Below, in pieces: positions 1-64,000 of a stretch of DNA of 64,000 bases. The notes under the pieces were generated by a model. That model saw only the letters and a program-made list of their open reading frames with translations. It was not told where the DNA came from and did no database searches. Position 1 is the stretch's first letter. Every line of letters starts with the position of its first letter. This stretch comes from Bdellovibrionia bacterium (lineage in GTDB: Bacteria > Bdellovibrionota > Bdellovibrionia > Bdellovibrionales > JAGQZY01). The stretch spans positions 9,075 through 73,074 of the forward strand of contig JAUICP010000008.1 in NCBI GenBank assembly GCA_030427805.1. Reading direction: 5' to 3'. A program made the position numbers and the translations under genes.

Positions 1-231
1 GCCCGGGCAAGAAACACGAACTTCAACTTGAAATTGCTGACCTAAAATATGTCCCGCTTGCCGAGCAGTCACATAGACCTTACCGCCTTGGACGAGATCG
101 ATCTCTTTAAGTATACGAAGCTCTTCGCTAGAGCTATCGCCCCCACTCTCCCCTTCATGGCCAATGGCCTCTTGATGGGAGAAGGCGAGGAAACTAAAAA
201 ACAGAATAATAAAAAAGATAATTCTTCTCAT
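1..231 (-). CDS. Secreted hypothetical protein, N-terminal fragment (gene runs off the left edge)
   Basis: It is absent from the ORF track because it has no stop in the window. The reverse complement of 229-231 is ATG and reads MRRIIFFIILFFSFLAFSHQEAIGHEGESGG..., open down to base 1. The N-terminus is hydrophobic and signal-like. The start lies 5 nt after the stop of the upstream minus-strand gene. Confidence 0.45.
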   Translation of the reverse strand, partial: MRRIIFFIILFFSFLAFSHQEAIGHEGESGGDSSSEELRILKEIDLVQGGKVYVTARQAGHILGQQFQVEVRVSCPG

Positions 232-236
232 ACTCA

Positions 237-1046
237 TTACCCCGCACACAGTGGAAATGAAAGGTGGATGTGATCGTTGTGGAGACTGTTACCCCCCAGC
301 TTTGAGGACCGATGTCCGATGGACCCTTTGTACTCAGTTTGTCCCGGGTTACAGCTATTTTCGATAGACTCCTTCCAACAATCGCGAAATTCATCATAAA
401 AAACCGCCTGGTCGTCTTTGTAGTCGCGCAGAAGAGTACTCACACGAATTCGCGCGCCCTCTTTATCGTAGAGATTCAGAAAGGCAATATCCATAGCCCG
501 AGCATAAGCGTGATTACTGAGACGTGTTGAATTTCTTGCAACACGATCATTATAGGTTCCTAAGTGACGAATAAATACATATGCGGGATCGGGGTATCCG
601 GCGAGCTTAGCCGCATCTTGAACACATCTAAAAAAGAAGGAATTCAGGTGATCCGCAAACTTCGGGTGCAAAAATCCGGTTCCACAACGAGAATCACTGT
701 TGTATCCCCCTTGGGAACTAAATGATTTTTGACAACCATCCCAGCGAACGGCCCGATCATGGGCCAATTGAAAAATCGTATTTTGAATAAAAAATGTATC
801 CACCTTGTATTCAAAAGGATTTCCCCCAGGCATTGGGATATCTGGGTTTGGCGGAAGAGGTTCGGGCACCTCCTCTGGAACTTCAGAAATTTCTTCGGGA
901 GCATTTTCGTCTTCCGGTGCTTCAAAATCATCTTCGATTTCGATATCAGAAAAATCAGAGTTCATTCCCAACTCTTCAACACCGATAAAATCAGAACTGC
1001 AAGATGCTAAAAACAAAAATAGTAAAATCCCTGAAAGCCGCGCCAT
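237..1046 (-). CDS. Lipoprotein with a LAS-type zinc metallopeptidase fold (peptidase M15 / extensin-like C-terminal domain)
   Basis: There is a lipobox LFLASC at the N-terminus, followed by an acidic proline-rich linker. The C-terminal domain carries H-x6-D (SNHAYARAMDI) and H-x-H (HNDHIHLSF), the metal ligands of LAS peptidases. Confidence 0.6.
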   Translation of the reverse strand: MARLSGILLFLFLASCSSDFIGVEELGMNSDFSDIEIEDDFEAPEDENAPEEISEVPEEVPEPLPPNPDIPMPGGNPFEYKVDTFFIQNTIFQLAHDRAVRWDGCQKSFSSQGGYNSDSRCGTGFLHPKFADHLNSFFFRCVQDAAKLAGYPDPAYVFIRHLGTYNDRVARNSTRLSNHAYARAMDIAFLNLYDKEGARIRVSTLLRDYKDDQAVFYDEFRDCWKESIENSCNPGQTEYKGSIGHRSSKLGGNSLHNDHIHLSFPLCAG

Positions 1047-1194
1047 AACTGGTTAACGGCGGACTCACCTGTTCGCTAAAGTAAGCAATAGAGATTAACG
1101 AAAAAAACTTTCATCGATCTCGAAATTTAAAAACTATATCGACACTTTTTTTAAACTTCGCGCCTTACTTATAAGCGCGACAAATACTTAGTTA

Positions 1195-1265
1195 TTCTCG
1201 CCGAGACTTTAGTCCCATCACAAAAATGAAGTATTATGTTTCATAATCTAACGCTCGCGCAAATT
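1195..1265. repeat. 71-bp direct repeat, copy A (overlaps the last 6 codons and the 3' flank of the 1248-2915 gene)
   Basis: TTCTCGCCGAGACTTTAGTCCCATCACAAAAATGAAGTATTATGTTTCATAATCTAACGCTCGCGCAAATT reappears at 7844-7914 with about 8 mismatches. Confidence 0.9.
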
Positions 1266-2915
1266 CTTTTGTATCCGCAAAAAGCTTTTTATTTTGCTTT
1301 CATAGAACGGGTCTTTCAAAAGATAGGATTCTCGAGGATATGGAGGCTCCTCTCCCCCGTAATAGAAAATCATCTCATAGATGTCTTTTTTATGCTTCTC
1401 AGAGTCTATGAAGTCTTCAAAGTCTTGAGTCGAAAACTCACCTCTTTTATCTGACACTCTCTTGATGAGAGAGTATAAACTTATTAGGTTCATCGGCTCT
1501 TCGCGGATTTCAAGTTCGGACTTATCAACTCCCGGCGGCTTAATCATTAAAAAAGGACGCCGTTGAGTTAGTCGGCCATGGTCACTATGGAGAATGATCA
1601 TTGAGTTATCGTAGATACCTTCTTTCTTTAACTGACTCACAAACTCGCTGACCATTTTAAAGCTACAAACTAACTGTCGAAAACCATATGGATTGAATTC
1701 TGCATGAGCTTCTTTCTCAGCATTCAGTTTACAATTTTCATCACGAAAATAAGGGGAGTGTGAAAGATAGCTGTGAAAAAAGAAGTAGTTCGAGCCCTTC
1801 GAAAGACCCGAAAGACTTTTATTAACTTCAGAAAACACCTTGTAGGATCGAAAATGCCGGCCACGGATAATTTGATCCCACTTTCTTGTTTTTATAAGAG
1901 GAGCCAGCAACCCCCTGTACTTTTCATCTATTGCAATTTTGAGTAAAAAAGGAAATGAACGCAAAACGGAGAAGTCTAGCAAGTTAGTGAAAATATCGAA
2001 TAGCTCTTTGTAGCCAGGACTGTAATCTCTAAACTTGAGGGCTTTCACTTCAAGATCCCAAGAGTTTCCATATTCAAGCATATCCCAAGCGGAGACCAAA
2101 ATGCGACGGTACCCTTGCTCCTTTAAGTGCCTTGTGATTAAAAGGTCTGAAGAGCCCTCAAGCCACTGGTTGTAGAAAACATCTTCAGAAATAAAACTTC
2201 CACGCATTAATGCCGCAAGAGAGGGCTCTGTATATTGGTAGCTTCCGAAGGCATAGGGAAAAACCTGGAAGCCCCGAAACTCGTCGATTAGCTCAGGCTT
2301 TTTTTGCAAGAGATCGAGAATATCAGTGGATTCAATTCGATCTAACATAATTTGCAAGATATTTGGCGATCTCAGAGATCCACTTTGGATTTCTGTCAAC
2401 GATAAATCAATATATGAACTTTTCTCATCCGGAAGGCTCGCATTAAAGACAATGAACTTATGCACTGAGAGGGTGATGCTAGTAATTAGAAATAATAGTA
2501 ACATGAGAGTAAAAAAGCTCTTGTAACGATTTGCAATGGCTGCAGCGAACAGTCCAACTAATAACGTTACAATCGAAACCCACCAAGAAGAATCAAAGGA
2601 TGGAGAACTGGATATATTCTCTAATCCTTTCAAATCCAAATCTAAAAAATAATCATTGAGTAGAATCCAAAAAAGTAAAGCCGTAGAAACGTAAAAAAAT
2701 TTTGCCATTAATGAAGGCTGAACCCTCGCTACCAAATTTAAAGCTATAAACAGAACGGCACCCAAAGAAAAACCAACTGTCAGCATCATAAACAATAAAC
2801 TGAGGGCAGAGTGCTCAACACTTGATAGGTCAGACTCTAAGATCTGCGTCGGAAAAAAGTAAAAAACTATATATAAAGGAGTGTAAACACTAATAAAAAC
2901 TCTGTATAAAATCAT
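1248..2915 (-). CDS. Polytopic membrane protein with an extracytoplasmic sulfatase/alkaline-phosphatase-superfamily domain (LtaS / phospho-group transferase-like)
   Basis: About 5 hydrophobic segments occupy the first roughly 170 aa. The C-terminal domain carries MIILHSDHGR, typical of the sulfatase-fold family. Confidence 0.65.
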   Translation of the reverse strand: MILYRVFISVYTPLYIVFYFFPTQILESDLSSVEHSALSLLFMMLTVGFSLGAVLFIALNLVARVQPSLMAKFFYVSTALLFWILLNDYFLDLDLKGLENISSSPSFDSSWWVSIVTLLVGLFAAAIANRYKSFFTLMLLLFLITSITLSVHKFIVFNASLPDEKSSYIDLSLTEIQSGSLRSPNILQIMLDRIESTDILDLLQKKPELIDEFRGFQVFPYAFGSYQYTEPSLAALMRGSFISEDVFYNQWLEGSSDLLITRHLKEQGYRRILVSAWDMLEYGNSWDLEVKALKFRDYSPGYKELFDIFTNLLDFSVLRSFPFLLKIAIDEKYRGLLAPLIKTRKWDQIIRGRHFRSYKVFSEVNKSLSGLSKGSNYFFFHSYLSHSPYFRDENCKLNAEKEAHAEFNPYGFRQLVCSFKMVSEFVSQLKKEGIYDNSMIILHSDHGRLTQRRPFLMIKPPGVDKSELEIREEPMNLISLYSLIKRVSDKRGEFSTQDFEDFIDSEKHKKDIYEMIFYYGGEEPPYPRESYLLKDPFYESKIKSFLRIQKNLRER

Positions 2916-3063
2916 CTGAAAATTATAAAAGATAGGCGAGATTTTGTCGAATTAGTTAAAAGTAGTATTGCAGGGGTCCTAGACCAGTGATATCTCAGTT
3001 GAACAAACGAACAAAATCTCCTCTAATTAAACTATAGACTCATTCACCCTAAGACGAGGTGCT

Positions 3064-3672
3064 ATGCTCTTTTTGTCCCCTAAAATTAAGTCAGACGAAC
3101 TAAACCAGCAATTGCTTGATGTTTATGAACAGAACTGGCATTTTCTTGCAAAAATAGTAAACAAAAATTTACTTTACATAAGTAGTCATAAGCCGACCCA
3201 ACTATTCGATTTGATGCAATCCGATCAAGTCGTTATCTTTCCTGGTGGAAATAGTCTGGCACGAATTGAAGACTCTGAAGAAAACAAAAGACGAGATCAA
3301 ATTGAGAAGCATCTACTTGAGTATTGCCTTAAAGAAAGCATTACAGTTTTAGGGATTTGTCGGGGGGCACAGTTTGTTTTTGACCATTTTGGAGGACTAG
3401 TCACGGAGGTATCCAAACATGCCGGAACAAGCCATTCACTTACCTGGCAGAGAAGTCTCTTTGGACTTGAAACCATCACAAAAGTTCTCAGTCATCACGA
3501 CTATGGACTTTCCACAAAAGGGCTCCCAGACGAAATAGAAGTATTAGCCACTGACGATTTAGGGTGGATCGAAGCCTTTCGCCTCAAAAATAAATCCATC
3601 TATGGATTAATGTGGCATCCAGAGCGCCAATCAAATCTGGAGGACTACATTGAGTTCTTTCGATCCATCTAA
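3064..3672 (+). CDS. Class I glutamine amidotransferase-like / peptidase C26 (gamma-glutamyl hydrolase-type)
   Basis: The nucleophile elbow is LGICRGAQF and the His motif is LMWHPER. A GAGGTG ribosome-binding site precedes the ATG. Confidence 0.7.
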   Translation: MLFLSPKIKSDELNQQLLDVYEQNWHFLAKIVNKNLLYISSHKPTQLFDLMQSDQVVIFPGGNSLARIEDSEENKRRDQIEKHLLEYCLKESITVLGICRGAQFVFDHFGGLVTEVSKHAGTSHSLTWQRSLFGLETITKVLSHHDYGLSTKGLPDEIEVLATDDLGWIEAFRLKNKSIYGLMWHPERQSNLEDYIEFFRSI

Positions 3673-4444
3673 CTTACAAGTCTACATTTTGGGTGCGGGA
3701 CGAGGTTCTCGACTAAAAGCCCTGAGCGAAGACAAACCCAAACCCCTTCTTCGTTTTCTTGATAAAAGCCTCCTCGAGTGGCAAATCGATCTTCTAGACC
3801 ACTTTCAGATTACTGATCGCACCATCATAACTGGGTACAAAAAGGATAGCTTCAAAAACTTTCCCGTGAAGCAAATCTATAACTCTGAATGGGAGGCAAA
3901 AAATATGCTCCACAGCCTATTGCTTGCTCTAGAAGATGCCCAAAAAAAGAACCGTGACTTTATACTTCTCTATGGCGACATTCTTATCAGTAAAAGTGGT
4001 TTTGCTGAAATCCTTAAGTCCGCAAAAAAAACAAGCCTTCCGATAAACCTCAAGTGGCAATCATTTTGGCAAGCTCGAATGAAAAATGTTAAAGACGACG
4101 TCGAAAGTTTAAAATTTAACTCCAACATGTTACTCACCGAAATCGGTCAAACTGTGCAAAATCTCTCTACAGTTCAGGGACAGTTTATGGGCATCCTATC
4201 AATACAAACTTCAGAGGTGGGCCTTTGGTACAATAACCTGGGGGCCTATTTAGAAAAAGCAGAAAATGGGAAGAAGTCCACCACCGAATTCATCGAAGAA
4301 TTGATAAAAAATGAGGGTTTGAAATTACCCGTTTTCCCCGTAAATGGTGGCTGGCTTGAGTTCGACACAAAGACTGACTGGGAAACTTACACCGACCTTC
4401 ATTCAAAAGGACTTCTGAGGGAGGTCAGCGGATGGTCACCCTAA
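3650..4444 (+). CDS. Nucleotidyltransferase (sugar-phosphate / phospho-alcohol cytidylyl- or uridylyltransferase, LicC-like)
   Basis: The N-terminal signature is YILGAGRGSRLKALSEDKPKPLL (GxGxR...K). The size matches the NTP_transferase fold. The start codon is TTG and overlaps the upstream gene by 23 nt. Confidence 0.7.
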   Translation: MSSFDPSNLQVYILGAGRGSRLKALSEDKPKPLLRFLDKSLLEWQIDLLDHFQITDRTIITGYKKDSFKNFPVKQIYNSEWEAKNMLHSLLLALEDAQKKNRDFILLYGDILISKSGFAEILKSAKKTSLPINLKWQSFWQARMKNVKDDVESLKFNSNMLLTEIGQTVQNLSTVQGQFMGILSIQTSEVGLWYNNLGAYLEKAENGKKSTTEFIEELIKNEGLKLPVFPVNGGWLEFDTKTDWETYTDLHSKGLLREVSGWSP

Positions 4445-6763
4445 TTCGAAAGTTTTGGTATCACAATTGAGATGAATATTCTTAGCCGATTTAACAGCAG
4501 CAAAACTATTTTCATCAAGACCCAATAAGCCAACACAGCCTGTTTCGTAACATCGAATGGCAACATGGGAGTTCGGTCCCCCATACCGAGTGAGCACGGC
4601 TTTGGGTTTTTGATCAAATACCCAATCGAGTCCCGGCTCTCCTCTTTCGAAGACTACGACCTTACCTCTTAAGTCTCGCTTACTGTTCTCGGCAGGCAAA
4701 TAAATGACCTCTCCCTGAAGCTGACCCTCGCCAATAAAGTGACCGCGACGGGCTTTTTCTTCAAAACATAGGAATTCTTCTTTTCCACAAAAAACATCGG
4801 GAAAGCGTATTTTTGCTCTTTTCTCATAACTTCGTTGTCGTTGGGCCAGTTCGCTGAGAGCGAAATTCCTTTCACCGGCAACTAAAGTCACTAACTCTTC
4901 AATTTCTAAAAAATCAACATAATCTCTAAAAGGAGATGGAGTTGCCTGCAAAAGAAGATCGAGATACTGGCTTAACGCCCAATAAAACTGTCTCTTGTTT
5001 AACTCCCTTGCAAAATTGGACTGATGGATAAACTGCTCAAGTCCTTTAACTGAAAGTATGGCCTCGTCAGAGGACAATTCCAAGTTCAGCGGTTTTGAAG
5101 TCTCGACGAATTGATCTAAACTCCCAAAGTCGATTTCGACTTTATCTGAGCTGATTGAAAAAGCTTCCTGGCGAACAAAAACTGTTTCAACTCCATTTTC
5201 ATTTAAAAATTCTCTGTGTTTTAAGAGTGCTTCTCTCGTTCCGCGGGCTACAATGTCGGATAGATCTTGATTCAATCTCGACTCGAACTCCATAAGCCAA
5301 GCCTTAGAAATAAATGAGGCCCTCGCAGTTTGTACAAAAAGACGAGCTTGATCTTGGCACACTTGATAGGCTTCTGAAAGATCTTTGGTCCGACGAGCAA
5401 ATAGAGCACCTGACTCGACCAATTTTTGTATTCGACTTACAACTCTAAGAGAAATTTCCTCAAGGTCCCGGGATATTTTGCGTTTATCCTCTGTTGAGAT
5501 ACTCAAAACTTCTAAGGCCCGTGTTAATTGCCCCCGATACAAAGAGGAGTGGGAAAGACAAACAGAAAATTCGATTTGATCGTGAAGATCAGGATGTTCT
5601 CGCAAATAATTGACTTGTTCTTTATTGATTCTATCTCGTAACTCTTCGTCTATCGACTGGGGCATTAAACTTGCAAAAACAAGGGATGTGTCGACATAGT
5701 CTTGTCCGACAATTTCTTGCAGAAGGTCATCCCGACTCGCTCGATGGTAACCAAGTCGACTCCGCTCTTCGTTCCAGACCTTTTCGCAAATGAATGTTCT
5801 ATAAAGTGAGCGATCCAGTGGTTTGGCTCTAGCACCCAAAATTTCAACGGGATTCCAGTCACTCATTCGACTCAGAATCGTATTTTCATCGGTTCGAATT
5901 CCCGTAATTTCAGTCTTGAGAGGTGGAGTGCTTTCATCCTCAATCGAGTGCACAAGAGGTCTCGCCTGAAGGATTTTCAAGGCCCCATCTGCCAACACGA
6001 CAAATTCAATATCAACCGCGTGGACCATTAACAATTTCTCAATTTTTAGACTCGCTTGGATCAGATCTTTCGACCAAGAAGGAAGGTCGTGATCCATAGC
6101 CTTATGGCGAAAAAACACAAAGTTCTTTGAGCGGTCTAAACCAGACGTCACCCCCTCTGGCTTAGGAGACTGATCATTATATGATAATGAGAACTGCCAT
6201 GGAGCTCCAGGAATACGACTGAACAAAACGCCGACTATATTAGGTGCATCAATGTAGACCTGAATAAGAACTTGATCACTATCTCTTGGTTTCGGGTTTG
6301 AAGCAAAAACTTCAGCTATTGATTTCCTTAGCTCCAGGGAGCTTTCACTGGGGACCCCCAATAGACTTTTATAGGCACCAGCATGACTTTCTAAAAATTG
6401 ATCTTCTCCTATAAACGAACTACGAACGACCAACGCCCCTTTTGTAAATCGCTTCTGGATTCGCCTAATACATCCAGTGGGGTGGCTTTCAAACTCCTCT
6501 CTCTTTATAGAGACTTGCTCAAGAAACAATTTCTCGTCCATATTCTCTTTTAAAAACCATAGACTATCGGCCTTGGTTTTTTTTCGAATAAGACCAACAT
6601 TGCCTTTTTTTCGCCACCAAAGCCAAAATTTTATGACCAATGCCAATGCCCCAGCAAAAAAGACCTGCAACCAATATCCCATGACACCGGGGTTGATGTA
6701 TGCAAAAGCTATTTGTGGAATGATAATCACAGCTGTGATAATACTGACAATGTTCATAGGCAT
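4436..6763 (-). CDS. Membrane-anchored PEP-utilising-enzyme family phosphotransferase (ATP-grasp PPDK_N-like domain plus C-terminal swivel His domain, no PEP/pyruvate TIM barrel)
   Basis: There are two N-terminal TM segments. VRSSFIGEDQFLESHAGAYKS resembles the PPDK_N motif. The C-terminus VLTRYGGPNSHVAIRCYETGCVGLLG resembles the mobile-domain phosphohistidine motif. Confidence 0.7.
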   Translation of the reverse strand: MPMNIVSIITAVIIIPQIAFAYINPGVMGYWLQVFFAGALALVIKFWLWWRKKGNVGLIRKKTKADSLWFLKENMDEKLFLEQVSIKREEFESHPTGCIRRIQKRFTKGALVVRSSFIGEDQFLESHAGAYKSLLGVPSESSLELRKSIAEVFASNPKPRDSDQVLIQVYIDAPNIVGVLFSRIPGAPWQFSLSYNDQSPKPEGVTSGLDRSKNFVFFRHKAMDHDLPSWSKDLIQASLKIEKLLMVHAVDIEFVVLADGALKILQARPLVHSIEDESTPPLKTEITGIRTDENTILSRMSDWNPVEILGARAKPLDRSLYRTFICEKVWNEERSRLGYHRASRDDLLQEIVGQDYVDTSLVFASLMPQSIDEELRDRINKEQVNYLREHPDLHDQIEFSVCLSHSSLYRGQLTRALEVLSISTEDKRKISRDLEEISLRVVSRIQKLVESGALFARRTKDLSEAYQVCQDQARLFVQTARASFISKAWLMEFESRLNQDLSDIVARGTREALLKHREFLNENGVETVFVRQEAFSISSDKVEIDFGSLDQFVETSKPLNLELSSDEAILSVKGLEQFIHQSNFARELNKRQFYWALSQYLDLLLQATPSPFRDYVDFLEIEELVTLVAGERNFALSELAQRQRSYEKRAKIRFPDVFCGKEEFLCFEEKARRGHFIGEGQLQGEVIYLPAENSKRDLRGKVVVFERGEPGLDWVFDQKPKAVLTRYGGPNSHVAIRCYETGCVGLLGLDENSFAAVKSAKNIHLNCDTKTFELG

Positions 6764-6832
6764 TTAAAAGAATAGAAGAATAAAACCTGAACTCAAATGA
6801 AAACTGACATTTAATGAACATGGACAAATGCG

Positions 6833-7837
6833 GTGAAATCCAAAAAAAGAATTGCACTATTTATTGAGCATGCTGAAGATCTCGATTATCTCGGAGAAGC
6901 ATTCACCATACTCACAGAAAGTGAACATGAGATTTCATTAATTGGGCCAAAAAAGAGTCTCCATCAGCTAGACCTACCTACTAATGTCCAGCTGGTCAAA
7001 GCCAGCAATTGGCTTCACCTATCCTTTTTGTTTCTGACGAGTCGTTATGATTACGTAATAATGACCACTCCAGATCTAGAAAGTTTTTATTTAAAACGCT
7101 CTCGAGTCTACCCCACCAGATATATTTACTATTTTCACTCTCTAATTAGTAGTCACTACGCCTACCGCGAAAAGGCTTTTGATTATTTTGATTTCATTCT
7201 CTGCACAGGCCCCCATCATCTCAGAGAAATTCGCAGACGGGAAAAGGAAAAAGGCTTGTCACGAAAACACCTCGTTCAATTCGGATACCCGATCCTTGAG
7301 AAACTAAAAACAGGCACGGTCGATCCGGACACAATCCTCATAGCCCCCTCTTGGAATTCTTTCTTGGCTGAGCCCGAAAATTTGATGAAATTCCTCGAGT
7401 CCATCAATGAGTTTTCAAATATTATGATTCGCCTTCACCCCAAGACTCCCGAAATCCACAAAAGGAAGATAAGCAATTGGGCGACGAGAAATGAGAATTG
7501 CCAGTTATCTAAGGACTCTTTGCATCAGGATCTGCAGAAGGCGTCTTTACTTATCAGTGATTGGTCAGGGATCAGCTTCGAATTTGGTTTAGCTTTAAGA
7601 CGCCCCGTCTTGTTTATAGATGAGGGAGAAAAAAGGATGGAACAACATAAGGTTACGAACCAGATCCCCATTGAAATTCAGTGGAGAGAACTTTTTGGCA
7701 AGAAACTCAATTATTCTCAACTCGATGAAGCTCCAGAATTAATTAATAGTTTACTCAAAGATTCGTCTTGTAGAAAAAACTACAACTGCGATTTGGTCTA
7801 TGAATTTACCCCTAATACTCTCTTAGAAATTCTTTGA
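6833..7837 (+). CDS. CDP-glycerol glycerophosphotransferase family (TagB/TagF-like) transferase
   Basis: ILIAPSWN, IRLHPKT and LLISDWSGISFEFGLALRRPVLFID resemble the conserved blocks of the TagF family. The start codon is GTG. The gene is divergent from the 4436-6763 gene. Confidence 0.55.
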   Translation: MKSKKRIALFIEHAEDLDYLGEAFTILTESEHEISLIGPKKSLHQLDLPTNVQLVKASNWLHLSFLFLTSRYDYVIMTTPDLESFYLKRSRVYPTRYIYYFHSLISSHYAYREKAFDYFDFILCTGPHHLREIRRREKEKGLSRKHLVQFGYPILEKLKTGTVDPDTILIAPSWNSFLAEPENLMKFLESINEFSNIMIRLHPKTPEIHKRKISNWATRNENCQLSKDSLHQDLQKASLLISDWSGISFEFGLALRRPVLFIDEGEKRMEQHKVTNQIPIEIQWRELFGKKLNYSQLDEAPELINSLLKDSSCRKNYNCDLVYEFTPNTLLEIL

Positions 7838-7843
7838 TCTGTT

Positions 7844-7914
7844 TTCCCGCCCAGACTTTAGTCCCATCAAAAAAATGAAGTATTATGTTTCATTATCTAG
7901 CGCTCGCTCAAATT
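7844..7914. repeat. 71-bp direct repeat, copy B (orphan; contains a pseudo 3' gene end)
   Basis: Same orientation as copy A. The reverse complement reads ...EFNLSER-stop, versus ...QKNLRER-stop for the real gene end in copy A, but no gene body follows. Confidence 0.9.
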
Positions 7915-8040
7915 GAACTCGCTGTCTAAACAATATCTATTCACGCAAGCCACAGAGCTTTGTTTCAGGTTTTCGATTTGCATTGAATCGCTAGTGGGCT
8001 GGACTTCACCCTCAGCGAATATAGACTTGGAGACTTTGTA

Positions 8041-8964
8041 ATGAGAACACGCAATTCAGTGATAACGATTAAACAATTTGAAGGATTTAAACTTAACTCC
8101 CCGCTCGTATTTATGGTTCTTTTTACTCTCACTATTTGCATCCTCCCCTTTTCAGCTTTTGGGCAAATGGCGAAAAAACAAGTTCCTTTAAGCAATGGCT
8201 ACTTGCGACTAATGGCCGACGGAAGTTTATTTTTTAACGGACAAATTGAAACCCGCGGAGAGTTTCTCGCAGGGGGAAGTTTAGATTCCTCAAACCCCAA
8301 TTACGAAGAGGGAGTCTACTACGAAGTCGAGTCTCAAGAGGTTAATTTACAGGGAGAAATTCTCGACCTTTTCTCCGACGAAAACTTTTATTTTCTACTC
8401 CATCGCAATCCAAATACGGGGCAAATTAAACTCCTCGTTTTTGATTCATCTGGAATGGCTCATGTCGTCCGTACTGCTGCTATCAATGATCTCATTGAAA
8501 ATGAGCAATCGATGATGAACTGGCTTGAAATAATGGGATTAGCTGGATCCGCCGCTGGAACTGGAGGTAGCTTTTTAATGGCCGATTCGCCCCTTGGGGT
8601 TTCGGTTTGCATCGCTGTTGCCATAGTCGGCGGAATTGTCGCCTGTGTACCTAAATTAAGTAATCTTCTTGATTCTAGCTCAAGAGAAATTCGTCAGGGT
8701 TTCCAAAATCAAATACAAAATGCAACTCAAGATCACGGTCGTCGAGAGATCTCACCTCAAAGCATTGGCTTTTATTACCGAGAAGGCTCCAGAGATCCAC
8801 TCATTTTGTTAAGGGAGATCGACAATCACTCAGAAAGACTCCTCGTTCCGCTCTATGAAATCGGTGAAGGACTTCTAGAATCGCAAAACTTTTCTATGTC
8901 GACTAACGGACAGAGCGAATTCTGCGAGGCCCACTTCTTACCCTCATTAACTCTAGAACTTTAA
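8041..8964 (+). CDS. Hypothetical secreted/membrane protein
   Basis: This is a long ORF with a hydrophobic N-terminal segment (LVFMVLFTLTICILPFSAFG) and an internal Gly/Ala-rich TM pair. No family was recognised. Confidence 0.45.
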   Translation: MRTRNSVITIKQFEGFKLNSPLVFMVLFTLTICILPFSAFGQMAKKQVPLSNGYLRLMADGSLFFNGQIETRGEFLAGGSLDSSNPNYEEGVYYEVESQEVNLQGEILDLFSDENFYFLLHRNPNTGQIKLLVFDSSGMAHVVRTAAINDLIENEQSMMNWLEIMGLAGSAAGTGGSFLMADSPLGVSVCIAVAIVGGIVACVPKLSNLLDSSSREIRQGFQNQIQNATQDHGRREISPQSIGFYYREGSRDPLILLREIDNHSERLLVPLYEIGEGLLESQNFSMSTNGQSEFCEAHFLPSLTLEL

Positions 8965-9015
8965 GAGTCGATAGTAAGAAGAAGAAACAACAGCCCCTGA
9001 TCGCACCAGTGACAG

Positions 9016-10056
9016 CTAATCCTCGAGATCCGCAAATGGAAACATCCACGAAACTAAGTAGAGACCCCCGTCTTTTGTTTCTATCAGTCGGCTGACATCG
9101 TTGAGTTGACCAAAGGGCCCTGGAATTTTTAAGGCACGTACCTTCTCTACACCCTCAATGTTTTTGATTAAAAAATCCTTATAACTATAGGCGAAAAGTC
9201 GGTCTTTAGAATCAACAAAGCAATTTGAAATTACGATATCCTTAAGACCCCACTCCTCTTTTAATGAACTAAACTTTGAATGATTGGCATCTGACCTAAA
9301 AATAGAATTTTGTTCAACACCGTACAATCGCCCTTTAGAGTCAAAATCGATCTGACTACTCGACGCCGAACCAATGGGTGTCTGCGGACGAAAACTTTCA
9401 GTTCTTCGATCAAAGACATAAACCCCATGCCATGAGGTACAGGCGAGAATTCCCTGCCCACTCATAAAGCAATGATAGATGTGGTTATAATTGCTACTCG
9501 ACTTGTCTGGGGCAATAAGAACCTTTTTAAAGCTTTTTCCACGATCCAAAGAAACGAGCAACCCAGACTCGGTTGCTAAAAAATAATTTTTCTGAGAGTC
9601 CACCAGAACACTATTAAAATGTTCTTTCAAAAGACCCTGGGCCTGCATTAATGAAAAGCTCTTCCCTTGATCTCTAGATACATAAACGCCTTTCGAACTG
9701 GCGATATAGATATGCCCCTCTCCGTCAATGAACAGGTCATTCAAATCCCTCGTCGCAAACTGATCAATTTTATAGAGTCGGTTCAATTGAGAGTTTTGGT
9801 CTTTTAAAACAGAGACACCCTCCGTCGTTAAAAAGTAAAACTGACCATTGGGTGCGACTTCGACATCATGAACATACTCACCACGACTTAGGTCGGGCCC
9901 GTTTTTTTCGAGTACAAATTCTCCTGACTTTTCATCGAAACGACTCATCATCAATCGACGGAGATTTTTTTGTTTCACTTTCACTTCCTTTGCGTCCGTG
10001 GGAGTCACTTCAATTGATATCAAACCGATGAGTAAAAAAAATAAAACTAATTTCAT
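9016..10056 (-). CDS. Secreted beta-propeller-like protein with BNR/Asp-box-like repeats
   Basis: The signal peptide is MKLVLFFLLIGLISIEV. Recurrent SRDQGKSF / SLDRGKSF motifs resemble Asp-boxes (S-x-D-x-G-x-x-F/W). Confidence 0.5.
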   Translation of the reverse strand: MKLVLFFLLIGLISIEVTPTDAKEVKVKQKNLRRLMMSRFDEKSGEFVLEKNGPDLSRGEYVHDVEVAPNGQFYFLTTEGVSVLKDQNSQLNRLYKIDQFATRDLNDLFIDGEGHIYIASSKGVYVSRDQGKSFSLMQAQGLLKEHFNSVLVDSQKNYFLATESGLLVSLDRGKSFKKVLIAPDKSSSNYNHIYHCFMSGQGILACTSWHGVYVFDRRTESFRPQTPIGSASSSQIDFDSKGRLYGVEQNSIFRSDANHSKFSSLKEEWGLKDIVISNCFVDSKDRLFAYSYKDFLIKNIEGVEKVRALKIPGPFGQLNDVSRLIETKDGGLYLVSWMFPFADLED

Positions 10057-10148
10057 GATCTCACTCGACCTTTCTGAAGATTCATATCAGAATGTTCATG
10101 GCAGATTTGGCAGAATTTTGGGAAATTTCTTTTTTTCATCGAGGAATC

Positions 10149-10625
10149 ATGGGCAACAAAAAGCGTTTAAAATCCCCTCTAGACTACCCCGTAACTATAA
10201 AAAAACATACAGATTTTATCGTTTTCCAGGTCCCTGATCTGGGCATTACAATTGTCGAAGAAGCACCCCAGGGAAACAAGATCACACCCAAGTTTATAAA
10301 CAAGATTTCCAAGACTTTGGCCAAGACCTGGCTCAAGTCTTCTGAAAAACTCCATCAATTTCAACTGGCAGACAAGAAGCCTCCCGAACCGAGCCGACAA
10401 CGGCGCCCGATCGAAGAGCGAGAAGAAAAACTCTACACCACCCCCCAGGTCGCAGAACATTTAGGAGTTTCAGAGAATACAGTAAGGCGCCTCGTAAAGC
10501 GCGGCGAATTGGAATGTATTAAAACTTCTGGCAAGCATAGAAGGTTTTCTGAACTTCAAGTGCAAAAGTACGTGAAGCGCCAACGTGAAGCCGTCGAAGC
10601 GGTTCCACTGAGCGAACCGCTTTGA
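10149..10625 (+). CDS. DNA-binding protein: HicB-like N-terminal fold plus C-terminal excisionase/MerR-type HTH
   Basis: YPVTIKKHTDFIVFQVPDLGITIVEEAP resembles HicB antitoxins. LYTTPQVAEHLGVSENTVRRLVKRGEL is an excisionase-family HTH. I chose the ATG at 10149 (AGGA upstream) over the track start at 10092. Confidence 0.55.
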   Translation: MGNKKRLKSPLDYPVTIKKHTDFIVFQVPDLGITIVEEAPQGNKITPKFINKISKTLAKTWLKSSEKLHQFQLADKKPPEPSRQRRPIEEREEKLYTTPQVAEHLGVSENTVRRLVKRGELECIKTSGKHRRFSELQVQKYVKRQREAVEAVPLSEPL

Positions 10626-10686
10626 AAGATTCATATTCATTCGTATCAGTTGAAATGATTAAGGCGAGACACGACTTTTGTCTTGC

Positions 10687-11415
10687 TTAGTTTTCGTTGG
10701 CTGGATTAACCGTCCGATCGCCGGCACCATTTTCACCATTTTGACCGAGAACCACTTCGTTAATGAAGGTTGCGCAAGCAGAGCCCGCAGAAAGCGAATT
10801 ACGGTTCGCAAATAGCGTGAGGGGTGAAGCGCCAGGGTCACCGAGCCCAAGTCTCTGTGCCTCATTGTCGCAGCTCTGACGGCGAGCTGGATCATTGTTT
10901 ATTCCACTGAGTTGACCAAAGGCTGCCATAATTTCTCTTCGGTTCTCTTCATAGCCTTGCTCTCGACCATACTCTGAGTCGCCGAGAGGGTTGTCCGACC
11001 ATGAAAAGCCCATGTCTTTGAGCAGTGAGCGTTGATGCTCCAGGGCCTCTGCACTCATGGCAATTTCTTGCTGTAAACCTACAGCCGCGGGACAGAAAAA
11101 AGTAAGGGCTTCGACATTATCGCTGGTTAATGCACTATCGTAATAACTACGAACTCGATCATCGTCTGTGTTGTCCGCCAACTCAGCTCCTTCGATTCGC
11201 CGTGCTTGGATTACTTCATTCAAAAGGAGTTCTAATTGCAGTCTCAAGAGTCGTTGCTCTTCTTCGCTAGTTTGTGCATTGGGGTCCTCGCTAGGACATG
11301 GCACCTGGCCTCCGGCAAATTGGTGAGTATTATTACTCGGCTCAGCCATCGATATATTTGGAATTGATAGAATCAATAGAATAAAAGCTAAAGGGTATAA
11401 CCCACTCATAAGCAT
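10687..11415 (-). CDS. Secreted hypothetical protein
   Basis: There is a signal peptide (LAFILLILSIPNISMA). No family was recognised. Confidence 0.45.
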   Translation of the reverse strand: MLMSGLYPLAFILLILSIPNISMAEPSNNTHQFAGGQVPCPSEDPNAQTSEEEQRLLRLQLELLLNEVIQARRIEGAELADNTDDDRVRSYYDSALTSDNVEALTFFCPAAVGLQQEIAMSAEALEHQRSLLKDMGFSWSDNPLGDSEYGREQGYEENRREIMAAFGQLSGINNDPARRQSCDNEAQRLGLGDPGASPLTLFANRNSLSAGSACATFINEVVLGQNGENGAGDRTVNPANEN

Positions 11416-11625
11416 CTCCTTGCCCGCTATAATTAAATTCTAGCAAAAGGAGAACGATCTCAGACTGACCCGTCTCAATTTGAAGCAGTAATTTTTGAAA
11501 ATCGAAACAATTTTTGTAATCGCTGAAAAACATTTCGACAGGCTAAAACTTGATATTCACCATGAAATGGCTATTTCTAGCTCCATTAGGCGAATTGTCC
11601 CGAAGTCCAACTCAACCCAAACCCC

Positions 11626-13602
11626 TTAAGACTCCCCTGTCCCACTCAGGATTTCGTTCTTCTTATCGGGCCAGATGTTATCGCTGTACCACTGTTTAAG
11701 AAGTCGATTCTGATTTTCTGAACCTGACTCAACGATTGTTGTGGGCGGTGCGTACTGATCACGCTGAGCACTAGTAAGACCTTCAAGCCAATCACTGAAT
11801 TCCATATCCAAGGCCCGCTTTTCTAGCTCAAGCCTTCTCTTTTTAGCTTCTTCTTTACGCTTGAGGAAGGCTTCAAGAATTTCATCTTCTTCGCTTTTAA
11901 TGTCAGAAAGCACGTCCTCACCTCGAGCTAAACTCTGAACCATCTTTATGAAAAGAGCGGCCTTGTTTCTGACATTGGCAATATTACTCGGGTTAGAAGC
12001 ATAAATAGAAAATCGAGATATAAAGTCTTCTAGTTGCGACTGGCTGACTTGCAACTTTTGGTTTTCGATATCACGCAAATGCTTAGTGGTAATTCCCAAG
12101 TGTTCTATTGCGGTGATTGAGACATCACTGAAATCAGGCTTAGCCGACTCACTTGGTTGTTCCCGGTTTCCTTCCCTAGTAGTTAGTATATTATTACTAA
12201 CTAACTTACTAGAGGGGGTTGACCCTAGTTTTGACCCTAGTTCTGAACCTAGTTTGTTCCCAGTTAATGTGCCCGGTTTGTTCCCAGTATCTAGACTTCC
12301 CTTCTGGTGAAAGAGAAGTTTTGAATAGGCAGCAAGCACCATTGGTGGGATTCCCAAGTATCTGCGGGCGGCAGGTCCCCCCATTCTCAGAGTATTGTTC
12401 ACTACCAAGTTCCTCTTCTTAAGGCGCTTGAGTGTGGTTTTTAACGTTTCAACGTGGATCTCTAGTGACTGGGCTACAAAACTATAGGTTGTTTCAAAAG
12501 GCTCTTGATTGTTCTGGAAACACCTTTCAGCTATATATCTGAAACATCTTTCAGCGTGGCCAGAGAGACTTAATATCTGTTGTTCGAGGTAGAAATTCTC
12601 CTCATTAAGATTCTCTGAAAGGGGCTTCTGTGGCGCCTTTTGAACCGGGTTAATGTTCCCAGTTTGTACTCGGTTTTTGTCCCAGTTTTGACCCCAGTTT
12701 TGAACCTGGTTTGTTCCGGGAACATTCCCAGTTTGTTCCGGGTTTGTTCCTGCTTTTGTACCCTGTTCGTTCCTAGTATTGTTCCCAGTTTGTACCGAGT
12801 CTGTACCTAGTTTGTTCCCAGTTACTTGGTCCCGTATATTTTGATCATTATTTTTATCAGGGATTTCATTGACAGACTCCCCGATTTTTAAATCTCTAAT
12901 TTTCTCTGGAAAAGGCTCTTTATCCTGTACCTGGTTATTGTTCCCAGTTTGTTCCCGGTTAGATGGGGTAGGTAGATCCTTTTCTTGGATGTATTTCTGA
13001 GCAAGCTCCTTCTCTTTAGAAGGCTTATTATGTACCTGGTTTGTACTCGGTTGCTGTTCCCGGTTTGTGCCTAGTTTTTGTTCCGAGTTAGCGCCTGCTT
13101 TATCGGCCACTGTACTTGTGGGCTTACTGCCCTTTTTACTATGAGCTTTGCTTTTGGGGGATTTGTTCCCGGTTTGTTCCGAGTTACTGTTCTCAGTTTT
13201 TGTACTTAGATTATGTACCTGGTTTGTACTCGGTTGCTGTTCCCGGTTTGTACCTAGTTTTTGTTCCTGGTTCTTGTCCTGGTCTTTTTGCTGAGAGCCT
13301 GGGTCACCAACTTGGTTTGTACCTAGTTTTTGTTCCTGGTTTGTGTTCCTGGTTTGTTCCGGGTTAGAACTGGGTACACTTGGTCCTGCCTCACGAGCTT
13401 TGTCCAGGCTAGATTTGCCCTTGTCAGAGGTAGGGGTATCATCTGCGGCCTTCACAGGCGCATCTGCTTCCTCTGCTGGGTTCTCTGTGTTTTCTTGATC
13501 GCCCTTCTGAACGGTACCCAAAATATCATCCATCGACGCCCATGCTTTGCGTCGACGCTTTCTTTTGAGTCCTTCTTTTTTGGGGCCTTCAAAACGCGGC
13601 AT
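11626..13602 (-). CDS. ParA-operon partner: low-complexity Q/N/T/G-rich protein with a central winged-helix-like DNA-binding segment
   Basis: The start lies 20 nt downstream of the parA stop. The N-terminus is basic (KRKRRRK). The central segment YSFVAQSLEIHVETLKTTLKRLKKRNLVV looks wHTH-like and the C-terminus looks coiled-coil. The coding DNA is full of GTTTGT[T/A]CC repeats. Confidence 0.6.
   Translation of the reverse strand: MPRFEGPKKEGLKRKRRRKAWASMDDILGTVQKGDQENTENPAEEADAPVKAADDTPTSDKGKSSLDKAREAGPSVPSSNPEQTRNTNQEQKLGTNQVGDPGSQQKDQDKNQEQKLGTNREQQPSTNQVHNLSTKTENSNSEQTGNKSPKSKAHSKKGSKPTSTVADKAGANSEQKLGTNREQQPSTNQVHNKPSKEKELAQKYIQEKDLPTPSNREQTGNNNQVQDKEPFPEKIRDLKIGESVNEIPDKNNDQNIRDQVTGNKLGTDSVQTGNNTRNEQGTKAGTNPEQTGNVPGTNQVQNWGQNWDKNRVQTGNINPVQKAPQKPLSENLNEENFYLEQQILSLSGHAERCFRYIAERCFQNNQEPFETTYSFVAQSLEIHVETLKTTLKRLKKRNLVVNNTLRMGGPAARRYLGIPPMVLAAYSKLLFHQKGSLDTGNKPGTLTGNKLGSELGSKLGSTPSSKLVSNNILTTREGNREQPSESAKPDFSDVSITAIEHLGITTKHLRDIENQKLQVSQSQLEDFISRFSIYASNPSNIANVRNKAALFIKMVQSLARGEDVLSDIKSEEDEILEAFLKRKEEAKKRRLELEKRALDMEFSDWLEGLTSAQRDQYAPPTTIVESGSENQNRLLKQWYSDNIWPDKKNEILSGTGES
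13028..13267. repeat. 57-bp duplication inside the CDS (13028-13084 and 13211-13267, 1 mismatch), encoding SEQKLGTNREQQPSTNQVHN twice
   Basis: TTATGTACCTGGTTTGTACTCGGTTGCTGTTCCCGGTTTGT(G/A)CCTAGTTTTTGTTCC was read at both positions. Confidence 0.85.
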
Positions 13603-13622
13603 TAAAGTCCAGTCCTATACAG

Positions 13623-14639
13623 CTAAATCATTGGGTCTTGCTGACCAAGAACAGGGGAGTCCATTCCCGCAGAATTCATTCCTTCAGTTTTTTGTTTCTT
13701 CATCGATAGAGCTCCGTCCAAGTCGAGCACCTCACGAGTCAGTAAGTCGATATCCATTTTTGCCGAAGAATCTCTGAGATTATCAAAGAGAGTCACAAGG
13801 CTCGCATTAGCATTGGGTATCTGCTGATTGGTCCCTACATAACTCTTGTAGAGTAGGGGGCCAAAAACTTCGTGTTTGATGAGCATTTCAAGTGTGTCGT
13901 GAGATAAGCTGGTTCGCTTATCAAATTTATTGAGCACAATTCCAATAGGTATTTGCTGGTCGAAATCACTTCCGATGCGGGAGACTTCCTCATAGGTAAA
14001 TTGTAGACCTTTTAGGGCGTTTCGATCGGGATCAACAACCGCAATAACCTTATCCGCGGCCAAAGCTGCGGCCGCATTATTGGAGCCTAGAGCAGGCGGG
14101 CAGTCGAGGACAATTAAATCATAGTCCTCTTCGACGCTGGCCAACCTTTGTGAATAAACTCGGTCCAATCGAATCTTTTTAATCGTTAGGGTGTTCTCAA
14201 GAAGAGCATTGTCCAAATTACTTGGCACAAGGTCTAAGCCTGGAAGAACCGAGACGATAAGATCTTTGAAGTGGACTGTCGGATCTGTAATTGAGTCGAT
14301 GAGGCAAGCGTGCTCATCTCCATCGACGCCGAGAAGATCTGTTAAGTTCCCTTGCTGATCGAGATCAACGCAAAGAACGCGCAATCCATATAAGCTCGCT
14401 CGAATTGCAAAGTTGAGAGCAATAGCGGTTTTGCCAGTCCCTCCCTTTACAATTTGGAAGGCAATCTTCTTTCGCTTGATCGGCAAGTCAAAGATTGTGC
14501 GTGCTGTGTCGTGCCCAAAGTAAAGACGGTTCGCGCTCTTGCGATAATCAACCTCTTTACTTTTTAGGGTTTTGTTTATGGCCTGCAAACTGACGCCTAA
14601 AAAATCGGCGGCATCTTTAGCGGTCATTTTTGGTTCCAT
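13623..14639 (-). CDS. parA: ParA/Soj-family ATPase with an N-terminal HTH extension
   Basis: The deviant Walker A motif is FQIVKGGTGKTAIALNFA, followed by VLCVDLDQQGN. The N-terminal MTAKDAADFLGVSLQAINKTLK is HTH-like. Confidence 0.85.
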   Translation of the reverse strand: MEPKMTAKDAADFLGVSLQAINKTLKSKEVDYRKSANRLYFGHDTARTIFDLPIKRKKIAFQIVKGGTGKTAIALNFAIRASLYGLRVLCVDLDQQGNLTDLLGVDGDEHACLIDSITDPTVHFKDLIVSVLPGLDLVPSNLDNALLENTLTIKKIRLDRVYSQRLASVEEDYDLIVLDCPPALGSNNAAAALAADKVIAVVDPDRNALKGLQFTYEEVSRIGSDFDQQIPIGIVLNKFDKRTSLSHDTLEMLIKHEVFGPLLYKSYVGTNQQIPNANASLVTLFDNLRDSSAKMDIDLLTREVLDLDGALSMKKQKTEGMNSAGMDSPVLGQQDPMI

Positions 14640-14879
14640 GATAAAACCTCTGTTTAAGTTTGGACCTGTTTTTCGTGATTAACTTCAACCACCATGATTA
14701 GATCAAAAAACTCAATGATGTCCAAGATAAAATAAAAAAATAGTGAATAGAGTTTGGGTGGTGAATCTCAAGAGGTTTGCTTAAATGTTAAGCTTCTCTG
14801 ATTTTGAATTATAAAAGCTGACTTATCAAGCAGTGCTGAAAGTGTTGGCAATCGCAAAGCTGAAGTTCAGATATCAAGA

Positions 14880-15893
14880 TTAGAATTTATTCTTTTTAAA
14901 GTCTTCGGCAAAATCGAGGGCGAAGTAAGAAAGTATAATATCTGCGCCGGCTCGTTTAATTGAAAGAAGCATTTCGTCTCGAGCGGCTTGCTCGGTGATC
15001 GCGCCTGCCTTTGCAGCAAACTTGATCATGGCATATTCACCACTCACGTTATAGGCGGCAACGGGAACCGTAAATTTACGTTTCACATCTGAAATAACAT
15101 CAAGGTAACTCAATGCCGGTTTGACCATAACCATGTCAGCACCTTCGCGAACATCGAGCAGTACTTCTCGCAATGCTTCCCTTCGGTTAGCCGGATCCAT
15201 CTGATAGGTTTTTTTATCACCAGACTTTGGTGCAGATTCAAGGGCATCTCTGAAGGGTCCATAGAAGCTGCTGGCATATTTCGCAGAGTAGGCGAGGATT
15301 CCAACTTCACTAAAGCCATTTTCATCCAATGTTTCCCGAAGAACTTTGACTCTGCCATCCATCATGTCAGAAGGTGCAACAATGTCTGCGCCCGCTTGAG
15401 CTTGGGTGAGAGCCATTTCTGATAAAACTTTAAGAGTGGGGTCATTGAGTATTTGTCCCTGATGAACGATGCCGTCGTGGCCATCACTGGAATAGGGGTC
15501 CATTGCGACATCTGTTATGACGGTGAGATCCGGTACGGAATTTTTAATTTCCATGACGGTAGAGGGTAGAAGGCCCTCTAAATTTGTGGACTCTCTAGCA
15601 AAGCTATCTTTAAGTTGGTCTTCTACTGCCGGAAAGAGGGCGACTCCGGGTATGCCTAAGTCATGGGCCTTTTTACATTGTTCGAGTATCTGGTCCGTTG
15701 AATAGCGAAATTGGCCCGGCATCGAGCGGATTTCTTCTTTTCGATTCTTTCCTTCAATGACAAAAAGAGGAAGGATGAAATCTTTTGGATTCAGGTAGGT
15801 CTCTCGAACCATATCTCGTACACTTTTTGTTTTTCGGTTTCGGCGCGGGCGGTGTCGCAGAGAATAGGTTTTACCGAGTAAATCTTTTTCCAT
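14880..15893 (-). CDS. hemB: Porphobilinogen synthase (delta-aminolevulinate dehydratase), Asp-rich (Mg-type) metal site
   Basis: Full-length similarity is recognisable: RHRPRRNRKT, LPLFVIEG, and MVKPALSYLD with the Schiff-base lysine. DVAMDPYSSDGHDG replaces the Cys-rich Zn site. Confidence 0.95.
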   Translation of the reverse strand: MEKDLLGKTYSLRHRPRRNRKTKSVRDMVRETYLNPKDFILPLFVIEGKNRKEEIRSMPGQFRYSTDQILEQCKKAHDLGIPGVALFPAVEDQLKDSFARESTNLEGLLPSTVMEIKNSVPDLTVITDVAMDPYSSDGHDGIVHQGQILNDPTLKVLSEMALTQAQAGADIVAPSDMMDGRVKVLRETLDENGFSEVGILAYSAKYASSFYGPFRDALESAPKSGDKKTYQMDPANRREALREVLLDVREGADMVMVKPALSYLDVISDVKRKFTVPVAAYNVSGEYAMIKFAAKAGAITEQAARDEMLLSIKRAGADIILSYFALDFAEDFKKNKF

Positions 15894-16254
15894 AGTTTCC
15901 TCTTTCTATTTATTTAGAACTATGTTGAAAGGCGAAGGAAGTCCAGACTTCGAATACGTCTATATATATAGACAAAATTGCCTCTATCCATTGGCTAAAA
16001 TTGAAATCTAGTTATCACAAAGAAAACTTCAGTTGGAGCTTTATCAAGTGGGGTCATCCCGTCGGTAAACACTGAAGATAGTTGTGGCGCGTCATGCCCC
16101 ATGGCGGGGTCGATAAAGGTCTTAATAGTTGGTTGGGAAGTCCAGGTCTTCGTCTCCCAGAAGATGCTGAATTCTCTTTGAGAGGGGCTAACAGAACCCT
16201 GACTTGTTCAAGCCCCATCTGCCCTTAGACTGAGCCTATATCGAGGGGGGTCAA

Positions 16255-17079
16255 ATGCTCTTAGGTCTTGATTACGAATCGAATCGGCAACTCGCCATCA
16301 ACGATCATGAATTTGCGCCACACATACCTCTTCTCATTCAATGTGGTCGTTACACAATAAAAACCATTTCATCCCGGCGGGAGCTCCATGAAGTTTTTCA
16401 ATTTCGCCACGAGGTCTTCTACGAGGAGTTGATGGCAAAAGGGCAAAAGGGCATGGATTACGACTATCTTGATGAGGAGTGTGATCACCTAATTATCATC
16501 GATGATTCTAAAGGAAAAATTATTGCGAACTATCGTCTTCTTTCTTCGAGATTTTGCTCCCAGTTTTACTCTGAAAACGAATTTAATATTTCAAAATTTT
16601 TGCGCTTGCCAGGTCATAAGCTTGAAATGGGGCGGGCCTGTGTTCACAAGGACTACCGAAAAGGCCCCGTGGTACACCTCCTGTGGCGTGGTGTCGCAGA
16701 GTATTTGAAGCGCACTGAGACGGAGTATCTCTTCGGGTGTGCAAGCCTCCGCTATCTGGATTCTCTGCAAGTTGCGGTGGTCTGCGAGTATTTGCAGCGA
16801 AACAATCATATTAGTAAAGACTATGGCATTAGGCTTTTAGAGGGTCTTGAAATACCGGGCCTGAGCCGAAAGAAAGAGTTCGTGAGTCGCTCCTGGGGAG
16901 TTTTCCTCGAGGACAAGGTCAATGAGCTTATGAACCCTTTGTTTCGCAGTTATCTCAAAGTTGGCTCTGTTTTATATGAGAATCCCGCATGGGATAAAAA
17001 GTTGAAATCAGTTGACTTCTTCACGGTACTTAAGATTAAAGAGATGAACCCAGCATTTGCGAGAAGGTATGGTTTATGA
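16255..17079 (+). CDS. olsB: GNAT-type N-acyltransferase (OlsB-like lyso-aminolipid synthase)
   Basis: FQFRHEVFYEEL...DEECDHLII...YRLLSS...FYSENEF...LEMGRACVHKDYRKG matches the OlsB / Acetyltransf_5 pattern. An ATGA overlap couples it to the next gene. Confidence 0.7.
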   Translation: MLLGLDYESNRQLAINDHEFAPHIPLLIQCGRYTIKTISSRRELHEVFQFRHEVFYEELMAKGQKGMDYDYLDEECDHLIIIDDSKGKIIANYRLLSSRFCSQFYSENEFNISKFLRLPGHKLEMGRACVHKDYRKGPVVHLLWRGVAEYLKRTETEYLFGCASLRYLDSLQVAVVCEYLQRNNHISKDYGIRLLEGLEIPGLSRKKEFVSRSWGVFLEDKVNELMNPLFRSYLKVGSVLYENPAWDKKLKSVDFFTVLKIKEMNPAFARRYGL

Positions 17080-17936
17080 AATGGCGTATTAAAGCCACAG
17101 TGATGTTGTCTCTGATCCTTCTGTATCTGATTACAGCACTTCCGGTGCAAATATTCGTTTGGGGAGAGAAGCTCAAAAGACAGATCATGTTTGGCTATAT
17201 GAAGTTCTATTCGAGAATTGCCGTTTGGTTGCTCGGAGTAGAAATCAAAGTCGAAGGCGAAATTCCAAGTAAAAATGTGGCCGCTCTCTATGTGAGCAAT
17301 CACATGTCCTATTTGGATATTATAATTTTTGCTGCCGTTAGTCCCTCTATATATATCACTTCAGTTGAGGTGGGTGACTCCCACGGACTGGGCTGGATCT
17401 CTAAATTGGCATCTTGTATTTTTGTGGAGCGACGGGATCGTTCTAATGTCGATAATGAAATTAAAGAAGTCGAAAGACACTTCTCCATGGGGCTACCTGT
17501 GGGTCTCTGCCCTGAGGGAACCTCCACTAACGGCAAAGAAATTCTAAAATTCAAAAGAACCTTCTTTGATCCTGCCATTAATACTCAAACTCCGGTATTG
17601 CCGATGTGCTTGCGCTACACAAAAATTGACGGTGTCGAGTTTAGCGAAAAGAATGCCGATAAAGTTTGCTGGTATGGTAAGATGACCTTTATGCCTCACT
17701 TCAATAACTTGATGAAGGTTAATCGGATTGAAGCGACTCTTTCGTTTTTACCAAAAGTAGAAATTCGCCCTGATCACGATCGTCGCTCTTTGGCCGATGA
17801 ATGCCACGATATCATCGAAGACCGATATTTCGATAAATCAGAGTCCGTAGAAGCTCTCGTGAAATCGGGTATGGCCTGTGGCGTAGCTACAGAAGCTCCT
17901 TCAAATGAGCGCCCAAGTGTTTCTCCGTCATTGTAG
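17076..17936 (+). CDS. olsA: Lysophospholipid/lyso-aminolipid O-acyltransferase (PlsC family, OlsA-like)
   Basis: The HX4D motif is VSNHMSYLDI and there is a CPEGTSTNG block. There is an N-terminal TM segment. The gene is translationally coupled to the olsB-like gene. Confidence 0.7.
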   Translation: MKWRIKATVMLSLILLYLITALPVQIFVWGEKLKRQIMFGYMKFYSRIAVWLLGVEIKVEGEIPSKNVAALYVSNHMSYLDIIIFAAVSPSIYITSVEVGDSHGLGWISKLASCIFVERRDRSNVDNEIKEVERHFSMGLPVGLCPEGTSTNGKEILKFKRTFFDPAINTQTPVLPMCLRYTKIDGVEFSEKNADKVCWYGKMTFMPHFNNLMKVNRIEATLSFLPKVEIRPDHDRRSLADECHDIIEDRYFDKSESVEALVKSGMACGVATEAPSNERPSVSPSL

Positions 17937-17982
17937 CTTAATGGCTATGGTTTCAAACGAGGAACTGTGCTATTAAAAGTTC

Positions 17983-18393
17983 ATGGTTGAAAAAGTCAAA
18001 GAGGTGTTTAATCGCCTTTCTATTCACAGTCTTGAATTAATAGACACCATATATGCCGATGACGTTATCTTTATCGATCCTTTTCAGAAAATTCAGGGTC
18101 GTGATGCGCTTAAAGAGTATTTTAAAAAAACTTACTCGGGTGTCGAATACTCAAACTTTCAGTTTAAAGAAGAGTTTCCCAAAGAGACCGAGGCGGTTTT
18201 GCTCTGGAATATGCAATTTAGGCATAAGTGGTTAAAACGCGGGGAATTGATTGAGGTTGAAGGTTCGAGTCATCTTAAGTGGACGATTGAGGGCCTGATT
18301 TATCATCGAGACTATGTCGATTCGAGTGATCTCGTTTTTGAGAACGTTCCCGGATTGGGCCGTATCTTTAGGGGCCTCAAGTCATTTATTTAG
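17983..18393 (+). CDS. SnoaL/NTF2-like small protein
   Basis: The size (136 aa) and the pattern LIDTIYADDVIFIDPF...G.DALKEYF are typical of the SnoaL-like fold. Confidence 0.45.
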   Translation: MVEKVKEVFNRLSIHSLELIDTIYADDVIFIDPFQKIQGRDALKEYFKKTYSGVEYSNFQFKEEFPKETEAVLLWNMQFRHKWLKRGELIEVEGSSHLKWTIEGLIYHRDYVDSSDLVFENVPGLGRIFRGLKSFI

Positions 18394-18487
18394 GGCCAAA
18401 TGGACCAGGGCCTACTCTCAGCTAAGAATTTTTCTCAGCCCAAGGCTCGAACTTGAGTTGGCCAGGGCCTGCTTATATAAGTGATCC

Positions 18488-20839
18488 ATGCGAATTCGAG
18501 TAAAAGATCAGAAATTGAGTATTTCTGTGGGAGAGTTTTCTCAAGCTCCAATAGTTATGGGGCAAGTGGGTGCGAGCCAAAGTCCTCTCTTTATCGAAGA
18601 GGGCCTAGGCGACGAGCATCTTAGAGTTCAAGCTTTACGTGCTGGTGAAGTTGAAAACTACGATACCGAGCGATTCCTCAGTTTACAGATGTCTGTTGCC
18701 TCGTGGAATATTGAAGTCAAAGGGCGGGTCGATGGCTTTTTCATTAACCAAGCCGGTCGCGCCACCATAGAAGAAATAAAAACCAGTTCTGACTATGAAT
18801 CGCTTCTAGAAATATTAGGGAGTCCTTTAGAGCATCCCTACGGGCTTCAGCTCCTGAGCTATTGTTATATTTATCAAAAGAAAATGAATGAGTGGCCAGA
18901 GGCTCAGTTTGTTTTTGCAAAAACTGATTCGTCGAGTGATCATGAAGTTTTCTCCTTAGATTACGAGCCAAAAGCCGTCGAAGAGTTTTTTACGCAAAGG
19001 CTGGAGTATTTGGCGGTCGAAGGGGAGCTTCATAAGGCTCGTTTGGATCGAAGAAAAGAAAATATTAAATCGATTCAATTTCCGTTTTCTGAGTATCGAA
19101 AAAATCAAGAAAGTTTAATTCAATATATAGAAGAGAGTATCAAAGCGAAAAAAGTTTGCTTCTACCAAGCCCCTACAGGACTCGGAAAGACTGCGGCCAG
19201 TCTCTGGGCTCACCTTAAAAACTGCGGTGAAAAAGCGTCTCAACTGGTCTACGTCACACCTAAAAATAGTCAGCAGTTAAATGTGATTGATACGGCTCTT
19301 GAATTTAATATTGAGGGGCTCAAAGTACTTCAACTGAGGGCTCAATCCCGATTTTGTAGTTTGGATGAGTGCTCGAGTCTTTGTCCCCGCAAATCCAATT
19401 ACTATGAATATATATCTGACAAAGAAAACTTAAGAGAGCTCGAAGAAATAGAGGGTCGTGACTCGGCATCCTTAGAGCAGTGGGCGGGCCAAAGAGAGCT
19501 TTGTCCCTACCTGTTGCAGATGGATCTCATAAAATCTTCGGATCTCATAGTAGGTGATTATAACTACATTATATCTGAAACGAATAGCATTGATCGCTTT
19601 CACTTTGGCGAGCCCAGTCAGTCCATGCAACCAAGTCTTGTGGTCGATGAGGCCCACAATATTGTTCAGCGATCATGGGATGAATATTCGGTTTGTTTAG
19701 AGTACTGGGACGATTTAAAGAGAACGTCAGACTCGGGTCTGAATAAAAAAATCCGTAGACTCAAGGATGAGTACAATGATTTTGTGAGCGGGTTTGAGAG
19801 TCAGGCACGCATTTCTGAAGAATTTCGTGAAGAACTTTTTGGATCACTCAGGGAGCTTCTCGAAGGTTTTTACGAGGTTCTTGGCTTCTATACAAATCGC
19901 AATGAGCATTTAGAATCCTATCAGCAAATCGAGACTTTTTACTTTTTGGTCCACGGTTTTTCCCGACTTTTGAGTTATGAGGTCTTGGATTTTGCATTGG
20001 TTAGCAATAAAGGCAGTTTAGATCTTTTGTGCTACGACGCCTCCCAGGTCCTTAAGCAATATTTTTCTCGGTTCAACCATCTCTGCTTTTTTTCGGGCAC
20101 CCTCAAGCCAGTAGATCATCATGCCCGTTTACTCGGTTTCAATGGGGATGAGTATCAGTTCAAGGAATTTGCCTCTCCTTTTCCGAAGGAGAAAAGAAAG
20201 TTGATGTTTATCCCGCAAATATCGACCCGATCGAAGGCCATGGCTGTTTCGAGTGGTAAAGTTGCGGAGTTGATAAATCGAGTCATTCGTCAAAAGAAGG
20301 GCAATTACCTGGCTTTTTTCCCGAGCTATCGATTTTTAAATGAGGTCGCAAGCCTCGTTGAATATGACAATATCATTGAACAAAAACCGGGTTTGTCGAG
20401 TTATGAAGTTAAAGAGATTCTCGACACGCTCGAGACCAGTACGGGTAATTTATTACTCGGTGTGCAGGGTGGGGTGCTCTCGGAAGGCATCGACTACAAG
20501 GGTTCGATGGCGGAAGGAGTCTTTGTCATTGGCCCGGGACTGTCTGCTTACTCCCAAGAAAACCGTTGGCGAAGGGACTATTTTGAGTCGCGCAACCAAA
20601 AGGGTGAGAACACTATTTTTATCTATCCGGCCCTTCGTAGAAGCATCCAGGCCGCGGGGCGAGTCATTCGCTCTGAAGAAGATCGCGCTTTTATTATTTT
20701 AGTCGATGATCGTTTTTTGTTACCCAATTATTCGGAGTGCTTTCCTGAAGACTGGTTTGTTGAGTCGCCTAGAGAGTGCGTGCCGAAAAGCATATTGCGT
20801 GAACTCGATCAGTTCTGGCAGGAATCGGATCATGTATAG
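18488..20839 (+). CDS. XPD/DinG-family Fe-S helicase with an N-terminal RecB-type PD-(D/E)xK nuclease domain
   Basis: Nuclease motifs are RVDGFF ... IEEIKT ... QLLSY (the D, ExK and QxxxY motifs). Walker A is YQAPTGLGKT and the DEAH box is VVDEAHNI. Four Cys residues lie between them (FCSLDECSSLC...LCPY). The C-terminus QAAGRVIRSEEDRAFIILVDDRF matches Helicase_C_2. Confidence 0.85.
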   Translation: MRIRVKDQKLSISVGEFSQAPIVMGQVGASQSPLFIEEGLGDEHLRVQALRAGEVENYDTERFLSLQMSVASWNIEVKGRVDGFFINQAGRATIEEIKTSSDYESLLEILGSPLEHPYGLQLLSYCYIYQKKMNEWPEAQFVFAKTDSSSDHEVFSLDYEPKAVEEFFTQRLEYLAVEGELHKARLDRRKENIKSIQFPFSEYRKNQESLIQYIEESIKAKKVCFYQAPTGLGKTAASLWAHLKNCGEKASQLVYVTPKNSQQLNVIDTALEFNIEGLKVLQLRAQSRFCSLDECSSLCPRKSNYYEYISDKENLRELEEIEGRDSASLEQWAGQRELCPYLLQMDLIKSSDLIVGDYNYIISETNSIDRFHFGEPSQSMQPSLVVDEAHNIVQRSWDEYSVCLEYWDDLKRTSDSGLNKKIRRLKDEYNDFVSGFESQARISEEFREELFGSLRELLEGFYEVLGFYTNRNEHLESYQQIETFYFLVHGFSRLLSYEVLDFALVSNKGSLDLLCYDASQVLKQYFSRFNHLCFFSGTLKPVDHHARLLGFNGDEYQFKEFASPFPKEKRKLMFIPQISTRSKAMAVSSGKVAELINRVIRQKKGNYLAFFPSYRFLNEVASLVEYDNIIEQKPGLSSYEVKEILDTLETSTGNLLLGVQGGVLSEGIDYKGSMAEGVFVIGPGLSAYSQENRWRRDYFESRNQKGENTIFIYPALRRSIQAAGRVIRSEEDRAFIILVDDRFLLPNYSECFPEDWFVESPRECVPKSILRELDQFWQESDHV

Positions 20840-20853
20840 GCCTGGGTCATTCT

Positions 20854-20907
20854 TGATTGCGAGTTTGAGCTCTTCCGCCCTGATTGCGATTTTGAGCTCT
20901 TCCGCCT
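20854..20907. repeat. 27-bp tandem duplication in the helicase / Cho-like intergenic spacer
   Basis: TGATTGCGAGTTTGAGCTCTTCCGCCC is followed directly by TGATTGCGATTTTGAGCTCTTCCGCCT (2 mismatches). Confidence 0.9.
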
Positions 20908-20931
20908 GGGGCCGCGCTAAAAGGAGTGGGT

Positions 20932-22779
20932 ATGTTTAGGCCCATTCATATTTTTGATTTGCAGGCAACTTCTACGTCTCCGGCCTATGGATATATCATT
21001 GAATTTGCCCATGCTTATTACGATCGAGAGCTATCTCAATGGAAGAAGACCGTAGAATTTGTTAAGTTGCCTAAGGACGAGGAATTACCTCGGCACATTC
21101 AAAAAATAACGGGAATCACAGAAGAGGATTTGGCTTGTGGGTGGTCGCAATCGAAGCTCAAATCCTATGTGAAAAACCTAGTCGAGTCGCAGCCTGAGGC
21201 TTTGTATGTCAGTCACTACGCCCAGTTTGAAAAAGCCTTTATTCGGGACCTATTGAGCAAGAAAACTTTTGAATCCATGGAGTGGCTTTGTACACATAAG
21301 TTGTCCAAATTGATATATCCCTTTTTGCCGAGTCACAGTTTAAGAGCCGCTGCTGGCCATGCGGGTTTTTCTTTGGGGGCCTTAAAGAGATCCCATGGCC
21401 AACTCGATGCCAATATTTTTTTATGGCAAAAACTTTATCGAGAAATGAAGGAGCAATTTGCCCTTGAATCTTATGGGGAGCTCGAGGCGTGGATTCCGAA
21501 AAGAAAAAAAGATATTAAGATAATCTATCAAGAGAAGGGGCTCAGTAAGAAGTATTTGAAGATTTCAGATAAGGAGAGATTATCTCTTCCCGATGCCCCT
21601 GGTGTTTATCGGTTTTACAGTGTGGACGGTCGCCTTCTATACATCGGAAAGGCAAAAAGTCTAAAGACGAGAGTAAATAGTTATTTTACAGGCAACCCCA
21701 AGAGGCTTGGTAGGAAGGCGGAGTTGGTTATTCAAATTGCTCGGATTGAATTCGATGTATTGAACACGCCAGTAGAGTCAGCCCTTTACGAGTGCCTGAA
21801 AATCAAGGCCTTTGATCCGCCCTATAATCAGGCGTTGACTCCGAGAAAGCAGAAGCACCTTTATGGATATGATCGAGATCTCAATGCACATCAGGTGGAA
21901 GGAGTCGGGTGCGTGAGTTCGGGCTCCGGAGGTGAGGGTGTCGCGGGAGTTGAGCGCGTGAGTTCGGGGCCTGGAAGTGTGAGAGGTGCGGGAGTTGAGA
22001 GCGTGAGTTCAGGGTCCAGAAGTGCGGGTCGGAATTTACTATTGAGTTTGAAGGCCAGTGAGTTTGAGAGTCTCGATTTTTTACTGAGCTACTACCAGGG
22101 TGCCGGCCTTTCAGAGGAGATTCTTTTTGGTTTTGCTGAGGAGTCGGTCATCGAAGAGGCGATAGAGCTTTTTTATGAAGAGTATCCTCAACTAAAGTCG
22201 GCCGGATCTAAGCGTGACCTACTCGCTTGGTGCTATTCAGTTTTTTTAGATTCGCGCAGCGATTTTGATGAGGACATAGAGGCCATTGAAGATATCGATG
22301 ATGACGAGGATTTGATTGAAGAGATTGAAGAAACTGATTTTGAAAATCCAGAGGACGTAAAGCTAAGTCTCTACAATGTTTGTGCTCATATCGCAAAATC
22401 CCACATGAAAATGAAGTTAATTGGGAGGCTTTTGGATTCCCGCATTCACCTATGTGATGGCAATGAATCGGCTTTGAACTTCGAACTGCAGGATGGGCGA
22501 ATAAAAACTGATTCGAAGGTGGCGTCGGGTTCAGGTTTTTCGCTGGATGCGGAGTTGGAATCAGAGTCGTCGCGAGGTGCGGGGGCGGATTCTGATCTGT
22601 GGGCTGATTTTCAGAAGTTGAGTTCTGCCGATTCATTTGAGTGGTTGCGAGTTTTTTTAACAGAGATTTTTCGTATTCATCGAAGCGAAGCGCCCCATAC
22701 ATGGGTTAAAGTCGAATATCTCACTTCGAATGGTCAGTATCGACCTCTGAATCTCGATTTTTGGTGCCGCTACTTATAG
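20932..22779 (+). CDS. Cho-like nuclease: degenerate DEDD (DnaQ-like) exonuclease domain plus GIY-YIG (UvrC N-terminal-type) domain plus a long divergent C-terminal region
   Basis: The GIY-YIG motif is GVYRFYSVDGRLLYIGKAKSLKTRVNSYF ... ESALYECLKIKAFDPPYNQ. In the exonuclease domain, Exo I reads FDLQAT (Gln where Glu is expected), Exo II reads HYAQFEKAF and Exo III reads HGQLDA. I chose the ATG at 20932, 5-6 nt after AAAAGGAG, over the GTG at 20926. Confidence 0.8.
   Translation: MFRPIHIFDLQATSTSPAYGYIIEFAHAYYDRELSQWKKTVEFVKLPKDEELPRHIQKITGITEEDLACGWSQSKLKSYVKNLVESQPEALYVSHYAQFEKAFIRDLLSKKTFESMEWLCTHKLSKLIYPFLPSHSLRAAAGHAGFSLGALKRSHGQLDANIFLWQKLYREMKEQFALESYGELEAWIPKRKKDIKIIYQEKGLSKKYLKISDKERLSLPDAPGVYRFYSVDGRLLYIGKAKSLKTRVNSYFTGNPKRLGRKAELVIQIARIEFDVLNTPVESALYECLKIKAFDPPYNQALTPRKQKHLYGYDRDLNAHQVEGVGCVSSGSGGEGVAGVERVSSGPGSVRGAGVESVSSGSRSAGRNLLLSLKASEFESLDFLLSYYQGAGLSEEILFGFAEESVIEEAIELFYEEYPQLKSAGSKRDLLAWCYSVFLDSRSDFDEDIEAIEDIDDDEDLIEEIEETDFENPEDVKLSLYNVCAHIAKSHMKMKLIGRLLDSRIHLCDGNESALNFELQDGRIKTDSKVASGSGFSLDAELESESSRGAGADSDLWADFQKLSSADSFEWLRVFLTEIFRIHRSEAPHTWVKVEYLTSNGQYRPLNLDFWCRYL
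21901..22032. repeat. In-frame 45-bp tandem repeat (about 2.9 copies), GC-rich, inside the Cho-like CDS
   Basis: The units encode GVGCVSSGSGGEGVA / GVERVSSGPGSVRGA / GVESVSSGSRSAG. Confidence 0.85.
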
Positions 22780-22858
22780 GTTTATTCCCGTGCATAAAGG
22801 TTTATTTATGCGCAAATAGGTTTATTCCCGTGCATAAAGGTTTATTCCCGTTGCGAAA
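22778..22858. repeat. Four tandem 20-bp units AGGTTTATTCCCGTGCATAA (units 1 and 3 identical, units 2 and 4 variant), able to form hairpins
   Basis: Read directly. The array starts at the stop codon of the Cho-like gene. GCATAAA-GGTTTA-TTTATGC forms a 7-bp stem. TAGGTTT(T/A)TT recurs at about 22901 and 22966. Confidence 0.85.
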
Positions 22859-22991
22859 TTTTTTTAGTTTTTGCCGAGGTCTTGGTTTTCGAAGCGGCGA
22901 TAGGTTTTTTAACAAGCCTTTTCAGTAGGTCATGGTGAAAGGGCTCTTAAACAAGATTTTTAATAGAGGTTTTTTAAGTGCGTCTTGATGA

Positions 22992-23459
22992 TTAGGGATT
23001 CTTAGTCTTTCTAGATTTGTATGGCTTCACGCCCCAGACTTCCGCTTCATTTTGCGAGATATAGTTTCTAGTACTCTCGAAGTCCCGGCCCCAATTCAAT
23101 ACGCGTGTGAAAGGGCTTAACATCCATAGGCCTTTGCCATACTTTCTCGCGAGAATACCTGTGAGTGACCTCGTGAATTTTTTGTAAGACTCCCGATTTT
23201 CAATCCTCATAAGAAGATGAATGTGATCCTTTTGCACACTCAAGTGATAGATTCTTATATGAAACTGAAAGGAGTATTTATTGATATAATACTTAACTTC
23301 GTTTAACTCACTAAAGAGACAGACGGTCTGACTAGATTTGAGTACAAGATGTAGAGCTTTTCTCGTGGCGAGTGGTCGACGGGTTTTTCTTTTTCCGAGA
23401 TTAACTATTCCGCCATGGGATTTTGGAGTTTCGTCTTTGAAGAGTTGTAGCTGTCTCAT
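22992..23459 (-). CDS. IS200/IS605-type HUH (Y1) transposase-like protein, REP-associated tyrosine transposase (RAYT)-like, single copy without IS ends
   Basis: The HUH motif is KDHIHLLMRI and the catalytic-Tyr region is TRNYISQNEAE. The N-terminal block is HGGIVNLGKRKTRRPLATRKALHLVLKS. I chose the start at M52 of the track ORF (ATG 23459), which gives 155 aa, typical for the family. Confidence 0.7.
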   Translation of the reverse strand: MRQLQLFKDETPKSHGGIVNLGKRKTRRPLATRKALHLVLKSSQTVCLFSELNEVKYYINKYSFQFHIRIYHLSVQKDHIHLLMRIENRESYKKFTRSLTGILARKYGKGLWMLSPFTRVLNWGRDFESTRNYISQNEAEVWGVKPYKSRKTKNP

Positions 23460-23901
23460 GGAAATGACTATAACATGGGTTTTTAAAAACTCGTTTTTTG
23501 TCTTTTTCAAAAGTTTGATATCAGCTAGAAAACTCCTGTGAGTCGCGACTAGACTGCCTTCTAGCTTAGCCCCTGCGAGATGTAGTGAGCAACTACTCCC
23601 TCCCTGTCTCAATTTTAATTAATGAATAGAGGACGTTCTCGGGATCAAAAATGACGTCAATTCATTTCTTAAAAGTTTCAGTTTTAGTGAGCTGAAATAT
23701 TTTGGGTGATTCTTGAATATATATAGACGTGGAATCAAAAAAATCAGTCTTTGGGTTTAAAACTGAAGTGGGCCCCATCAAAAAGAACTGGTAGGGCTTT
23801 AAGTAAAAACGTCGCAGCCTCCGGTTAACATTGCAACCCCCGGTTAACATTAATCGCGGGAGAAACTAAGCTTCATTTAATTATTCAAGAAGTGATTGAG
23901 C

Positions 23902-24046
23902 TTCGGTACGCCTCAGTCGTTAGTCTTCGAGACCACGGAGTCGCTCGTTTACTTTCAAGACCAGTGCCTCAGTCGTTAGTCTTCGAGACCACGGAGTTGT
24001 TCGGTGCGCTTTAGTCGGTAACCTCCGAGACCGCAAAGTCGGTCGG
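23902..24046. repeat. About 3 tandem copies of a roughly 56-bp unit (TTCGGTRCGCCTCAGTCGTTAGTCTTCGAGACCACGGAGTCG...)
   Basis: The 32-nt core GCCTCAGTCGTTAGTCTTCGAGACCACGGAGT is identical at 23910-23941 and 23966-23997. A degenerate third copy lies at about 24000-24046. In addition, CCGGTTAACATT occurs twice at 23821-23850. Confidence 0.85.
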
Positions 24047-24074
24047 TAACCCACAAAATCACGGGCGAAGCGAC

Positions 24075-24776
24075 TTATAGCAATTCTTCAATATGGGATT
24101 GAACTTCGGTGCGGGTCAGTTGGTGGCCTTCGGGATCATAGGGATCGGTGATTCGTAAAATTCCCTTACCGTATTGAAATTTCGTCTGCGGGCCACGAAC
24201 AAATTGCACGACCTTGAGATTCGAAGCGAGTGCCTGTCTCACTGCCGGATCTTTACTAATTTCGCGAATAACAGATCCAACATCATTAATTGTAGCCATA
24301 AGTCTTCGGCTGGCATCCCCGCCATCTTTAAAAGCCCGCCAATCTACGGCCATATCGACTTTCTTTTTCAGATCGTGAGTTATGACTTTGATCCAGTCTG
24401 CGAGTTTTTTCTGAATTTCTTTGTGTGTCGGAGGTGGGCTCTTTGGAGCCATAATCGCACCGAATGAAATCAAATGGGCAAATTCAGGAGCGTCCAAGAC
24501 CGTAAAGCCAATGATATTCTTCATCTTTACGTACATCGCTCCATTGAGCTCACCATTTTGCCCCTCTGTTTCGAACAAAAGGGTCGATTCGTCGTCACTG
24601 GAAGTGTAATCCAGGAGCCAACCAGTGGCTGTAACCCCATTTACGAGGGTTAGCTGCAATTTTGGCATGGTGATGCCCTCACCGCGTGTCCATTTTTTAC
24701 GCAATAGATGAAGTTCAGTGAGAACCATATCGATTTCTTTGGCTGGTAATTGCGTTATGGACCGATCTGCTGGCAC
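24075..24776 (-). CDS. Hypothetical cytoplasmic protein
   Basis: This is a long ORF with no recognised family. The start is uncertain: GTG at 24776 or the ATG 16 codons downstream. Confidence 0.4.
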   Translation of the reverse strand: MPADRSITQLPAKEIDMVLTELHLLRKKWTRGEGITMPKLQLTLVNGVTATGWLLDYTSSDDESTLLFETEGQNGELNGAMYVKMKNIIGFTVLDAPEFAHLISFGAIMAPKSPPPTHKEIQKKLADWIKVITHDLKKKVDMAVDWRAFKDGGDASRRLMATINDVGSVIREISKDPAVRQALASNLKVVQFVRGPQTKFQYGKGILRITDPYDPEGHQLTRTEVQSHIEELL

Positions 24777-24973
24777 GAATTAACTCCCGATAAGAATTAA
24801 TTTTTTTGTTATGTTCTAAGAAAGTCAAGATGAGTAAATTTAGATGTTGTGGAACGCAGCAGAAAAATGAAATGTTCTGTCTGATTACTTGCTGAATGTA
24901 AAAAATTTTTCTAGGCTTTTAAGTGGGACGGGCGATGGGCTTTAGGATGAAGTCGAGTGGCAAGGAAGCTGCT

Positions 24974-25561
24974 TCATCGCTCTTTTTTTTCACTCGACAT
25001 ATCTGCGCGATTATCCAATTCAAGCTCAACGTTTTCAAGTTTTTCCACAAATTCAGCTCCTTTTTCTACTGGTAGCTGATTAGAGCCGACTGCGGACTGT
25101 GCTTTGTCTTTAATCATCTTAAAAAATGCTTTCATCTTGGGTTTAGCGCGATTGATAAGCTTCTGGAATCGACCTTCTTTCAGGTCTTTCGATATTTGAT
25201 TCGATTTATTATTAATTTCATTGGCGTAGCGAGAATAGTCCTTAATATCCCTTTCTTCGCCAGTATTACCCTTAAGATTTTTGCCGTATTCAGCAATCGT
25301 CGTGGTCGCTTCAAAGTCCTCAGCCCCTTCTAGGTAGTCATAGCGACCCTTTTTATTGCCGTTTTGATTGTGAACATTTTTAGCACGGTGGTAGCGGCCT
25401 TGAAGTTTCGCCTTAAAACCATCGAGCCCCTTCTTAGTCATTATTTGTGGGGCATACTTTGGTCCAGCCCAAAAGAATAGAGCAGCGCTGAGGCCGCCGA
25501 TCATCATGAAGGTGAATAACATTCTGAATAATCTCATCATTTCTCTTATCGGCTTTGACAA
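24974..25561 (-). CDS. Membrane-anchored hypothetical protein
   Basis: There is a single N-terminal TM segment (LFTFMMIGGLSAALFFWAG) and a charged, Lys-rich remainder. Confidence 0.4.
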   Translation of the reverse strand: MSKPIREMMRLFRMLFTFMMIGGLSAALFFWAGPKYAPQIMTKKGLDGFKAKLQGRYHRAKNVHNQNGNKKGRYDYLEGAEDFEATTTIAEYGKNLKGNTGEERDIKDYSRYANEINNKSNQISKDLKEGRFQKLINRAKPKMKAFFKMIKDKAQSAVGSNQLPVEKGAEFVEKLENVELELDNRADMSSEKKER

Positions 25562-25642
25562 AATAAAGCCTAAAGAATACCTCAGAATATGCTAAATATT
25601 TAGAAATTGTGAGTGTTTAAGAATGCTACAGAAGGGGTGCTC

Positions 25643-26377
25643 GTGAAGATTGTATTAGTGAGGCACGGTCAGAGTGTTTGGAATAAAGAAAACAAGTTTA
25701 CAGGTTGGTATGATGCCCCTCTTAGTGAGCAGGGCTTTGCTGAGGCGAAGTTGGCCGGTGAGATTCTTAAAGAAGAGAATTTTGTTTTTGATCGAATTTA
25801 TACATCAGTTCTAAAACGAGCCATCATCACCGGCGAAGAAATTCTTCGAGTTATGGATCTTTCGTGGATTCCGGTTGAGAAGGCTTGGCAGCTCAATGAG
25901 AGACATTACGGTGCCTTGATGGGGCTCAACAAAAAAGAAACCGTAGAAAAGCATGGAGCCGAACAAGTCCACATTTGGAGACGTTCTTATAGTACCCCTC
26001 CTCCGGCAATGGATATCGATGATCCTCGGCATCCTCGTTTCGAGGACAAATATAAAAATGTTCCTGCAGACTTATTGCCCACTTGTGAATCTCTAAAAGA
26101 CACCGTCAATCGAGTCATTCCCTATTGGGAGTCAACGATTGCTCCAGCGCTCCAGGCTGGCGAGCGAGTCATTCTTTCGGCCCACGGTAATAGTATTCGT
26201 GCTCTTTACAAATATCTTCTTGATATTTCTGAAGATGAAATCTCCGAGGTCAATATTCCAACGGGTCAACCTCTTGTTATTGAACTTGATAAGCAGCTGA
26301 AGGGGACTAAGGATTATTATCTGGGCGATGCTGAGAAAATTCAGGCCCAAATTAATGAAGTAAAAAATCAAACTTAA
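25643..26377 (+). CDS. gpmA: 2,3-bisphosphoglycerate-dependent phosphoglycerate mutase
   Basis: KIVLVRHGQSVWNKENKFTGWYD, ERHYGAL and SAHGNSIRAL are present, with full-length family resemblance. The GTG at 25643 (GAAGGGG upstream) gives the canonical N-terminus. The track ORF starts at 25613. Confidence 0.93.
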   Translation: MKIVLVRHGQSVWNKENKFTGWYDAPLSEQGFAEAKLAGEILKEENFVFDRIYTSVLKRAIITGEEILRVMDLSWIPVEKAWQLNERHYGALMGLNKKETVEKHGAEQVHIWRRSYSTPPPAMDIDDPRHPRFEDKYKNVPADLLPTCESLKDTVNRVIPYWESTIAPALQAGERVILSAHGNSIRALYKYLLDISEDEISEVNIPTGQPLVIELDKQLKGTKDYYLGDAEKIQAQINEVKNQT

Positions 26378-26444
26378 ATTTGGAATCGTGAATCAGTTGA
26401 TTGCTGAAGAGCTTATTGAGATCGCTGAAAAAGAGCTATAAGCG

Positions 26445-26473
26445 AAAAAAAAGGGCTCTATTGAGCCCTTTTC
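26445..26473. terminator. Bidirectional rho-independent terminator between convergent gpmA and the histone-fold gene
   Basis: AAAAAAAAGGGCTC-TATT-GAGCCCTTTTC has an 8-bp GC-rich stem, an A-run upstream and a T-run downstream. Confidence 0.8.
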
Positions 26474-26495
26474 AATTAAGTTTGCTCGAGGCAAA

Positions 26496-26735
26496 TTAAT
26501 TAGACATGAAGTCGTGTGAACGAACTGTTTTACGACCATTGTGATCAGCTCTTTTTACACCTTGCTCGATGAGCCAGTATACCCAGTCATTAAGACCGTC
26601 AAGAGCATCACCAGCTACGTTAACTCCATGAGCTTTTAAAGCTGCTTTTACTTTACTTCCAACAAGAAGCATTTCACCGCTTGTTTTAGTTTTCTTAGTT
26701 GCCTTCTTCTTTGTAGTTTTCTTCTTCTTAGCCAT
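26496..26735 (-). CDS. Bacterial histone-fold protein (Bd0055-like) with a lysine-rich N-terminal tail
   Basis: The core LLVGSKVKAALKAHGVNVAGDALDGLNDWVYWLIEQGVKRADHNGRKTVRSHDF shows the histone-fold pattern, including GRKTV..D. The first 18 residues are MAKKKKTTKKKATKKTKT. A strong TAAGGAG ribosome-binding site lies 7 nt upstream. Confidence 0.7.
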   Translation of the reverse strand: MAKKKKTTKKKATKKTKTSGEMLLVGSKVKAALKAHGVNVAGDALDGLNDWVYWLIEQGVKRADHNGRKTVRSHDFMSN

Positions 26736-26880
26736 AACACTTACTCCTTAAGACAATTTGGCGTTTAACTTCAAAACTGATGAAGATGAGGATAAGAACA
26801 CTGCTACTACTAATCAAAGAAAAAATGCAAAATGGCGCAAAATAGCGAAAAAAAGTGGTTTAACGCGATTTTAAGAAAAC

Positions 26881-29800
26881 CTAGGCTGCGCGCTCGGGGT
26901 CATCGTCATCATCGCTTGCGAGATCGAAGCTAAAGTCTTCGTCGTCGTCCTCAGAACTATTAGGAAGGGGAGGAGGGACAAAATCGTCATCCTCAGGATC
27001 TTCGTCTTGATGGCCAAAGGCATCCGCTTGGGTTTGTTCGAGGTTCATTTGATCAGGAGTGGGAGGTAAATCGTTTTCCTCTTCCGCCTCGTCGTCGTCA
27101 TTCATGCTTAAATCTTCATCAAATCCCTTAAAGCCATCAAGTTCTTGATGATAGGGGTTTTTCTCGAGGGGCGGTTTGGACACGACCTCGTCGCCATCAC
27201 TTGTGGGTTCATCGGGGAGTTCCAAAAAGCCTTTTTCATCTTCTTTTTCTGGTTGTGGCCCTATCTGTTCCTCGGCGGCAAGCGGCCTTTTCGGTTTCTC
27301 ACTCGCAAAGAGCTCTTTCGGTTCCTCGGCGGCAAGCGGTCTTTTCGGTTTCTCGCTAGCAAGGGGCTCTTCATCCGACTTCAATGTTACTTGGCTCGAG
27401 CTATGATTAGAGTTTACCCCACGAACTTCTTTAGTCTCAGATTTAGCTTTTGCTTCTTTTAATGGCTCTAAATCCCCATCGTGGTCATCCTCGTCGATCG
27501 GTGAGAGAAGGTGATTCTTAATTTCTTTCTTTCGCTCTTCTGCGGTCAAACGTGGTCTTCTTTGTTTTTCTCCGATCTCGATTTCCTTGGTAATTTCATC
27601 GTGATGGAAATTATTTTCTCGGCTCAGAGTGCCCTCATCGACGAGATCAATTCTCCGACGATCTTTCAGAGGCTTCAATTCTCTGGTTATGGTTTGCTCT
27701 TCTGCCTCTTCTTCGGTTGGATCGAAGTCACTAGCAGAATGGTCCTCGCTATTTATTTGACTCGAATGGCTCGGCGGATTCTGCTCTGCAAGAGTAGGGT
27801 CTTCGACTTCACTTGGTACTGGAATCTCGGCCAATTGCACATCATCTTTTTGCATCTGGGTGGTTGTATTGACGGTTTCTTCACTTAAGGTTGATTTTTG
27901 CACAGAATTTGTTTGATTAAAGAGGTCCGTCATTTTCTCAAGATTTCCTGTGCGACTCGTTTGAATCGAAAGGGTGTCTTCATCGACATCTTCGCTTTCG
28001 TCAACTTGCAGTTGAATGATACGGGTAGCAAGTTCAGAGCGTTCGTTAACGTCTAAGCTCTCCTCTGGCAAGTCGACATCGAGTACTGGCTTGTCTTCAG
28101 AATTCAGCGAAGGAATTTTAATCGTGTCGTCACTTTCTTGTTCTTGGCTTTTTGGTGACCCCATGGTCTGAGGATCGTAAAGGCTCGACTGGTTTCTGCC
28201 GCGATTTTTTGAGAGGTAGAGAGCTCGGTCCGCAAGCTTAATAAGCTCATCGACCTTGTCAGTATGCAGAGGGCAGGTTGCTATGCCCAGACTCATTGTG
28301 ACTTTGAGGGTACCACTGTCACTTTCGATATTTAAATTTTCGATGGCCTGCCTAATTCTTTCAGCTTGTTCGAATGCGCTTTGCTCTGGGGTATCTGGAA
28401 GTAGAACAACAAACTCCTCTCCACCATAGCGGGCAGGAATGTCTTGGTCTCTCGATTCGTTCTTGAGTGTTTGGGCAACTCTCTTTAAGACTTCATCTCC
28501 AAGGGCGTGACCGTAAGTATCGTTAAACTTTTTAAAATGATCGACGTCTCCAATGATGACAGAGGTCGGCGATTGGGTGAGGAGAGAGCTATTTACAGCC
28601 TTTTGCAACTGGGCTTTAAAGTAGCGTACATTATTTATTTGCGTTAGTGAGTCCGTGTTGCTCAGGGAGTGAAGTGTCAGGTTTTCTAAAGTGAGCGTCA
28701 TGTGACTTGCAATACCCATCAGAGAATCGACTTCGTCTTCGCTAAAGACTTCCAGTACATTTTGTTTTAGACACTGAAGCGCACCTATAACTTTGTTTCC
28801 GGCGCGAACGGGGATAATTAAAAACCCTTTAACATCTTGGGTCCCTGGCAGAGGGGAGGCCTTTGTGGGTGCATAACTTTGGTTCTGAAAGATAGATATC
28901 TTAATCATGTTCAATAGATTTGGAACTTCAAAGAGATCTCGGCAGTTTCGATCACTAAAGACCTTCATTCCCATATCGTTTTCAGAAACTTCACGGCTTT
29001 TTCTGTATTCGATTCGATCACCGGTGTCGTTGAGCATAAACAGTTCTATTTGCCGATAGCCAAACGACGAAATGATAATTTCCAAAATACTGTTTACGAT
29101 TTTATCTTTGTTCATCGACGCATTGGTGGAGTTTGAGATTTCTAAAAGTAGAGAGCTCTCAAAGAGTTTGCGATCTAAATCTTGATTCACTTTTCTTAGG
29201 GCGTCGGTTTGATTTCTGAGCTCTGCTGTGCGCTTCAGTTTTTCTTCGAGTTCGACCCTCAGTTTTTGCGTCATCCGATTAAATGTGGTGCCAAGCTCAC
29301 CAAACTCACCCTTGTCTTCTATTTGAATTTGCGTGTCGAGGTGACCCTCGGCAATTCTTCGCGCTCCTTCGGTCAAGAGTCGGATTGGTGAAGACAATTT
29401 TTTTGATAATTTATAGCCGACAAATATAGAAACTAGGAGAGAGGATACAAAGGTCAGAATCAAAATCAAATTGAGCGAGTTTCGTTCTTTGTTATACATT
29501 GTGTGAGGGACTAAGTTGACAAGATAGAAATTGCCCAGAGTGTTCCCTTGTTCATCATGTAAGAAGGGATGGCCTGTTATCGAGAATTTAAAGTCGGAAT
29601 ACTCTTGTTCTAAGTGAGTGCCAATGCTTTCCATTTTTGAAAGTGAAACTACCAGAGGTGTTTGAATGTCCTCAGATGAAATTTCGTGGAGCCAAGGAGT
29701 CTTCCCCTTTTCCCAAATGACGATGGCTACGTCACCACGAATGTATTTCTTTACACTGTTTAGAAATTCACCATCGAGTTCGTAGCCGCTCACAATGTAC

Positions 29801-30339
29801 TGGTATCCAGTTTCTCTGGTGATACGTTGTTCAAGGCGGTTGGCAGCCACAAAAAAGTACTTCGAGCCAATTTTTATAATATCTGTGGCAAAGTCGCCCC
29901 TTTCAGCTTTGCGAATGAGGCTGGGGCTACTAAACATTTGGTAGTTATTAGCGCCAGATTCAGCCAGGTACATATTGTTTTTGTCGACCACTGCGATGAG
30001 CCCGCTAAAAAGACTCGCTTTTTTGTTGGCAAGATATTGAGAAGTAAATTTAGTTTTTTCTCTGTAGTCTTTGCGAAGATAGTAGATCAGTGAAGGATCG
30101 GACTTGAGGTTTGCAATGTCAGTTCTCAGTAAATCGGCTTTTGAATTGATGACTTGTAAAAGGGATTCGCTATTAAATTCAAGGTCGTCTTGAATATTCT
30201 TGTTTACCTGTGCGTTGAATTTGTAGTGAACAAACGCAAAGGTAATAACTTGGATTCCTGTTATTAGAACCAAGAAAGGGACTAAGAGTTTTACGTGAAC
30301 TCCCAGTCTAAAAATGTCACTTTTAAAAAGTGATTTCAA
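26881..30339 (-). CDS. Membrane sensor diguanylate cyclase (periplasmic sensor, HAMP, GAF-like and GGDEF domains) with a roughly 440-aa acidic C-terminal extension
   Basis: Two TM segments flank a roughly 270-aa loop. The HAMP region is PIRLLTEGARRIAEGHLD. The GGDEF active site is RYGGEEFVVLL, with an RxxD I-site (RDQD) 5 residues upstream. The tail is rich in D, E, S and P. Confidence 0.9.
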   Translation of the reverse strand: MKSLFKSDIFRLGVHVKLLVPFLVLITGIQVITFAFVHYKFNAQVNKNIQDDLEFNSESLLQVINSKADLLRTDIANLKSDPSLIYYLRKDYREKTKFTSQYLANKKASLFSGLIAVVDKNNMYLAESGANNYQMFSSPSLIRKAERGDFATDIIKIGSKYFFVAANRLEQRITRETGYQYIVSGYELDGEFLNSVKKYIRGDVAIVIWEKGKTPWLHEISSEDIQTPLVVSLSKMESIGTHLEQEYSDFKFSITGHPFLHDEQGNTLGNFYLVNLVPHTMYNKERNSLNLILILTFVSSLLVSIFVGYKLSKKLSSPIRLLTEGARRIAEGHLDTQIQIEDKGEFGELGTTFNRMTQKLRVELEEKLKRTAELRNQTDALRKVNQDLDRKLFESSLLLEISNSTNASMNKDKIVNSILEIIISSFGYRQIELFMLNDTGDRIEYRKSREVSENDMGMKVFSDRNCRDLFEVPNLLNMIKISIFQNQSYAPTKASPLPGTQDVKGFLIIPVRAGNKVIGALQCLKQNVLEVFSEDEVDSLMGIASHMTLTLENLTLHSLSNTDSLTQINNVRYFKAQLQKAVNSSLLTQSPTSVIIGDVDHFKKFNDTYGHALGDEVLKRVAQTLKNESRDQDIPARYGGEEFVVLLPDTPEQSAFEQAERIRQAIENLNIESDSGTLKVTMSLGIATCPLHTDKVDELIKLADRALYLSKNRGRNQSSLYDPQTMGSPKSQEQESDDTIKIPSLNSEDKPVLDVDLPEESLDVNERSELATRIIQLQVDESEDVDEDTLSIQTSRTGNLEKMTDLFNQTNSVQKSTLSEETVNTTTQMQKDDVQLAEIPVPSEVEDPTLAEQNPPSHSSQINSEDHSASDFDPTEEEAEEQTITRELKPLKDRRRIDLVDEGTLSRENNFHHDEITKEIEIGEKQRRPRLTAEERKKEIKNHLLSPIDEDDHDGDLEPLKEAKAKSETKEVRGVNSNHSSSQVTLKSDEEPLASEKPKRPLAAEEPKELFASEKPKRPLAAEEQIGPQPEKEDEKGFLELPDEPTSDGDEVVSKPPLEKNPYHQELDGFKGFDEDLSMNDDDEAEEENDLPPTPDQMNLEQTQADAFGHQDEDPEDDDFVPPPLPNSSEDDDEDFSFDLASDDDDDPERAA
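27268..27375. repeat. 54-bp in-frame tandem duplication in the acidic tail of the GGDEF protein
   Basis: TTCCTCGGCGGCAAGCGG(C/T)CTTTTCGGTTTCTC... occurs twice, encoding (A/L)ASEKPKRPLAAEE twice. Confidence 0.85.
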
Positions 30340-30986
30340 CGATCCTCCTAAACGTACACAAAGATCAATAACTTATCGGATTTTCGAACTTTATCTATGA
30401 AGCATTTTCAGCTTTACTCGACTCAAAACCCGACTGTTTTGTTTCAAAGTGAGATGGTTTTGGCTTCCCTTTTTTAAAGGCTCTTGAGGGAAGCGTAAAT
30501 GTCACGATACTGAGAGATTTTGACCAAATTAGTGACGAGAAAATTTAATAAAATCCCTTTAAGTGGGGATCAAAAAACTAAAGTTATCGGAAGACTTCAA
30601 AGGCAAAAATTGGAATTGGTTTTGAAAATATTTTGAGAATTTAGTGAAGCTTCTAAAGCGAAAAATCTATTATCAATTTGTCTTATGGGTACCCAAAGAA
30701 CTACTAAGAATTCTTGTCTCAATTAAAACCTAGAGTCCAGTTCATCGTGAAGCACGGCTTCAAATCAATGTAACAAAATGTAAATTGCACTCTTTAAAAA
30801 TATTTTTTCTGGCGTCGAAGATTGAGCTGCGCTATATTTAAATTACCAAAAGCTCTATTGAGCGCGAAAGGAGGTGGTGCGTATGGCATTTGATAATTTT
30901 AGTAACCATACAACCATTAACCTGGAGGTTATCTGCTAATATCAAGCAAAATTAATGGTTAAATTTATTAGTTTATTAGTAACTAC

Positions 30987-31014
30987 AAAGGGCGGAGAAT
31001 TCTTCGCCCTTTGC
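30987..31014 (+). terminator. Stem-loop / possible terminator
   Basis: AAAGGGCG-GAGAATTCTT-CGCCCTTT has an 8-bp stem but is followed by only a weak T tract. Confidence 0.45.
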
Positions 31015-31072
31015 TAATTTAAGAGTGATATTTCTATTTACTTCTCTAAAAAAACTCACTACTTTCTCCTCC

Positions 31073-32095
31073 ATGAGAAACTTAACTTTAAGCGCTGTTG
31101 TTTTTTTATTTTGTTTATCGACTTACGCAGAATCGGTCAGTATTCTAAGTTTTAACGTCGAAAACCTGTTTGATACACTCGACGATAAAGATCGAAGTGA
31201 CGAATCATTTCTGCCACTTGAAACGAAAATTCAAAATGATTCCATCATTCAATCCTGTCTTCGGGTTCGCCGTTTTAAATGGAAAAAACAGTGTCTCTAT
31301 CTCGATTGGAGCGAAGAAAACTTAAAAGCTAAAATGACGAATATCGAGAAAGTCGTTCGCGCATCTAATAAGGGCAAGGGACCTGACATCATCGTCTTTC
31401 AAGAGGTTGAAAATCTGCGGGTCCTTACTCAATTGCGAGATCAACACTTAAAAGAGTGGAAACATATTGGCTTTATCGAAGGTTTTGATAAGAGGGGAAT
31501 TGACATTGCCGTTCTCTCTAAGAAGCCCTTGCAAGGAAAGCCACAGCTTCACAAAATACCTTTTAAAAAAATGAAAAAGGGACGAGTTAAAGATACTCGA
31601 GGCATTTTACAAGTAGAGTTTCAATTGGACGATCATACTCGGTTGGTCATTTTTGGGGTCCACCTTCCAGCTCCCTATCACCCTTATCATTTCCGAATTC
31701 AAGCCGTGGAGTTTTTGAACTCCTTGGTCGGCAAGCTCGACAAAAAAGATATTGCCGTTGCGATTGGCGATTTTAATATTCCACGAGATGAAGAGGAGAA
31801 AAGGAAAATATTGCGTGGAAGAATTGATCAATACTGGCAGGCTCCCCACCTTGAATACTGTAAAGATTGTAAGGGCACCACCTATTATCCCCCTAAAAAG
31901 TCTTGGTCGTTCTTGGACCTCGCTTTGGTCTCAAAGAGTCAAGGAAAGTGGAGTTTTGACCCCAAATCCTTTCGCGTAGAAAATGGTTTGAATTTGCAAA
32001 AGACTCCCGAATCTTATCCAAAGAGTTTTGACCCCAAGACTCAATCAGGTGTTTCAGACCACTTTCCCATACTCCTAGAGCTCCAGAAGTCTTGA
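31073..32095 (+). CDS. Secreted endonuclease/exonuclease/phosphatase (EEP) family protein
   Basis: The signal peptide is MRNLTLSAVVFLFCLSTYA. The N-terminal motif is SILSFNVENLFD and the C-terminal motif is GVSDHFPILLEL. I chose the ATG at 31073 over the GTG at 31025. Confidence 0.8.
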   Translation: MRNLTLSAVVFLFCLSTYAESVSILSFNVENLFDTLDDKDRSDESFLPLETKIQNDSIIQSCLRVRRFKWKKQCLYLDWSEENLKAKMTNIEKVVRASNKGKGPDIIVFQEVENLRVLTQLRDQHLKEWKHIGFIEGFDKRGIDIAVLSKKPLQGKPQLHKIPFKKMKKGRVKDTRGILQVEFQLDDHTRLVIFGVHLPAPYHPYHFRIQAVEFLNSLVGKLDKKDIAVAIGDFNIPRDEEEKRKILRGRIDQYWQAPHLEYCKDCKGTTYYPPKKSWSFLDLALVSKSQGKWSFDPKSFRVENGLNLQKTPESYPKSFDPKTQSGVSDHFPILLELQKS

Positions 32096-32127
32096 CAAAA
32101 CGACGCGTTTAGTCTAAGCCTAAGGTC

Positions 32128-32709
32128 TTGTCGAGGTATGTAATGAGAATCAATTTAACGGAAATTCCAGATGAAGGCCAAAGTTGGGAGTTCAGCGACC
32201 AGCTCAAAGAAAAGAAGGACGAAAAGCTTCCCGAATCGGTGAAGAGGCTCTTTGGTAAAAAGCCCTACAGCCTTCGACTTCGCCTCCTACCTATGCACTC
32301 AGGCTTTCAAGTGTCTGGAAATGCTGAATTTACCCATAGGCAACTCTGTAGCCAGTGTGGTGAAGATATTGATCTCGGGCATCAGTTTCGAATTAATGAA
32401 TTACTTCTTCCAAAAAGTGAGTTTTCTAGGGCCGATGACCGCACGACAACTGGAAATCATTCGATGGATTACCTCGCTGACGGGCCAGAGGTCAGTTATT
32501 TTGATCAAAAGATGTTTGATTTGGGTGAATACATTCACGAGATCGTACAAGCTCAGTTTGGTCCCTATCCCTCTTGTGAGGACAATGCCTGTCCCAATAA
32601 GGAGTTGGTATTGAAGAAGATCAACGAGTACAGCCAAGCCTTTGAAGAGCAAAAAGCTCCGGGGCATCCGGCCTTCGGCGCTCTAAAGGATCTTCTCAAA
32701 AGGCAGTAG
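32128..32709 (+). CDS. DUF177 / YceD-like protein
   Basis: The size, the acidic character and the CSQCGEDIDL ... C...C arrangement are typical of DUF177. The call is weak because rpmF/plsX are not adjacent. Confidence 0.45.
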   Translation: MSRYVMRINLTEIPDEGQSWEFSDQLKEKKDEKLPESVKRLFGKKPYSLRLRLLPMHSGFQVSGNAEFTHRQLCSQCGEDIDLGHQFRINELLLPKSEFSRADDRTTTGNHSMDYLADGPEVSYFDQKMFDLGEYIHEIVQAQFGPYPSCEDNACPNKELVLKKINEYSQAFEEQKAPGHPAFGALKDLLKRQ

Positions 32710-32830
32710 GCCCTAATTTCCTGGCATCTGGCATGCTGCGCATAAAGGGATCATTCTCAGGAATTCTTGTTAACAATTGAGCTAATTCATGGGATTCATT
32801 GCTTTTATCAAGTAATTAGACGGAGGTTCC

Positions 32831-33904
32831 ATGGGGGAAGCCCAGGCTTCTTTCAAGCAGGATATTGAGTTCTACCAGAAACACTTGGATCGAGTGAGTC
32901 GGAGTTTCGCCTTTTGTATCAAGCAACTCAATGGCGAATTTAGGGCCCAAGTCGGATTGAGTTATTTGGTTTTTAGGATTCTTGATACCATCGAAGACGC
33001 TCCTTGGGAGACCTTTTCGGAGCAAAAGAAAGCCTTTGATCACTTTAATGAAATCATGAAAACTCCTGAGTTTTTCCAGCGCCCGGGTGCGAATTCTGAT
33101 TACCTTGAATGGCTGGCTCTCTTTCCAAAAGATATACCTGAGTCGGAAATGGTTCTTCTCAAAGAAGGCCAAAGAGTTTTTTCGGATGTTCACAAGCAAC
33201 CGGAACAGGTGCGCCAACACATTCAAAACTGCTCCATCAATATGTCCAGAGGAATGGAATTCTATGCCTGTCGGGCCCAAGATCGTCCATTACGTTTAAA
33301 AGATATAAAAGATGTAAATCGTTATTGTTTTTTTGTAGCGGGAATTGTCGGTGAACTTTTAGAAGGTCTCTTTTTAAATGCTCATCCCGAAGAGAAAAAT
33401 CCCCAGGGACTAACAAAGGCTTTTCATTTTGGTCTATTCCTACAAAAGGTTAATATTCTGAAGGATCAACTTTCAGATGAAGAAGAAGGACGATTCTTGG
33501 TGCCAGAGAGAGATCTTATTAAGAAATCTTTGGTAGATAATGGTCGTAACGCTCTTGATTACATCCTAAGTCTACCTAAAGAAGCGGTCTCTTATCGCTT
33601 ATTTTGTGCATGGTCTTTGTTTATTGGTCTAGCTTCTTTACCGTTTATCGAGCAGAGCTTTGAGAGTAAGAAGTTTTTCAAGCTGCCGAGAATAAAGACC
33701 CAATTACTCATAGAAAAAGTTCGCGGCATCATTAAGAATAATGATCGCCTTCAGTCGCTTTTTAGCGAGTTGCTTGAGGGATCGCGATTTAGTGCTTCTC
33801 AACCACAATCTGTGGAGTCTCAGGTTCAAGAATTTCCTGAGTTTACCAACCTTTACAGTGGTCAGCTGGCCCCAGCTGATATTAAAAAGTTAGGCCTTAT
33901 TTAA
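32831..33904 (+). CDS. Squalene synthase-like (squalene/phytoene synthase family)
   Basis: RVSRSFAFCI, YLVFRILDTIED (the first Asp-rich motif), RYCFFVAGIVGELL and LQKVNILKDQLSDEEEGRFLVP match conserved blocks of squalene synthases. Confidence 0.8.
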   Translation: MGEAQASFKQDIEFYQKHLDRVSRSFAFCIKQLNGEFRAQVGLSYLVFRILDTIEDAPWETFSEQKKAFDHFNEIMKTPEFFQRPGANSDYLEWLALFPKDIPESEMVLLKEGQRVFSDVHKQPEQVRQHIQNCSINMSRGMEFYACRAQDRPLRLKDIKDVNRYCFFVAGIVGELLEGLFLNAHPEEKNPQGLTKAFHFGLFLQKVNILKDQLSDEEEGRFLVPERDLIKKSLVDNGRNALDYILSLPKEAVSYRLFCAWSLFIGLASLPFIEQSFESKKFFKLPRIKTQLLIEKVRGIIKNNDRLQSLFSELLEGSRFSASQPQSVESQVQEFPEFTNLYSGQLAPADIKKLGLI

Positions 33905-33983
33905 GCTAGACAAAGGCAAGGCTTCCGCCGATTGGTGGGTGAGTCTGAGTCAGTAATTAGATAGAATAGAGTCACTGTAAATT

Positions 33984-34670
33984 TTGGGGGCTCCATTGTC
34001 AGTCAGGCTGCTAAGTTTTAATTCTATTTTCGTCTTGGGACTCATTTTTATTGCAATGATTGCAGAAGCAAAGAAAGTTCCTTCAAAAGTTTATGACTTA
34101 CCCGATCTCGTAGCGATTCAAGATCGAGACTATTACCTCAGTCACGATTTAACTTTCAACGTCGGATGGCTACCTTCGGATGCCTTCAATAAGTACGCCG
34201 TGGGCGGGGTGAGTTATACCTATTTTTTAGAAGACTACATGGCGTGGGAAGTTGTGAATGTTCAGTATGCATTTCTTTTCGAAACGGATCTCAAGGGTGC
34301 TCTCGAAGAAAATTTTCCACTTGAAGTAGAAAACGTCGGTTTTCAGGGATTTCTTGATCCAATTACCTTTGTCGCGACAACCGCATTTCTCTATACGCCC
34401 ATGTATAATAAGAGCCTGCTCTTCAATTCATCGCTCTTTCGCAGCGAAACAAGTTTCCTAGTGCAAGCAGGTATTGCCAACTTTAAAAGAAATGAAACTC
34501 GGCCGCTCTTTGGTGCAGGCTTTATTTTTAGAGTTCTATTGAGTGAGGACCAGTCTTTGAAGTTTGATTTTAGACAAAGCTTTTATTTAGAGGCTGATCG
34601 AGGACTGACGAGTTTGATGTCTCTAATGGTCGGCTATTCATTTCAATTGGGAGAGGGCCCAGAGCAATGA
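33984..34670 (+). CDS. Putative outer-membrane beta-barrel protein (first gene of the motor cluster)
   Basis: There is a signal peptide and alternating aromatic/aliphatic strands (VGGVSYTYFL, AGFIFRVLL, LMVGYSFQL). An ATGA overlap couples it to the next gene. The start codon is uncertain (TTG). Confidence 0.4.
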   Translation: MGAPLSVRLLSFNSIFVLGLIFIAMIAEAKKVPSKVYDLPDLVAIQDRDYYLSHDLTFNVGWLPSDAFNKYAVGGVSYTYFLEDYMAWEVVNVQYAFLFETDLKGALEENFPLEVENVGFQGFLDPITFVATTAFLYTPMYNKSLLFNSSLFRSETSFLVQAGIANFKRNETRPLFGAGFIFRVLLSEDQSLKFDFRQSFYLEADRGLTSLMSLMVGYSFQLGEGPEQ

Positions 34671-36169
34671 GGGCCAGTTTAGTTTGTATCTTCACCTCTC
34701 TGGCTTTGCTGTCGTTTGCCTTTGGGCAAACACCAACTCCTAGTCCGAGTCCTGAGAGCAAAAGTCGCGACACTTCTAAACCACAAGCAAAAAGCCAAGA
34801 GGTTAAGACACCCTATTCGTATATCCCTACTAATGAAAAGTTTTGGAACAAAATGAAAGAGCTTTGGGATGAAAAGAAATATAAATTTGCAATTGAGCAA
34901 GCGAGTAAAAGAGTTGGTGACCTGCAGACCAACCAACAAAAAGAAGCTCTTCTCGCCGTTGGAATTAGCTTGCGCAATGCTGGCTATCCGGCATCGGCGG
35001 GACTCGTCCTACTAGAAACTCTCAAAAATTCAATTGGTTCGGCGATTAGTGAGCTCAGCCTAGTTCACCTTGACGAACTTTACCGTAGGGACATGGTTCA
35101 TCAGGCTTTCTTAGATGATGTGATTGTTGCGACTGCTGTCGAAAGCACCCACTGGGCCAATCAAGCTTTCATCGGGAAGCTTCGTTCGAGCTATGCACTC
35201 AAGTTTGGATTAGTTGACTGGTATAAAAAAGAAGTAGAGAAAGTCGTCGAAGAAAGTTATTGGGCTAAATACTATCAGTACTTAAAGGCGCTGAGTCTAA
35301 TAACTCGCGGTGAAGTCGAAAAAGGTTACTCACTCATAGGAGAAATGTATGAGGACGAAACCATTGTTGACCCCCTAAAGCAAAAAATCGGTTTGCAACA
35401 AGCACGAATTTTGTTTGAGAAAAGAGAGTTCGAAAAGGCATTAGGGATCTATCAAAAATTGGAATTGCCATTGCGAGAGTGGGGGCGAAGTCTCTATGAG
35501 CAAGCGTGGGCTCTTTATTACCTCAAACGATATGACAAAGCCTTGGGAGTCTTGCAAGCAGCAAAAACCAAGTACTTTTCAGCTTCTCCGAGTTTAGAAA
35601 GTCACCTTTTAGAAATCATTATTTTCAAGGACCTCTGTCACTATAAAAGAGTTGATCTTTTGGCCAAGGATTTTAGAACTTTTTATAAGGATGCCTTTCG
35701 AGCGATTCGCAAAAGACAAGATTTAGGTGGAGTGCCTACCTTGGCCAGGATTTCATTGTTAAACAACTATCTGCAGGATGAGGCCAATCTAGCCTCTCAA
35801 GTGCGAAAAGAAAAGAATACCCTCAAAGAGCTGAGCAAATCTTTTACCCAATATAAAGGATTAGTGAATGAGCTAGGGCTTTTGGAGTCTGAAATTCAAG
35901 AAGCACTTAACATTGAAGTTCAAAGTAGTGCCCGCGGGGTTGCCAATGAGCTTCTCGATATTGAAGAGCAAATTCTATTTCTAGAATATACGGCCAAACT
36001 TGATGCCCTGAGAATTGCTGCGATAACCAATGAAAAGCCCTATGCTTCAGAGGAGAAGCCGACGACGAGTTTTGATCGCTTTTACTGGCCAGTGGATCGC
36101 GAAAAGTGGCTCGATGAGCTTAAAGATTACAAAGTTCTAATAAAGAGTAAGTGTTTTGATAAAAAGTAA
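34667..36169 (+). CDS. Secreted TPR-like repeat protein (GltE/AglT-like?)
   Basis: There is a signal peptide. Helical repeats show the TPR-like pattern A..Y...G.Y..A (e.g. FEKALGIYQKL, YDKALGVLQAA). Confidence 0.5.
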   Translation: MRASLVCIFTSLALLSFAFGQTPTPSPSPESKSRDTSKPQAKSQEVKTPYSYIPTNEKFWNKMKELWDEKKYKFAIEQASKRVGDLQTNQQKEALLAVGISLRNAGYPASAGLVLLETLKNSIGSAISELSLVHLDELYRRDMVHQAFLDDVIVATAVESTHWANQAFIGKLRSSYALKFGLVDWYKKEVEKVVEESYWAKYYQYLKALSLITRGEVEKGYSLIGEMYEDETIVDPLKQKIGLQQARILFEKREFEKALGIYQKLELPLREWGRSLYEQAWALYYLKRYDKALGVLQAAKTKYFSASPSLESHLLEIIIFKDLCHYKRVDLLAKDFRTFYKDAFRAIRKRQDLGGVPTLARISLLNNYLQDEANLASQVRKEKNTLKELSKSFTQYKGLVNELGLLESEIQEALNIEVQSSARGVANELLDIEEQILFLEYTAKLDALRIAAITNEKPYASEEKPTTSFDRFYWPVDREKWLDELKDYKVLIKSKCFDKK

Positions 36170-39100
36170 ATGGTTTTCTCTAATACTAACTTTCCTTTTT
36201 AGCGTCTGTGTTTTTGGACAAACGGATACTATGTCTGTGGATGAGCTAGAAAGTGACCTTGAGAAAGTCGACACTAAGCTTGAACAGACGAGGGCGAGAA
36301 TTCAAGAGATAAAGGATGTTCGCTTCCTTCCAGACCTTTATTTTATGCTCGCCGAGTTTTATGTATCAAAGAGCCGCTACCAGTATCAAATTAAGTTAAA
36401 AGAAAACGAAGGAGTTCCATTAGAGGAAGTCGACTTCACCCTCGAAAAGAAACCCAAGTTCAAGGCCATTGAGACCTACCAATCTATTGTCGAACGGTTT
36501 CCAAAACTTAAATACGCCGACAAAGCTTTGTTTTATATGGCCCACGAATTTAGAGAGCTGGGTCAATTCGATCAGATGATTGCTACTTATTCGCGCCTTA
36601 CGAGAGAATACCCTAAGAGTGAGTTTTATCCCGAGAGTAAAATTATATTGGGAGACTACGAGTTTAATACTCAGAAGAATATTCGCAAAGCGCTCGGTCA
36701 TTTTAAGGATCTTCTTAAAAGAAAGACTACGGCCTTTACAGCTTTAGCGAGTTATCGAGCTGGATGGTGCTACATCAATTTGCGCTATTTCAAGAACGCC
36801 TTTTATGCCTTCGAAAAAGTTTTAACTGACTATGCGGAGCTCGATCTATCTGAACTTCCGGATCTTTATAAGAAGACAGATATCAAACAAGACGCCCTTT
36901 TAGCTATGGTATGGCCATACAGTGAGATTACTAGAGCTGAGTTTATAAAGATGGGCAAAGGTCGTCATGAGGTCATTGAATACTTTAGAAGACTATCGCC
37001 GACATTGCAGATGTATTTGAAGGTCATGTCTAAATTGGCGCGAAGACTGGTTCTTAAAAAGAGAAATACTTTGGCGACTCGTGTTTATTTTGAACTTTTG
37101 CGACTCTCTCCAGATCTCGATAGCCGTGTTACTTTTGTACCTGAAGTCTATAAAACCTTTCGTAATTCCCAAAGGGATTGGCCATTTTATGGCTTTGTTC
37201 GGGAAATTGCAAAAACAGCGATTCGAGCACGATATTCGCGGGTCTATACTGAACAAGAGAAAAAGAAGATCGACAATGATTATGAGATATTTGCTCGTGA
37301 TATCGCTACGCGCTTACAGAAACAAGCTAGAGAAACGGGTAAAGAGTTCGATTATCTTATGGCAATTGCTGCCTATAAGTCATACCTCAATGCTTTTGAT
37401 GGTTCTAAGTATTCGGCAAAAGTGAGACTGAACCTTGCTGAGAGCTTTTTTAATATAAAGGACTATATAAACGCGGGTAAAGAATATGGTGACCTTGCCA
37501 GACGAGTTAATAGTAGCAAGATGAAGAAGAGTTTACTAAAGTCTTCAATTGAGTCCTATTCTCTGGCTTTAAAGGCGACACTGGATCTCAGCCGTCTTGA
37601 AATTACTGAAGCCCGGGAAGGACTTAGAGAATCGGGAATTAGCTTTCTTAAGCGATTCAAGAAAGACAATTCAACTCCGAGTATTATCCTTAACCTTGGG
37701 CAGACCTATTATGACGAAAGGTCTTTTGATAAAGCCCAAAAAACATTTAGAGCCTTCATTCGCCTTTTCCCAAATAATTCCTCGTTGTCTCTCGTCGTAA
37801 ACCTATTGATCGATACCTATCGCCAACAAGAAGACATTGATGGTCTCATTAAACAGGTGAAAACCCTCATTAAAAATAAATCGATTCGAATAGCTAGCGT
37901 CAGAAATACCTTACAGCAAATTCTTCAGCAAGCCGAGATTCGCAAGGTTCAAGACGATAATGATGATCCCACTGAATACGGTAAAAATCTTCTTAAGCTG
38001 GCGCAAAAATATAAGGGGAGTGAAGTCGGTGATAAGGCTCTCTTTGAAGCCTTTCAAACATTCAAGGCAAAAAAAGATCAGAGAGCTTTTGCTGTGGGAG
38101 AAAAGCTCTTAGCAAACCACTCGAAATCTAAATACGCCAAAGAGGTGGTAACCCAGCTGGGTCAGTTGTCGTTGCTAAATGCTGACTTGCGCAGAGCCTC
38201 ACTCTATTTTGAAGTTTTTTACAATAAATATCCTAACGACAGGCAAGCCAAAGAGCTCTTGCTAACAGCTGCCCAATTTAGAAAATCTCTGGGTGACTAT
38301 CGTTTTGCGGCGACCAATTTTAAACGGCTGGGGCAGAATAATGAAGTTGCTGAGTCCCATTATCTTGCACAAGATTGGTCGAGTCTTTTGCGTAGTGCTA
38401 CTAATGTTGGTGGTCTAAAGAGTGTCTATTGGCGTGGTCTTGCCGCCTATCGCTTGCAAAAAACGAGAGAGGCCCTGCCACTTCTTAAAAAGGTGAGTCA
38501 AAGTAGTTCGAAGTCAGTTGAAGAAAAAACGATGATTGCCCATTCACTCTACATCGTTTCACTTGGTACCCTTCGTGAATTTGATGCGGTTCAAATCAGA
38601 AGAGGAAACGAGGCCGCAGCTGTAAATAGAAAGGCGCAACTTCTGCAAGAGCTGACTCAGACCTTTCAAAAGGTGATCGGTCTTGGCGATGGAACTTGGA
38701 CCGTTGCTTCTTTTTATAGCTTGGGGCAAACATACCTGAATTTTGCAGAGTTTATTGCCAATTCACCCATTCCCAAGGGATTTCCAAAGAAACAAGTCGC
38801 TCTCTATAAGAGGGAATTAAAAAAGCAATCGAGTCAGTATGCCGAAGCGGCGGCTGGATACTTTACCCAGTGTATCGAGGTGAGCAGAAAGTATAATATT
38901 TTTACGGCCTTTACCAAGGGTTGTCTCTCGGGTGGAAAGAAGAAGGTTACGGAGATAGAAGCCCTTGGATCTCCGGCAAAAGCGGGTGATTTAGCCATCG
39001 CTGAAGCCTCTCGATTGCGCCGATCTTTGCTGGATAAGCCACGGGATATAGGAACCCTAATCGAACTGAGTCGCGTTCACGTCGAAGCTAAGGACTATCA

Positions 39101-39389
39101 AATGGGTCTTGCCATCCTCGATCGAGCCCTAGAAATCGCTCCGGATAATGCAAAATTGTTGGCCCTGAAGGGGGTCATTTATCTTTATTTAAATAAATTT
39201 TCGGATTCTCATCATTTTTTTCAGGCCTCGTTGAAGAAGTCGTCAAAAAGTTCTACAGCACTTTGGGGAATGGCTGCCTTGTACCAGCAGTTTGGCCAAT
39301 TGAAGAAGGCGAAACAGCATGTTTCAAAAGCGAAAAAGATTTCGAAAAAATTAGATATTTCGCATCCTTATATTAACTCTCTCAAATAG
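36156..39389 (+). CDS. Large secreted TPR-repeat protein, 1077 aa (GltD/AgmU-like?)
   Basis: The signal peptide is FSLILTFLFSVCVFG. There are many TPR-like units (YADKALFYMAHEFRELGQFDQMIATYSRLTREYPKSEF ... DYQMGLAILDRALEIAPDNAKLLALKG). The start codon is TTG and overlaps the upstream gene. Confidence 0.6.
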   Translation: MIKSKWFSLILTFLFSVCVFGQTDTMSVDELESDLEKVDTKLEQTRARIQEIKDVRFLPDLYFMLAEFYVSKSRYQYQIKLKENEGVPLEEVDFTLEKKPKFKAIETYQSIVERFPKLKYADKALFYMAHEFRELGQFDQMIATYSRLTREYPKSEFYPESKIILGDYEFNTQKNIRKALGHFKDLLKRKTTAFTALASYRAGWCYINLRYFKNAFYAFEKVLTDYAELDLSELPDLYKKTDIKQDALLAMVWPYSEITRAEFIKMGKGRHEVIEYFRRLSPTLQMYLKVMSKLARRLVLKKRNTLATRVYFELLRLSPDLDSRVTFVPEVYKTFRNSQRDWPFYGFVREIAKTAIRARYSRVYTEQEKKKIDNDYEIFARDIATRLQKQARETGKEFDYLMAIAAYKSYLNAFDGSKYSAKVRLNLAESFFNIKDYINAGKEYGDLARRVNSSKMKKSLLKSSIESYSLALKATLDLSRLEITEAREGLRESGISFLKRFKKDNSTPSIILNLGQTYYDERSFDKAQKTFRAFIRLFPNNSSLSLVVNLLIDTYRQQEDIDGLIKQVKTLIKNKSIRIASVRNTLQQILQQAEIRKVQDDNDDPTEYGKNLLKLAQKYKGSEVGDKALFEAFQTFKAKKDQRAFAVGEKLLANHSKSKYAKEVVTQLGQLSLLNADLRRASLYFEVFYNKYPNDRQAKELLLTAAQFRKSLGDYRFAATNFKRLGQNNEVAESHYLAQDWSSLLRSATNVGGLKSVYWRGLAAYRLQKTREALPLLKKVSQSSSKSVEEKTMIAHSLYIVSLGTLREFDAVQIRRGNEAAAVNRKAQLLQELTQTFQKVIGLGDGTWTVASFYSLGQTYLNFAEFIANSPIPKGFPKKQVALYKRELKKQSSQYAEAAAGYFTQCIEVSRKYNIFTAFTKGCLSGGKKKVTEIEALGSPAKAGDLAIAEASRLRRSLLDKPRDIGTLIELSRVHVEAKDYQMGLAILDRALEIAPDNAKLLALKGVIYLYLNKFSDSHHFFQASLKKSSKSSTALWGMAALYQQFGQLKKAKQHVSKAKKISKKLDISHPYINSLK

Positions 39390-39475
39390 ATTCGGTGTTG
39401 CCCTGCTTGACTGTCGATAATTATTTCGACACTCCCAAACGAGAAAAAAAAGTGACTACTCCCCCTACAGTTTCA

Positions 39476-39487
39476 GGACTTTAGTCC
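39476..39487. promoter_or_regulatory. Palindrome GGACTTTAGTCC, 26 nt upstream of the TonB-like gene
   Basis: There are 5-bp inverted arms. The core GACTTTAGTC also occurs inside both 71-bp repeats (at about 1205 and 7854). Confidence 0.3.
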
Positions 39488-39512
39488 GATAGGAATAGCC
39501 TAGGGGTGGACA

Positions 39513-41450
39513 TTGAAAACTTTGGTTGAGGGGTTTGCTTTGCGCGTACTCATGTACCACGAAAGCTACCTGATTTTTGACAAACTAATCGATAAGACGC
39601 ATGTGCGAGTTGGACACGAAGCACATTGCGATATCTATATACCTAAAAGATCGGACCTTGAGGATGCGAACTACGATTTCGTTTTCCGGGACAATCAATG
39701 GTTCGTCGAATTTGTAAAAAACCACCAGAAACAATCAGAAAAATTCGTCAATTTCGATATCACTTATAGCGATATTGAAATCCAAGTGCGAATTCCTGAT
39801 AAATTGGTCAATACAGATGTTACGCCCACTAATGATTTAGAGATTCATAGCAATGACACTATCGTAGGGTTAGAGCAGCCCCATGTAGAGGGTCTTGGCG
39901 TTCCCAAGCCATCCTCTCCGGAGCCGGCACAATCTCGGCCGAGCATGTATTCAGATTATGATTCAAAAACGTCTCGAATGAGACTTAAGGATTTTGCTTC
40001 GAAGCCAATTAATCGTTCGGGACTTTCAGTTCTTGATTTGGACAGCATCAAGAAATTGAACTCTCCTCACGGTAAAGTCGTCGAGGCCACAGTTCTTTGG
40101 AAAGATACACTTATTAGCAACCAACTCTTCTATCCAGGAGATACCGTAACTCTTCGACCGAGTAAGGATGGCGGTTACGGAGTTGATGTTGATGTCCTTC
40201 CTAAGAAAATTAACATTGCTTATTTTGATGGAGAATCTCTCCAGTGTAAAATTCCTGCGACCTGGAAGTCTTTTGTGGAGAAGGATTCGGTAGATGTATC
40301 GATGGACGACCTTCTCTTGACTAAAAAGGCACGAAAGGACGGTCCTAACGCAGCTTTCTTACTGAGATCTGATGAAATTCTACGAATTGGACTCGAGGGT
40401 GACCTAATGGTTCATCTTCGCTGGGTTCCCGCTCCTCCTAAGTTATTTAAAGGAAGAATGGCGAGTCAGGATGTTCGATTTCAAGAAATTTCACTTTCAT
40501 CACTAATGTTTCACTGTTTTCTTGTTCTCGTTGCCCTATTGGCTGCGCCAACGGCAGAGGAGAAAAAGAAAGACGAGCCAGTTCGATATGCAACCATAAA
40601 AATCGAAGAAGTAAAGCCGAAGCCGACGCCAGAGCCAACTCCCGCACCGACTCCGGTTGCTAAGAAAGAGCCACCTAAACCTAAACCGGTGGCAAAAAAG
40701 AAACCTAAAAAGCCTAAAAAGAAAATTGCTAAGAAAAAGCCAATTAAGAAGCTTAAATACAATAAGAAGTTGAAAATAGTCGCTAAGGCTAAACCCAATA
40801 AAAAGGTTAAAGCGCCACGTCCTGCAATGGACAACGTTGGTGTCTTAGCTGCGCTTGGAGCCATTTCGAAGAGTAGTCGAAGTTTGGCAATGAACAAGCC
40901 CATAGCCGTCAACATCAATAAGAATGCCGGTGGGGCCAAAGGAAATCTGACTACGAAATCAGTGATCGGAGCCCTTAAGTCTAAATCAGGAAAATTAGTC
41001 GCTGGCGGAATGCAATCCGTTGGGAAGCCCGGAAAAGGCTTTGGTTCAGGAACTGGATATGGTGTTCAAGGAATCAAAGGTACAGCTGGTCAAAGAGGAG
41101 TAACCGGTACTGTTGTTGGAGTCCCTGAGTTGATGGAACTCAACGAAAGAGAAGAAGGTCTTTCTCGAAAAATCGTAATGGATATTGTTAAAAAGCACTT
41201 AAGTAAGATACAGCGCTGCTATGAATTATCACTTATGAAACAGCCTAATTTAGCTGGAAGAGTTGAATACGAATGGCTGATTACCGCCTCTGGTAAAGTT
41301 CAAAATGTAAAAGTGAAGAAATCAAATGTTGGTAAAGGAGACGCTCTCAATGGATGTGTCTTCTCAGTATTTAAAAAGATGAAGTTTCCTAAAGCTAAAA
41401 ATGGAGAATCCACATTGCCTTCAATTGGATTCCCATTTGGACGTCTCTAG
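39513..41450 (+). CDS. TonB-like energy-transducer with a Pro/Lys-rich spacer and an AgmX/PglI-type C-terminal domain
   Basis: The central TM segment is LMFHCFLVLVALLAAP. The spacer is KPKPTPEPTPAPTPVAKKEPPKPKPVAKKKPKKPKKK. The C-terminus SRKIVMDIVKKHLSKIQRCYE...GRVEYEWLITASGKV...NGCV...KFPKAKNG...FPF resembles TonB_C / AgmX-PglI tails. Confidence 0.6.
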   Translation: MKTLVEGFALRVLMYHESYLIFDKLIDKTHVRVGHEAHCDIYIPKRSDLEDANYDFVFRDNQWFVEFVKNHQKQSEKFVNFDITYSDIEIQVRIPDKLVNTDVTPTNDLEIHSNDTIVGLEQPHVEGLGVPKPSSPEPAQSRPSMYSDYDSKTSRMRLKDFASKPINRSGLSVLDLDSIKKLNSPHGKVVEATVLWKDTLISNQLFYPGDTVTLRPSKDGGYGVDVDVLPKKINIAYFDGESLQCKIPATWKSFVEKDSVDVSMDDLLLTKKARKDGPNAAFLLRSDEILRIGLEGDLMVHLRWVPAPPKLFKGRMASQDVRFQEISLSSLMFHCFLVLVALLAAPTAEEKKKDEPVRYATIKIEEVKPKPTPEPTPAPTPVAKKEPPKPKPVAKKKPKKPKKKIAKKKPIKKLKYNKKLKIVAKAKPNKKVKAPRPAMDNVGVLAALGAISKSSRSLAMNKPIAVNINKNAGGAKGNLTTKSVIGALKSKSGKLVAGGMQSVGKPGKGFGSGTGYGVQGIKGTAGQRGVTGTVVGVPELMELNEREEGLSRKIVMDIVKKHLSKIQRCYELSLMKQPNLAGRVEYEWLITASGKVQNVKVKKSNVGKGDALNGCVFSVFKKMKFPKAKNGESTLPSIGFPFGRL

Positions 41451-41484
41451 GGTGGATTTATAGGTTTAAACAAAGGGTGACAAG

Positions 41485-42144
41485 ATGATTGAAATGTTAG
41501 GAGAAAAGTTTGCAGAAGGTGGGATGTGGATGTGGCCACTTGTGGCGTGTTCATTTCTTGGCTTGGCTATCGCCATTGAGCGATTTTTCGTTTTAGCGGC
41601 CGCAACTCGAGTGAGTAAGGGACAGCTAATGACGAGTCTCAATGGATTTATTGTAAAAGGACAGATTTCGCAGGCTTTGGCCCTCGTTTCTAACGTTAAA
41701 ACGCCAATGACTAATATAATTCACTCGGGACTTAATGCCATTGTAAATGGTGGTGATGCGAGTGATGTACAGACTTCAATGGATGCCGTTGCACTTAGAG
41801 AAATTCCAAGTCTCGAAAAAAGAATTGGTTTTCTTTCGACTCTGGCGAATATTGCAACTCTTCTTGGGCTTCTCGGTACGGTAGCTGGTCTGATTGGAGC
41901 TTTCGACGGAATTGCCACCGTTTCAGCCTCCGAAAAGAGTGCCTATTTAACTTCACAAATCGCCATCGCCATGAACACCACGGCTGGTGGATTGATTGTC
42001 GCGATTCCTTTACTGGGTGCTTATGGTTACCTCAGTGCTAAGGCTCAGGCCATTAGTGATGACGTATCAGAGGTGTCTGTTGCGACTTTGAACTTTATTA
42101 TTGCTAATCAACACAAGATTAAAGGGATGAAGAAAGTTGGCTAG
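41485..42144 (+). CDS. MotA/TolQ/ExbB-family proton channel (AglR-like)
   Basis: GGMWMWPLVACSFLGLAIAIERF is present, together with a C-terminal TM pair (LLGLLGTVAGLIGAF ... AMNTTAGGLIVAIPLL) typical of the family. Confidence 0.9.
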   Translation: MIEMLGEKFAEGGMWMWPLVACSFLGLAIAIERFFVLAAATRVSKGQLMTSLNGFIVKGQISQALALVSNVKTPMTNIIHSGLNAIVNGGDASDVQTSMDAVALREIPSLEKRIGFLSTLANIATLLGLLGTVAGLIGAFDGIATVSASEKSAYLTSQIAIAMNTTAGGLIVAIPLLGAYGYLSAKAQAISDDVSEVSVATLNFIIANQHKIKGMKKVG

Positions 42145-42574
42145 AAAGAACACGACTGAGGATCTTGACCTCACACCATTCATAGGTTTATTTGCGATGC
42201 TAGTGATCTTGCTGATTGTCACCGCTGCATGGAATCACTTGGAATCCTTTAAGACCAAAACGGATAGTGTCACAGCTGCTGAGTCAACTCCCCCCGAGGA
42301 CGAGAAGAAGAAGCAGATTAAGCTTTCGGTACTTATTCAACCAAAAGAAATTAATTTAAAGCTCGATGAAGATGGTCAGATTTACCCATTCATCGTTAAA
42401 GATTTTGATAGAGAAGAAATTAAAGAGCGCTTAGCTCTTTGGAAACAGCGATATCCAAAGAAGAAGGATGTCGTTTTAATCACAGATAACAGTGTGGACT
42501 ATGGTCAGATGATCGAAATGATGGACCTTCTCGTAGCGGGTGGGTTTCCAGATGTAGGAGTGAGTACACAGTAA
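42137..42574 (+). CDS. ExbD/TolR-family protein
   Basis: LDLTPFIGLFAMLVILLIV is the N-terminal TM signature. The size is 145 aa. The gene overlaps the upstream gene. Confidence 0.8.
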   Translation: MARKNTTEDLDLTPFIGLFAMLVILLIVTAAWNHLESFKTKTDSVTAAESTPPEDEKKKQIKLSVLIQPKEINLKLDEDGQIYPFIVKDFDREEIKERLALWKQRYPKKKDVVLITDNSVDYGQMIEMMDLLVAGGFPDVGVSTQ

Positions 42575-43170
42575 TGGCTATTAACTTTAGACCTATAAAA
42601 AGTAAAATAGAAGCTCCAGGTAATCATATTAAACCAAAATATGATTTAGACGGACTTCGCGCCAGAAAGGAAGCGCAAAAGGCAGCCAAGAGTACTCCTC
42701 CATTGCCCTTGACCTCGATGATCGACATGCTTTCGATGTTAGTTATTTTCTTGATCATGAATTTTTCAGAGCAAGGGGATGTGTTTTTTAATCAAAAGGA
42801 CGAAGTCAAATTGCCACGGGCTGAAAACGCGGCTCCTCTCGAAGGCCTGCCTTTGATTTCGGTTCTCGAGGATCGTGTTTTATTGGAAATGCCTGACACG
42901 GTTATAGGTAAAAAAGTTTCTATCGAAGATAACGACCTAGAAACATTATTGAGAGTCAGAAGAGTGCTTCGCTATGTAAAGCAAAAGCATGACGCCGAAA
43001 ATCCAGGTAAAGAATTTAGAGGTGCTGTCAATATCCAGGCGGATACGGGTGTTGAGAGTAAGAAGATAAAAATGGTAATGAATGCACTCATTACTGAACA
43101 ATGGTTAGAGATTAACTTTGCTGTAAGAAAGTTTTCAGGGAAGTCACAGAAAACGGCAATGAGAAATTAA
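42574..43170 (+). CDS. ExbD/TolR-family protein (second copy)
   Basis: The TM signature is LPLTSMIDMLSMLVIFLIMNF. A TAATG stop/start overlap couples it to the upstream gene. Confidence 0.8.
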   Translation: MAINFRPIKSKIEAPGNHIKPKYDLDGLRARKEAQKAAKSTPPLPLTSMIDMLSMLVIFLIMNFSEQGDVFFNQKDEVKLPRAENAAPLEGLPLISVLEDRVLLEMPDTVIGKKVSIEDNDLETLLRVRRVLRYVKQKHDAENPGKEFRGAVNIQADTGVESKKIKMVMNALITEQWLEINFAVRKFSGKSQKTAMRN

Positions 43171-43623
43171 ATGAAACTAAAGATACTATTAATTTGCTTA
43201 TTATTTCCAATTTGTGCTCTAGGTGAAGAGGATGTTCTGCCTATTGCGCCGGAGGCAATGGGCGAATTTGAAGGTAAAGAAATTAAAGTGTTTGCACCCA
43301 ATCCTCGCTTAGTTGTGTCCACCCAGACTCAATCAAAGAAGGCTCTGTCCAAGTCTCCTTTAATTAAGCGAAGGGTTGGGAAGCAATCACAATTAAAAAA
43401 GAATTCAAAGAGAAAGCTAGTAAAACAGTCTAACTCTAGAAATATTAAAGGTAAGGTAATAAGGAGAAGACAGCCTAGTTCAACAGGAGCTAGGAATCTT
43501 CAAAGAGCAGACCGTAAACGGAAAATAAAAGGAAAAGTCTCAAAAAGTAGGAAGCGGCCTTCAGGTCGAGTACCAGCTTCAGTGGCGGAAAAGCGGGTAT
43601 CACGATCTAAAAACCGTATGTAA
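43171..43623 (+). CDS. Small secreted, extremely basic (K/R-rich) protein
   Basis: The signal peptide is MKLKILLICLLFPICALG. The C-terminal 90 aa are mostly K, R and S. The ATG follows the upstream stop directly. Confidence 0.45.
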   Translation: MKLKILLICLLFPICALGEEDVLPIAPEAMGEFEGKEIKVFAPNPRLVVSTQTQSKKALSKSPLIKRRVGKQSQLKKNSKRKLVKQSNSRNIKGKVIRRRQPSSTGARNLQRADRKRKIKGKVSKSRKRPSGRVPASVAEKRVSRSKNRM

Positions 43624-43642
43624 GTTGTCCGGGGGAGGACAT

Positions 43643-45337
43643 ATGAATATGTCATTGAGACATAAAAGAAAGACTTTTATAAATACGATTCTGCTATTAA
43701 TCGTAACGATCGGACTGGGTCAAGCCTGTTCGAAAGTGAATCTCAATCGTATCGACTCAACTCAAGTATTTTCTTCGAAGGGTTCGTTCTGCGTGTCGGT
43801 TGATGATTTTACTCGATATAATAAGATTCTTTTTGTCATCGATAAATCTGGAAGTAATGGTAATAATGATCCAAACGACATAAGACGTGGTGACAATATT
43901 CAACGCTTTCTCGATCAGTTTCGCGCCGACCAATACTATCGGTGGGGACTCATTTCTTTTAATGGTGACGAAGCGAATTCTTACATTATTGATCCCGTTT
44001 CTGGGTCTCCTGCATTTGGGGATTCTAATCAGATGCAAACGGCAATTAACACCTATCGAAACGATCCTGACAATGGACAGACGCCTTATTTAACGGCACT
44101 GGGCATTGCCAAGCAGACTATTGAAGCGGACATGATCACTAATCCCCAAGAAGATTCCGTATACAATATTTTCTTTATGTCTGATGGGAGACCCACTGAT
44201 GGCCCGACGGATTACGTGCAAAACAGTCCTACGGACCCTTACGTACGGGCAGTTAGAGACATTATTTCTATTGCGCCCAATCGGATTTTCTTGAGTACTG
44301 CTTTTTACACCCCAGGTGCTGCTGATACTGTGATCGAGGCACTAGGGCTTCGCTATTTGGCAGAAGCCGGTGGTGGCTCCTTTACGAACATGGAAAATAA
44401 CGACACCATCGATTTCGATGAAGTTCGAGTGGGTATACGCAAGAAAGCCATGGTTATTAAACGAATGGGAATCGTCAATCTAAATTCTGGCTTCTGTCTG
44501 GACGGAACGGTTGGCGTCGATTCAGATGCCGACGGCCTTTGTGATAAAGACGAGATTTGGATTAATGAGAATTACCAAAACGCTCTCGAGGGGCAGCAAC
44601 TGGACCCAAGAAATCGAAATTCTATTCATGCGGCCTATAGTGATAAGTTTGTTTACAAATTTCAACTTCTTCCTACGGGTGATCGACTGGGTAACTGCAC
44701 CTTCGGAGTCGATGATGAAGACTTTGACTTAGTGAACCCTTGTGAAGAAATGATGCTCAATGATAATAATGCGAACGGACCGACTCCTCAGTGGACTGAA
44801 CAAATGCGTAATGCATCCGGTGGTACTGCTGATAAAACCAACCCCGATTCTGATGGTGATGGTTTCCTTGATGGTTTAGAGTTTTACCAATTTGGAATTA
44901 GAGCTTCAGCGGTCAACTACCTCAATATTCTGGAGCGCTTTTCGGGTGGAATAACCGGTGAAGATCTTATGACGGAGCACAGGCATCCAAGATTTCCGGA
45001 ACGCTTTGATGCTAATAGCTACGATGCTTCTTTGCTCTATGCCGGAGTTAATATGGAGGGAGAAAATTGCTATAACTTTAACCAAAGTCAGTTAGCACTT
45101 TATCCGACTTTAGAGGTTCCAGATACTTCGACGCCCATCGAGCGCTTGAGACATGGTGCTGGAGAAAATGTCGTATTGATGTACTATATTGCGGTTCCAG
45201 AGGACGACCCCAACTCAAAAGGTTACCTCTTTCACTCCTACCAAAAGGTTCCCTACACAGAGAAGAGCGGAATTCTTGGTTTGAAGTATGACCAGTACGA
45301 GATGTATAAGATTCCGAATTTCCCGGCGATTAATTGA
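43643..45337 (+). CDS. Lipoprotein with a von Willebrand factor A domain and thrombospondin-type-3-like Ca-binding repeats
   Basis: The lipobox is LGQAC. The MIDAS motif is VIDKSGSNG. There are DSDADGLCDKDE and NPDSDGDGFLDGLE repeats. I chose the ATG at 43643 after GGGGGAGGA. The track ORF starts at 43625. Confidence 0.75.
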   Translation: MNMSLRHKRKTFINTILLLIVTIGLGQACSKVNLNRIDSTQVFSSKGSFCVSVDDFTRYNKILFVIDKSGSNGNNDPNDIRRGDNIQRFLDQFRADQYYRWGLISFNGDEANSYIIDPVSGSPAFGDSNQMQTAINTYRNDPDNGQTPYLTALGIAKQTIEADMITNPQEDSVYNIFFMSDGRPTDGPTDYVQNSPTDPYVRAVRDIISIAPNRIFLSTAFYTPGAADTVIEALGLRYLAEAGGGSFTNMENNDTIDFDEVRVGIRKKAMVIKRMGIVNLNSGFCLDGTVGVDSDADGLCDKDEIWINENYQNALEGQQLDPRNRNSIHAAYSDKFVYKFQLLPTGDRLGNCTFGVDDEDFDLVNPCEEMMLNDNNANGPTPQWTEQMRNASGGTADKTNPDSDGDGFLDGLEFYQFGIRASAVNYLNILERFSGGITGEDLMTEHRHPRFPERFDANSYDASLLYAGVNMEGENCYNFNQSQLALYPTLEVPDTSTPIERLRHGAGENVVLMYYIAVPEDDPNSKGYLFHSYQKVPYTEKSGILGLKYDQYEMYKIPNFPAIN

Positions 45338-45382
45338 TGATTTAGACTAGCCATAGCTGAGCTCATCCCATAGAGTAGAGCT

Positions 45383-46189
45383 ATGGCAAAAGAAGTCATC
45401 GAAGACATTCGCAAATACTACGAAAGCCAAAATGAAATCGATCGCTGGCAAAGCCAGCAACTCGAGTTTGAAATGACTCGACGGTTTTTCGATCGCAACC
45501 TAAAGCCGGGGTCATCGATTTTAGAGCTAGGAGCGGGCGCGGGTTTTTATACAACCTACCTCGCTCAGCAGGGACATCAGGTCACAGCCATTGAGTTGTC
45601 GGATAAACTCTCGCAAACATCAATTGAAGTCTCCGAGAAAGTGGGTCTCACCGAAAAAATCGAGCATATCGTAGGTGACGCCAGAGAAGTCACTGCTCTG
45701 GTCGATTCCCAGTTTGATGCAATTCTTGTAATGGGCCCTTTCTACCACTTACAAAACAGTAAAGAGCGCAGTCAGCTTTTAGGGGACTGCAAGGGGTTGT
45801 TGAAGCCGAACGGTCAAATCTACTCGAGTTTTCTAACGCGAATAGGTTTAGTCTCTTATATGCTCTACAAATATCCCAACTGGATTGTGAACAATCACAA
45901 GGATGCTGTATCAGTTTGGCAAAAGGGTCGCAATTACAGCCACCCTAAGGATGGAAGTTTCAGGGGCTATTTCTTTAATCTCGAACAGATCATTTCAATC
46001 CACGATGAGAACGATTTGAACTTAGAAATTCTATTCTCTCAAGACCCGGGGATCGGGGGAAATGACAAACTTTTCAACGAACTGGACGAAAGCACGAAAA
46101 GTGCTTGGATTGAATACCTTTTTGAAACAGCAAGTGATCCGCTCGTTCTCGGCTCGGGTCGCTCAATCCTTGTAAAGTCGCATATTTAA
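45383..46189 (+). CDS. Class I SAM-dependent methyltransferase
   Basis: Motif I is ILELGAGAGFYTTYLAQQG and the post-I motif is VTAIELS. The length is typical. Confidence 0.8.
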   Translation: MAKEVIEDIRKYYESQNEIDRWQSQQLEFEMTRRFFDRNLKPGSSILELGAGAGFYTTYLAQQGHQVTAIELSDKLSQTSIEVSEKVGLTEKIEHIVGDAREVTALVDSQFDAILVMGPFYHLQNSKERSQLLGDCKGLLKPNGQIYSSFLTRIGLVSYMLYKYPNWIVNNHKDAVSVWQKGRNYSHPKDGSFRGYFFNLEQIISIHDENDLNLEILFSQDPGIGGNDKLFNELDESTKSAWIEYLFETASDPLVLGSGRSILVKSHI

Positions 46190-46348
46190 CAGTGACTTCA
46201 AAGAGAACGTCCTATTCTGAAACTACTTTTTAACATAATCGTATAAGACCTTCGCACTGTAAAAATATCGACAGCTGTAAGCTATTTAGTGAGTTGTCGA
46301 GTTGGTAGGCAGTTTGCACTTACTATTTATGATTCTTTTTGAATCAGG

Positions 46349-47656
46349 TTGTCTTGGGGGTCTATTGTGTACAAAATTGAATCTTTGATTACTAAAATCA
46401 TAGCGTTTTCAATACTCACAATCTCTATTAATGTAAGCGCACAAACCTATCAAGTTATTCCGAACTCGTGTCTCGAGGACATTGATACTCCTTTGAGTGA
46501 GGAAATTCAGAAAGCTCGCTCAATTTGGATGGCTCTAACTGGTACAACCGTACCTATGTGTGATGACCGTCTAAAGCGAATGGAGATCTATATAAAGAAG
46601 GGTGACTTCAGTAAAGCTGTAGATGTCGCTCTTAAGGATCCACTTCATTATAATATTCGAGTTCGAGATATGGCCGCTAGAATCTGTTCCAGAGACGTTA
46701 CTTTCCGCACTGAAGTCAATGATTGTATCGCCACTATTGTGGGTATTGCCCGCGATGGTTTAGACGTTGCCGACGTTGTAACCGGTAATTTCTATTACCG
46801 CATTGATTTGGACAAGTTAAGTCCAACTAAGAGGCCCTCGGTGAATCGCAATAGTTTGGTCAATGATATCTTAAGAAGTAATCGTCATTATGAACAAATC
46901 AATGATCATCAGCTTTCGATGTACCATGTGTTGAAAAAAGAAGACGGGCAGCAGATTATCGATCTTCTCGATCAGAGCCGCGCCAGACCGGCCATCGATC
47001 CCGCAGGTGTGATCACGTCTAGAGCTTTTATGGAAGCCCATGCTACCGCCGGTACGAACCGTAGAATGGTGCAAATGTCATTTGAACAGTTCCTATGTAA
47101 GCCCATTACAGATTGGGCCGACAATACTGTCAGTGATCGATTTGTCGGTCGTGATGTTGATCGAAAGCCTGGTAATGATCCACAGAAATATCACATTACT
47201 TGTAAAGGGTGCCACGCACCTATGGATTCTATGCGCGGCGCTTTTGCTCGAGTTGATTTTAACAACAACTTCTATAGATATAGCCTGACATCGATTCAAG
47301 ACAAAATGAATCGCAATGGCGATACGAATCCCGATCTTTTCTTTGTAGTGAGCGATGACAGTTATGACAGTCAGGCCATTTATGGCGCTAATGCTTCTCA
47401 ATTTGGTTGGAGAGGCTATACAAAGGGCTCTGGAATGAGCGACCTTGCGCAAATGATTGCGGAAAGTCGAGCCTATAATTCGTGTTGGGCCAAGCATGCT
47501 TTTCAATCAGCCTGTGGACGTGCTCCTCAGACCGATGAAGAAATGGCTGTAGTTGATAGCTTGGGAGCAAGTTTTGACGGTCTTAACCAAAGACCATTGA
47601 GTTACCTCTATAAGAAACTGGCTCTCAACAGAATTTGCCTAGGAGTTGACCTATGA
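46349..47656 (+). CDS. Module A gene 1: secreted CxxCH protein (planctomycete PSCyt/DUF1588-class-like)
   Basis: There is a signal peptide. The block FLCKPITDW...GRDVDRKPGNDPQKYHITCKGCHAPMDSMRGAF is present. It is a clear paralogue of 52654-53775. Confidence 0.6.
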   Translation: MSWGSIVYKIESLITKIIAFSILTISINVSAQTYQVIPNSCLEDIDTPLSEEIQKARSIWMALTGTTVPMCDDRLKRMEIYIKKGDFSKAVDVALKDPLHYNIRVRDMAARICSRDVTFRTEVNDCIATIVGIARDGLDVADVVTGNFYYRIDLDKLSPTKRPSVNRNSLVNDILRSNRHYEQINDHQLSMYHVLKKEDGQQIIDLLDQSRARPAIDPAGVITSRAFMEAHATAGTNRRMVQMSFEQFLCKPITDWADNTVSDRFVGRDVDRKPGNDPQKYHITCKGCHAPMDSMRGAFARVDFNNNFYRYSLTSIQDKMNRNGDTNPDLFFVVSDDSYDSQAIYGANASQFGWRGYTKGSGMSDLAQMIAESRAYNSCWAKHAFQSACGRAPQTDEEMAVVDSLGASFDGLNQRPLSYLYKKLALNRICLGVDL

Positions 47657-48342
47657 GATCACTCAAACTTCTAACTCTAATCATTATTGTTGCTTTCGCG
47701 GTAGCTTGTTCTGAGCAGAAGGTTAAAGACTCGGTAGGAAATCAAGCGACGGCGACAAGTGCCTATAAAACGGATCGAATTCTTCATGGCGAGCAAGTTG
47801 CCAATAACCTTGTAAACTCGCTCGGTTTGAAGAACTCCGGTCAGATCGATAATATGTATGATCGTGCTGAGAGTGCCAGATTGCTCCTTTCAGAATCTGG
47901 AAACTACGACACGATTACAGGTGGTTATCTTAATGTGATGACTGAATTATCTGAGGCGGCCTGTGAACACTTGGTATTCGACCTTGAAAGAGGACGCCTG
48001 CAAATTGTCGATGGCGAAGTCGAAGATAATCGACATTATTTCCGTGGGATTTGGTTAGAAAATGCAGCTCCTGGTGGTGCTGACGCTTCTCGAGTCAACG
48101 CGGACTATGAGTATACGACTTCAAACTATTCTGCAGCATATTCACCGAAGATTCGTTATCAGAGAGCTGTTAAGAGATTAGCTCGCACTCTTTGGGGGCG
48201 AGATATCTCCGCAACTGAAGAAACTGAGATTATGGCACTAATTCAAACGACCTTAGATGCTGGCGCAGCCAACAAAGGATATCGAGCCGCAATCATTGCT
48301 TGTACTACAATAGCTTCATCATTTGATTCGGTAAGACAGTAA
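47653..48342 (+). CDS. Module A gene 2: small lipoprotein
   Basis: The lipobox is AFAVAC. An ATGA overlap couples it to gene 1. There is weak similarity to 53766-54203 (YQRAVKRLARTLWGRDISATEETEI versus YQRILGRKPTTSEIEI). Confidence 0.5.
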   Translation: MRSLKLLTLIIIVAFAVACSEQKVKDSVGNQATATSAYKTDRILHGEQVANNLVNSLGLKNSGQIDNMYDRAESARLLLSESGNYDTITGGYLNVMTELSEAACEHLVFDLERGRLQIVDGEVEDNRHYFRGIWLENAAPGGADASRVNADYEYTTSNYSAAYSPKIRYQRAVKRLARTLWGRDISATEETEIMALIQTTLDAGAANKGYRAAIIACTTIASSFDSVRQ

Positions 48343-48356
48343 GAGGGGTTGGGGAA

Positions 48357-50012
48357 ATGGCTATTAAGAAAAAAGAACTTATCAAATTTTCGGATATTAA
48401 AGAAAGCGATCTCAGAAAGATTGCTGAAGATAAACAGATGTTTTTTCATGCTGATCACGATCGTCCTCGGTCGCGCAGAGACTTCTTGAAAACAGGAATG
48501 CTCGCGGCGTCTGCTACGGTGGTAGCACCTTCTTTGCTGACCTTCTTAGCAAATAATGGTGTGGCGCAAAGTACGATCAACTGTGCTGATATTCTTTCAG
48601 GAACTCTTCAGTGGCCTGGGTTTCTGCAAGTAAACCTCTCTGGAGGAGCGGGTCTCACTGGTAATTTCTATGCACGTAGAACTATTGACCCTAACTTGCC
48701 TTTGAGTCAGAGAAATGAAGAATCCAATCTTGAATTTTTAAATAGTTATTCACGTCTGGGACTCGGAAATGGAGTGCCAAGTGACTTCGCTGGTGGCGGT
48801 ACTGTCGATCAGACCATGTTTGCTAATCCGTTTCCCGTGGTAAGAAATGCGGCTGACGAAACAACGGGTGGTCAATTTTTTCGCGGAATCCGTGAGATTG
48901 CGGGTGCTGCGGTGTTAGCCCAGACTTCAGCGACAGCTATGGTAGTTGCAAGCATGGATGATACGGGAACAAATAATAAGTTTGGTCCCCAGGGACTCAT
49001 TCAAAAAGCGGCGTCAATTCGTTCTATTAAACACCAAGTCTATCCCCATCTATCAACACGAAATACATCGACTTTAGCTGGTGTTAGACAGGATATTGCT
49101 GGGCGAGAAATTCCGGCAGCTCCACTTGTCGTGAATCGAATTGATGATCTTTATAGAGCCATGGGTAATTCGGCAGCAGAAACGCCATCAAACAAAAACG
49201 TGGTCCTTAGCGATACTGAAAAGACGGCGATTGCCAGAACTCTTTCGAGTTTATCTCCTTCACAAAGTGAAACTGTCAGTTCCACTGGTACAGGCACTTT
49301 TGAAATGTTTAAGAGACTTTTTAGAGATGCGACGGGCAAGAATTATTGTCAAAAGACGGCTCCTGCTCCTGCGGTGGATCCATATACCGATGCTGCCTTT
49401 CCAGAGTTGAATACGATTTGGGCCGATGTCCGAGCGGCTCGTCCCAATGTGAATTTCATTACAAATGATAATCTTGTTCATTCCTATGCCGCTATCGCTA
49501 ACTCAGCCGTTCGCGGTTGGACGGCGACGGCAGGAATTGATTTAGGTGGATTTGACTACCACAATAACGATCGAACAAATGTAACCGATCCTCGAGATCG
49601 AGCGGCTGGTCAAATTGTCGGTGGAGCATTGCGAACGGCTTCTGTTTTAGGACAACCACTCGTCGTTTTCATTACTTCTGATGGAGCTGTTGGTACGAGT
49701 GGTACCAACTACGGCGACGATTGGTCCAGCGATAGAGGTTCTGGCGGAAGTGCTTTGATCTTTATGTATCACCCAACTCAAGACTTGAGTGCCATTGATA
49801 CGCAATTGGGTGAGTTTGGTTCAGGTAGAAATCGCGATGGTCAGGCGGCTGTGGATGCAACCCCAGTGGGTGCTCCAGAGTTAGCAACGTTCGCGTTCTT
49901 TTATAGATATTTAAAATTTTCTGGCGATGCAGATTGGCAAGTCTTAGCAGATGAGGTTTTGGATTCATTTGCTCTGTCGCAAGATGATTTGGATTATATC
50001 GTTAAGTTTTAG
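48357..50012 (+). CDS. Module A gene 3: Tat-exported DUF1501-like (sulfatase/alkaline-phosphatase-fold-like) protein
   Basis: The twin-arginine signal is RSRRDFLKTGMLAASATVVAPS. Blocks NLSGGAGLTGNF, GGFDYHNNDR and VVFITSDGAV are present. It is a paralogue of 54207-55544. Confidence 0.6.
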   Translation: MAIKKKELIKFSDIKESDLRKIAEDKQMFFHADHDRPRSRRDFLKTGMLAASATVVAPSLLTFLANNGVAQSTINCADILSGTLQWPGFLQVNLSGGAGLTGNFYARRTIDPNLPLSQRNEESNLEFLNSYSRLGLGNGVPSDFAGGGTVDQTMFANPFPVVRNAADETTGGQFFRGIREIAGAAVLAQTSATAMVVASMDDTGTNNKFGPQGLIQKAASIRSIKHQVYPHLSTRNTSTLAGVRQDIAGREIPAAPLVVNRIDDLYRAMGNSAAETPSNKNVVLSDTEKTAIARTLSSLSPSQSETVSSTGTGTFEMFKRLFRDATGKNYCQKTAPAPAVDPYTDAAFPELNTIWADVRAARPNVNFITNDNLVHSYAAIANSAVRGWTATAGIDLGGFDYHNNDRTNVTDPRDRAAGQIVGGALRTASVLGQPLVVFITSDGAVGTSGTNYGDDWSSDRGSGGSALIFMYHPTQDLSAIDTQLGEFGSGRNRDGQAAVDATPVGAPELATFAFFYRYLKFSGDADWQVLADEVLDSFALSQDDLDYIVKF

Positions 50013-50031
50013 GTATAGGGTTGGGGTAGAC

Positions 50032-50847
50032 GTGAGAAATTTTGGCTTTTATATAACATCACTTATGGTTTTGAGTGCTGTAGCCATAACAGGCTGTTCG
50101 AAGCACCACACAGATGGTGCCGTCGGAAGCTCGCAGTTAACAGCTGCATGTGTGAGCGCGCTCAATGATTCATTTGCTCAGGATGTTCATCCATTCTTAG
50201 TAAAAAACTGTGCTGGTTGTCATACTAATGGCGGTTCAGGTAAAACTAAATTCGCGGAGTCCAGTGTGAGTCTTGCCTGGGGTGAATTTTCGTCCATGGG
50301 CAACTCGGGAATTGAGAAGGTTTATAATAATGCTATTTCTGATAGTCATGCACCTGGTGTTACGGGAAGTGCTATCGAAAGTGAAGCCACTCTCGCCCAC
50401 GACAACTATGATGCGACTTTATCAGGATGTACTTCTGGAATCGTAGCCGGTACTCAAACAGAAGCAAAAATCCTCAATCTCGATCTTGGCGATGAAGAAA
50501 CTCTTGTCTGGAACCTTTCTGATTCGCTTTCGCCATCAGTGAGCGGAATGAGTGGAGCTTTTCTCTTCTTAGATATTCGTGCTGATGCCGGTGGCTATTA
50601 TGTCATTTCAAATCCAAGAATTCGCACAGGCCCCAACGGAATTATTGTTAGGGATGTCACAGTCTATATTAATGGTTCTAAAGTTGATATTGCGACACTC
50701 TACCGTGGGGTCAATATGGAAATTCCCGCTTGGACTTCTGAATCTAGTAATGAAGGGACTCTCTCACTAGATAGTATAATTCTTGAGTCAGCCGTTTCAC
50801 CTTCAACCGAGCTGCAGCTAGCGTTCGCTGCGCTTGTGGCGAACTAG
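50032..50847 (+). CDS. Module A gene 4: lipoprotein with an N-terminal CxxCH motif
   Basis: I chose the GTG at 50032, which gives VRNFGFYITSLMVLSAVAITGCSK (a lipobox). DVHPFLVKNCAGCHTNGG is present. It is a paralogue of 55557-56696. Confidence 0.55.
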   Translation: MRNFGFYITSLMVLSAVAITGCSKHHTDGAVGSSQLTAACVSALNDSFAQDVHPFLVKNCAGCHTNGGSGKTKFAESSVSLAWGEFSSMGNSGIEKVYNNAISDSHAPGVTGSAIESEATLAHDNYDATLSGCTSGIVAGTQTEAKILNLDLGDEETLVWNLSDSLSPSVSGMSGAFLFLDIRADAGGYYVISNPRIRTGPNGIIVRDVTVYINGSKVDIATLYRGVNMEIPAWTSESSNEGTLSLDSIILESAVSPSTELQLAFAALVAN

Positions 50848-50856
50848 GAGGTCCCA

Positions 50857-51813
50857 ATGAAGAAGTTACTTGGAATTCTCCTCATCGCATTTTTGGCAAC
50901 CGGGTGTGCTGAGATCGATGAACTTTTTGAGGGTAAAAAAGGCGATAGTAATTCTGGTGCTAGTACCAATCAGTTAAAGGCTGAAATTTACGCCGCAGAC
51001 TGGTCGAATATCACTAATGTCAATTTACTCGAAACAGGTAAGACCTATAATATTAGGATTGACCGCAATCTTTTAGATGGAGCCATTGTTTCATGGGACC
51101 TTCTATTTAGAGGGGCTAATTGTGATATCCAGGTTTTTGAAGATGAGGGCGTGAAAGATCAAGCTCAGATTGTTTGTACAACTTGGGGTCAGCTCGGATT
51201 GGAAATAACAGCTCTTTTTGACAATGGGAGCGAATACATTTCGACGATTAACCTAGGTTTTATCGATACGAATCCTGGTGGTAATGGTGACCAAGGACCC
51301 GTACGAATTTACCGAGTTCTCAATGGCACTGGCGGTGGAACTTGGGGAAGTAATGGATGGCTGCAGTCTTCAGGAGATCCCGCTCGTGGAGTCGTCTATG
51401 TTGGTCAAACTCTAAAAATCATCAATGAAGACTCTGCGGAGCACCAACCTTTCGCGGCTAACGGTCTCAACTGTACCAATGCTCCTTTCCCATTATTAAC
51501 GGGTCAATCTTACGATTGTGAAATCACCCAGGAGTTAATAACGGCTGAGGACTACATTGTCGATAATCTCAATTCTGCAGATGGACGATTGAGCTTTAAA
51601 GCCATCGATGCCGATCGGATCTACAACGATCAATTTAACTGTACATCCTGTCATGGTCACAAGACTGGATCCAGTGCTGCTCAAATCGAAACGGCGATCC
51701 GTACGGGGATACCGGCCATGAAGTTTCTCGAAGCGGAACTAGATCTTGATGACGGATTAACGGCTTCGGAAAAGGCCGATGCCATTCGTTGGTATCTAGA
51801 TAATTCCATATAG
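50857..51813 (+). CDS. Lipoprotein with a C-terminal mono-haem cytochrome-c-like motif and a possible cupredoxin-like middle domain
   Basis: The lipobox is FLATGC. The C-terminus carries NCTSCHGHKTGSSAAQIETAIRTGIPAM. VYVGQTLKIINEDSAEHQPF ... NC is reminiscent of cupredoxin strands, but only weakly. Confidence 0.45.
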   Translation: MKKLLGILLIAFLATGCAEIDELFEGKKGDSNSGASTNQLKAEIYAADWSNITNVNLLETGKTYNIRIDRNLLDGAIVSWDLLFRGANCDIQVFEDEGVKDQAQIVCTTWGQLGLEITALFDNGSEYISTINLGFIDTNPGGNGDQGPVRIYRVLNGTGGGTWGSNGWLQSSGDPARGVVYVGQTLKIINEDSAEHQPFAANGLNCTNAPFPLLTGQSYDCEITQELITAEDYIVDNLNSADGRLSFKAIDADRIYNDQFNCTSCHGHKTGSSAAQIETAIRTGIPAMKFLEAELDLDDGLTASEKADAIRWYLDNSI

Positions 51814-51840
51814 TTTCATATTTAAATTGAAAGTGATATT

Positions 51841-51868
51841 AAACCCAGCTCATTGAGTTGGGTTTTTT
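51841..51868 (+). terminator. Rho-independent terminator ending the module A operon
   Basis: AAACCCAGCTC-ATT-GAGTTGGGTTTTTT has a roughly 10-bp stem with one mismatch, followed by a T6 run. Confidence 0.75.
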
Positions 51869-51967
51869 CATTTTTGTCGCGGTTTTAGTTGCGAAGGCCT
51901 TATTTAAAATCAAGGTCGCGGCTAGTATGGCGCCAGGTTACCCACTTAAACTACGAAGGAGGACCCG

Positions 51968-52642
51968 ATGTTGGTCTCTGCTATGTTGAGGTGGGTTGGG
52001 ATATGGTGTTTATTTTTTATTTCTATTAATTCTCTTGCTCAAGAGTCTGTTGAGATAGACCCTCGGTTTACGGGCAACTTCTCAACATCTTACTATCAAG
52101 TTCTTCAAGACGGTAGTAATGCTGAATTTAGTATTCGCACCTCGCGAAATGTAATCGGTGTCGAAGATATCAAAGCAAAGGTTCGGTATCGTTTCAGTAC
52201 GACAGTCACTGAGCCGCAGCCATTTGCTGACAAATACATGGAGCTTTTACTCCAGCGCAGTCCAGGCTTAGACATCGTTAAAAATCTTAACGTCGATAAG
52301 ATATCTGTTGAAGACAAAGGTAAAAAAATCGTTGTCGATTTGTTTTATTCCTTTGGCTTTGATGGATTGTTTGGTGCCCTTGATGCGCGATTGAGTTTTA
52401 CCACGACAGTGCGACTCATTGAGTCTTGTGAAGCCTATGATTATCGAAGTGGGCAGTACGTTCAGACGACTTGTATGGAACTTGTCGCCAACAACTGGCA
52501 CCTCAGTCGCTTTGATTCCAGCCTTGACCCATATGCTAATGCCACTGCCGGCCTCGTAGCTGACCTTCTCTTTCGGCTGATCGGTGGGAGTCTTAATGGC
52601 GGAAATTTTATCAACTCAAGACTTTACCGCGTTCAACAGTAG
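51968..52642 (+). CDS. Secreted hypothetical protein (first gene of the module B operon)
   Basis: The signal peptide is GIWCLFFISINSLAQE. No family was recognised. Confidence 0.45.
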   Translation: MLVSAMLRWVGIWCLFFISINSLAQESVEIDPRFTGNFSTSYYQVLQDGSNAEFSIRTSRNVIGVEDIKAKVRYRFSTTVTEPQPFADKYMELLLQRSPGLDIVKNLNVDKISVEDKGKKIVVDLFYSFGFDGLFGALDARLSFTTTVRLIESCEAYDYRSGQYVQTTCMELVANNWHLSRFDSSLDPYANATAGLVADLLFRLIGGSLNGGNFINSRLYRVQQ

Positions 52643-52653
52643 AGAGGTCAGTC

Positions 52654-53775
52654 GTGAACTTTTTGAAACAAGTATTCGTGGTATTCGTTCTGATCAGTTT
52701 GAGTTTGGTCGCTCGAGCTCAGATTTCTAATGGGTTGATGTACCAGAGGCTGACTGGGCTTCCGGCAGTCGGTGACCTCGAGGGCCTTGAGTATGAGCAG
52801 GTCTTTGAAAAAGCTTTTACTGATAGCAATTTTTTGGATAATCGAATTTTGACCTTGGTTTCAAGGTTATCCGTGGAGTCAGCTGACCCATACGGACCTA
52901 TCGGAACCTATCAGGCGGCCATTGCCCTGGGAATTGTACAGAATATTGATTTTCGATCCCTGTTTGATCAGCCCATTTGGATCGTCAGCAATGAAACGGC
53001 AAACCCTGTAACACCGAGATTGGCTCAATTAGCTTTCACACTCGCCTCTCTCGATGGATTTTCTAATCTCCCCAGTGAATTTCGTCTATTTACAGGAGAC
53101 CCCTTTACCGAAATATCCTATGACGATGGCAAGTACGAAGGATTGTTTACCACTCCCGAGTTTGGTGAGGAGTTCATACAAGATGGAACCAATAGAAAGC
53201 CGATCCGTGGTATTTACGATATTTTTCTCTGTAGTAAAATTGAATCCTATAAGGATGCCAGTCTCGATACCTTCTTTATTGGCCAGGATATCGATCGGGT
53301 TCCGGGCGATCACCCCCAAGTTTTTCAAGAAGAATGCAGTGCCTGTCACGCGCCACTCGATGGGCAAAGACCGGCTTTTGCCTATCAAGATTATCAAAAT
53401 AATCGGATGATGCTTTTGCAAGAGGTTTCCGAAAAGTATAACCGCAATTCGAGGGGCTATGGTGGATTACAAATAGTATCCGACCACTGGGAAAACCCAC
53501 TCGTAACTCCAGTCCATCAAGAGCGTTTTGGTTGGCGCACTCCAACTACAGGTCGCGGTGTGGGCGAGTTTGCCCATATGATTGTGAATTCTGAGCAATT
53601 TAGTCGCTGTATGGTGCAAAAAACTGCAGCTGAATTTTGCGATCTCCCGATGGACTTTGTGCAAAACGACGCCATTGCTCAGGTCGTTCAAAGTCTAGCA
53701 ACTCGCTTTGAAGTGGGTGAGTATCGATTTCTAAATCTAATTAAAGACATAGTAAGGAGTCCCCTATGCGAATAA
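52654..53775 (+). CDS. Module B gene 1: secreted CxxCH protein, paralogue of 46349-47656
   Basis: There is a signal peptide. FLCSKIESY...GQDIDRVPGDHPQVFQEECSACHAPLDGQRPAF and RFGWRTPTTGRGVGEFAHMI align with the A1 blocks. Confidence 0.6.
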   Translation: MNFLKQVFVVFVLISLSLVARAQISNGLMYQRLTGLPAVGDLEGLEYEQVFEKAFTDSNFLDNRILTLVSRLSVESADPYGPIGTYQAAIALGIVQNIDFRSLFDQPIWIVSNETANPVTPRLAQLAFTLASLDGFSNLPSEFRLFTGDPFTEISYDDGKYEGLFTTPEFGEEFIQDGTNRKPIRGIYDIFLCSKIESYKDASLDTFFIGQDIDRVPGDHPQVFQEECSACHAPLDGQRPAFAYQDYQNNRMMLLQEVSEKYNRNSRGYGGLQIVSDHWENPLVTPVHQERFGWRTPTTGRGVGEFAHMIVNSEQFSRCMVQKTAAEFCDLPMDFVQNDAIAQVVQSLATRFEVGEYRFLNLIKDIVRSPLCE

Positions 53776-54203
53776 TTTATTTATGCTTTTTTGTTTTCGC
53801 GGTTTCCTTACCTGCGAGTGCCGGCTTGATCGAAAGAGAGCCTCGCATTCTGAATGGTCGCCAATATGTATTAAAACTCTCTCAGGTTTTAAATGTTTCA
53901 ATGTACGACTACAGACCTTTATTTGAATCCTTAAAGTTGAACCTACCTCGCGAAGGAGAACTCAGTGAGTTTTATGCCGCTAAGGACTCGATGGCGAAAC
54001 TCGCAGGATTTGGTTGTGACATCATGGAATTTTTAGAAGGACCAGATCTAAATATAGATTCAACCTACCAGCGAATTTTGGGGCGCAAGCCAACGACGAG
54101 TGAAATTGAAATTGCAATTTATTTGAGTAGTGGAGATTTAGATGTCTTCTCAACCTGTCTCCTTTTAACAATGCACCCAGAATTCATATATATAAAAAAC
54201 TAA
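53766..54203 (+). CDS. Module B gene 2: small secreted protein
   Basis: The signal peptide is FFVFAVSLPASAG. It overlaps the upstream gene by 10 nt. Confidence 0.5.
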   Translation: MRIIYLCFFVFAVSLPASAGLIEREPRILNGRQYVLKLSQVLNVSMYDYRPLFESLKLNLPREGELSEFYAAKDSMAKLAGFGCDIMEFLEGPDLNIDSTYQRILGRKPTTSEIEIAIYLSSGDLDVFSTCLLLTMHPEFIYIKN

Positions 54204-54206
54204 AAT

Positions 54207-55544
54207 GTGAGAGATATGATGAAAAAAATTGATTTTTTAAATTTACACAAAAAACCAAAGACTCGAAGAGACTTTATTAAATTTGGTATGATGGCAGGAG
54301 GGGGCCTTCTACTTCCTTCTCTGTTTTCTAATAATACCTGGGCTGCGACGGGCTCCCATGTTCCCTTTCTTGTTTTCGACCTTTCTGGCGGAGCGAGTAT
54401 GTCCGGTAATTTTCTTGTTGGTAAAAAAGAAGGCCCTCTCGATTTATGTGCTCGCTATGAAGCCCACGGATGGGATCCCCGTTCTTCGGGAGCGCTTGAC
54501 GAAACCTTTGGTCTGCCTCTATCAGCTCAAAGAAGTATGATGCTTCGGGGTCTACGCAATAATTTGCCCGAAGAAATAGCATCTCAAGGAGAAAAGAAAT
54601 ATCTGCAAATGGCATCGATCTGTAATTTCTCTCTCGATGACACCTCAGATAATAGGCTTTCGGCACTATCCTTGGTTTCAAAAACGGGTCTCGTCGGAGA
54701 GTTCCTTGCCAGTGGAATTGGACTCACCTCCAATTTGTCAGGAGGAAACTCGGACGTGTTTTTAAAGGAACCTTCCTATAAGCCGAAAATGATCACTAGT
54801 ATCGAAGATGTTTTGGATCTAACGAGTCTCGGCGATCGCTTTAAGCAAGTTTCAGATGAGAACAAACAAAAAATATATGCACATTTCAAAGAACTCGGTG
54901 CTAATTACCCAGAACTGGCCCAGGCCTACAATGACCTTGAGCAATTTGGTGAACCATTGCTTCAAGGAAATCCCCAGAATTCACCGGAAGCAATCGAGGT
55001 CTATGGTGACGAGTTACAATTTGATCGTACGACGCAACTGCGGGCCTCAATTGCTTTCAATGTTATTCAGGGATACACAGGCCCTGGAGTCATTACGATA
55101 GAGAACTGCGATTACCACGATAGCACCCAAGAAACAGGTGATCAAAAGGATGAAGAAATTGGCTCCGAGATCGGAAGGGCGATTTCGCTAGCACATAAGT
55201 TGGGTAAGCCCCTTTTTATTCAGATCATTACAGATGGTGGTGTTTACGCGAGCAGCGACTCCTACGATCGCGCATGGATCGGAGATCAAAACCAACACAG
55301 CCTTTCGGTCATGGCTTACTTCGATCCAACTGGGAGTACTGAGCAACAAAAAATGCAACTGGGGCATTACACGGACTCGGGCGTATTATCGCAAACTGAC
55401 AATCCTGTAAAAGATGAAGAGGCCATGGTGAAAGCGGTCATGGCAAATTATCTCTCTGTTCAAGGACTACTTGGACAGTTTGAAGATTTAACTGGGCTTC
55501 GCGGTCGGGCCGGCGAAATTGACCCTTTGATTTGTTTTTCATAA
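54207..55544 (+). CDS. Module B gene 3: Tat-exported DUF1501-like protein, paralogue of 48357-50012
   Basis: The twin-arginine signal is KTRRDFIKFGMMAGGGLLLPS. Blocks DLSGGASMSGNF, NCDYHDSTQ and FIQIITDGGV are present. Confidence 0.6.
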   Translation: MRDMMKKIDFLNLHKKPKTRRDFIKFGMMAGGGLLLPSLFSNNTWAATGSHVPFLVFDLSGGASMSGNFLVGKKEGPLDLCARYEAHGWDPRSSGALDETFGLPLSAQRSMMLRGLRNNLPEEIASQGEKKYLQMASICNFSLDDTSDNRLSALSLVSKTGLVGEFLASGIGLTSNLSGGNSDVFLKEPSYKPKMITSIEDVLDLTSLGDRFKQVSDENKQKIYAHFKELGANYPELAQAYNDLEQFGEPLLQGNPQNSPEAIEVYGDELQFDRTTQLRASIAFNVIQGYTGPGVITIENCDYHDSTQETGDQKDEEIGSEIGRAISLAHKLGKPLFIQIITDGGVYASSDSYDRAWIGDQNQHSLSVMAYFDPTGSTEQQKMQLGHYTDSGVLSQTDNPVKDEEAMVKAVMANYLSVQGLLGQFEDLTGLRGRAGEIDPLICFS

Positions 55545-55556
55545 GTGAGAGAAGAA

Positions 55557-56696
55557 ATGAAATATATACTTATTATAATTATTGGGATGTTAGCCGTTCA
55601 CCGCAGTTTTGCAGAAGAAGTGTCGGTAGATGCTTCAACGGCTCCATTGACAGAACTTCAGGTCTATCAACAGGAGGTCTATCCTTTTTTCCGGACTCAT
55701 TGCTCTGAATGCCACGATGAAAGAGCTATCTGGCCAGTGGGGCCCAGTCACTCCCACAGTGACCCAGTCCTTGCCTTTGGTGAATTTAACAAGCGCTTTG
55801 ATCGGACCAACTTTAGAAGGTCAAAAATCTGGCGCGTCGGTAGTAATGCCCACTATTGTGATGAACACTATACCAACTGCGATCGTGTTGCGGAGATAAC
55901 ATTGGGACTTGAGTCAGTACTAGGCTCATACGCTCAAAAAATTGAATCCACAGAAGTGAATCAGAGAGCGGGTACTGGTCTCGTTTTATCAGCAACTAGT
56001 AAATTTGATTCTTCCAATGCTTTTGTTATGATTCCGGCTGGTGTCAATAGCATGGGTGAGGATATTGAATTCACCATGAGTTTTGATCGAATTGGCGAAA
56101 CTCATTTTTATGCCCTCAAGTATTTGCAGTTCTGGACCTTGAGAGGCTTCTATAAAATAGCGGGGATCCAGATTTTGATTAATGGTCGCGCCCCCAATAA
56201 AAAAACTGGTTACGAAAACCTAAGTCGTTTTATTGTCTTCTCCGATCCAGAACAGTCTAAAGAGTTTGCTGTAACAAGGGGAGCTGACGAACAGATTGCG
56301 ATCAGCACGCGATTAGCACCACAGCAGCCAATCATAGAAATACCCGAAGGGGCTGAAATTAGCATTGAACTCACTTCTTTTGAAGAGCTCGAAACACTTC
56401 CGCAATCGACCTTTTGCCAATCGAGTGATCGAATTCTGGATTTGAGCGAGAGACTCTTTGAGTGGTCTTCTTATCATGAATTTCGCTATCGTCAGGATTT
56501 AAGTGCCTTAACGAAGTGTCGAATCCTTGAAGCCGATATCAACTATGATTCACCTCGAAGATCCAACTTATTCATAACTCTTGAGGGTCTTATAGTTGAA
56601 GGGCTTATGCTTGAGGAGCCACCGGAGTTCTTTTTTGAATTTTTGCATCAAGCCCTCGAATTTCGCCGATCCGAAGACCTGATGGAACATCAATAA
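55557..56696 (+). CDS. Module B gene 4: secreted protein with an N-terminal CxxCH motif, paralogue of 50032-50847
   Basis: The signal peptide is MKYILIIIIGMLAVHRSFA. EVYPFFRTHCSECHDERA is present. The track ORF starts at the GTG at 55545. Confidence 0.55.
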   Translation: MKYILIIIIGMLAVHRSFAEEVSVDASTAPLTELQVYQQEVYPFFRTHCSECHDERAIWPVGPSHSHSDPVLAFGEFNKRFDRTNFRRSKIWRVGSNAHYCDEHYTNCDRVAEITLGLESVLGSYAQKIESTEVNQRAGTGLVLSATSKFDSSNAFVMIPAGVNSMGEDIEFTMSFDRIGETHFYALKYLQFWTLRGFYKIAGIQILINGRAPNKKTGYENLSRFIVFSDPEQSKEFAVTRGADEQIAISTRLAPQQPIIEIPEGAEISIELTSFEELETLPQSTFCQSSDRILDLSERLFEWSSYHEFRYRQDLSALTKCRILEADINYDSPRRSNLFITLEGLIVEGLMLEEPPEFFFEFLHQALEFRRSEDLMEHQ

Positions 56697-56850
56697 ATTC
56701 AAGTATTTTCAATTGTTACTTGGCCCTAAACCGCCAATTCGGGGCTCCCTTAGGCACTTTCAGACCCTGTCTTTTAACTAGACAGTTCGACAAAAGGGGG
56801 CGGCTCGTAAGGCCTTGATCTTACAAACCAATTTTAAAGTCATCGGGCGA

Positions 56851-56866
56851 AGAGATTGAAATCTCT
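56851..56866. promoter_or_regulatory. Perfect inverted repeat AGAGATT-GA-AATCTCT upstream of the TIGR02147-like gene
   Basis: There are 7-bp arms. The repeat lies about 48 nt upstream of the ATG at 56914. It is a candidate operator. Confidence 0.3.
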
Positions 56867-56913
56867 TTTAGAAATCGGAACTTACTTTGCACAGATAGGA
56901 TGCGAGGATAAAA

Positions 56914-57732
56914 ATGCTAGATATTTACACCTACACAGAAGCACATTCATTTATGAAAGACGCGTGGCTTGAAAAGAAAAAGCGCAACGCCAGTTTTTCG
57001 ATTACAGCCTGGTCCAAGAAGCTTGGTTTTGAGAATAGCAGTCCTCTTTCGTTGACTCTAAAGGGCAAAAGGTCTCTTCCGAAAAAGTACATTCCACGTG
57101 TTATTGAAACCTTAGAGCTTGACCCTAAGGAAGCCCTCTATTTTGAAGCCCTTGTTGAACTATCGCGATCAAAAACAGACGAACAAAAAGAATATTACCT
57201 CGAACAGATGCAAAGACTTTCTCCCACTGGGCATCGAATTGTTACCAGCGTCGATGAATACAACACCCTCAGCGACCCACTATCGACGGCGATTTTGGAA
57301 ATGTCTGGGCTAAAAGGCTTTCGCAGCCAAGCTAAGTGGATCCACGAGCGAGTACGCCTCAATGTAACATTAGAAAATGTTGAATTTGCTTTAATTCGCC
57401 TTGAGCGCCTAGGTTTGATTAAAAAGAATGCTCAAGGTGAGATCGAAAAAACTCATCAGAATCTAAAAACCGAAGATGACCTCAGTGATTTGGCCACCAA
57501 ACATTTTCATCAACGAATTAGTCATTTTGCATCTAAACAGGTCTATGAACAGTCGGTCGAAGAACGGGAGTATCAATCCTACGCGTTTAATATGAAGCGA
57601 AAGGATATGGAGCGTGCCAAAGATCGCATCCGAAAATTTTTAGACGATTTTTTTACGGAGTTCGAAGCTTCCGAAAATGAAGGTGATGAAACATTTCAGT
57701 TTAATGTACAGCTTTTTAAACTGACGAAGTGA
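56914..57732 (+). CDS. TIGR02147 / DUF4423-like putative transcriptional regulator
   Basis: YTEAHSFMKDAWLEKKKRNASFSITAWSKKLGFENSSPLSLTLKGKRSLP matches my recollection of the N-terminal HTH-like region of this family, which is expanded in Bdellovibrio and Fibrobacter. Confidence 0.5.
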   Translation: MLDIYTYTEAHSFMKDAWLEKKKRNASFSITAWSKKLGFENSSPLSLTLKGKRSLPKKYIPRVIETLELDPKEALYFEALVELSRSKTDEQKEYYLEQMQRLSPTGHRIVTSVDEYNTLSDPLSTAILEMSGLKGFRSQAKWIHERVRLNVTLENVEFALIRLERLGLIKKNAQGEIEKTHQNLKTEDDLSDLATKHFHQRISHFASKQVYEQSVEEREYQSYAFNMKRKDMERAKDRIRKFLDDFFTEFEASENEGDETFQFNVQLFKLTK

Positions 57733-57745
57733 AGAGAGAGAAGAG

Positions 57746-58720
57746 ATGAGGCTCAGATATCTAATTGTGCCATGTTTATTAGGGACTGCCATAGCATTAA
57801 TGCTGGTAAGTTGTGGTCCCAAGACATCGACGAATCCCATTGAAGGGCCATCGGTTGTAGAGCCGAGTCCCGAAGCTGATCTTGGTCGAGGCGACGTCAC
57901 GGGTAAAGGTAATGGTACCGATTTACTAAGAATTTCTAACGAAGAAATATTTTCTTATTTAGAAAAAATTAAACAACCTCTCACTCGAACTTTCGAGGCC
58001 TTAAGCACTATGCTAGAAATTCACAATTTAAGACCAGACGCTACCTTGCTCGGTCGTAAAGAGGGTGTGCCCGAATTACTTGAACGCATGCTTAATGCTC
58101 AACACCCTGAAAACAACGGATTCGATATTTTTAAAGATATTCAGGTTGAAAACAATTTCGACATTCAAAGTGAGCCTTGTCTTGATGTCTATGGCAACGA
58201 AAAAGCGGCAACCAGTGTTCCTGGCGAAGTGGGAGGTCGCATCTGCATTTCTCTTCAGAAATTGCGGGAAATGTCCTCTCTCGGTGGGGAAGATGAATTG
58301 ACCATGAAAATCATCTCCATGCTCGCCCATGAATTTTCACATCATTATATGACAGCCGATACCGATGATTTAGAGCTGGTAACCGAGCAGGAGCGATACG
58401 CCATGCGCTTAGAAGCCTTAGTTTTGTTTTATCTGCGTCGCTATACCAATGAAGAGCAGGATACAATCTCCCTCAATGAATTTCCCGCTGTGGATATTTT
58501 CGCCCAAGAAATGGTTAACCAACTGGCACTCATCGAGACTTCGGGAGCATTGCAGGTGACTCAACCTGAGGATGAAGAGGTCGAGGTTCCAGGTAATACT
58601 GTGGTTTACCAATCGGGAGCTGACGATTCTGAGTTGACCGTTAATAGTGAACTCATTCCGGTTGAAGGTGGAGAAACAGTGATAGTTGAAACTCCCGGAA
58701 CGATCGAAGAGGTTGAGTAA
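57746..58720 (+). CDS. Lipoprotein with an HExxH zinc-metallopeptidase motif
   Basis: The lipobox is LMLVSC. ISMLAHEFSHHYM is the only catalytic-type motif seen. Confidence 0.5.
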   Translation: MRLRYLIVPCLLGTAIALMLVSCGPKTSTNPIEGPSVVEPSPEADLGRGDVTGKGNGTDLLRISNEEIFSYLEKIKQPLTRTFEALSTMLEIHNLRPDATLLGRKEGVPELLERMLNAQHPENNGFDIFKDIQVENNFDIQSEPCLDVYGNEKAATSVPGEVGGRICISLQKLREMSSLGGEDELTMKIISMLAHEFSHHYMTADTDDLELVTEQERYAMRLEALVLFYLRRYTNEEQDTISLNEFPAVDIFAQEMVNQLALIETSGALQVTQPEDEEVEVPGNTVVYQSGADDSELTVNSELIPVEGGETVIVETPGTIEEVE

Positions 58721-58721
58721 G

Positions 58722-60533
58722 GTGAAGTCCTGGAGCGATCTTCAATTTTTACGAATCCTTCTTTTCGGTACACTTGGTGTTCTTCTTGTTACCGGTCTAG
58801 TAGCCTGTAATGATCCCGATCGAAATCGACCGCGAATCAACCAAGTGAACTTAGATAGGGATCCCCTCGGTACCGAAGGGCCTGAAGGACCAGAGGTCGA
58901 ACTTGAAAGGCCCGACCCTTCTCGCGAAGCCCAACTCCGCGAAGAGATGGAGCGAGATTTTCGAATTGAAAGGGCAAACAATCGCCTTAATGATGTAGAG
59001 CAACTCTTTCATCCCCAGGGCTTTATCTATGCCAATCGACTTCTTGATCAGGTTTTGGAGCTGGACCCAGAAAACAAAAAGGCGCAATTTTATAAGGCAG
59101 TGATTAAACCCTTTCTTTATCTAAAGGGATTTAAAACTCTTTCAGAACCAATCAGGCGGAAAAGCGGTGTAGGTGATACTTTTGACCCAATCCATGCTTA
59201 TCTCGAGGTGATGGGACGAGGTGGCCTCAAGGAATTCTTAGAGGATTTAGAGGGTGTTGAAACTCAACCGATTCGCACAATGCCTGAACTTCAAGCCTAT
59301 TTTAACGGATGGCTCGTGGAAATCGAAGAGCTTCGGCAATTCTTAAAAAATAATTTGGATCTGGAATTTGAGATGATGGCTTTTAGTATTAACAATCCTA
59401 TTTTGTACAGCCAAATGTGTGCGATCTCAGAATCAGCTCCTGGAGTATTGAGTATCAATGAATGTCCCCATGTCTCAATTTATCGAACCAATTTTGACTA
59501 CTCAGACAATATCATATTTCAAAATGCCCTGGCCGGTTTTCAGATGTTTGTTGCCATTTGGGGAGCCTATAACATGAAGGGACTTGAGTACCTTTCAGAG
59601 AAACAAAAAGATAAGGGTTACTTTGAAGATCAGTTCTATGGCGATGGATACAATTACCCACGATTCGTAGTAACCGAACGGGCGGAGATACAAAACAGTC
59701 GGCAAAAGTATGACTTCTTGTTTTCTCAGAACAACTTTGGAGAGCTCAATGAAACACATAAGCTTTCTTTGGTTCAATCACTCGGCGTGGACTTCGCTGA
59801 AGCCTATCGTTGGGCACAGAGTTTTCAAGATAACCTTTGCCCAGAAGGAGACTATATTGAAGGAAGACAAAACCGACCTAAAAATTTATTTAAGTCGGGT
59901 TGGTGTTCTCGCGATCAGTTTAGTCGAATTATTCCTGAAAGTGAACGGGATGAGGCAGTTAAGAAGGCCTTTGGTGGCGAAAGTCAGAGGCTTCGCATTC
60001 ACCGGGGGTTTGAACTTTCAGAGCCATTTTTGAAAGAAACTGAATTCCACATGTTAAAGCCATTTATTAGCCCCCAAGAAAATATTTTAGGTTTACGTCC
60101 CAGTACCTATGATGCCTGTGAAAGAGTGACTGCATTGACAGATCCGACATTTCTTGGCGTTTTTCCAGAAGGAGATGGTAACGATATCTATGCGGCTTCG
60201 GTTGGAACATGCCGGGAGCGCGTCATCACGGACCCTCAGACCTTAGCGATGATCAAAGAACATTCTTGGCAATTTAATGAAGACCGTTATGAGTTTATCA
60301 GTTGTCTCTCTGAAGAAAAAGTAGATGAAACGGGATTGACGTCTGGCGAGGATACCATCCTCCATCAGACGCTTCAATGTAATACCCGTTGGACAAGCCC
60401 GGGTGAAGAGTGGGCCGATATTTGCGAACGTATGGAGCCGGAAGAATTACAGTATTACATGTATCAAGAGTGTAGCCCAACGGGAGTACACCTAAGAGAG
60501 TATATCTGGTTAACGGATGAGGTAGCCCTGTAA
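58722..60533 (+). CDS. Large hypothetical lipoprotein
   Basis: The lipobox is LVTGLVAC. I chose the GTG at 58722, just after the upstream stop. The track ORF starts at the TTG at 58686. Confidence 0.45.
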   Translation: MKSWSDLQFLRILLFGTLGVLLVTGLVACNDPDRNRPRINQVNLDRDPLGTEGPEGPEVELERPDPSREAQLREEMERDFRIERANNRLNDVEQLFHPQGFIYANRLLDQVLELDPENKKAQFYKAVIKPFLYLKGFKTLSEPIRRKSGVGDTFDPIHAYLEVMGRGGLKEFLEDLEGVETQPIRTMPELQAYFNGWLVEIEELRQFLKNNLDLEFEMMAFSINNPILYSQMCAISESAPGVLSINECPHVSIYRTNFDYSDNIIFQNALAGFQMFVAIWGAYNMKGLEYLSEKQKDKGYFEDQFYGDGYNYPRFVVTERAEIQNSRQKYDFLFSQNNFGELNETHKLSLVQSLGVDFAEAYRWAQSFQDNLCPEGDYIEGRQNRPKNLFKSGWCSRDQFSRIIPESERDEAVKKAFGGESQRLRIHRGFELSEPFLKETEFHMLKPFISPQENILGLRPSTYDACERVTALTDPTFLGVFPEGDGNDIYAASVGTCRERVITDPQTLAMIKEHSWQFNEDRYEFISCLSEEKVDETGLTSGEDTILHQTLQCNTRWTSPGEEWADICERMEPEELQYYMYQECSPTGVHLREYIWLTDEVAL

Positions 60534-60546
60534 CTTGGGATAAGGG

Positions 60547-60909
60547 ATGAAGATTGAAAAAGGATACCAGAAAATGATTGCGAGAAGATTAGTTTTTACG
60601 ACACTACTACTATCACTATTTAGCCTTGGCTTAGTATTGCCGGCCCAAGCTGGCAATGAGAAGATCAAGGGCTTTGAATATCAGTACTGCTCTAAACAGT
60701 ACTGCTATACTTTAACTTCAGAGGAAGCCCGTAGAAATCCCATGGATCACCTTTTTGTATTGAAAGATATTGAACTGGTTCGCAAGAAAGATGGAATTAT
60801 CGAAGAGTTTAAGGCTTCTTATGGCTATTTTAATATCGATACCAATCGCGCAGCCCTTTACAGTGTGAACGGAATCGAAGACGATAACCTTTCGGTGAAG
60901 TTCCAGTAG
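60547..60909 (+). CDS. Small secreted hypothetical protein
   Basis: The signal peptide is LLLSLFSLGLVLPAQA. Confidence 0.45.
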   Translation: MKIEKGYQKMIARRLVFTTLLLSLFSLGLVLPAQAGNEKIKGFEYQYCSKQYCYTLTSEEARRNPMDHLFVLKDIELVRKKDGIIEEFKASYGYFNIDTNRAALYSVNGIEDDNLSVKFQ

Positions 60910-61055
60910 TCTTCTCGTTTTGAGACATCTCTAAAAAAATATCATTCCTAGAAGCCTTAGAATGCCCTTTTGAAGATCAATTGATCTAGAAAATGAAAGG
61001 GCCCTCTGTTCGATTTGAAATCCATTGCTATAATAATGATAGCGAGAGGTTTCCT

Positions 61056-61991
61056 ATGAAAATCATGGTATTTTTATTCAGTTTACTATTGTCCAGTTAT
61101 GGGCTTGCCCAACACGAGCCACCAAGAGACGTGAATTTGACTGATCTCGATCATATGATGGCTTGTATGCAAAGCGGAGATGCGGGAAGAAATGGCACCG
61201 AATATCGGAATGCCATGGTGGCTGCCCCTGTAGATGCAACCGGTGGTCGCTTTTACAACAACATTGACTATGCCAATGCGAATCGTCTTGGAGCTAATAG
61301 TACGGATTATTATTACGACACCTATGTGAACCAAGCCGAAGAAGGCCAATATACTGCTATTCGCGACGATGCCATTTATGTGATTCAAAGAAATGGTAAT
61401 GGTGTAACTATTCGAGTTTATAATATGCCACGGGGGCCGAGTCCAAGTGGTGATAGGCACTATCAGTTTAGTCAAACCTATGATCGAATTTGTACCCATG
61501 AGTACGATGCCGAAATGGGTGTTGCCAGAGAGCTTCCGCGCCCATCAAATACCTGGACGAATAATTGTAACGATCACGAACAACCTTTAACGATTCGTGC
61601 CACAGCCGATCGCGATGGAAATCTGACTTTTCAAGAGCCTGGAGATCCCCGTGGAAACCCAACGGTTTTAAGTGGAAGTTCATGGCCTGTTGGAGAAGTC
61701 GGTTCCTTTTATCGCATGCTCTCAGAAGAAGTGCTCCGTGGCCTAGAACGGGTCAGTGCTGAAACTCAGGGTGTTGCTAATATTAATTATGAGAATGCTG
61801 AAACCAACCCCTGTAATGGGAGTTCGGCTTGTAACGATGCCTTTAATTGTTTAACTCGCCTCAGAGAAAACGGCTTGCTGAATCAGCAACTCATAGATGG
61901 TGCCCAGGTGATGTTTCCAGGCTTTCCAGATGCGGCGGGGTCAGAAACAGGGCCAGCTCCAGTGGGTGAGACGGGTGACGACGAGACCTAG
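61056..61991 (+). CDS. Secreted hypothetical protein
   Basis: The ATG at 61056 follows GAGAGG by 6 nt and gives the signal peptide MKIMVFLFSLLLSSYGLAQ. The track ORF starts at 60993. Confidence 0.5.
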   Translation: MKIMVFLFSLLLSSYGLAQHEPPRDVNLTDLDHMMACMQSGDAGRNGTEYRNAMVAAPVDATGGRFYNNIDYANANRLGANSTDYYYDTYVNQAEEGQYTAIRDDAIYVIQRNGNGVTIRVYNMPRGPSPSGDRHYQFSQTYDRICTHEYDAEMGVARELPRPSNTWTNNCNDHEQPLTIRATADRDGNLTFQEPGDPRGNPTVLSGSSWPVGEVGSFYRMLSEEVLRGLERVSAETQGVANINYENAETNPCNGSSACNDAFNCLTRLRENGLLNQQLIDGAQVMFPGFPDAAGSETGPAPVGETGDDET

Positions 61992-62016
61992 AATTTCATG
62001 TCAGCCAAGTGTGAAA

Positions 62017-62052
62017 GAAAAAAAAAGACCATGATCCTTCATGGTCTTTTCA
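62017..62052 (+). terminator. Strong rho-independent terminator
   Basis: AAGACCATGA-TCCT-TCATGGTCTT has a perfect 10-bp stem, with an A-run before and TTTT after. Confidence 0.85.
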
Positions 62053-62378
62053 CTCTCGTTTATGCCGGATTCTAAAGAAATTTTGGGTTTACGCTTTTAG
62101 CGTCGTTTCTTACTGTCACCTTTATCTATTCCAAAGATTGGACCAGCCAAATCTAAATTATTAAGGAACGAGTAAGAAATTAAGCAGCTAAGCCGGATAT
62201 TGACCATTTTGGGCTAGTCAGTGAATGTTTATTGATCACTTTTAAGACGGGCTACTAGGGCCTGTTAGCGAGTTAATCACCACCGACTAGACAATAAAGT
62301 GTTTCATATTGATACACCTTGTGGTTGTATCTCAAGATAAAGGTTAGGATATTCTTCTAAAAACATTTCATGAGATAT

Positions 62379-62392
62379 GAAACACGTGTTTC
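62379..62392. promoter_or_regulatory. Perfect 14-bp palindrome GAAACACGTGTTTC
   Basis: Read directly. A further half-site, GTGTTTCATAT, lies at 62299-62309 and is inverted relative to ATATGAAACAC at 62375-62385. Confidence 0.35.
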
Positions 62393-62554
62393 CATCTGAG
62401 CGATAGCTTCTCTAACAAGAGTGGACAGATTGAATGGAGCATCAGTATACAATGTGCAGATGACAAAGCGCTTATTTATTAATACAAAAATTGATTTAGG
62501 AGAAGCCAACATTGTTAGATGGCAAACAATCCTCTTGTGTATTTAGCTCTACAA

Positions 62555-62881
62555 TTAAAAATCATTTAACAGTGAGTTAACTTCTTTTTTACACTCTTGA
62601 ATAGCTTCTGAAGAGTGAAGACTTCTGCATACTATTTCTGTACCGTCCTTAACACTTAGACTCTCATTAAGTCCCATATTGATGGCGTTGAGCAGGCATT
62701 GGACGTTAAATGGCGAATGATCGTAAAACATAAGTCCTCTTTGACAGCCTAATTTATATGCCTTCGTAATTATTACCATCTCTTCAGCAGAATGAGTAGG
62801 ATCATCTACAATTGCAATAGATGTTGGACCGCCTAAAAAATTTAATATGCCGAAAATAACAATAAAGTAAAATACTTTCAT
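62555..62881 (-). CDS. Small secreted Cys-containing hypothetical protein
   Basis: The signal peptide is MKVFYFIVIFGILNFLGG. AAGGAG is present upstream on the minus strand. Confidence 0.45.
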   Translation of the reverse strand: MKVFYFIVIFGILNFLGGPTSIAIVDDPTHSAEEMVIITKAYKLGCQRGLMFYDHSPFNVQCLLNAINMGLNESLSVKDGTEIVCRSLHSSEAIQECKKEVNSLLNDF

Positions 62882-63164
62882 TTTTATCTCCTTAGGTTCG
62901 GATGAATACTTATGTGGATGGGAAGTGCAAAGATCTGTCCATCTTATCCACCTTTATTGCAGACAGGAGGAATAAGATAAGTAATGATCTGAAGGTATTT
63001 GATATAAGTGAGAGCTGTGATTAGAATTTTCTTGCTATGGTATAGTGGAAACAGTCCGGCAAAAATTGCCGCTATACTGCAAAATGTGACCTCAAATAAT
63101 ATACCTTGGTCGGGGGATGGAGCAATTGCTTTTACGGAATCCGTTTTGCGAATAAAATAGGAGT

Positions 63165-63425
63165 ATGAAGTCTTGGATGACCCACATTATATTTTGTATT
63201 CTTGGAATTCTTCTTATCATTCTTTCGGGACAAGAAAGTCAGGCCCAGCGAAAGAAGATCGATCTCGATGATATTGATATTCAAGGGGAGCTGCAAAAGG
63301 ATGATCGTCTAAGAATTCTGGGTCGGCAAAAGAATCAACTCAGCAACTATGTGAAGTTTAGAACGAATTTTCGCAAAGAAATTACTGAAGAATTGCCCCG
63401 CCCGGAACCGAAATTCACATATTAA
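63165..63425 (+). CDS. Small secreted hypothetical protein
   Basis: The signal peptide is IIFCILGILLIILSGQESQA. An AGGAG ribosome-binding site lies just upstream. Confidence 0.4.
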   Translation: MKSWMTHIIFCILGILLIILSGQESQAQRKKIDLDDIDIQGELQKDDRLRILGRQKNQLSNYVKFRTNFRKEITEELPRPEPKFTY

Positions 63426-63557
63426 ACTCCGATATATCCTTTGTAAAATCAGATGTTTAGGTCATTCTTTTCAAATTTGACGCAAGTTTTGACGCGCCCC
63501 TCTTCTTTTTTCTCGCAAAACAGAGGATATTGGCTTCGAAGGGAGGGTATAAACAGG

Positions 63558-64000
63558 AGTCAAAACAATGAAACACTTACTTTTACTTCTTACCATTAGT
63601 AGTTTGATCGCTGCCTGCGGAAGCGAAAAAAAACAAAATGAAGATCCGAATCGGATCGGCCAGTTTATGGGAACGCTCTTTAAAGCTAAGAACACCCCCC
63701 AACACTATCAATCAGAAGAAGGAAAACATTTTATAAAAATCTATCCCGATGGCCGCATTGAAGTCGATATGACTTATACGACCAACCTTACAGATTATGG
63801 ACGCGCCTTAGAAAGAAATGAACTCGGTGACCCGCTGAGTACCTACGAACAGTTTATATTAGATAATTTAGAAACAGAAGATGTTGATTGTCGTTTTAGT
63901 TATAATGGAACTATTGCGCGCTTTGAGAGCTATGGTGGCGTGAGTGTCGGCGAACGCTATATGGAACTCGATATTTTAGAAATCGAAATGGGCTATGACC
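63558..64000 (+). CDS. Lipoprotein, N-terminal fragment (runs off the right edge)
   Basis: It is not in the ORF track because it has no stop. An AGGAG at 63545 precedes the ATG at 63558, which reads MKHLLLLLTISSLIAACGSEKKQ... (a lipobox), open to the window end. Confidence 0.55.

What the first reader, a model, noticed from the sequence alone, without database searches (positions are those of the whole stretch)
11626..14639. ParA operon partner whose coding DNA carries the 9-mer GTTTGT[T/A]CC in all three reading frames
An HTH-ParA ATPase gene (13623-14639) is followed 20 nt later by a 658-aa ORF with a central winged-helix-like segment flanked by Q/N/T/G-rich tracts. On the plus strand between about 12215 and 13375 I count at least 13 exact GTTTGT[T/A]CC and roughly as many one-mismatch variants. 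There is also a 57-bp duplication (13028-13084 / 13211-13267). The same nucleotide motif is translated in different frames. GTTTGTTCC at 12252-12260 encodes G-N-K (within TGNKL). The identical 9-mer at 12947-12955 encodes R-E-Q-T. GTTTGTACC at 13246-13254 encodes G-T-N. Frame-independent recurrence indicates that the DNA motif, not a peptide repeat, is what is maintained or propagated. One possibility is an intragenic array of binding sites (centromere/parS-like or iteron-like) for the ParA partner. Another is a slippage-prone repeat that generates variable low-complexity tracts.
Basis: partly seen in the sequence, partly recalled or inferred. Interest (0 to 1): 0.7.

Follow-up and report, generated by a model that had tools for sequence, protein, structure and literature searches.

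The report
Replication origin hidden inside its initiator gene
The repeated 9-mer is real. It is the core of ~11-bp protein-binding repeats (iterons) written into the coding DNA of a large, unannotated family of ParA-linked plasmid initiator-like proteins, and here it sits exactly where the replicon's GC skew changes sign.

Summary
They are read in all three frames (GTN / GNK / xEQT). Synonymous-codon shuffles give 0.6-1.4.

X belongs to a family of more than 2,000 protein clusters with no Pfam or NCBIfam model. It almost always lies directly after a ParA gene, on plasmids of Bdellovibrionota, Legionella, Piscirickettsia and others.

Every member examined has arrays of about 11-bp DNA units on both sides of the winged-helix-coding segment. 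The unit sequence is replicon-specific. The typical plasmid members then carry an invariant (AGT)n / AT-rich / (ACT)n palindrome; the window keeps only a degenerate copy.

In five replicons the gene's own unit recurs in non-coding arrays. In this lineage that array lies at 22778-22851.

The window's cumulative G-C minimum falls at 12,956, inside the array. Family members weakly but recurrently match phage replication-initiation (O-like, DnaD-like) profiles. Three complete small plasmids carry ParA + X and no recognisable Rep.

Best reading: an iteron origin embedded in its initiator gene, as with lambda O and ori-lambda, possibly doubling as the ParA partition site. No binding or replication assay exists.

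The parts
13623..14639 (-). ParA-type Walker ATPase with a short N-terminal HTH-like extension; first gene of the two-gene operon
   Evidence: Pfam AAA_31 8e-32 and CbiA 9e-16. NCBIfam ParA_partition, RepA and SopA hits are all below their cut-offs. HTH_17 is only 0.066. A ParA homologue lies directly upstream of X-family hits in 40 of 55 cases; 5 more are at contig ends.
11626..13602 (-). Gene X: 658-aa protein made of a disordered N-terminal region, a winged helix, a disordered linker and a helical C-terminal domain; putative iteron-binding initiator and ParA partner
   Evidence: No Pfam or NCBIfam hit. AF2 model. The family has 2,185 clusters at E<=1e-3. Among 60 members, the recurrent PHROG hits with an assigned function are replication initiation, O-like or DnaD-like loader; the window protein itself gives no hit.
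12638..13360 (+). Array 1: about 30 units related to GTTTGTWCC (coding strand GGWACAAAC), spaced 11, 13 and 24 bp; encodes the disordered region N-terminal to the winged helix
   Evidence: TRF periods are 11, 12, 13 and 24. Identity at lags 11-13 and 24 is 0.35-0.38, against about 0.28 at other lags.
13027..13272 (+). 63-nt duplication inside array 1 (13027-13089 and 13210-13272, 95% identical)
   Evidence: family D2. Assembly unitigs of public runs break exactly here.
12289..12609 (-). Segment encoding the winged helix-turn-helix (aa 332-438); free of repeats
   Evidence: AF2 pLDDT 80-89. Foldseek top hits are MarR, ArsR and SmtB wHTH proteins. Weak MarR, DnaD_N and HTH_36 Pfam hits recur across family members.
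12219..12284 (+). Array 2: units directly downstream (in gene sense) of the wHTH-coding segment, with 12- and 24-bp spacing (TGNKPGTLTGNKLGSELGSKLGS)
   Evidence: Its position is conserved across the aligned family members (consensus ETGNKLGTNxEQTGNKLGxQxGTxxGT).
12176..12212 (.). Imperfect palindrome CTAGTAAGTTAGTTAGTA-ATAATA-TACTAACTACTAG. It is the degenerate counterpart of the family's CCC-(AGT)3-4 / AT-rich 12-30 nt / (ACT)3-4 element, translated as SSSS...TTTT
   Evidence: DNA fold; here it folds no better than shuffles (z -0.7). In 7 protein-ascertained members, Ser-run codons are AGT 25/27 (21% elsewhere in the same genes) and Thr-run codons are ACT 22/23 (32% elsewhere). A scan of 596 Gb for the DNA pattern gave 68 loci, 41 of them inside X-family genes.
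11647..12135 (-). Segment encoding the all-helical C-terminal domain (aa ~490-652)
   Evidence: AF2 pLDDT 92.7 when modelled alone with 22 sequences. No PDB fold match: best Foldseek E = 8.5. No PDB or Pfam sequence match.
22778..22851 (+). Non-coding tandem array, 3.7 x 20 bp (AGGTTTATTCCCGTGCATAA). Each unit carries an iteron-like 12-mer, GGTTTATTCCCG, in the same orientation as the intragenic units
   Evidence: GGTTTRTTCCCG at <=1 mismatch gives 9 hits in the window (0.5 expected): 6 in gene X and 3 here. The orthologous position in a related MAG (L006) has 7 perfect 20-bp units containing the exact GGTTTGTTCCCG.
11950..14500 (.). GC-skew sign change of origin polarity (negative to the left, positive to the right)
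   Evidence: The global minimum of cumulative G-C in the 64-kb window is at 12,956. The best step-change breakpoint is 11,950. Third-codon-position skew flips here for genes on both strands.

Best explanation
Gene X encodes the replicon's iteron-binding initiator. It has a winged helix remotely related to phage O-like and DnaD-like replication initiators, plus a novel helical C-terminal domain.

Its cis-acting sites are written into its own coding sequence. Two arrays of ~11-bp direct repeats (core GGWACAAAC on the sense strand) flank the wHTH-coding segment. In typical members these are followed by a (AGT)n / AT-rich / (ACT)n palindrome that could serve as the unwinding element.

Because 11 is not a multiple of 3, successive units are translated in all three frames (GTN-x-EQT-GNK-L). 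The resulting peptides are hydrophilic and predicted to be disordered, so the protein tolerates them as linkers.

X bound to phased iterons would bend or open the DNA and start bidirectional replication at this point. The same X-iteron complexes, including the non-coding 20-bp array at 22.8 kb, probably give the co-transcribed ParA its cargo-binding partner.

Shown: the DNA-level repeat, its family-wide conservation, the replicon-specific units shared with non-coding arrays, the skew switch, and the ParA linkage.

Inferred: that X binds the units, that the origin fires here, and the roles of the palindrome and of ParA.
For: 1. DNA-level constraint.
- Window: 12 motifs against 0.6-1.4 under synonymous shuffles.
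- Relatives: L001 10 vs 1.5, L007 7 vs 2.2, L008 10 vs 2.25; L005 9 vs 1.0, L009 6 vs 1.0.
- The codon before [EVGA]Q[TIM] ends in G in 34 of 45 cases, against 19% background.
- Lag 11 is the strongest nucleotide autocorrelation lag in 30 of 35 family genes, with harmonics at 22 and 33; there is no such signal in the C-terminal-coding part.

2. Each replicon has its own ~11-bp unit, for example GGGAACAAACT, GGACACAAACC, CTGGCAACAAA, CTTAGTACAAA and TTGAGCCAAAG. Units occur in all three frames. Where the wHTH anchor motif was found, they lie on both sides of the wHTH-coding segment. Peptide variants co-vary as expected from single-base changes in the unit: GNK/EQT, GYK/VQT, GDK/GQT, GHK.

3. 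The gene's own unit recurs in non-coding DNA in five replicons.
- This lineage: window 22778-22851, and 7 perfect copies in L006.
- L. anisa plasmid: at least 9 pairs of TTGTGAACCNT in an AT-rich 1-kb intergenic region upstream of parA with a perfect DnaA box, plus tandem copies inside the X-like gene.
- L013, upstream of parA, and L039 and L032.

4. Origin evidence.
- The window's cumulative G-C minimum is at 12,956, and GC3 skew flips here irrespective of gene strand.
- Skew minima fall at parA-X in L013 (a 183-kb conjugative plasmid) and L009, and next to the repeat region in the L. anisa plasmid.
- Skew changes sign across the parA-X position in L010, where the gene itself was not cleanly delimited.

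5. Initiator evidence.
- Of 60 members scanned against PHROGs: phrog_428 and phrog_270 'replication initiation protein' in 16 and 12 members, phrog_678 and phrog_391 'O-like' in 12 and 8, and phrog_186 'DnaD-like helicase loader' in 7.
- One unannotated family, phrog_9088, recurs at a similar rate (14 members).
- Weak DnaD_N, HTH_36 and Phage_rep_O Pfam hits.

6. Three complete small plasmids carry ParA + X and no recognisable Rep.
- pBdHAGR4, 11.9 kb.
- A P. salmonis 33-kb plasmid.
- A 10,739-bp circle recovered as a concatemer, in which X and ParA are the only proteins above 129 aa.
- PMC6963756 states that no replication initiator could be found in P. salmonis pPSLF89-1, -2 and -3.

7. Precedent. 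Ori-lambda lies within gene O, with iterons next to an AT-rich region, and plasmid iterons are phased with the helical repeat (PMC5043065).
Against: - There is no experimental binding or replication data for any family member.
- The window protein itself gives no PHROG or Pfam hit. The initiator homology rests on weak hits (best 1e-7), confined largely to the wHTH region of other members.
- The C-terminal domain has no known fold match.
- The near-universal position directly after ParA, often with overlapping stop and start codons, is what is expected of a centromere-binding partner, not of a classical Rep.
- The window's arrays are degenerate (mixed 11/13/24 spacing). Its palindrome folds no better than shuffles (z -0.7) and its AT-rich spacer is only 6 nt.
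- There is no DnaA-box excess near the locus.
- GC-skew switches in L007 and L011 do not coincide with X.
- Skew in all-plus-strand plasmids such as L016 is confounded with transcription.
- In L. anisa a second HTH protein next to the iterons could be the Rep.
Confidence: 0.62

Rival explanations
1. Partition site only. X is a novel winged-helix centromere-binding partner of ParA. The intragenic arrays, and the 22.8-kb array, are its centromere and operator, and replication starts from a separate, unrecognised origin nearby.
For: - X follows ParA directly in about 40 of 55 hits, often with overlapping stop and start codons.
- No other candidate partner gene is conserved next to ParA.
- The N-termini are Lys/Arg-rich (MPRFEGPKKEGLKRKRRRK), like the ParA-stimulating peptides of known partners (own knowledge).
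- Contiguous 11-bp direct repeats in two blocks resemble parC of plasmid R1 (own knowledge).
- In L013 and the L. anisa plasmid the units lie upstream of parA, where type Ib centromere-operators sit.
Against: - The wHTH matches replication-initiator profiles, not ParB, ParG or ParR.
- Three complete plasmids would then have no initiator at all.
- The skew minimum falls inside the array in the window.
- This reading does not explain the conserved (AGT)n / AT-rich / (ACT)n element.
- It is not exclusive of the best explanation: a dual role is possible.
Confidence: 0.25
2. Peptide-level or neutral repeat. The tracts are slippage-generated low-complexity linkers. The DNA identity among units reflects recent expansion and concerted evolution, not a DNA function.
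For: - The N-terminal tract evolves fast. All 19 differences between P0001 and its 98% orthologue lie in the first 270 residues.
- There is a recent 63-nt duplication.
- AF2 predicts disorder across the tracts.
Against: - The 11-bp phasing, the two-array layout and the palindrome are kept across homologues at about 20% identity.
- The same unit occurs in non-coding arrays in five replicons.
- AGT and ACT codon choice in the Ser and Thr runs is nearly invariant.
- No length polymorphism was seen.
Confidence: 0.04
3. RNA-level element. The repeats and the (AGU)n/(ACU)n hairpin act in the mRNA, for example in translational pausing, attenuation or antisense control of X synthesis.
For: - The palindrome forms a stable hairpin in typical members (z -2.9 to -4.3).
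- All units are on the sense strand.
- The antisense frames across the arrays are open.
Against: - The non-coding arrays upstream of parA and at 22.8 kb are not in the X mRNA.
- An RNA role does not predict the 11-bp helical phasing or the skew switch.
- No Rfam or covariation test was run.
Confidence: 0.05

Closest known systems
Bacteriophage lambda O protein and ori-lambda
   Same: The origin lies inside the initiator's own gene, in the part encoding a flexible region next to the DNA-binding domain. Multiple initiator-binding repeats sit next to an AT-rich segment. Family members hit 'replication initiation O-like' PHROGs (PMC5043065).
   Different: Lambda has four 19-bp inverted-repeat iterons bound by dimers on one side of the domain boundary. 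Here there are 5-30 direct ~11-bp units in two arrays flanking the wHTH-coding segment, read in three frames. The C-terminal domain is unrelated to anything solved. The partner gene is ParA, not a P-type helicase loader.
Iteron plasmids (RK2 TrfA, F RepE, P1 RepA, pSC101) and Vibrio cholerae chromosome 2 RctB
   Same: Replicon-specific direct repeats are phased with the DNA helix. Extra iteron clusters lie outside the origin and could act in control. In V. cholerae chr2 the initiator-binding repeats are 11- and 12-mers (own knowledge; PMC5043065, PMC6090056).
   Different: Those iterons are intergenic and mostly 17-22 bp, and the initiators are WH1-WH2 Rep_3-type or RctB proteins. No sequence or fold match to them was found.
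RepA_N plasmids (pAD1 type) and repABC RepC, with the origin inside the rep gene
   Same: The origin is embedded in the initiator's coding sequence. repABC also places a ParA-type gene in the same operon as the initiator (own knowledge, not tested here).
   Different: No homology to RepA_N or RepC. repABC has a separate ParB (RepB). Repeats in RepA_N genes are reported as in-frame (own knowledge), not frame-shifting 11-mers.
parC/ParR of plasmid R1 and other short-repeat centromeres (TubR/tubC, omega heptads)
   Same: Two blocks of contiguous ~11-bp direct repeats are bound cooperatively on one face of the helix, and a wHTH binder (as in TubR) sits next to a segregation NTPase gene (own knowledge).
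   Different: Those centromeres are intergenic. The motors are ParM or TubZ and the binders are RHH or small wHTH proteins. Here the motor is a Walker ParA and the binder is a 420-660-aa initiator-like protein.
Basal unwinding system of oriC (DnaA-trios and DnaD recognition element)
   Same: In typical family members, the phase-shifted reading of CCC-(AGT)4 is GC-cluster-(TAG)3-4-TAA. That is 3'-GAT-5' trios followed by AT-rich DNA. (ACT)n supplies repeated 5'-TnnT-3' (PMC10201434).
   Different: No DnaA boxes adjoin it in the window. The element is a perfect palindrome and lies in coding DNA, and the window's copy is degenerate. The resemblance is by sequence only and is untested.

Membership tests
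Initiator gene with embedded iteron origin (lambda O / ori-lambda type) | Initiator protein homologous to O-like or DnaD-like replication initiators | tested here: inconclusive
   Of 60 family members, 16, 12, 12, 8 and 7 hit replication-initiation, O-like or DnaD-like PHROGs (best 1e-7). The window protein itself has no hit. Pfam hits to DnaD_N, HTH_36 and Phage_rep_O are all below cut-off.
Initiator gene with embedded iteron origin (lambda O / ori-lambda type) | Multiple initiator-binding repeats inside the initiator's coding sequence | tested here: met
   The repeats are present and are maintained at the DNA level. Binding by X itself cannot be tested with these tools.
Initiator gene with embedded iteron origin (lambda O / ori-lambda type) | AT-rich unwinding region next to the repeats | tested here: inconclusive
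   Typical members have a 12-30-nt AT-rich spacer between (AGT)n and (ACT)n directly after array 2. In the window the spacer is only ATAATA, within a 37-nt AT-rich imperfect palindrome.
Initiator gene with embedded iteron origin (lambda O / ori-lambda type) | Replication actually starts there | tested here: inconclusive
   As a proxy, the GC-skew minimum is at 12,956 in the window and at or near parA-X in L013, L009 and the L. anisa plasmid. It is not there in L007 or L011.
Type I (ParA/ParB/parS) partition system | Walker-type ParA ATPase | tested here: met
   AAA_31 8e-32 and CbiA 9e-16. All NCBIfam ParA equivalogs are below cut-off.
Type I (ParA/ParB/parS) partition system | Downstream partner with a ParB (HTH/ParB-N) or RHH (ParG/omega) fold | tested here: not met
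   No ParB or RHH domain by Pfam or NCBIfam. The fold is a MarR/ArsR-like wHTH plus a novel helical domain.
Type I (ParA/ParB/parS) partition system | Cis-acting centromere repeats bound by the partner | not testable with these tools
   Candidate sites exist, both intragenic and at 22778-22851. Binding and partition activity are untested.
Type II parMRC (R1 parC 11-bp iterons) | Actin-like ParM motor and RHH ParR | tested here: not met
   The adjacent NTPase is a Walker ParA and the binder is a wHTH.
Rep_3 / RepA_N / RepC / TrfA plasmid initiators | Sequence membership in the Pfam or NCBIfam family | tested here: not met
   No hits at E<=0.1 for X. No PDB sequence match for family profiles.
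oriC basal unwinding system (DnaA box + DnaA-trios) | DnaA boxes adjacent to at least 3 tandem 3'-GAT-5' trios | tested here: not met
   (TAG)3-4 is present in typical members. The window has no DnaA box at <=1 mismatch near the element and no excess overall (14 vs 13.6 expected).

The most novel reading that the evidence does not exclude
A 'replicon in a gene'. A single, widespread, unannotated protein family acts both as plasmid or chromid replication initiator and as the ParA partition adaptor. Its origin (iterons plus a trinucleotide-palindrome unwinding element) and its centromere are encoded within its own ORF and translated in three frames as disordered linkers. In one Pseudobdellovibrionaceae lineage this cassette is the working origin of a replicon that carries hemB and other cellular genes.
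Probability: 0.3. Interest if true: 0.9.

Novelty: new variant of a known kind. Interest (0 to 1): 0.78.

Why it matters
- It would assign a function to a family of more than 2,000 protein clusters that has no Pfam or NCBIfam model (members with source names are annotated 'hypothetical protein' or 'predicted transcriptional regulator').
- It would supply the missing replication module for plasmids of Piscirickettsia, Legionella, Bdellovibrio and many uncultured lineages, for which the literature says no initiator can be found (PMC6963756).
- It is an unusually clear natural case of dual coding. A protein-binding DNA array with helical (11-bp) phasing is superimposed on an ORF, so the same site is read in all three frames. 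This gives a direct way to separate DNA-level from protein-level selection.
- The replicon-specific units offer a sequence-based incompatibility typing scheme for these plasmids.
- The cassette is a compact candidate replicon for genetic tools in Bdellovibrionota.
- The locus also marks a plasmid-type origin on a replicon carrying a haem-biosynthesis gene, hemB. That bears on how chromids arise.

Tried and rejected
- Pfam and NCBIfam on X: nothing.
- Profile search of PDB sequences with the whole-protein and C-domain alignments: nothing meaningful.
- Foldseek of the C-terminal domain (pLDDT 92.7): no match.
- Foldseek of the full model: only generic MarR/ArsR wHTH hits.
- tblastn of two members against 50,697 phage records: no match.
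- My guess that the C-domain is a DnaD/DnaB_2 domain: not supported by Pfam on 22 C-domain fragments.
- An iteron copy in the parA promoter (14658-14666, 1 mismatch): not conserved in the 52% orthologue, so dropped.
- DnaA boxes: no excess.
- Promoter and terminator scans of the locus: at or below shuffle expectation.
- Length polymorphism or phase variation: none in the 98% orthologue or in contigs of four metagenome runs. Only unitig breaks at the 63-nt duplication were seen.
- Contig word-depths are flat, so they cannot show an origin-centred coverage gradient.
- Literature searches for an earlier description of intragenic 11-bp iterons or of this family: nothing found. The held library is incomplete.
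- The search for related loci with the full alignment failed for lack of conserved stretches.

Full report
**1. The observation**

The two genes lie on the minus strand. A ParA-type ATPase occupies 13623-14639. After a 20-nt gap comes a 658-aa ORF at 11626-13602, here called X.

The pattern GTTTGTWCC occurs 12 times in the 64-kb window, not "at least 13". Every copy is on the + strand and every copy lies within 12252-13360. Dinucleotide shuffles expect 0.94. Allowing one mismatch, 24 copies lie in the gene.

On the coding strand the motif is GGWACAAAC. It is read as GTN (frame 0, four copies), GNK (frame 1, three copies) and xEQT/VQT (frame 2, five copies). The duplication is also real: 13027-13089 and 13210-13272 are 95% identical over 63 nt.

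Tandem Repeats Finder reports periods of 11, 12, 13 and 24. The 9-mer is therefore the core of an ~11-13-bp unit, which is why the reading frame rotates from one unit to the next.

**2. DNA or peptide?**

I permuted synonymous codons within the gene while keeping the protein sequence. This gives 1.40 motifs on average, with a maximum of 5 in 1000 trials. Drawing codons from the window's other genes gives 0.60. The observed number is 12.

The same excess holds in relatives:
- the 72% orthologue, 10 vs 1.5;
- the 52% orthologue, 9 vs 1.0;
- homologues at 22-27% identity, 7 vs 2.2 and 10 vs 2.25, and 6 vs 1.0.

The residue before EQT varies widely (R, W, K, G, P, S, Q). Its codon nevertheless ends in G in 34 of 45 cases, against 19% for all codons. 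That is what a fixed DNA unit predicts and what a fixed peptide does not.

Across 35 family genes, lag 11 is the strongest nucleotide autocorrelation in 30, with harmonics at 22 and 33. The C-terminal-coding part shows no such signal. Reading frames other than the real one across the arrays even score against the family HMM.

**3. The family**

A word-indexed search found only about 20 relatives. An exhaustive profile search of 1.84 billion representatives found 2,185 clusters at E<=1e-3 and 918 at E<=1e-30. None has a Pfam, NCBIfam or PDB sequence match. Where sources name the protein, it is "hypothetical protein" or "predicted transcriptional regulator".

All members share one plan:
- a basic N-terminus;
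- repeat tract 1;
- a winged helix;
- repeat tract 2, with consensus ETGNKLGTNxEQTGNKLGxQxGTxxGT;
- a Ser run, a short spacer and a Thr run;
- a helical C-terminal domain.

AlphaFold models the two tracts as disordered and the wHTH and C-domain with confidence. The wHTH resembles MarR/ArsR proteins. The C-domain matches nothing solved.

The peptide repeats differ between members. Each set is the three-frame reading of that member's own ~11-bp unit, for example GGGAACAAACT, GGACACAAACC (read as GHKLDTNRTQT), CTGGCAACAAA, CTTAGTACAAA and TTGAGCCAAAG. Most units keep a CAAA core next to a variable part.

**4. A second conserved DNA element**

In seven members found by protein similarity alone, the Ser run is AGT in 25 of 27 codons, against 21% of other Ser codons in the same genes. 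The Thr run is ACT in 22 of 23 codons, against 32%.

(AGT)n and (ACT)n are reverse complements. The SSSS...TTTT peptide is therefore the translation of a palindrome with a 12-30-nt AT-rich centre, usually preceded by CCC. It folds as a strong hairpin in typical members (z down to -4.3).

I scanned 596 Gb of genomes for (AGT)4-N9-36-(ACT)4. This returned 68 loci, and 41 of them lie inside X-family genes.

Read one base out of phase, the left arm is GC-cluster-(TAG)3-4-TAA. That matches the published DnaA-trio consensus, 3'-GAT-5'. The right arm supplies repeated 5'-TnnT-3', the DnaD recognition element (PMC10201434). This is a resemblance only.

The window keeps a degenerate version at 12176-12212: CTAGTAAGTTAGTTAGTA-ATAATA-TACTAACTACTAG.

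**5. The same units in non-coding DNA**

GGTTTRTTCCCG at up to one mismatch occurs 9 times in the window, against 0.5 expected. Six copies are in gene X. Three are in a 3.7-copy 20-bp tandem array in the intergenic DNA at 22778-22851, in the same orientation.

At the orthologous place in a related MAG there are seven perfect 20-bp units. Each contains the exact intragenic GGTTTGTTCCCG.

In a complete Legionella anisa conjugative plasmid, a short X-like gene follows parA. Its unit, TTGTGAACCNT, occurs in tandem inside the gene. It also occurs as at least nine pairs in a 1-kb, 29%-GC intergenic region upstream of parA that contains a perfect DnaA box.

Gene-specific units also recur outside the gene in L013 (upstream of parA), L039 and L032.

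So five replicons, each with a different unit, share that unit between the gene and nearby untranslated DNA. I regard this as the strongest evidence that the units are cis-acting protein-binding sites.

**6. Origin or centromere?**

Evidence for an origin:
- The cumulative G-C curve of the window has its global minimum at 12,956, inside array 1. The best step-change breakpoint is 11,950. Third-position skew changes sign at X for genes on either strand.
- Skew minima coincide with parA-X in a 183-kb conjugative plasmid (L013) and in L009. Skew also changes sign across the parA-X position in L010, where the gene itself was not cleanly delimited. In the L. anisa plasmid the minimum lies next to the repeat region.
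- L007 and L011 show no switch at X.
- Among 60 diverse members, the recurrent PHROG hits that carry a function are replication-initiation families: phrog_428 in 16 members, phrog_270 in 12, O-like phrog_678 in 12 and phrog_391 in 8, and the DnaD-like loader phrog_186 in 7. One unannotated family, phrog_9088, recurs at a similar rate (14 members).
- Three complete small plasmids have ParA and X but no recognisable Rep: pBdHAGR4, a 33-kb P. salmonis plasmid, and a 10,739-bp circle assembled as a concatemer, in which X and ParA are the only proteins longer than 129 aa.
- The literature on P. salmonis plasmids states that no initiator could be identified (PMC6963756).

Evidence for a centromere:
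- X follows ParA directly in about 40 of 55 hits, often with overlapping stop and start codons.
- No other partner gene is conserved beside ParA.
- The N-terminus is Lys/Arg-rich.

The two roles are not exclusive. I favour an initiator with an embedded origin (0.62), probably also serving ParA. The pure-centromere reading follows at about 0.25.

**7. Comparison with known systems**

The nearest analogue is lambda O and ori-lambda. There the origin lies within the initiator gene, with iterons beside an AT-rich region (PMC5043065). This system differs in several ways:
- the units are direct repeats of ~11 bp;
- there are two arrays, flanking the segment that encodes the DNA-binding domain;
- the units are translated in three frames;
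- there is a trinucleotide palindrome;
- the C-terminal domain is unrelated to any known fold;
- the gene forms an operon with ParA.

It is not a member of the Rep_3, RepA_N, RepC, TrfA, ParB, ParG or ParR families.

**8. Context and limits**

The window comes from a Pseudobdellovibrionaceae-like organism. The synteny hemB-parA-X is kept in MAGs at 52-98% identity. The remaining genes in the window look cellular rather than plasmid-like: a DinG-like helicase, a GGDEF protein, TPR proteins and a sulfatase. The replicon is therefore a chromosome or a chromid, and I cannot tell which.

Public metagenome contigs show no indel variation in the arrays.

Everything about binding, origin firing and ParA interaction is inference from sequence.

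Noticed in passing
window 22778-22851; L006 576-707: A non-coding 20-bp tandem array carries the iteron-like 12-mer. There are 3.7 copies (GGTTTATTCCCG) in the window and 7 perfect copies (GGTTTGTTCCCG) in a related MAG. Copy number and one base therefore differ between close relatives.
   Followed up: yes
L008 (ena ERZ26051472 contig_8), offset 10,739: The 27.9-kb contig is a perfect concatemer of a 10,739-bp circle (100% identity over 1,040 nt). It is a complete small plasmid in which ParA and X are the only proteins above 129 aa. Its cumulative skew minimum lies about 0.5 kb upstream of parA.
   Followed up: partly
L008 769-1039 and 11508-11778; L046 1060-1321; L005 5499-5679: ORFs in alternative reading frames across the repeat arrays score significantly against the family HMM (down to E = 2e-20). 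This shows directly that the arrays encode similar peptides in all three frames.
   Followed up: no
L086 (L. anisa NZ_CP082854.1) 34678-36805: The 1-kb AT-rich intergenic region contains iteron pairs and a perfect DnaA box (TTATCCACA). It is flanked by a divergent 358-aa wHTH protein that could be a separate initiator. The X-like gene there is only 240 aa and lacks the C-terminal domain.
   Followed up: partly
window 14640-14760 (upstream of parA): A sequence block is conserved among four orthologous loci: TATTTTATCTTGGACA...GTTTTTTGATCTAAT...GGTGGTTGAAGTT. It is probably the operon promoter or operator. It contains GATC but no conserved iteron.
   Followed up: partly
window 10092-10625 (+): A 177-aa protein has an excisionase/MerR-type HTH_17 domain (9e-15). 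It keeps its place two genes downstream of X in all orthologous loci, so it may be part of the module or a remnant of a mobile element.
   Followed up: no
L004 / L006 (MAG JAUHWN01) and Logan unitigs at window 13039-13251: Assemblies break inside gene X at the repeats. X genes are therefore likely to be under-represented or truncated in short-read MAGs.
   Followed up: no
L013 12242-13234: In the 183-kb conjugative plasmid, a KfrA_N protein follows parA-X. This is another plasmid-maintenance protein adjacent to the cassette.
   Followed up: no

Follow-up and report, generated by a model that had tools for sequence, protein, structure and literature searches.

Bacterial histones were recognised only recently, and detailed work has covered two of them, the dimeric HBb and the tetrameric HLp, in each case in a form without a long tail. 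HLp from Leptospira perolatii (9QT0, 9QT1 and 9QT2; Hu et al., Nat Commun 2025, PMC12701072) forms a stable tetramer, wraps about 60 bp of DNA and reorganises the nucleoid in E. coli. Its DNA contacts are A13, S14, K15, K17, K21, G29 and T57 (PMC12701072), and the form studied has 63 residues, about 7 of them disordered at the N-terminus. HBb (Bd0055; 8CMP, 8FVX and 9EZZ) has a singlet alpha3-truncated fold with an RKTV loop 2 and an RD clamp. It is a strict dimer and lacks a Lys-rich tail.

According to Schwab et al. 2024 (PMC11390915), bacterial FtF histones commonly bear tails, which are not conserved in sequence and are mostly positively charged, while HBb-type bacterial dimers, HBb included, are without the Arg and Asn of the FtF interface. 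The same work reports that, in one archaeal FtF histone, the terminal carboxylate is part of the interface, and places FtF histones in Spirochaetota, Planctomycetota, Bdellovibrionota (in the class Bacteriovoracia) and Myxococcota. A full-text literature search on FtF histone tails found no experimentally characterised tailed bacterial histone; it brought up Schwab et al. 2024 with its preprint, the HLp paper and a preprint about the archaeal histone HTkC.

Here we describe a histone gene in the window, by which we mean the whole 64,000-nt stretch of DNA that was analysed. The host is an uncultured bacterium; NCBI labels its metagenome-assembled genome (MAG), and those of its nearest relatives, as Bdellovibrionia and Pseudobdellovibrionaceae. 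The gene is a clean and compact example of the commonest bacterial histone form, the tailed FtF. Since the family and the positive charge of its tails had been described in 2024 (PMC11390915), the gene adds little as a discovery. Its parts are the following:

26496..26735, minus strand: histone gene, 79 aa plus stop codon, assigned to the FtF type of alpha3-truncated histones with an N-terminal tail
26676..26735, minus strand: disordered tail, codons 1-20, MAKKKKTTKKKATKKTKTSG, which has 10 Lys and lacks acidic residues (pI 10.95)
26499..26675, minus strand: histone-fold core, codons 21-79 (59 residues), with alpha1 at residues 26-34, alpha2 at 42-65 and a one-turn alpha3 at 73-75

In the list of open reading frames, translation from the ATG of this ORF gives MAKKKKTTKKKATKKTKTSGEMLLVGSKVKAALKAHGVNVAGDALDGLNDWVYWLIEQGVKRADHNGRKTVRSHDFMSN. 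We found 1744 homologues in databases at E<=1e-3 (best 2.7e-40), which, together with a PDB match at E = 5.6e-12, places the ORF far beyond chance. Database names in the family are mostly missing or read 'hypothetical protein'; JGI alone gives some as 'histone H3/H4'. Pfam returned no histone match above cut-off for the window protein (TAF10 at E = 0.17 was the sole match), and the NCBIfam model archaea_histone scored 15.4 bits, below its cut-off of 50. Standard annotation thus misses the family, and a dedicated profile is needed. For the same reason, the family placement rests on comparison with PDB sequences and structures. The phmmer search against PDB sequences gave these matches:

HLp, Leptospira perolatii (9QT0), bacterial FtF tetramer: E = 5.6e-12, 48.7 bits
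HBb/Bd0055 (8CMP, 8FVX), bacterial dimer: E about 6e-5, 26.5 bits
HTkC (9F2C), archaeal FtF: E = 0.006, 20.1 bits
HHoB, Asgard histone, nucleosomal: E = 0.01, 19.3 bits

A single-chain AlphaFold2 model, built from an alignment of 29 family members, has a mean pLDDT of 82.6, with 91-96 in the core and 53-57 in the tail. In the model alpha2 is short and alpha3 makes about one turn, as in alpha3-truncated histones. Foldseek against the PDB likewise returned alpha3-truncated histones (HLp, HBb and HTkC) as its top matches. The best was HLp (9QT1/9QT0; TM 0.95, rmsd 0.6-0.7 Å, identity 48-49%), followed by HTkC (TM 0.86) and HBb (TM 0.82-0.86, identity 37-38%). Within the window, tblastn with the HLp core finds the gene at 1.4e-14, whereas the HBb core does not find it at E<=10; no second histone gene in the window came up in searches with the cores of the window protein, HBb and HLp.

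The PDB match to HLp, the AlphaFold2 model and Foldseek therefore agree with the first-pass annotation that the gene encodes a bacterial histone-fold protein. Its further suggestion, that the core matches Bd0055, was not supported: that match is the weaker one in bits, TM, identity and tblastn, and the FtF residues are present. With 48.7 bits to the FtF member HLp, 26.5 to HBb and 19 to Asgard nucleosomal histones, the window protein is, by sequence and predicted structure, an FtF-type (HLp-like) alpha3-truncated histone and not one of the Bd0055 type.

The individual residues can be compared through the phmmer alignment to HLp, which has an offset of +13; the roles of the HLp residues are taken from PMC12701072. 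The tetramer-interface residues R49, N53 and R55 of HLp (R48 and N52 of the FtF HMM) correspond to R62, N66 and R68, all three invariant in 29 family members. The RD clamp R55-D62 becomes R68-D75, with D75 invariant as well in the 29-sequence alignment. The first-pass annotation had pointed to a GRKTV..D signature of histone folds, and RKTV...D is indeed there: R68-K69-T70-V71...D75, which carries the loop-2 RxTxxxxD motif, does not vary among the 29 relatives. In loop 2 the window protein has RKTV, as do canonical histones and HBb, where HLp has RTTV. The DNA contacts of HLp map to G26, S27, K28, K30, K34, G42 and T70, so that S14, K15, K17, K21, G29 and T57 of HLp are conserved. Among the lysines of alpha1, K28 and K30 (K15 and K17 in HLp) are invariant in the 29 members and K34 (K21 in HLp) is at least 90% conserved. 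HLp, the best match in both sequence and structure (48-50% identity), thus resembles the window protein in its short alpha2, one-turn alpha3, R/N/R interface and RD clamp.

Some differences from HLp were also found. At two interface positions S52 is replaced by H65, and T61 by H74, a His that is invariant in this family. Three extra C-terminal residues (MSN) follow F76, while HLp stops at the equivalent Phe, F63, and these residues could give the interface a geometry different from that of HLp. The window protein has a 20-residue tail of charge +10. Finally, the gene neighbourhood of HLp is different: there is neither an SMC nor a MAP gene at the histone locus here. From the three conserved interface residues and the similarity of the predicted fold to HLp (TM 0.95), we infer a tetrameric state.

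The main competing reading is an HBb/Bd0055-type dimer that bends or coats DNA and differs from Bd0055 only in the added tail. We consider it unlikely. The HBb match is significant (E about 6e-5, TM 0.82-0.86), HBb comes from the same phylum and shares the short alpha2 and one-turn alpha3, and the host MAG is labelled as class Bdellovibrionia, to which Schwab et al. 2024 (PMC11390915) assign dimer histones. Nevertheless, HLp matches better (48.7 against 26.5 bits, 48-49% against 37-38% identity), and tblastn with the HBb core leaves the gene undetected. Moreover, the Arg and Asn that are missing from dimer histones are invariant here, at R62 and N66, where HBb has Ser and Asp. A Bd0055/HBb-type dimer identity was rejected on the better HLp match and the presence of this pair. 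A paper on Bacteriovorax chromatin (PMC11789641) was also set aside as a description of the window protein, since that strain has a doublet histone.

The tail accounts for nearly all of the charge of the protein. Its net charge is +10 compared with +1 for the core, which has 8 basic and 7 acidic residues; this would amount to about +40 per tetramer. Residues 1-20 are without secondary structure in the AlphaFold2 model (pLDDT 53-57) and helix alpha1 begins at residue 26, in agreement with the lysine-rich tail of 18 residues read earlier from the letters. The gene is accompanied by the following candidate signals for its expression:

26744..26749, minus strand: Shine-Dalgarno motif AAGGAG, 8 nt ahead of the ATG, found in relatives too in front of the tail start
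26670..26672, minus strand: internal ATG (M22), the only possible alternative start, with a tailless product of 58 aa
26789..26817, minus strand: promoter-like TTGATT-N17-TATCCT, a putative promoter, from comparison with the diverged relative L006
26819-26835, minus strand: T-rich stretch upstream of the promoter-like element
26448..26473, minus strand: intrinsic terminator hairpin with U8, common to the convergent gpmA-like gene

No start-capable codon lies in frame 5′ of M1, which follows a stop in the same frame, and M22 is the first such codon downstream. A main product without the lysine tract would therefore have to start at M22 as a tailless histone, alone or as one of two isoforms, and we regard this as very improbable. 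The in-frame ATG lies at the very beginning of the ordered fold and is highly conserved, and the HLp authors dropped a longer annotated N-terminus on Shine-Dalgarno grounds (PMC12701072). Here, however, AAGGAG stands 8 nt before M1, a ribosome-binding site of the consensus strength noted in the first pass, and the 21 nt before M22 (AAAACTAAAACAAGCGGTGAA) have no Shine-Dalgarno motif at usable spacing.

The same distribution is found across the family. In 78 loci from representative genomes of different species, start codons were chosen by their Shine-Dalgarno motif. At 70 of them the motif stands before the chosen start (for tailed loci, the first tail codon), and at 1 before the internal Met equivalent to M22. 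Short-tailed homologues that start 3-5 residues upstream keep this Met inside the protein, so M22 looks structural rather than a start. Met-Ala at the protein start is at least 90% conserved in the 29-member alignment. The frame of the tail is open and Lys-rich in all relatives with diverged tails. Between the window tail and that of L006 there are two 3-nt indels as well as synonymous changes of Lys codons; since the indels are multiples of three, the reading frame is maintained. All of this favours the tailed start, as first read, over one downstream of the lysine tract, and on these sequence comparisons the tail is very probably translated.

The promoter-like hexamers and their 17-nt spacing are identical in L006, and the sequence of the spacer is unrelated. 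The element agrees with the consensus at 8 of 12 positions, one fewer than the threshold of 9 used in our sigma-70 promoter scan, which at that threshold found nothing. Transcription would start near 26782. In a biofloc metatranscriptome, a contig of 151 nt is a perfect match to 26629-26778; it begins at 26778, just 3′ of the inferred transcription start, and covers tail codons and 43 nt of leader. One RNA run has the region, in 7 short contigs over 20 kb, with one contig on the histone 5′ end, a coverage too thin for ranking expression, and this single low-depth contig could be DNA carry-over. High expression, as suggested in the first-pass annotation, is plausible from the signals, with one 151-nt metatranscriptome contig as the evidence for transcription itself.

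At the other end of the gene, the hairpin has a G+C-rich stem of 11 bp and a loop of 4 nt, followed by U8 on the strand of the histone gene. The 65-nt stretch that contains it folds at -20.2 kcal/mol (z = -4.74 versus shuffles). On the opposite strand the hairpin lies about 70 nt past the gpmA-like gene and is followed by TTTT only. The proposed bidirectional terminator is accordingly plausible, with the weaker signal in the direction of the gpmA-like gene. An Rfam scan of the whole window gave no match.

Close relatives of the locus were compared at the level of DNA and protein. The DNA identity of the window is about 99% with a contig of GCA_041259675.1 and about 90% with GCA_030424665.1, a MAG of Bdellovibrionia bacterium isolate 2_bin.24. 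The histone coding sequence has 4 synonymous and 0 non-synonymous differences from that of GCA_030424665.1. In L006 the histone core is 95% identical, compared with 37-77% for the neighbouring proteins. As judged from these sequence differences, the protein is under strong purifying selection within this lineage, and this includes the tail. Its clear expression signals, and a protein that is identical across strains with flanks about 90% identical, make the gene a reasonable construct for probing tails.

Surveying the homologues for N-terminal tails, a check proposed with the first-pass annotation, we found that such tails are common and rich in Lys, Ala and Thr. In the window protein and the 120 best-scoring of the 1744 homologues, all 121 sequences have a Lys/Ala/Thr-rich N-terminal tail. 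A core-start pattern parsed 114 of these, with tails of 13-51 aa (median 21), and the seven sequences missed by the pattern likewise start with a Lys-rich tail. Tails are at least 30% Lys or Arg in 112 of the 114 parsed sequences, with 6 acidic residues overall and a pooled composition of 42% K, 24% A and 10% T.

A second survey used one genome per species. A relative was found in 449 genomes, of which 80 were kept, with the labels Bdellovibrionota, Planctomycetota, Myxococcota, Acidobacteriota, Elusimicrobiota and Krumholzibacteriota, and these provided the 78 loci analysed, which span at least six phylum labels. Tails of at least 10 aa with a net charge of at least +4 occur at 45 of the 78 loci. 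Tails shorter than 10 residues occur at 30 of the 78, many Planctomycetota and Elusimicrobiota copies beginning MSKEM.., MADQEM.. or MAKKM.. The tail, which had at first been taken as a difference from Bd0055, is therefore the usual state of the family (121/121 sequences; 45/78 loci), as reported in 2024. The window protein and its relatives show the same tail traits as the FtF class of Schwab et al. 2024. As additions to that study we would list the labels Bdellovibrionia/Pseudobdellovibrionaceae as well as Acidobacteriota, Elusimicrobiota and Krumholzibacteriota, all of which are labels attached to the sequences.

Some further observations come from the same loci (L005-L084). Tail length ranges from 1 to 37 residues in the family, in a pattern that varies by phylum label. 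Krumholzibacteriota and most Bdellovibrionota copies have long, Lys-rich tails. Nearly tailless or slightly acidic copies are found in Elusimicrobiota (all seven) and Planctomycetota (many). GTG serves as the start codon of several tails. Two loci (L036 and L046) have 43-residue non-basic extensions, which are probably wrong start choices by our heuristic. One MAG labelled Deltaproteobacteria (JACRCT01) has two closely similar histone copies on two contigs (L037 and L041); these could be paralogues or could reflect strain heterogeneity in the bin.

The tail had also been called eukaryote-like. This description fits its charge and disorder, residues 1-20 being a long, disordered and positively charged N-terminal extension. 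It does not fit its sequence: there is no H3/H4-type motif in the tail (for example no ARTK or GKGG), the 29-member alignment and the 78 loci show no conserved tail motif, and beyond MAKKK the tail sequences of even close bacterial relatives cannot be aligned. Eukaryotic core-histone tails and Asgard archaeal tails are likewise N-terminal, disordered, positively charged and placed before alpha1. They share no motif with the tails of the window family, which differ freely even from one close relative to another. We rejected eukaryotic ancestry for the tail because tails vary in sequence and length within the family. From the sequences, this variability suggests low-complexity expansion, with no sign of an ancestry common with eukaryotic tails, and the resemblance to eukaryotic and Asgard tails is most simply convergent.

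An analogy in composition is offered by the Lys/Ala/Pro-rich 'H1-like' extensions, found at the N-terminus of Deinococcus HU, at the C-terminus of mycobacterial HupB, in chlamydial Hc1 and in the C-terminal domain of histone H1. These are low-complexity, disordered and strongly basic segments on a small DNA-binding fold, and the window tail is similar to them. Nonetheless, the folded domains are unrelated, and the tails of the window family are N-terminal, Thr-rich and Pro-poor; no homology is implied.

Taken with the subfamily placement, we consider it likely that the window protein is a nucleoid-organising alpha3-truncated histone of the FtF subfamily that forms a DNA-wrapping tetramer. Two chains would form a histone handshake dimer, and two dimers would close into a homotetramer (a torus) via the alpha2 end, loop 2 and alpha3, with contacts from R62, N66, R68 and F76 (R49, N53, R55 and F63 in HLp). 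About 60 bp of DNA would run around the rim without sequence specificity, as for HLp. The predicted DNA contacts are the helix-end motif G26-S27-K28, K30 and K34 of alpha1, and loops 1 and 2 (G42 and K69-T70). The tail leaves the modelled fold right beside the G26-S27-K28 contact. It would most likely lie along the wrapped or neighbouring DNA, where it could neutralise phosphates and raise affinity, and this may lead to tighter compaction or to bridging between neighbouring tetramers. Both the wrapping and the role of the tail are argued by analogy with HLp and with other basic tails.

It is possible, although we find it doubtful, that the long Lys/Thr-rich tail gives this FtF branch a property absent from the tail-poor HLp. 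Such a property may be H1-like charge neutralisation that bridges tetramers and leaves the nucleoid hyper-condensed, or it may be a reversible switch, by Lys acetylation or Thr phosphorylation, tied to the life cycle of the host. In a weaker variant, the near-invariant internal Met may allow a tailless isoform, with the isoform ratio tuning compaction. If the tail acted as such a switch or in such condensation, bacteria would have evolved, independently of eukaryotes, their own version of chromatin regulation through tails.

The genes around the histone locus are the following:

26881-30339, minus strand: HAMP-GGDEF diguanylate cyclase, lying immediately upstream of the histone gene
25613..26377, convergent to the histone gene: gpmA-like His_Phos_1 (phosphoglycerate-mutase-like) gene
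24974-25561, minus strand: 195-aa ORF, no Pfam match, syntenic with the histone locus in relatives
24075-24776, minus strand: 233-aa ORF, no Pfam match, syntenic with the histone locus in relatives
22992..23612, minus strand: ORF with an IS200-like Y1 transposase domain

These neighbours (a GGDEF cyclase, a phosphoglycerate-mutase-like gene and hypotheticals) offer no chromatin context, and Lys-rich disordered tails are also found on ribosomal and RNA-binding proteins; still, a main job other than chromosome packaging, as a specific regulator, an RNA- or ribosome-binding basic protein or a factor that a predatory host delivers to prey DNA, is highly unlikely, given that the protein has no signal peptide and no extra domain, that the HLp DNA-contact residues are conserved, that the Leptospira and Bdellovibrio histones are both abundant nucleoid proteins, and that the extreme conservation and the strong translation signals are in keeping with a structural protein of high abundance.

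In the diverged relative L006 the genes stand in the same order: GGDEF, histone, gpmA-like gene and two hypotheticals. Identity of the 233-aa protein is 100% to its counterpart in the strain whose flanking DNA is about 90% identical and 77% to that in L006; for the 195-aa protein it is only 37% in L006. At the C-terminus of the HAMP-GGDEF protein, about 430 aa form a strongly acidic extension with a duplicated ...SEKPKRPLAAEE... segment, and its residues 721-1152 are 24-31% Asp/Glu with a net charge of about -78. The presence of an acidic disordered protein beside a very basic one may be a coincidence, and we found no evidence of functional coupling between the GGDEF and histone genes, the gene order being kept in one diverged relative. 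Finally, in one metatranscriptome contig, which comes from a slightly diverged strain, 22150 is followed at once by 22889 and 738 nt (22151-22888) are absent, which suggests a strain-level insertion or deletion adjoining the Y1 transposase gene.
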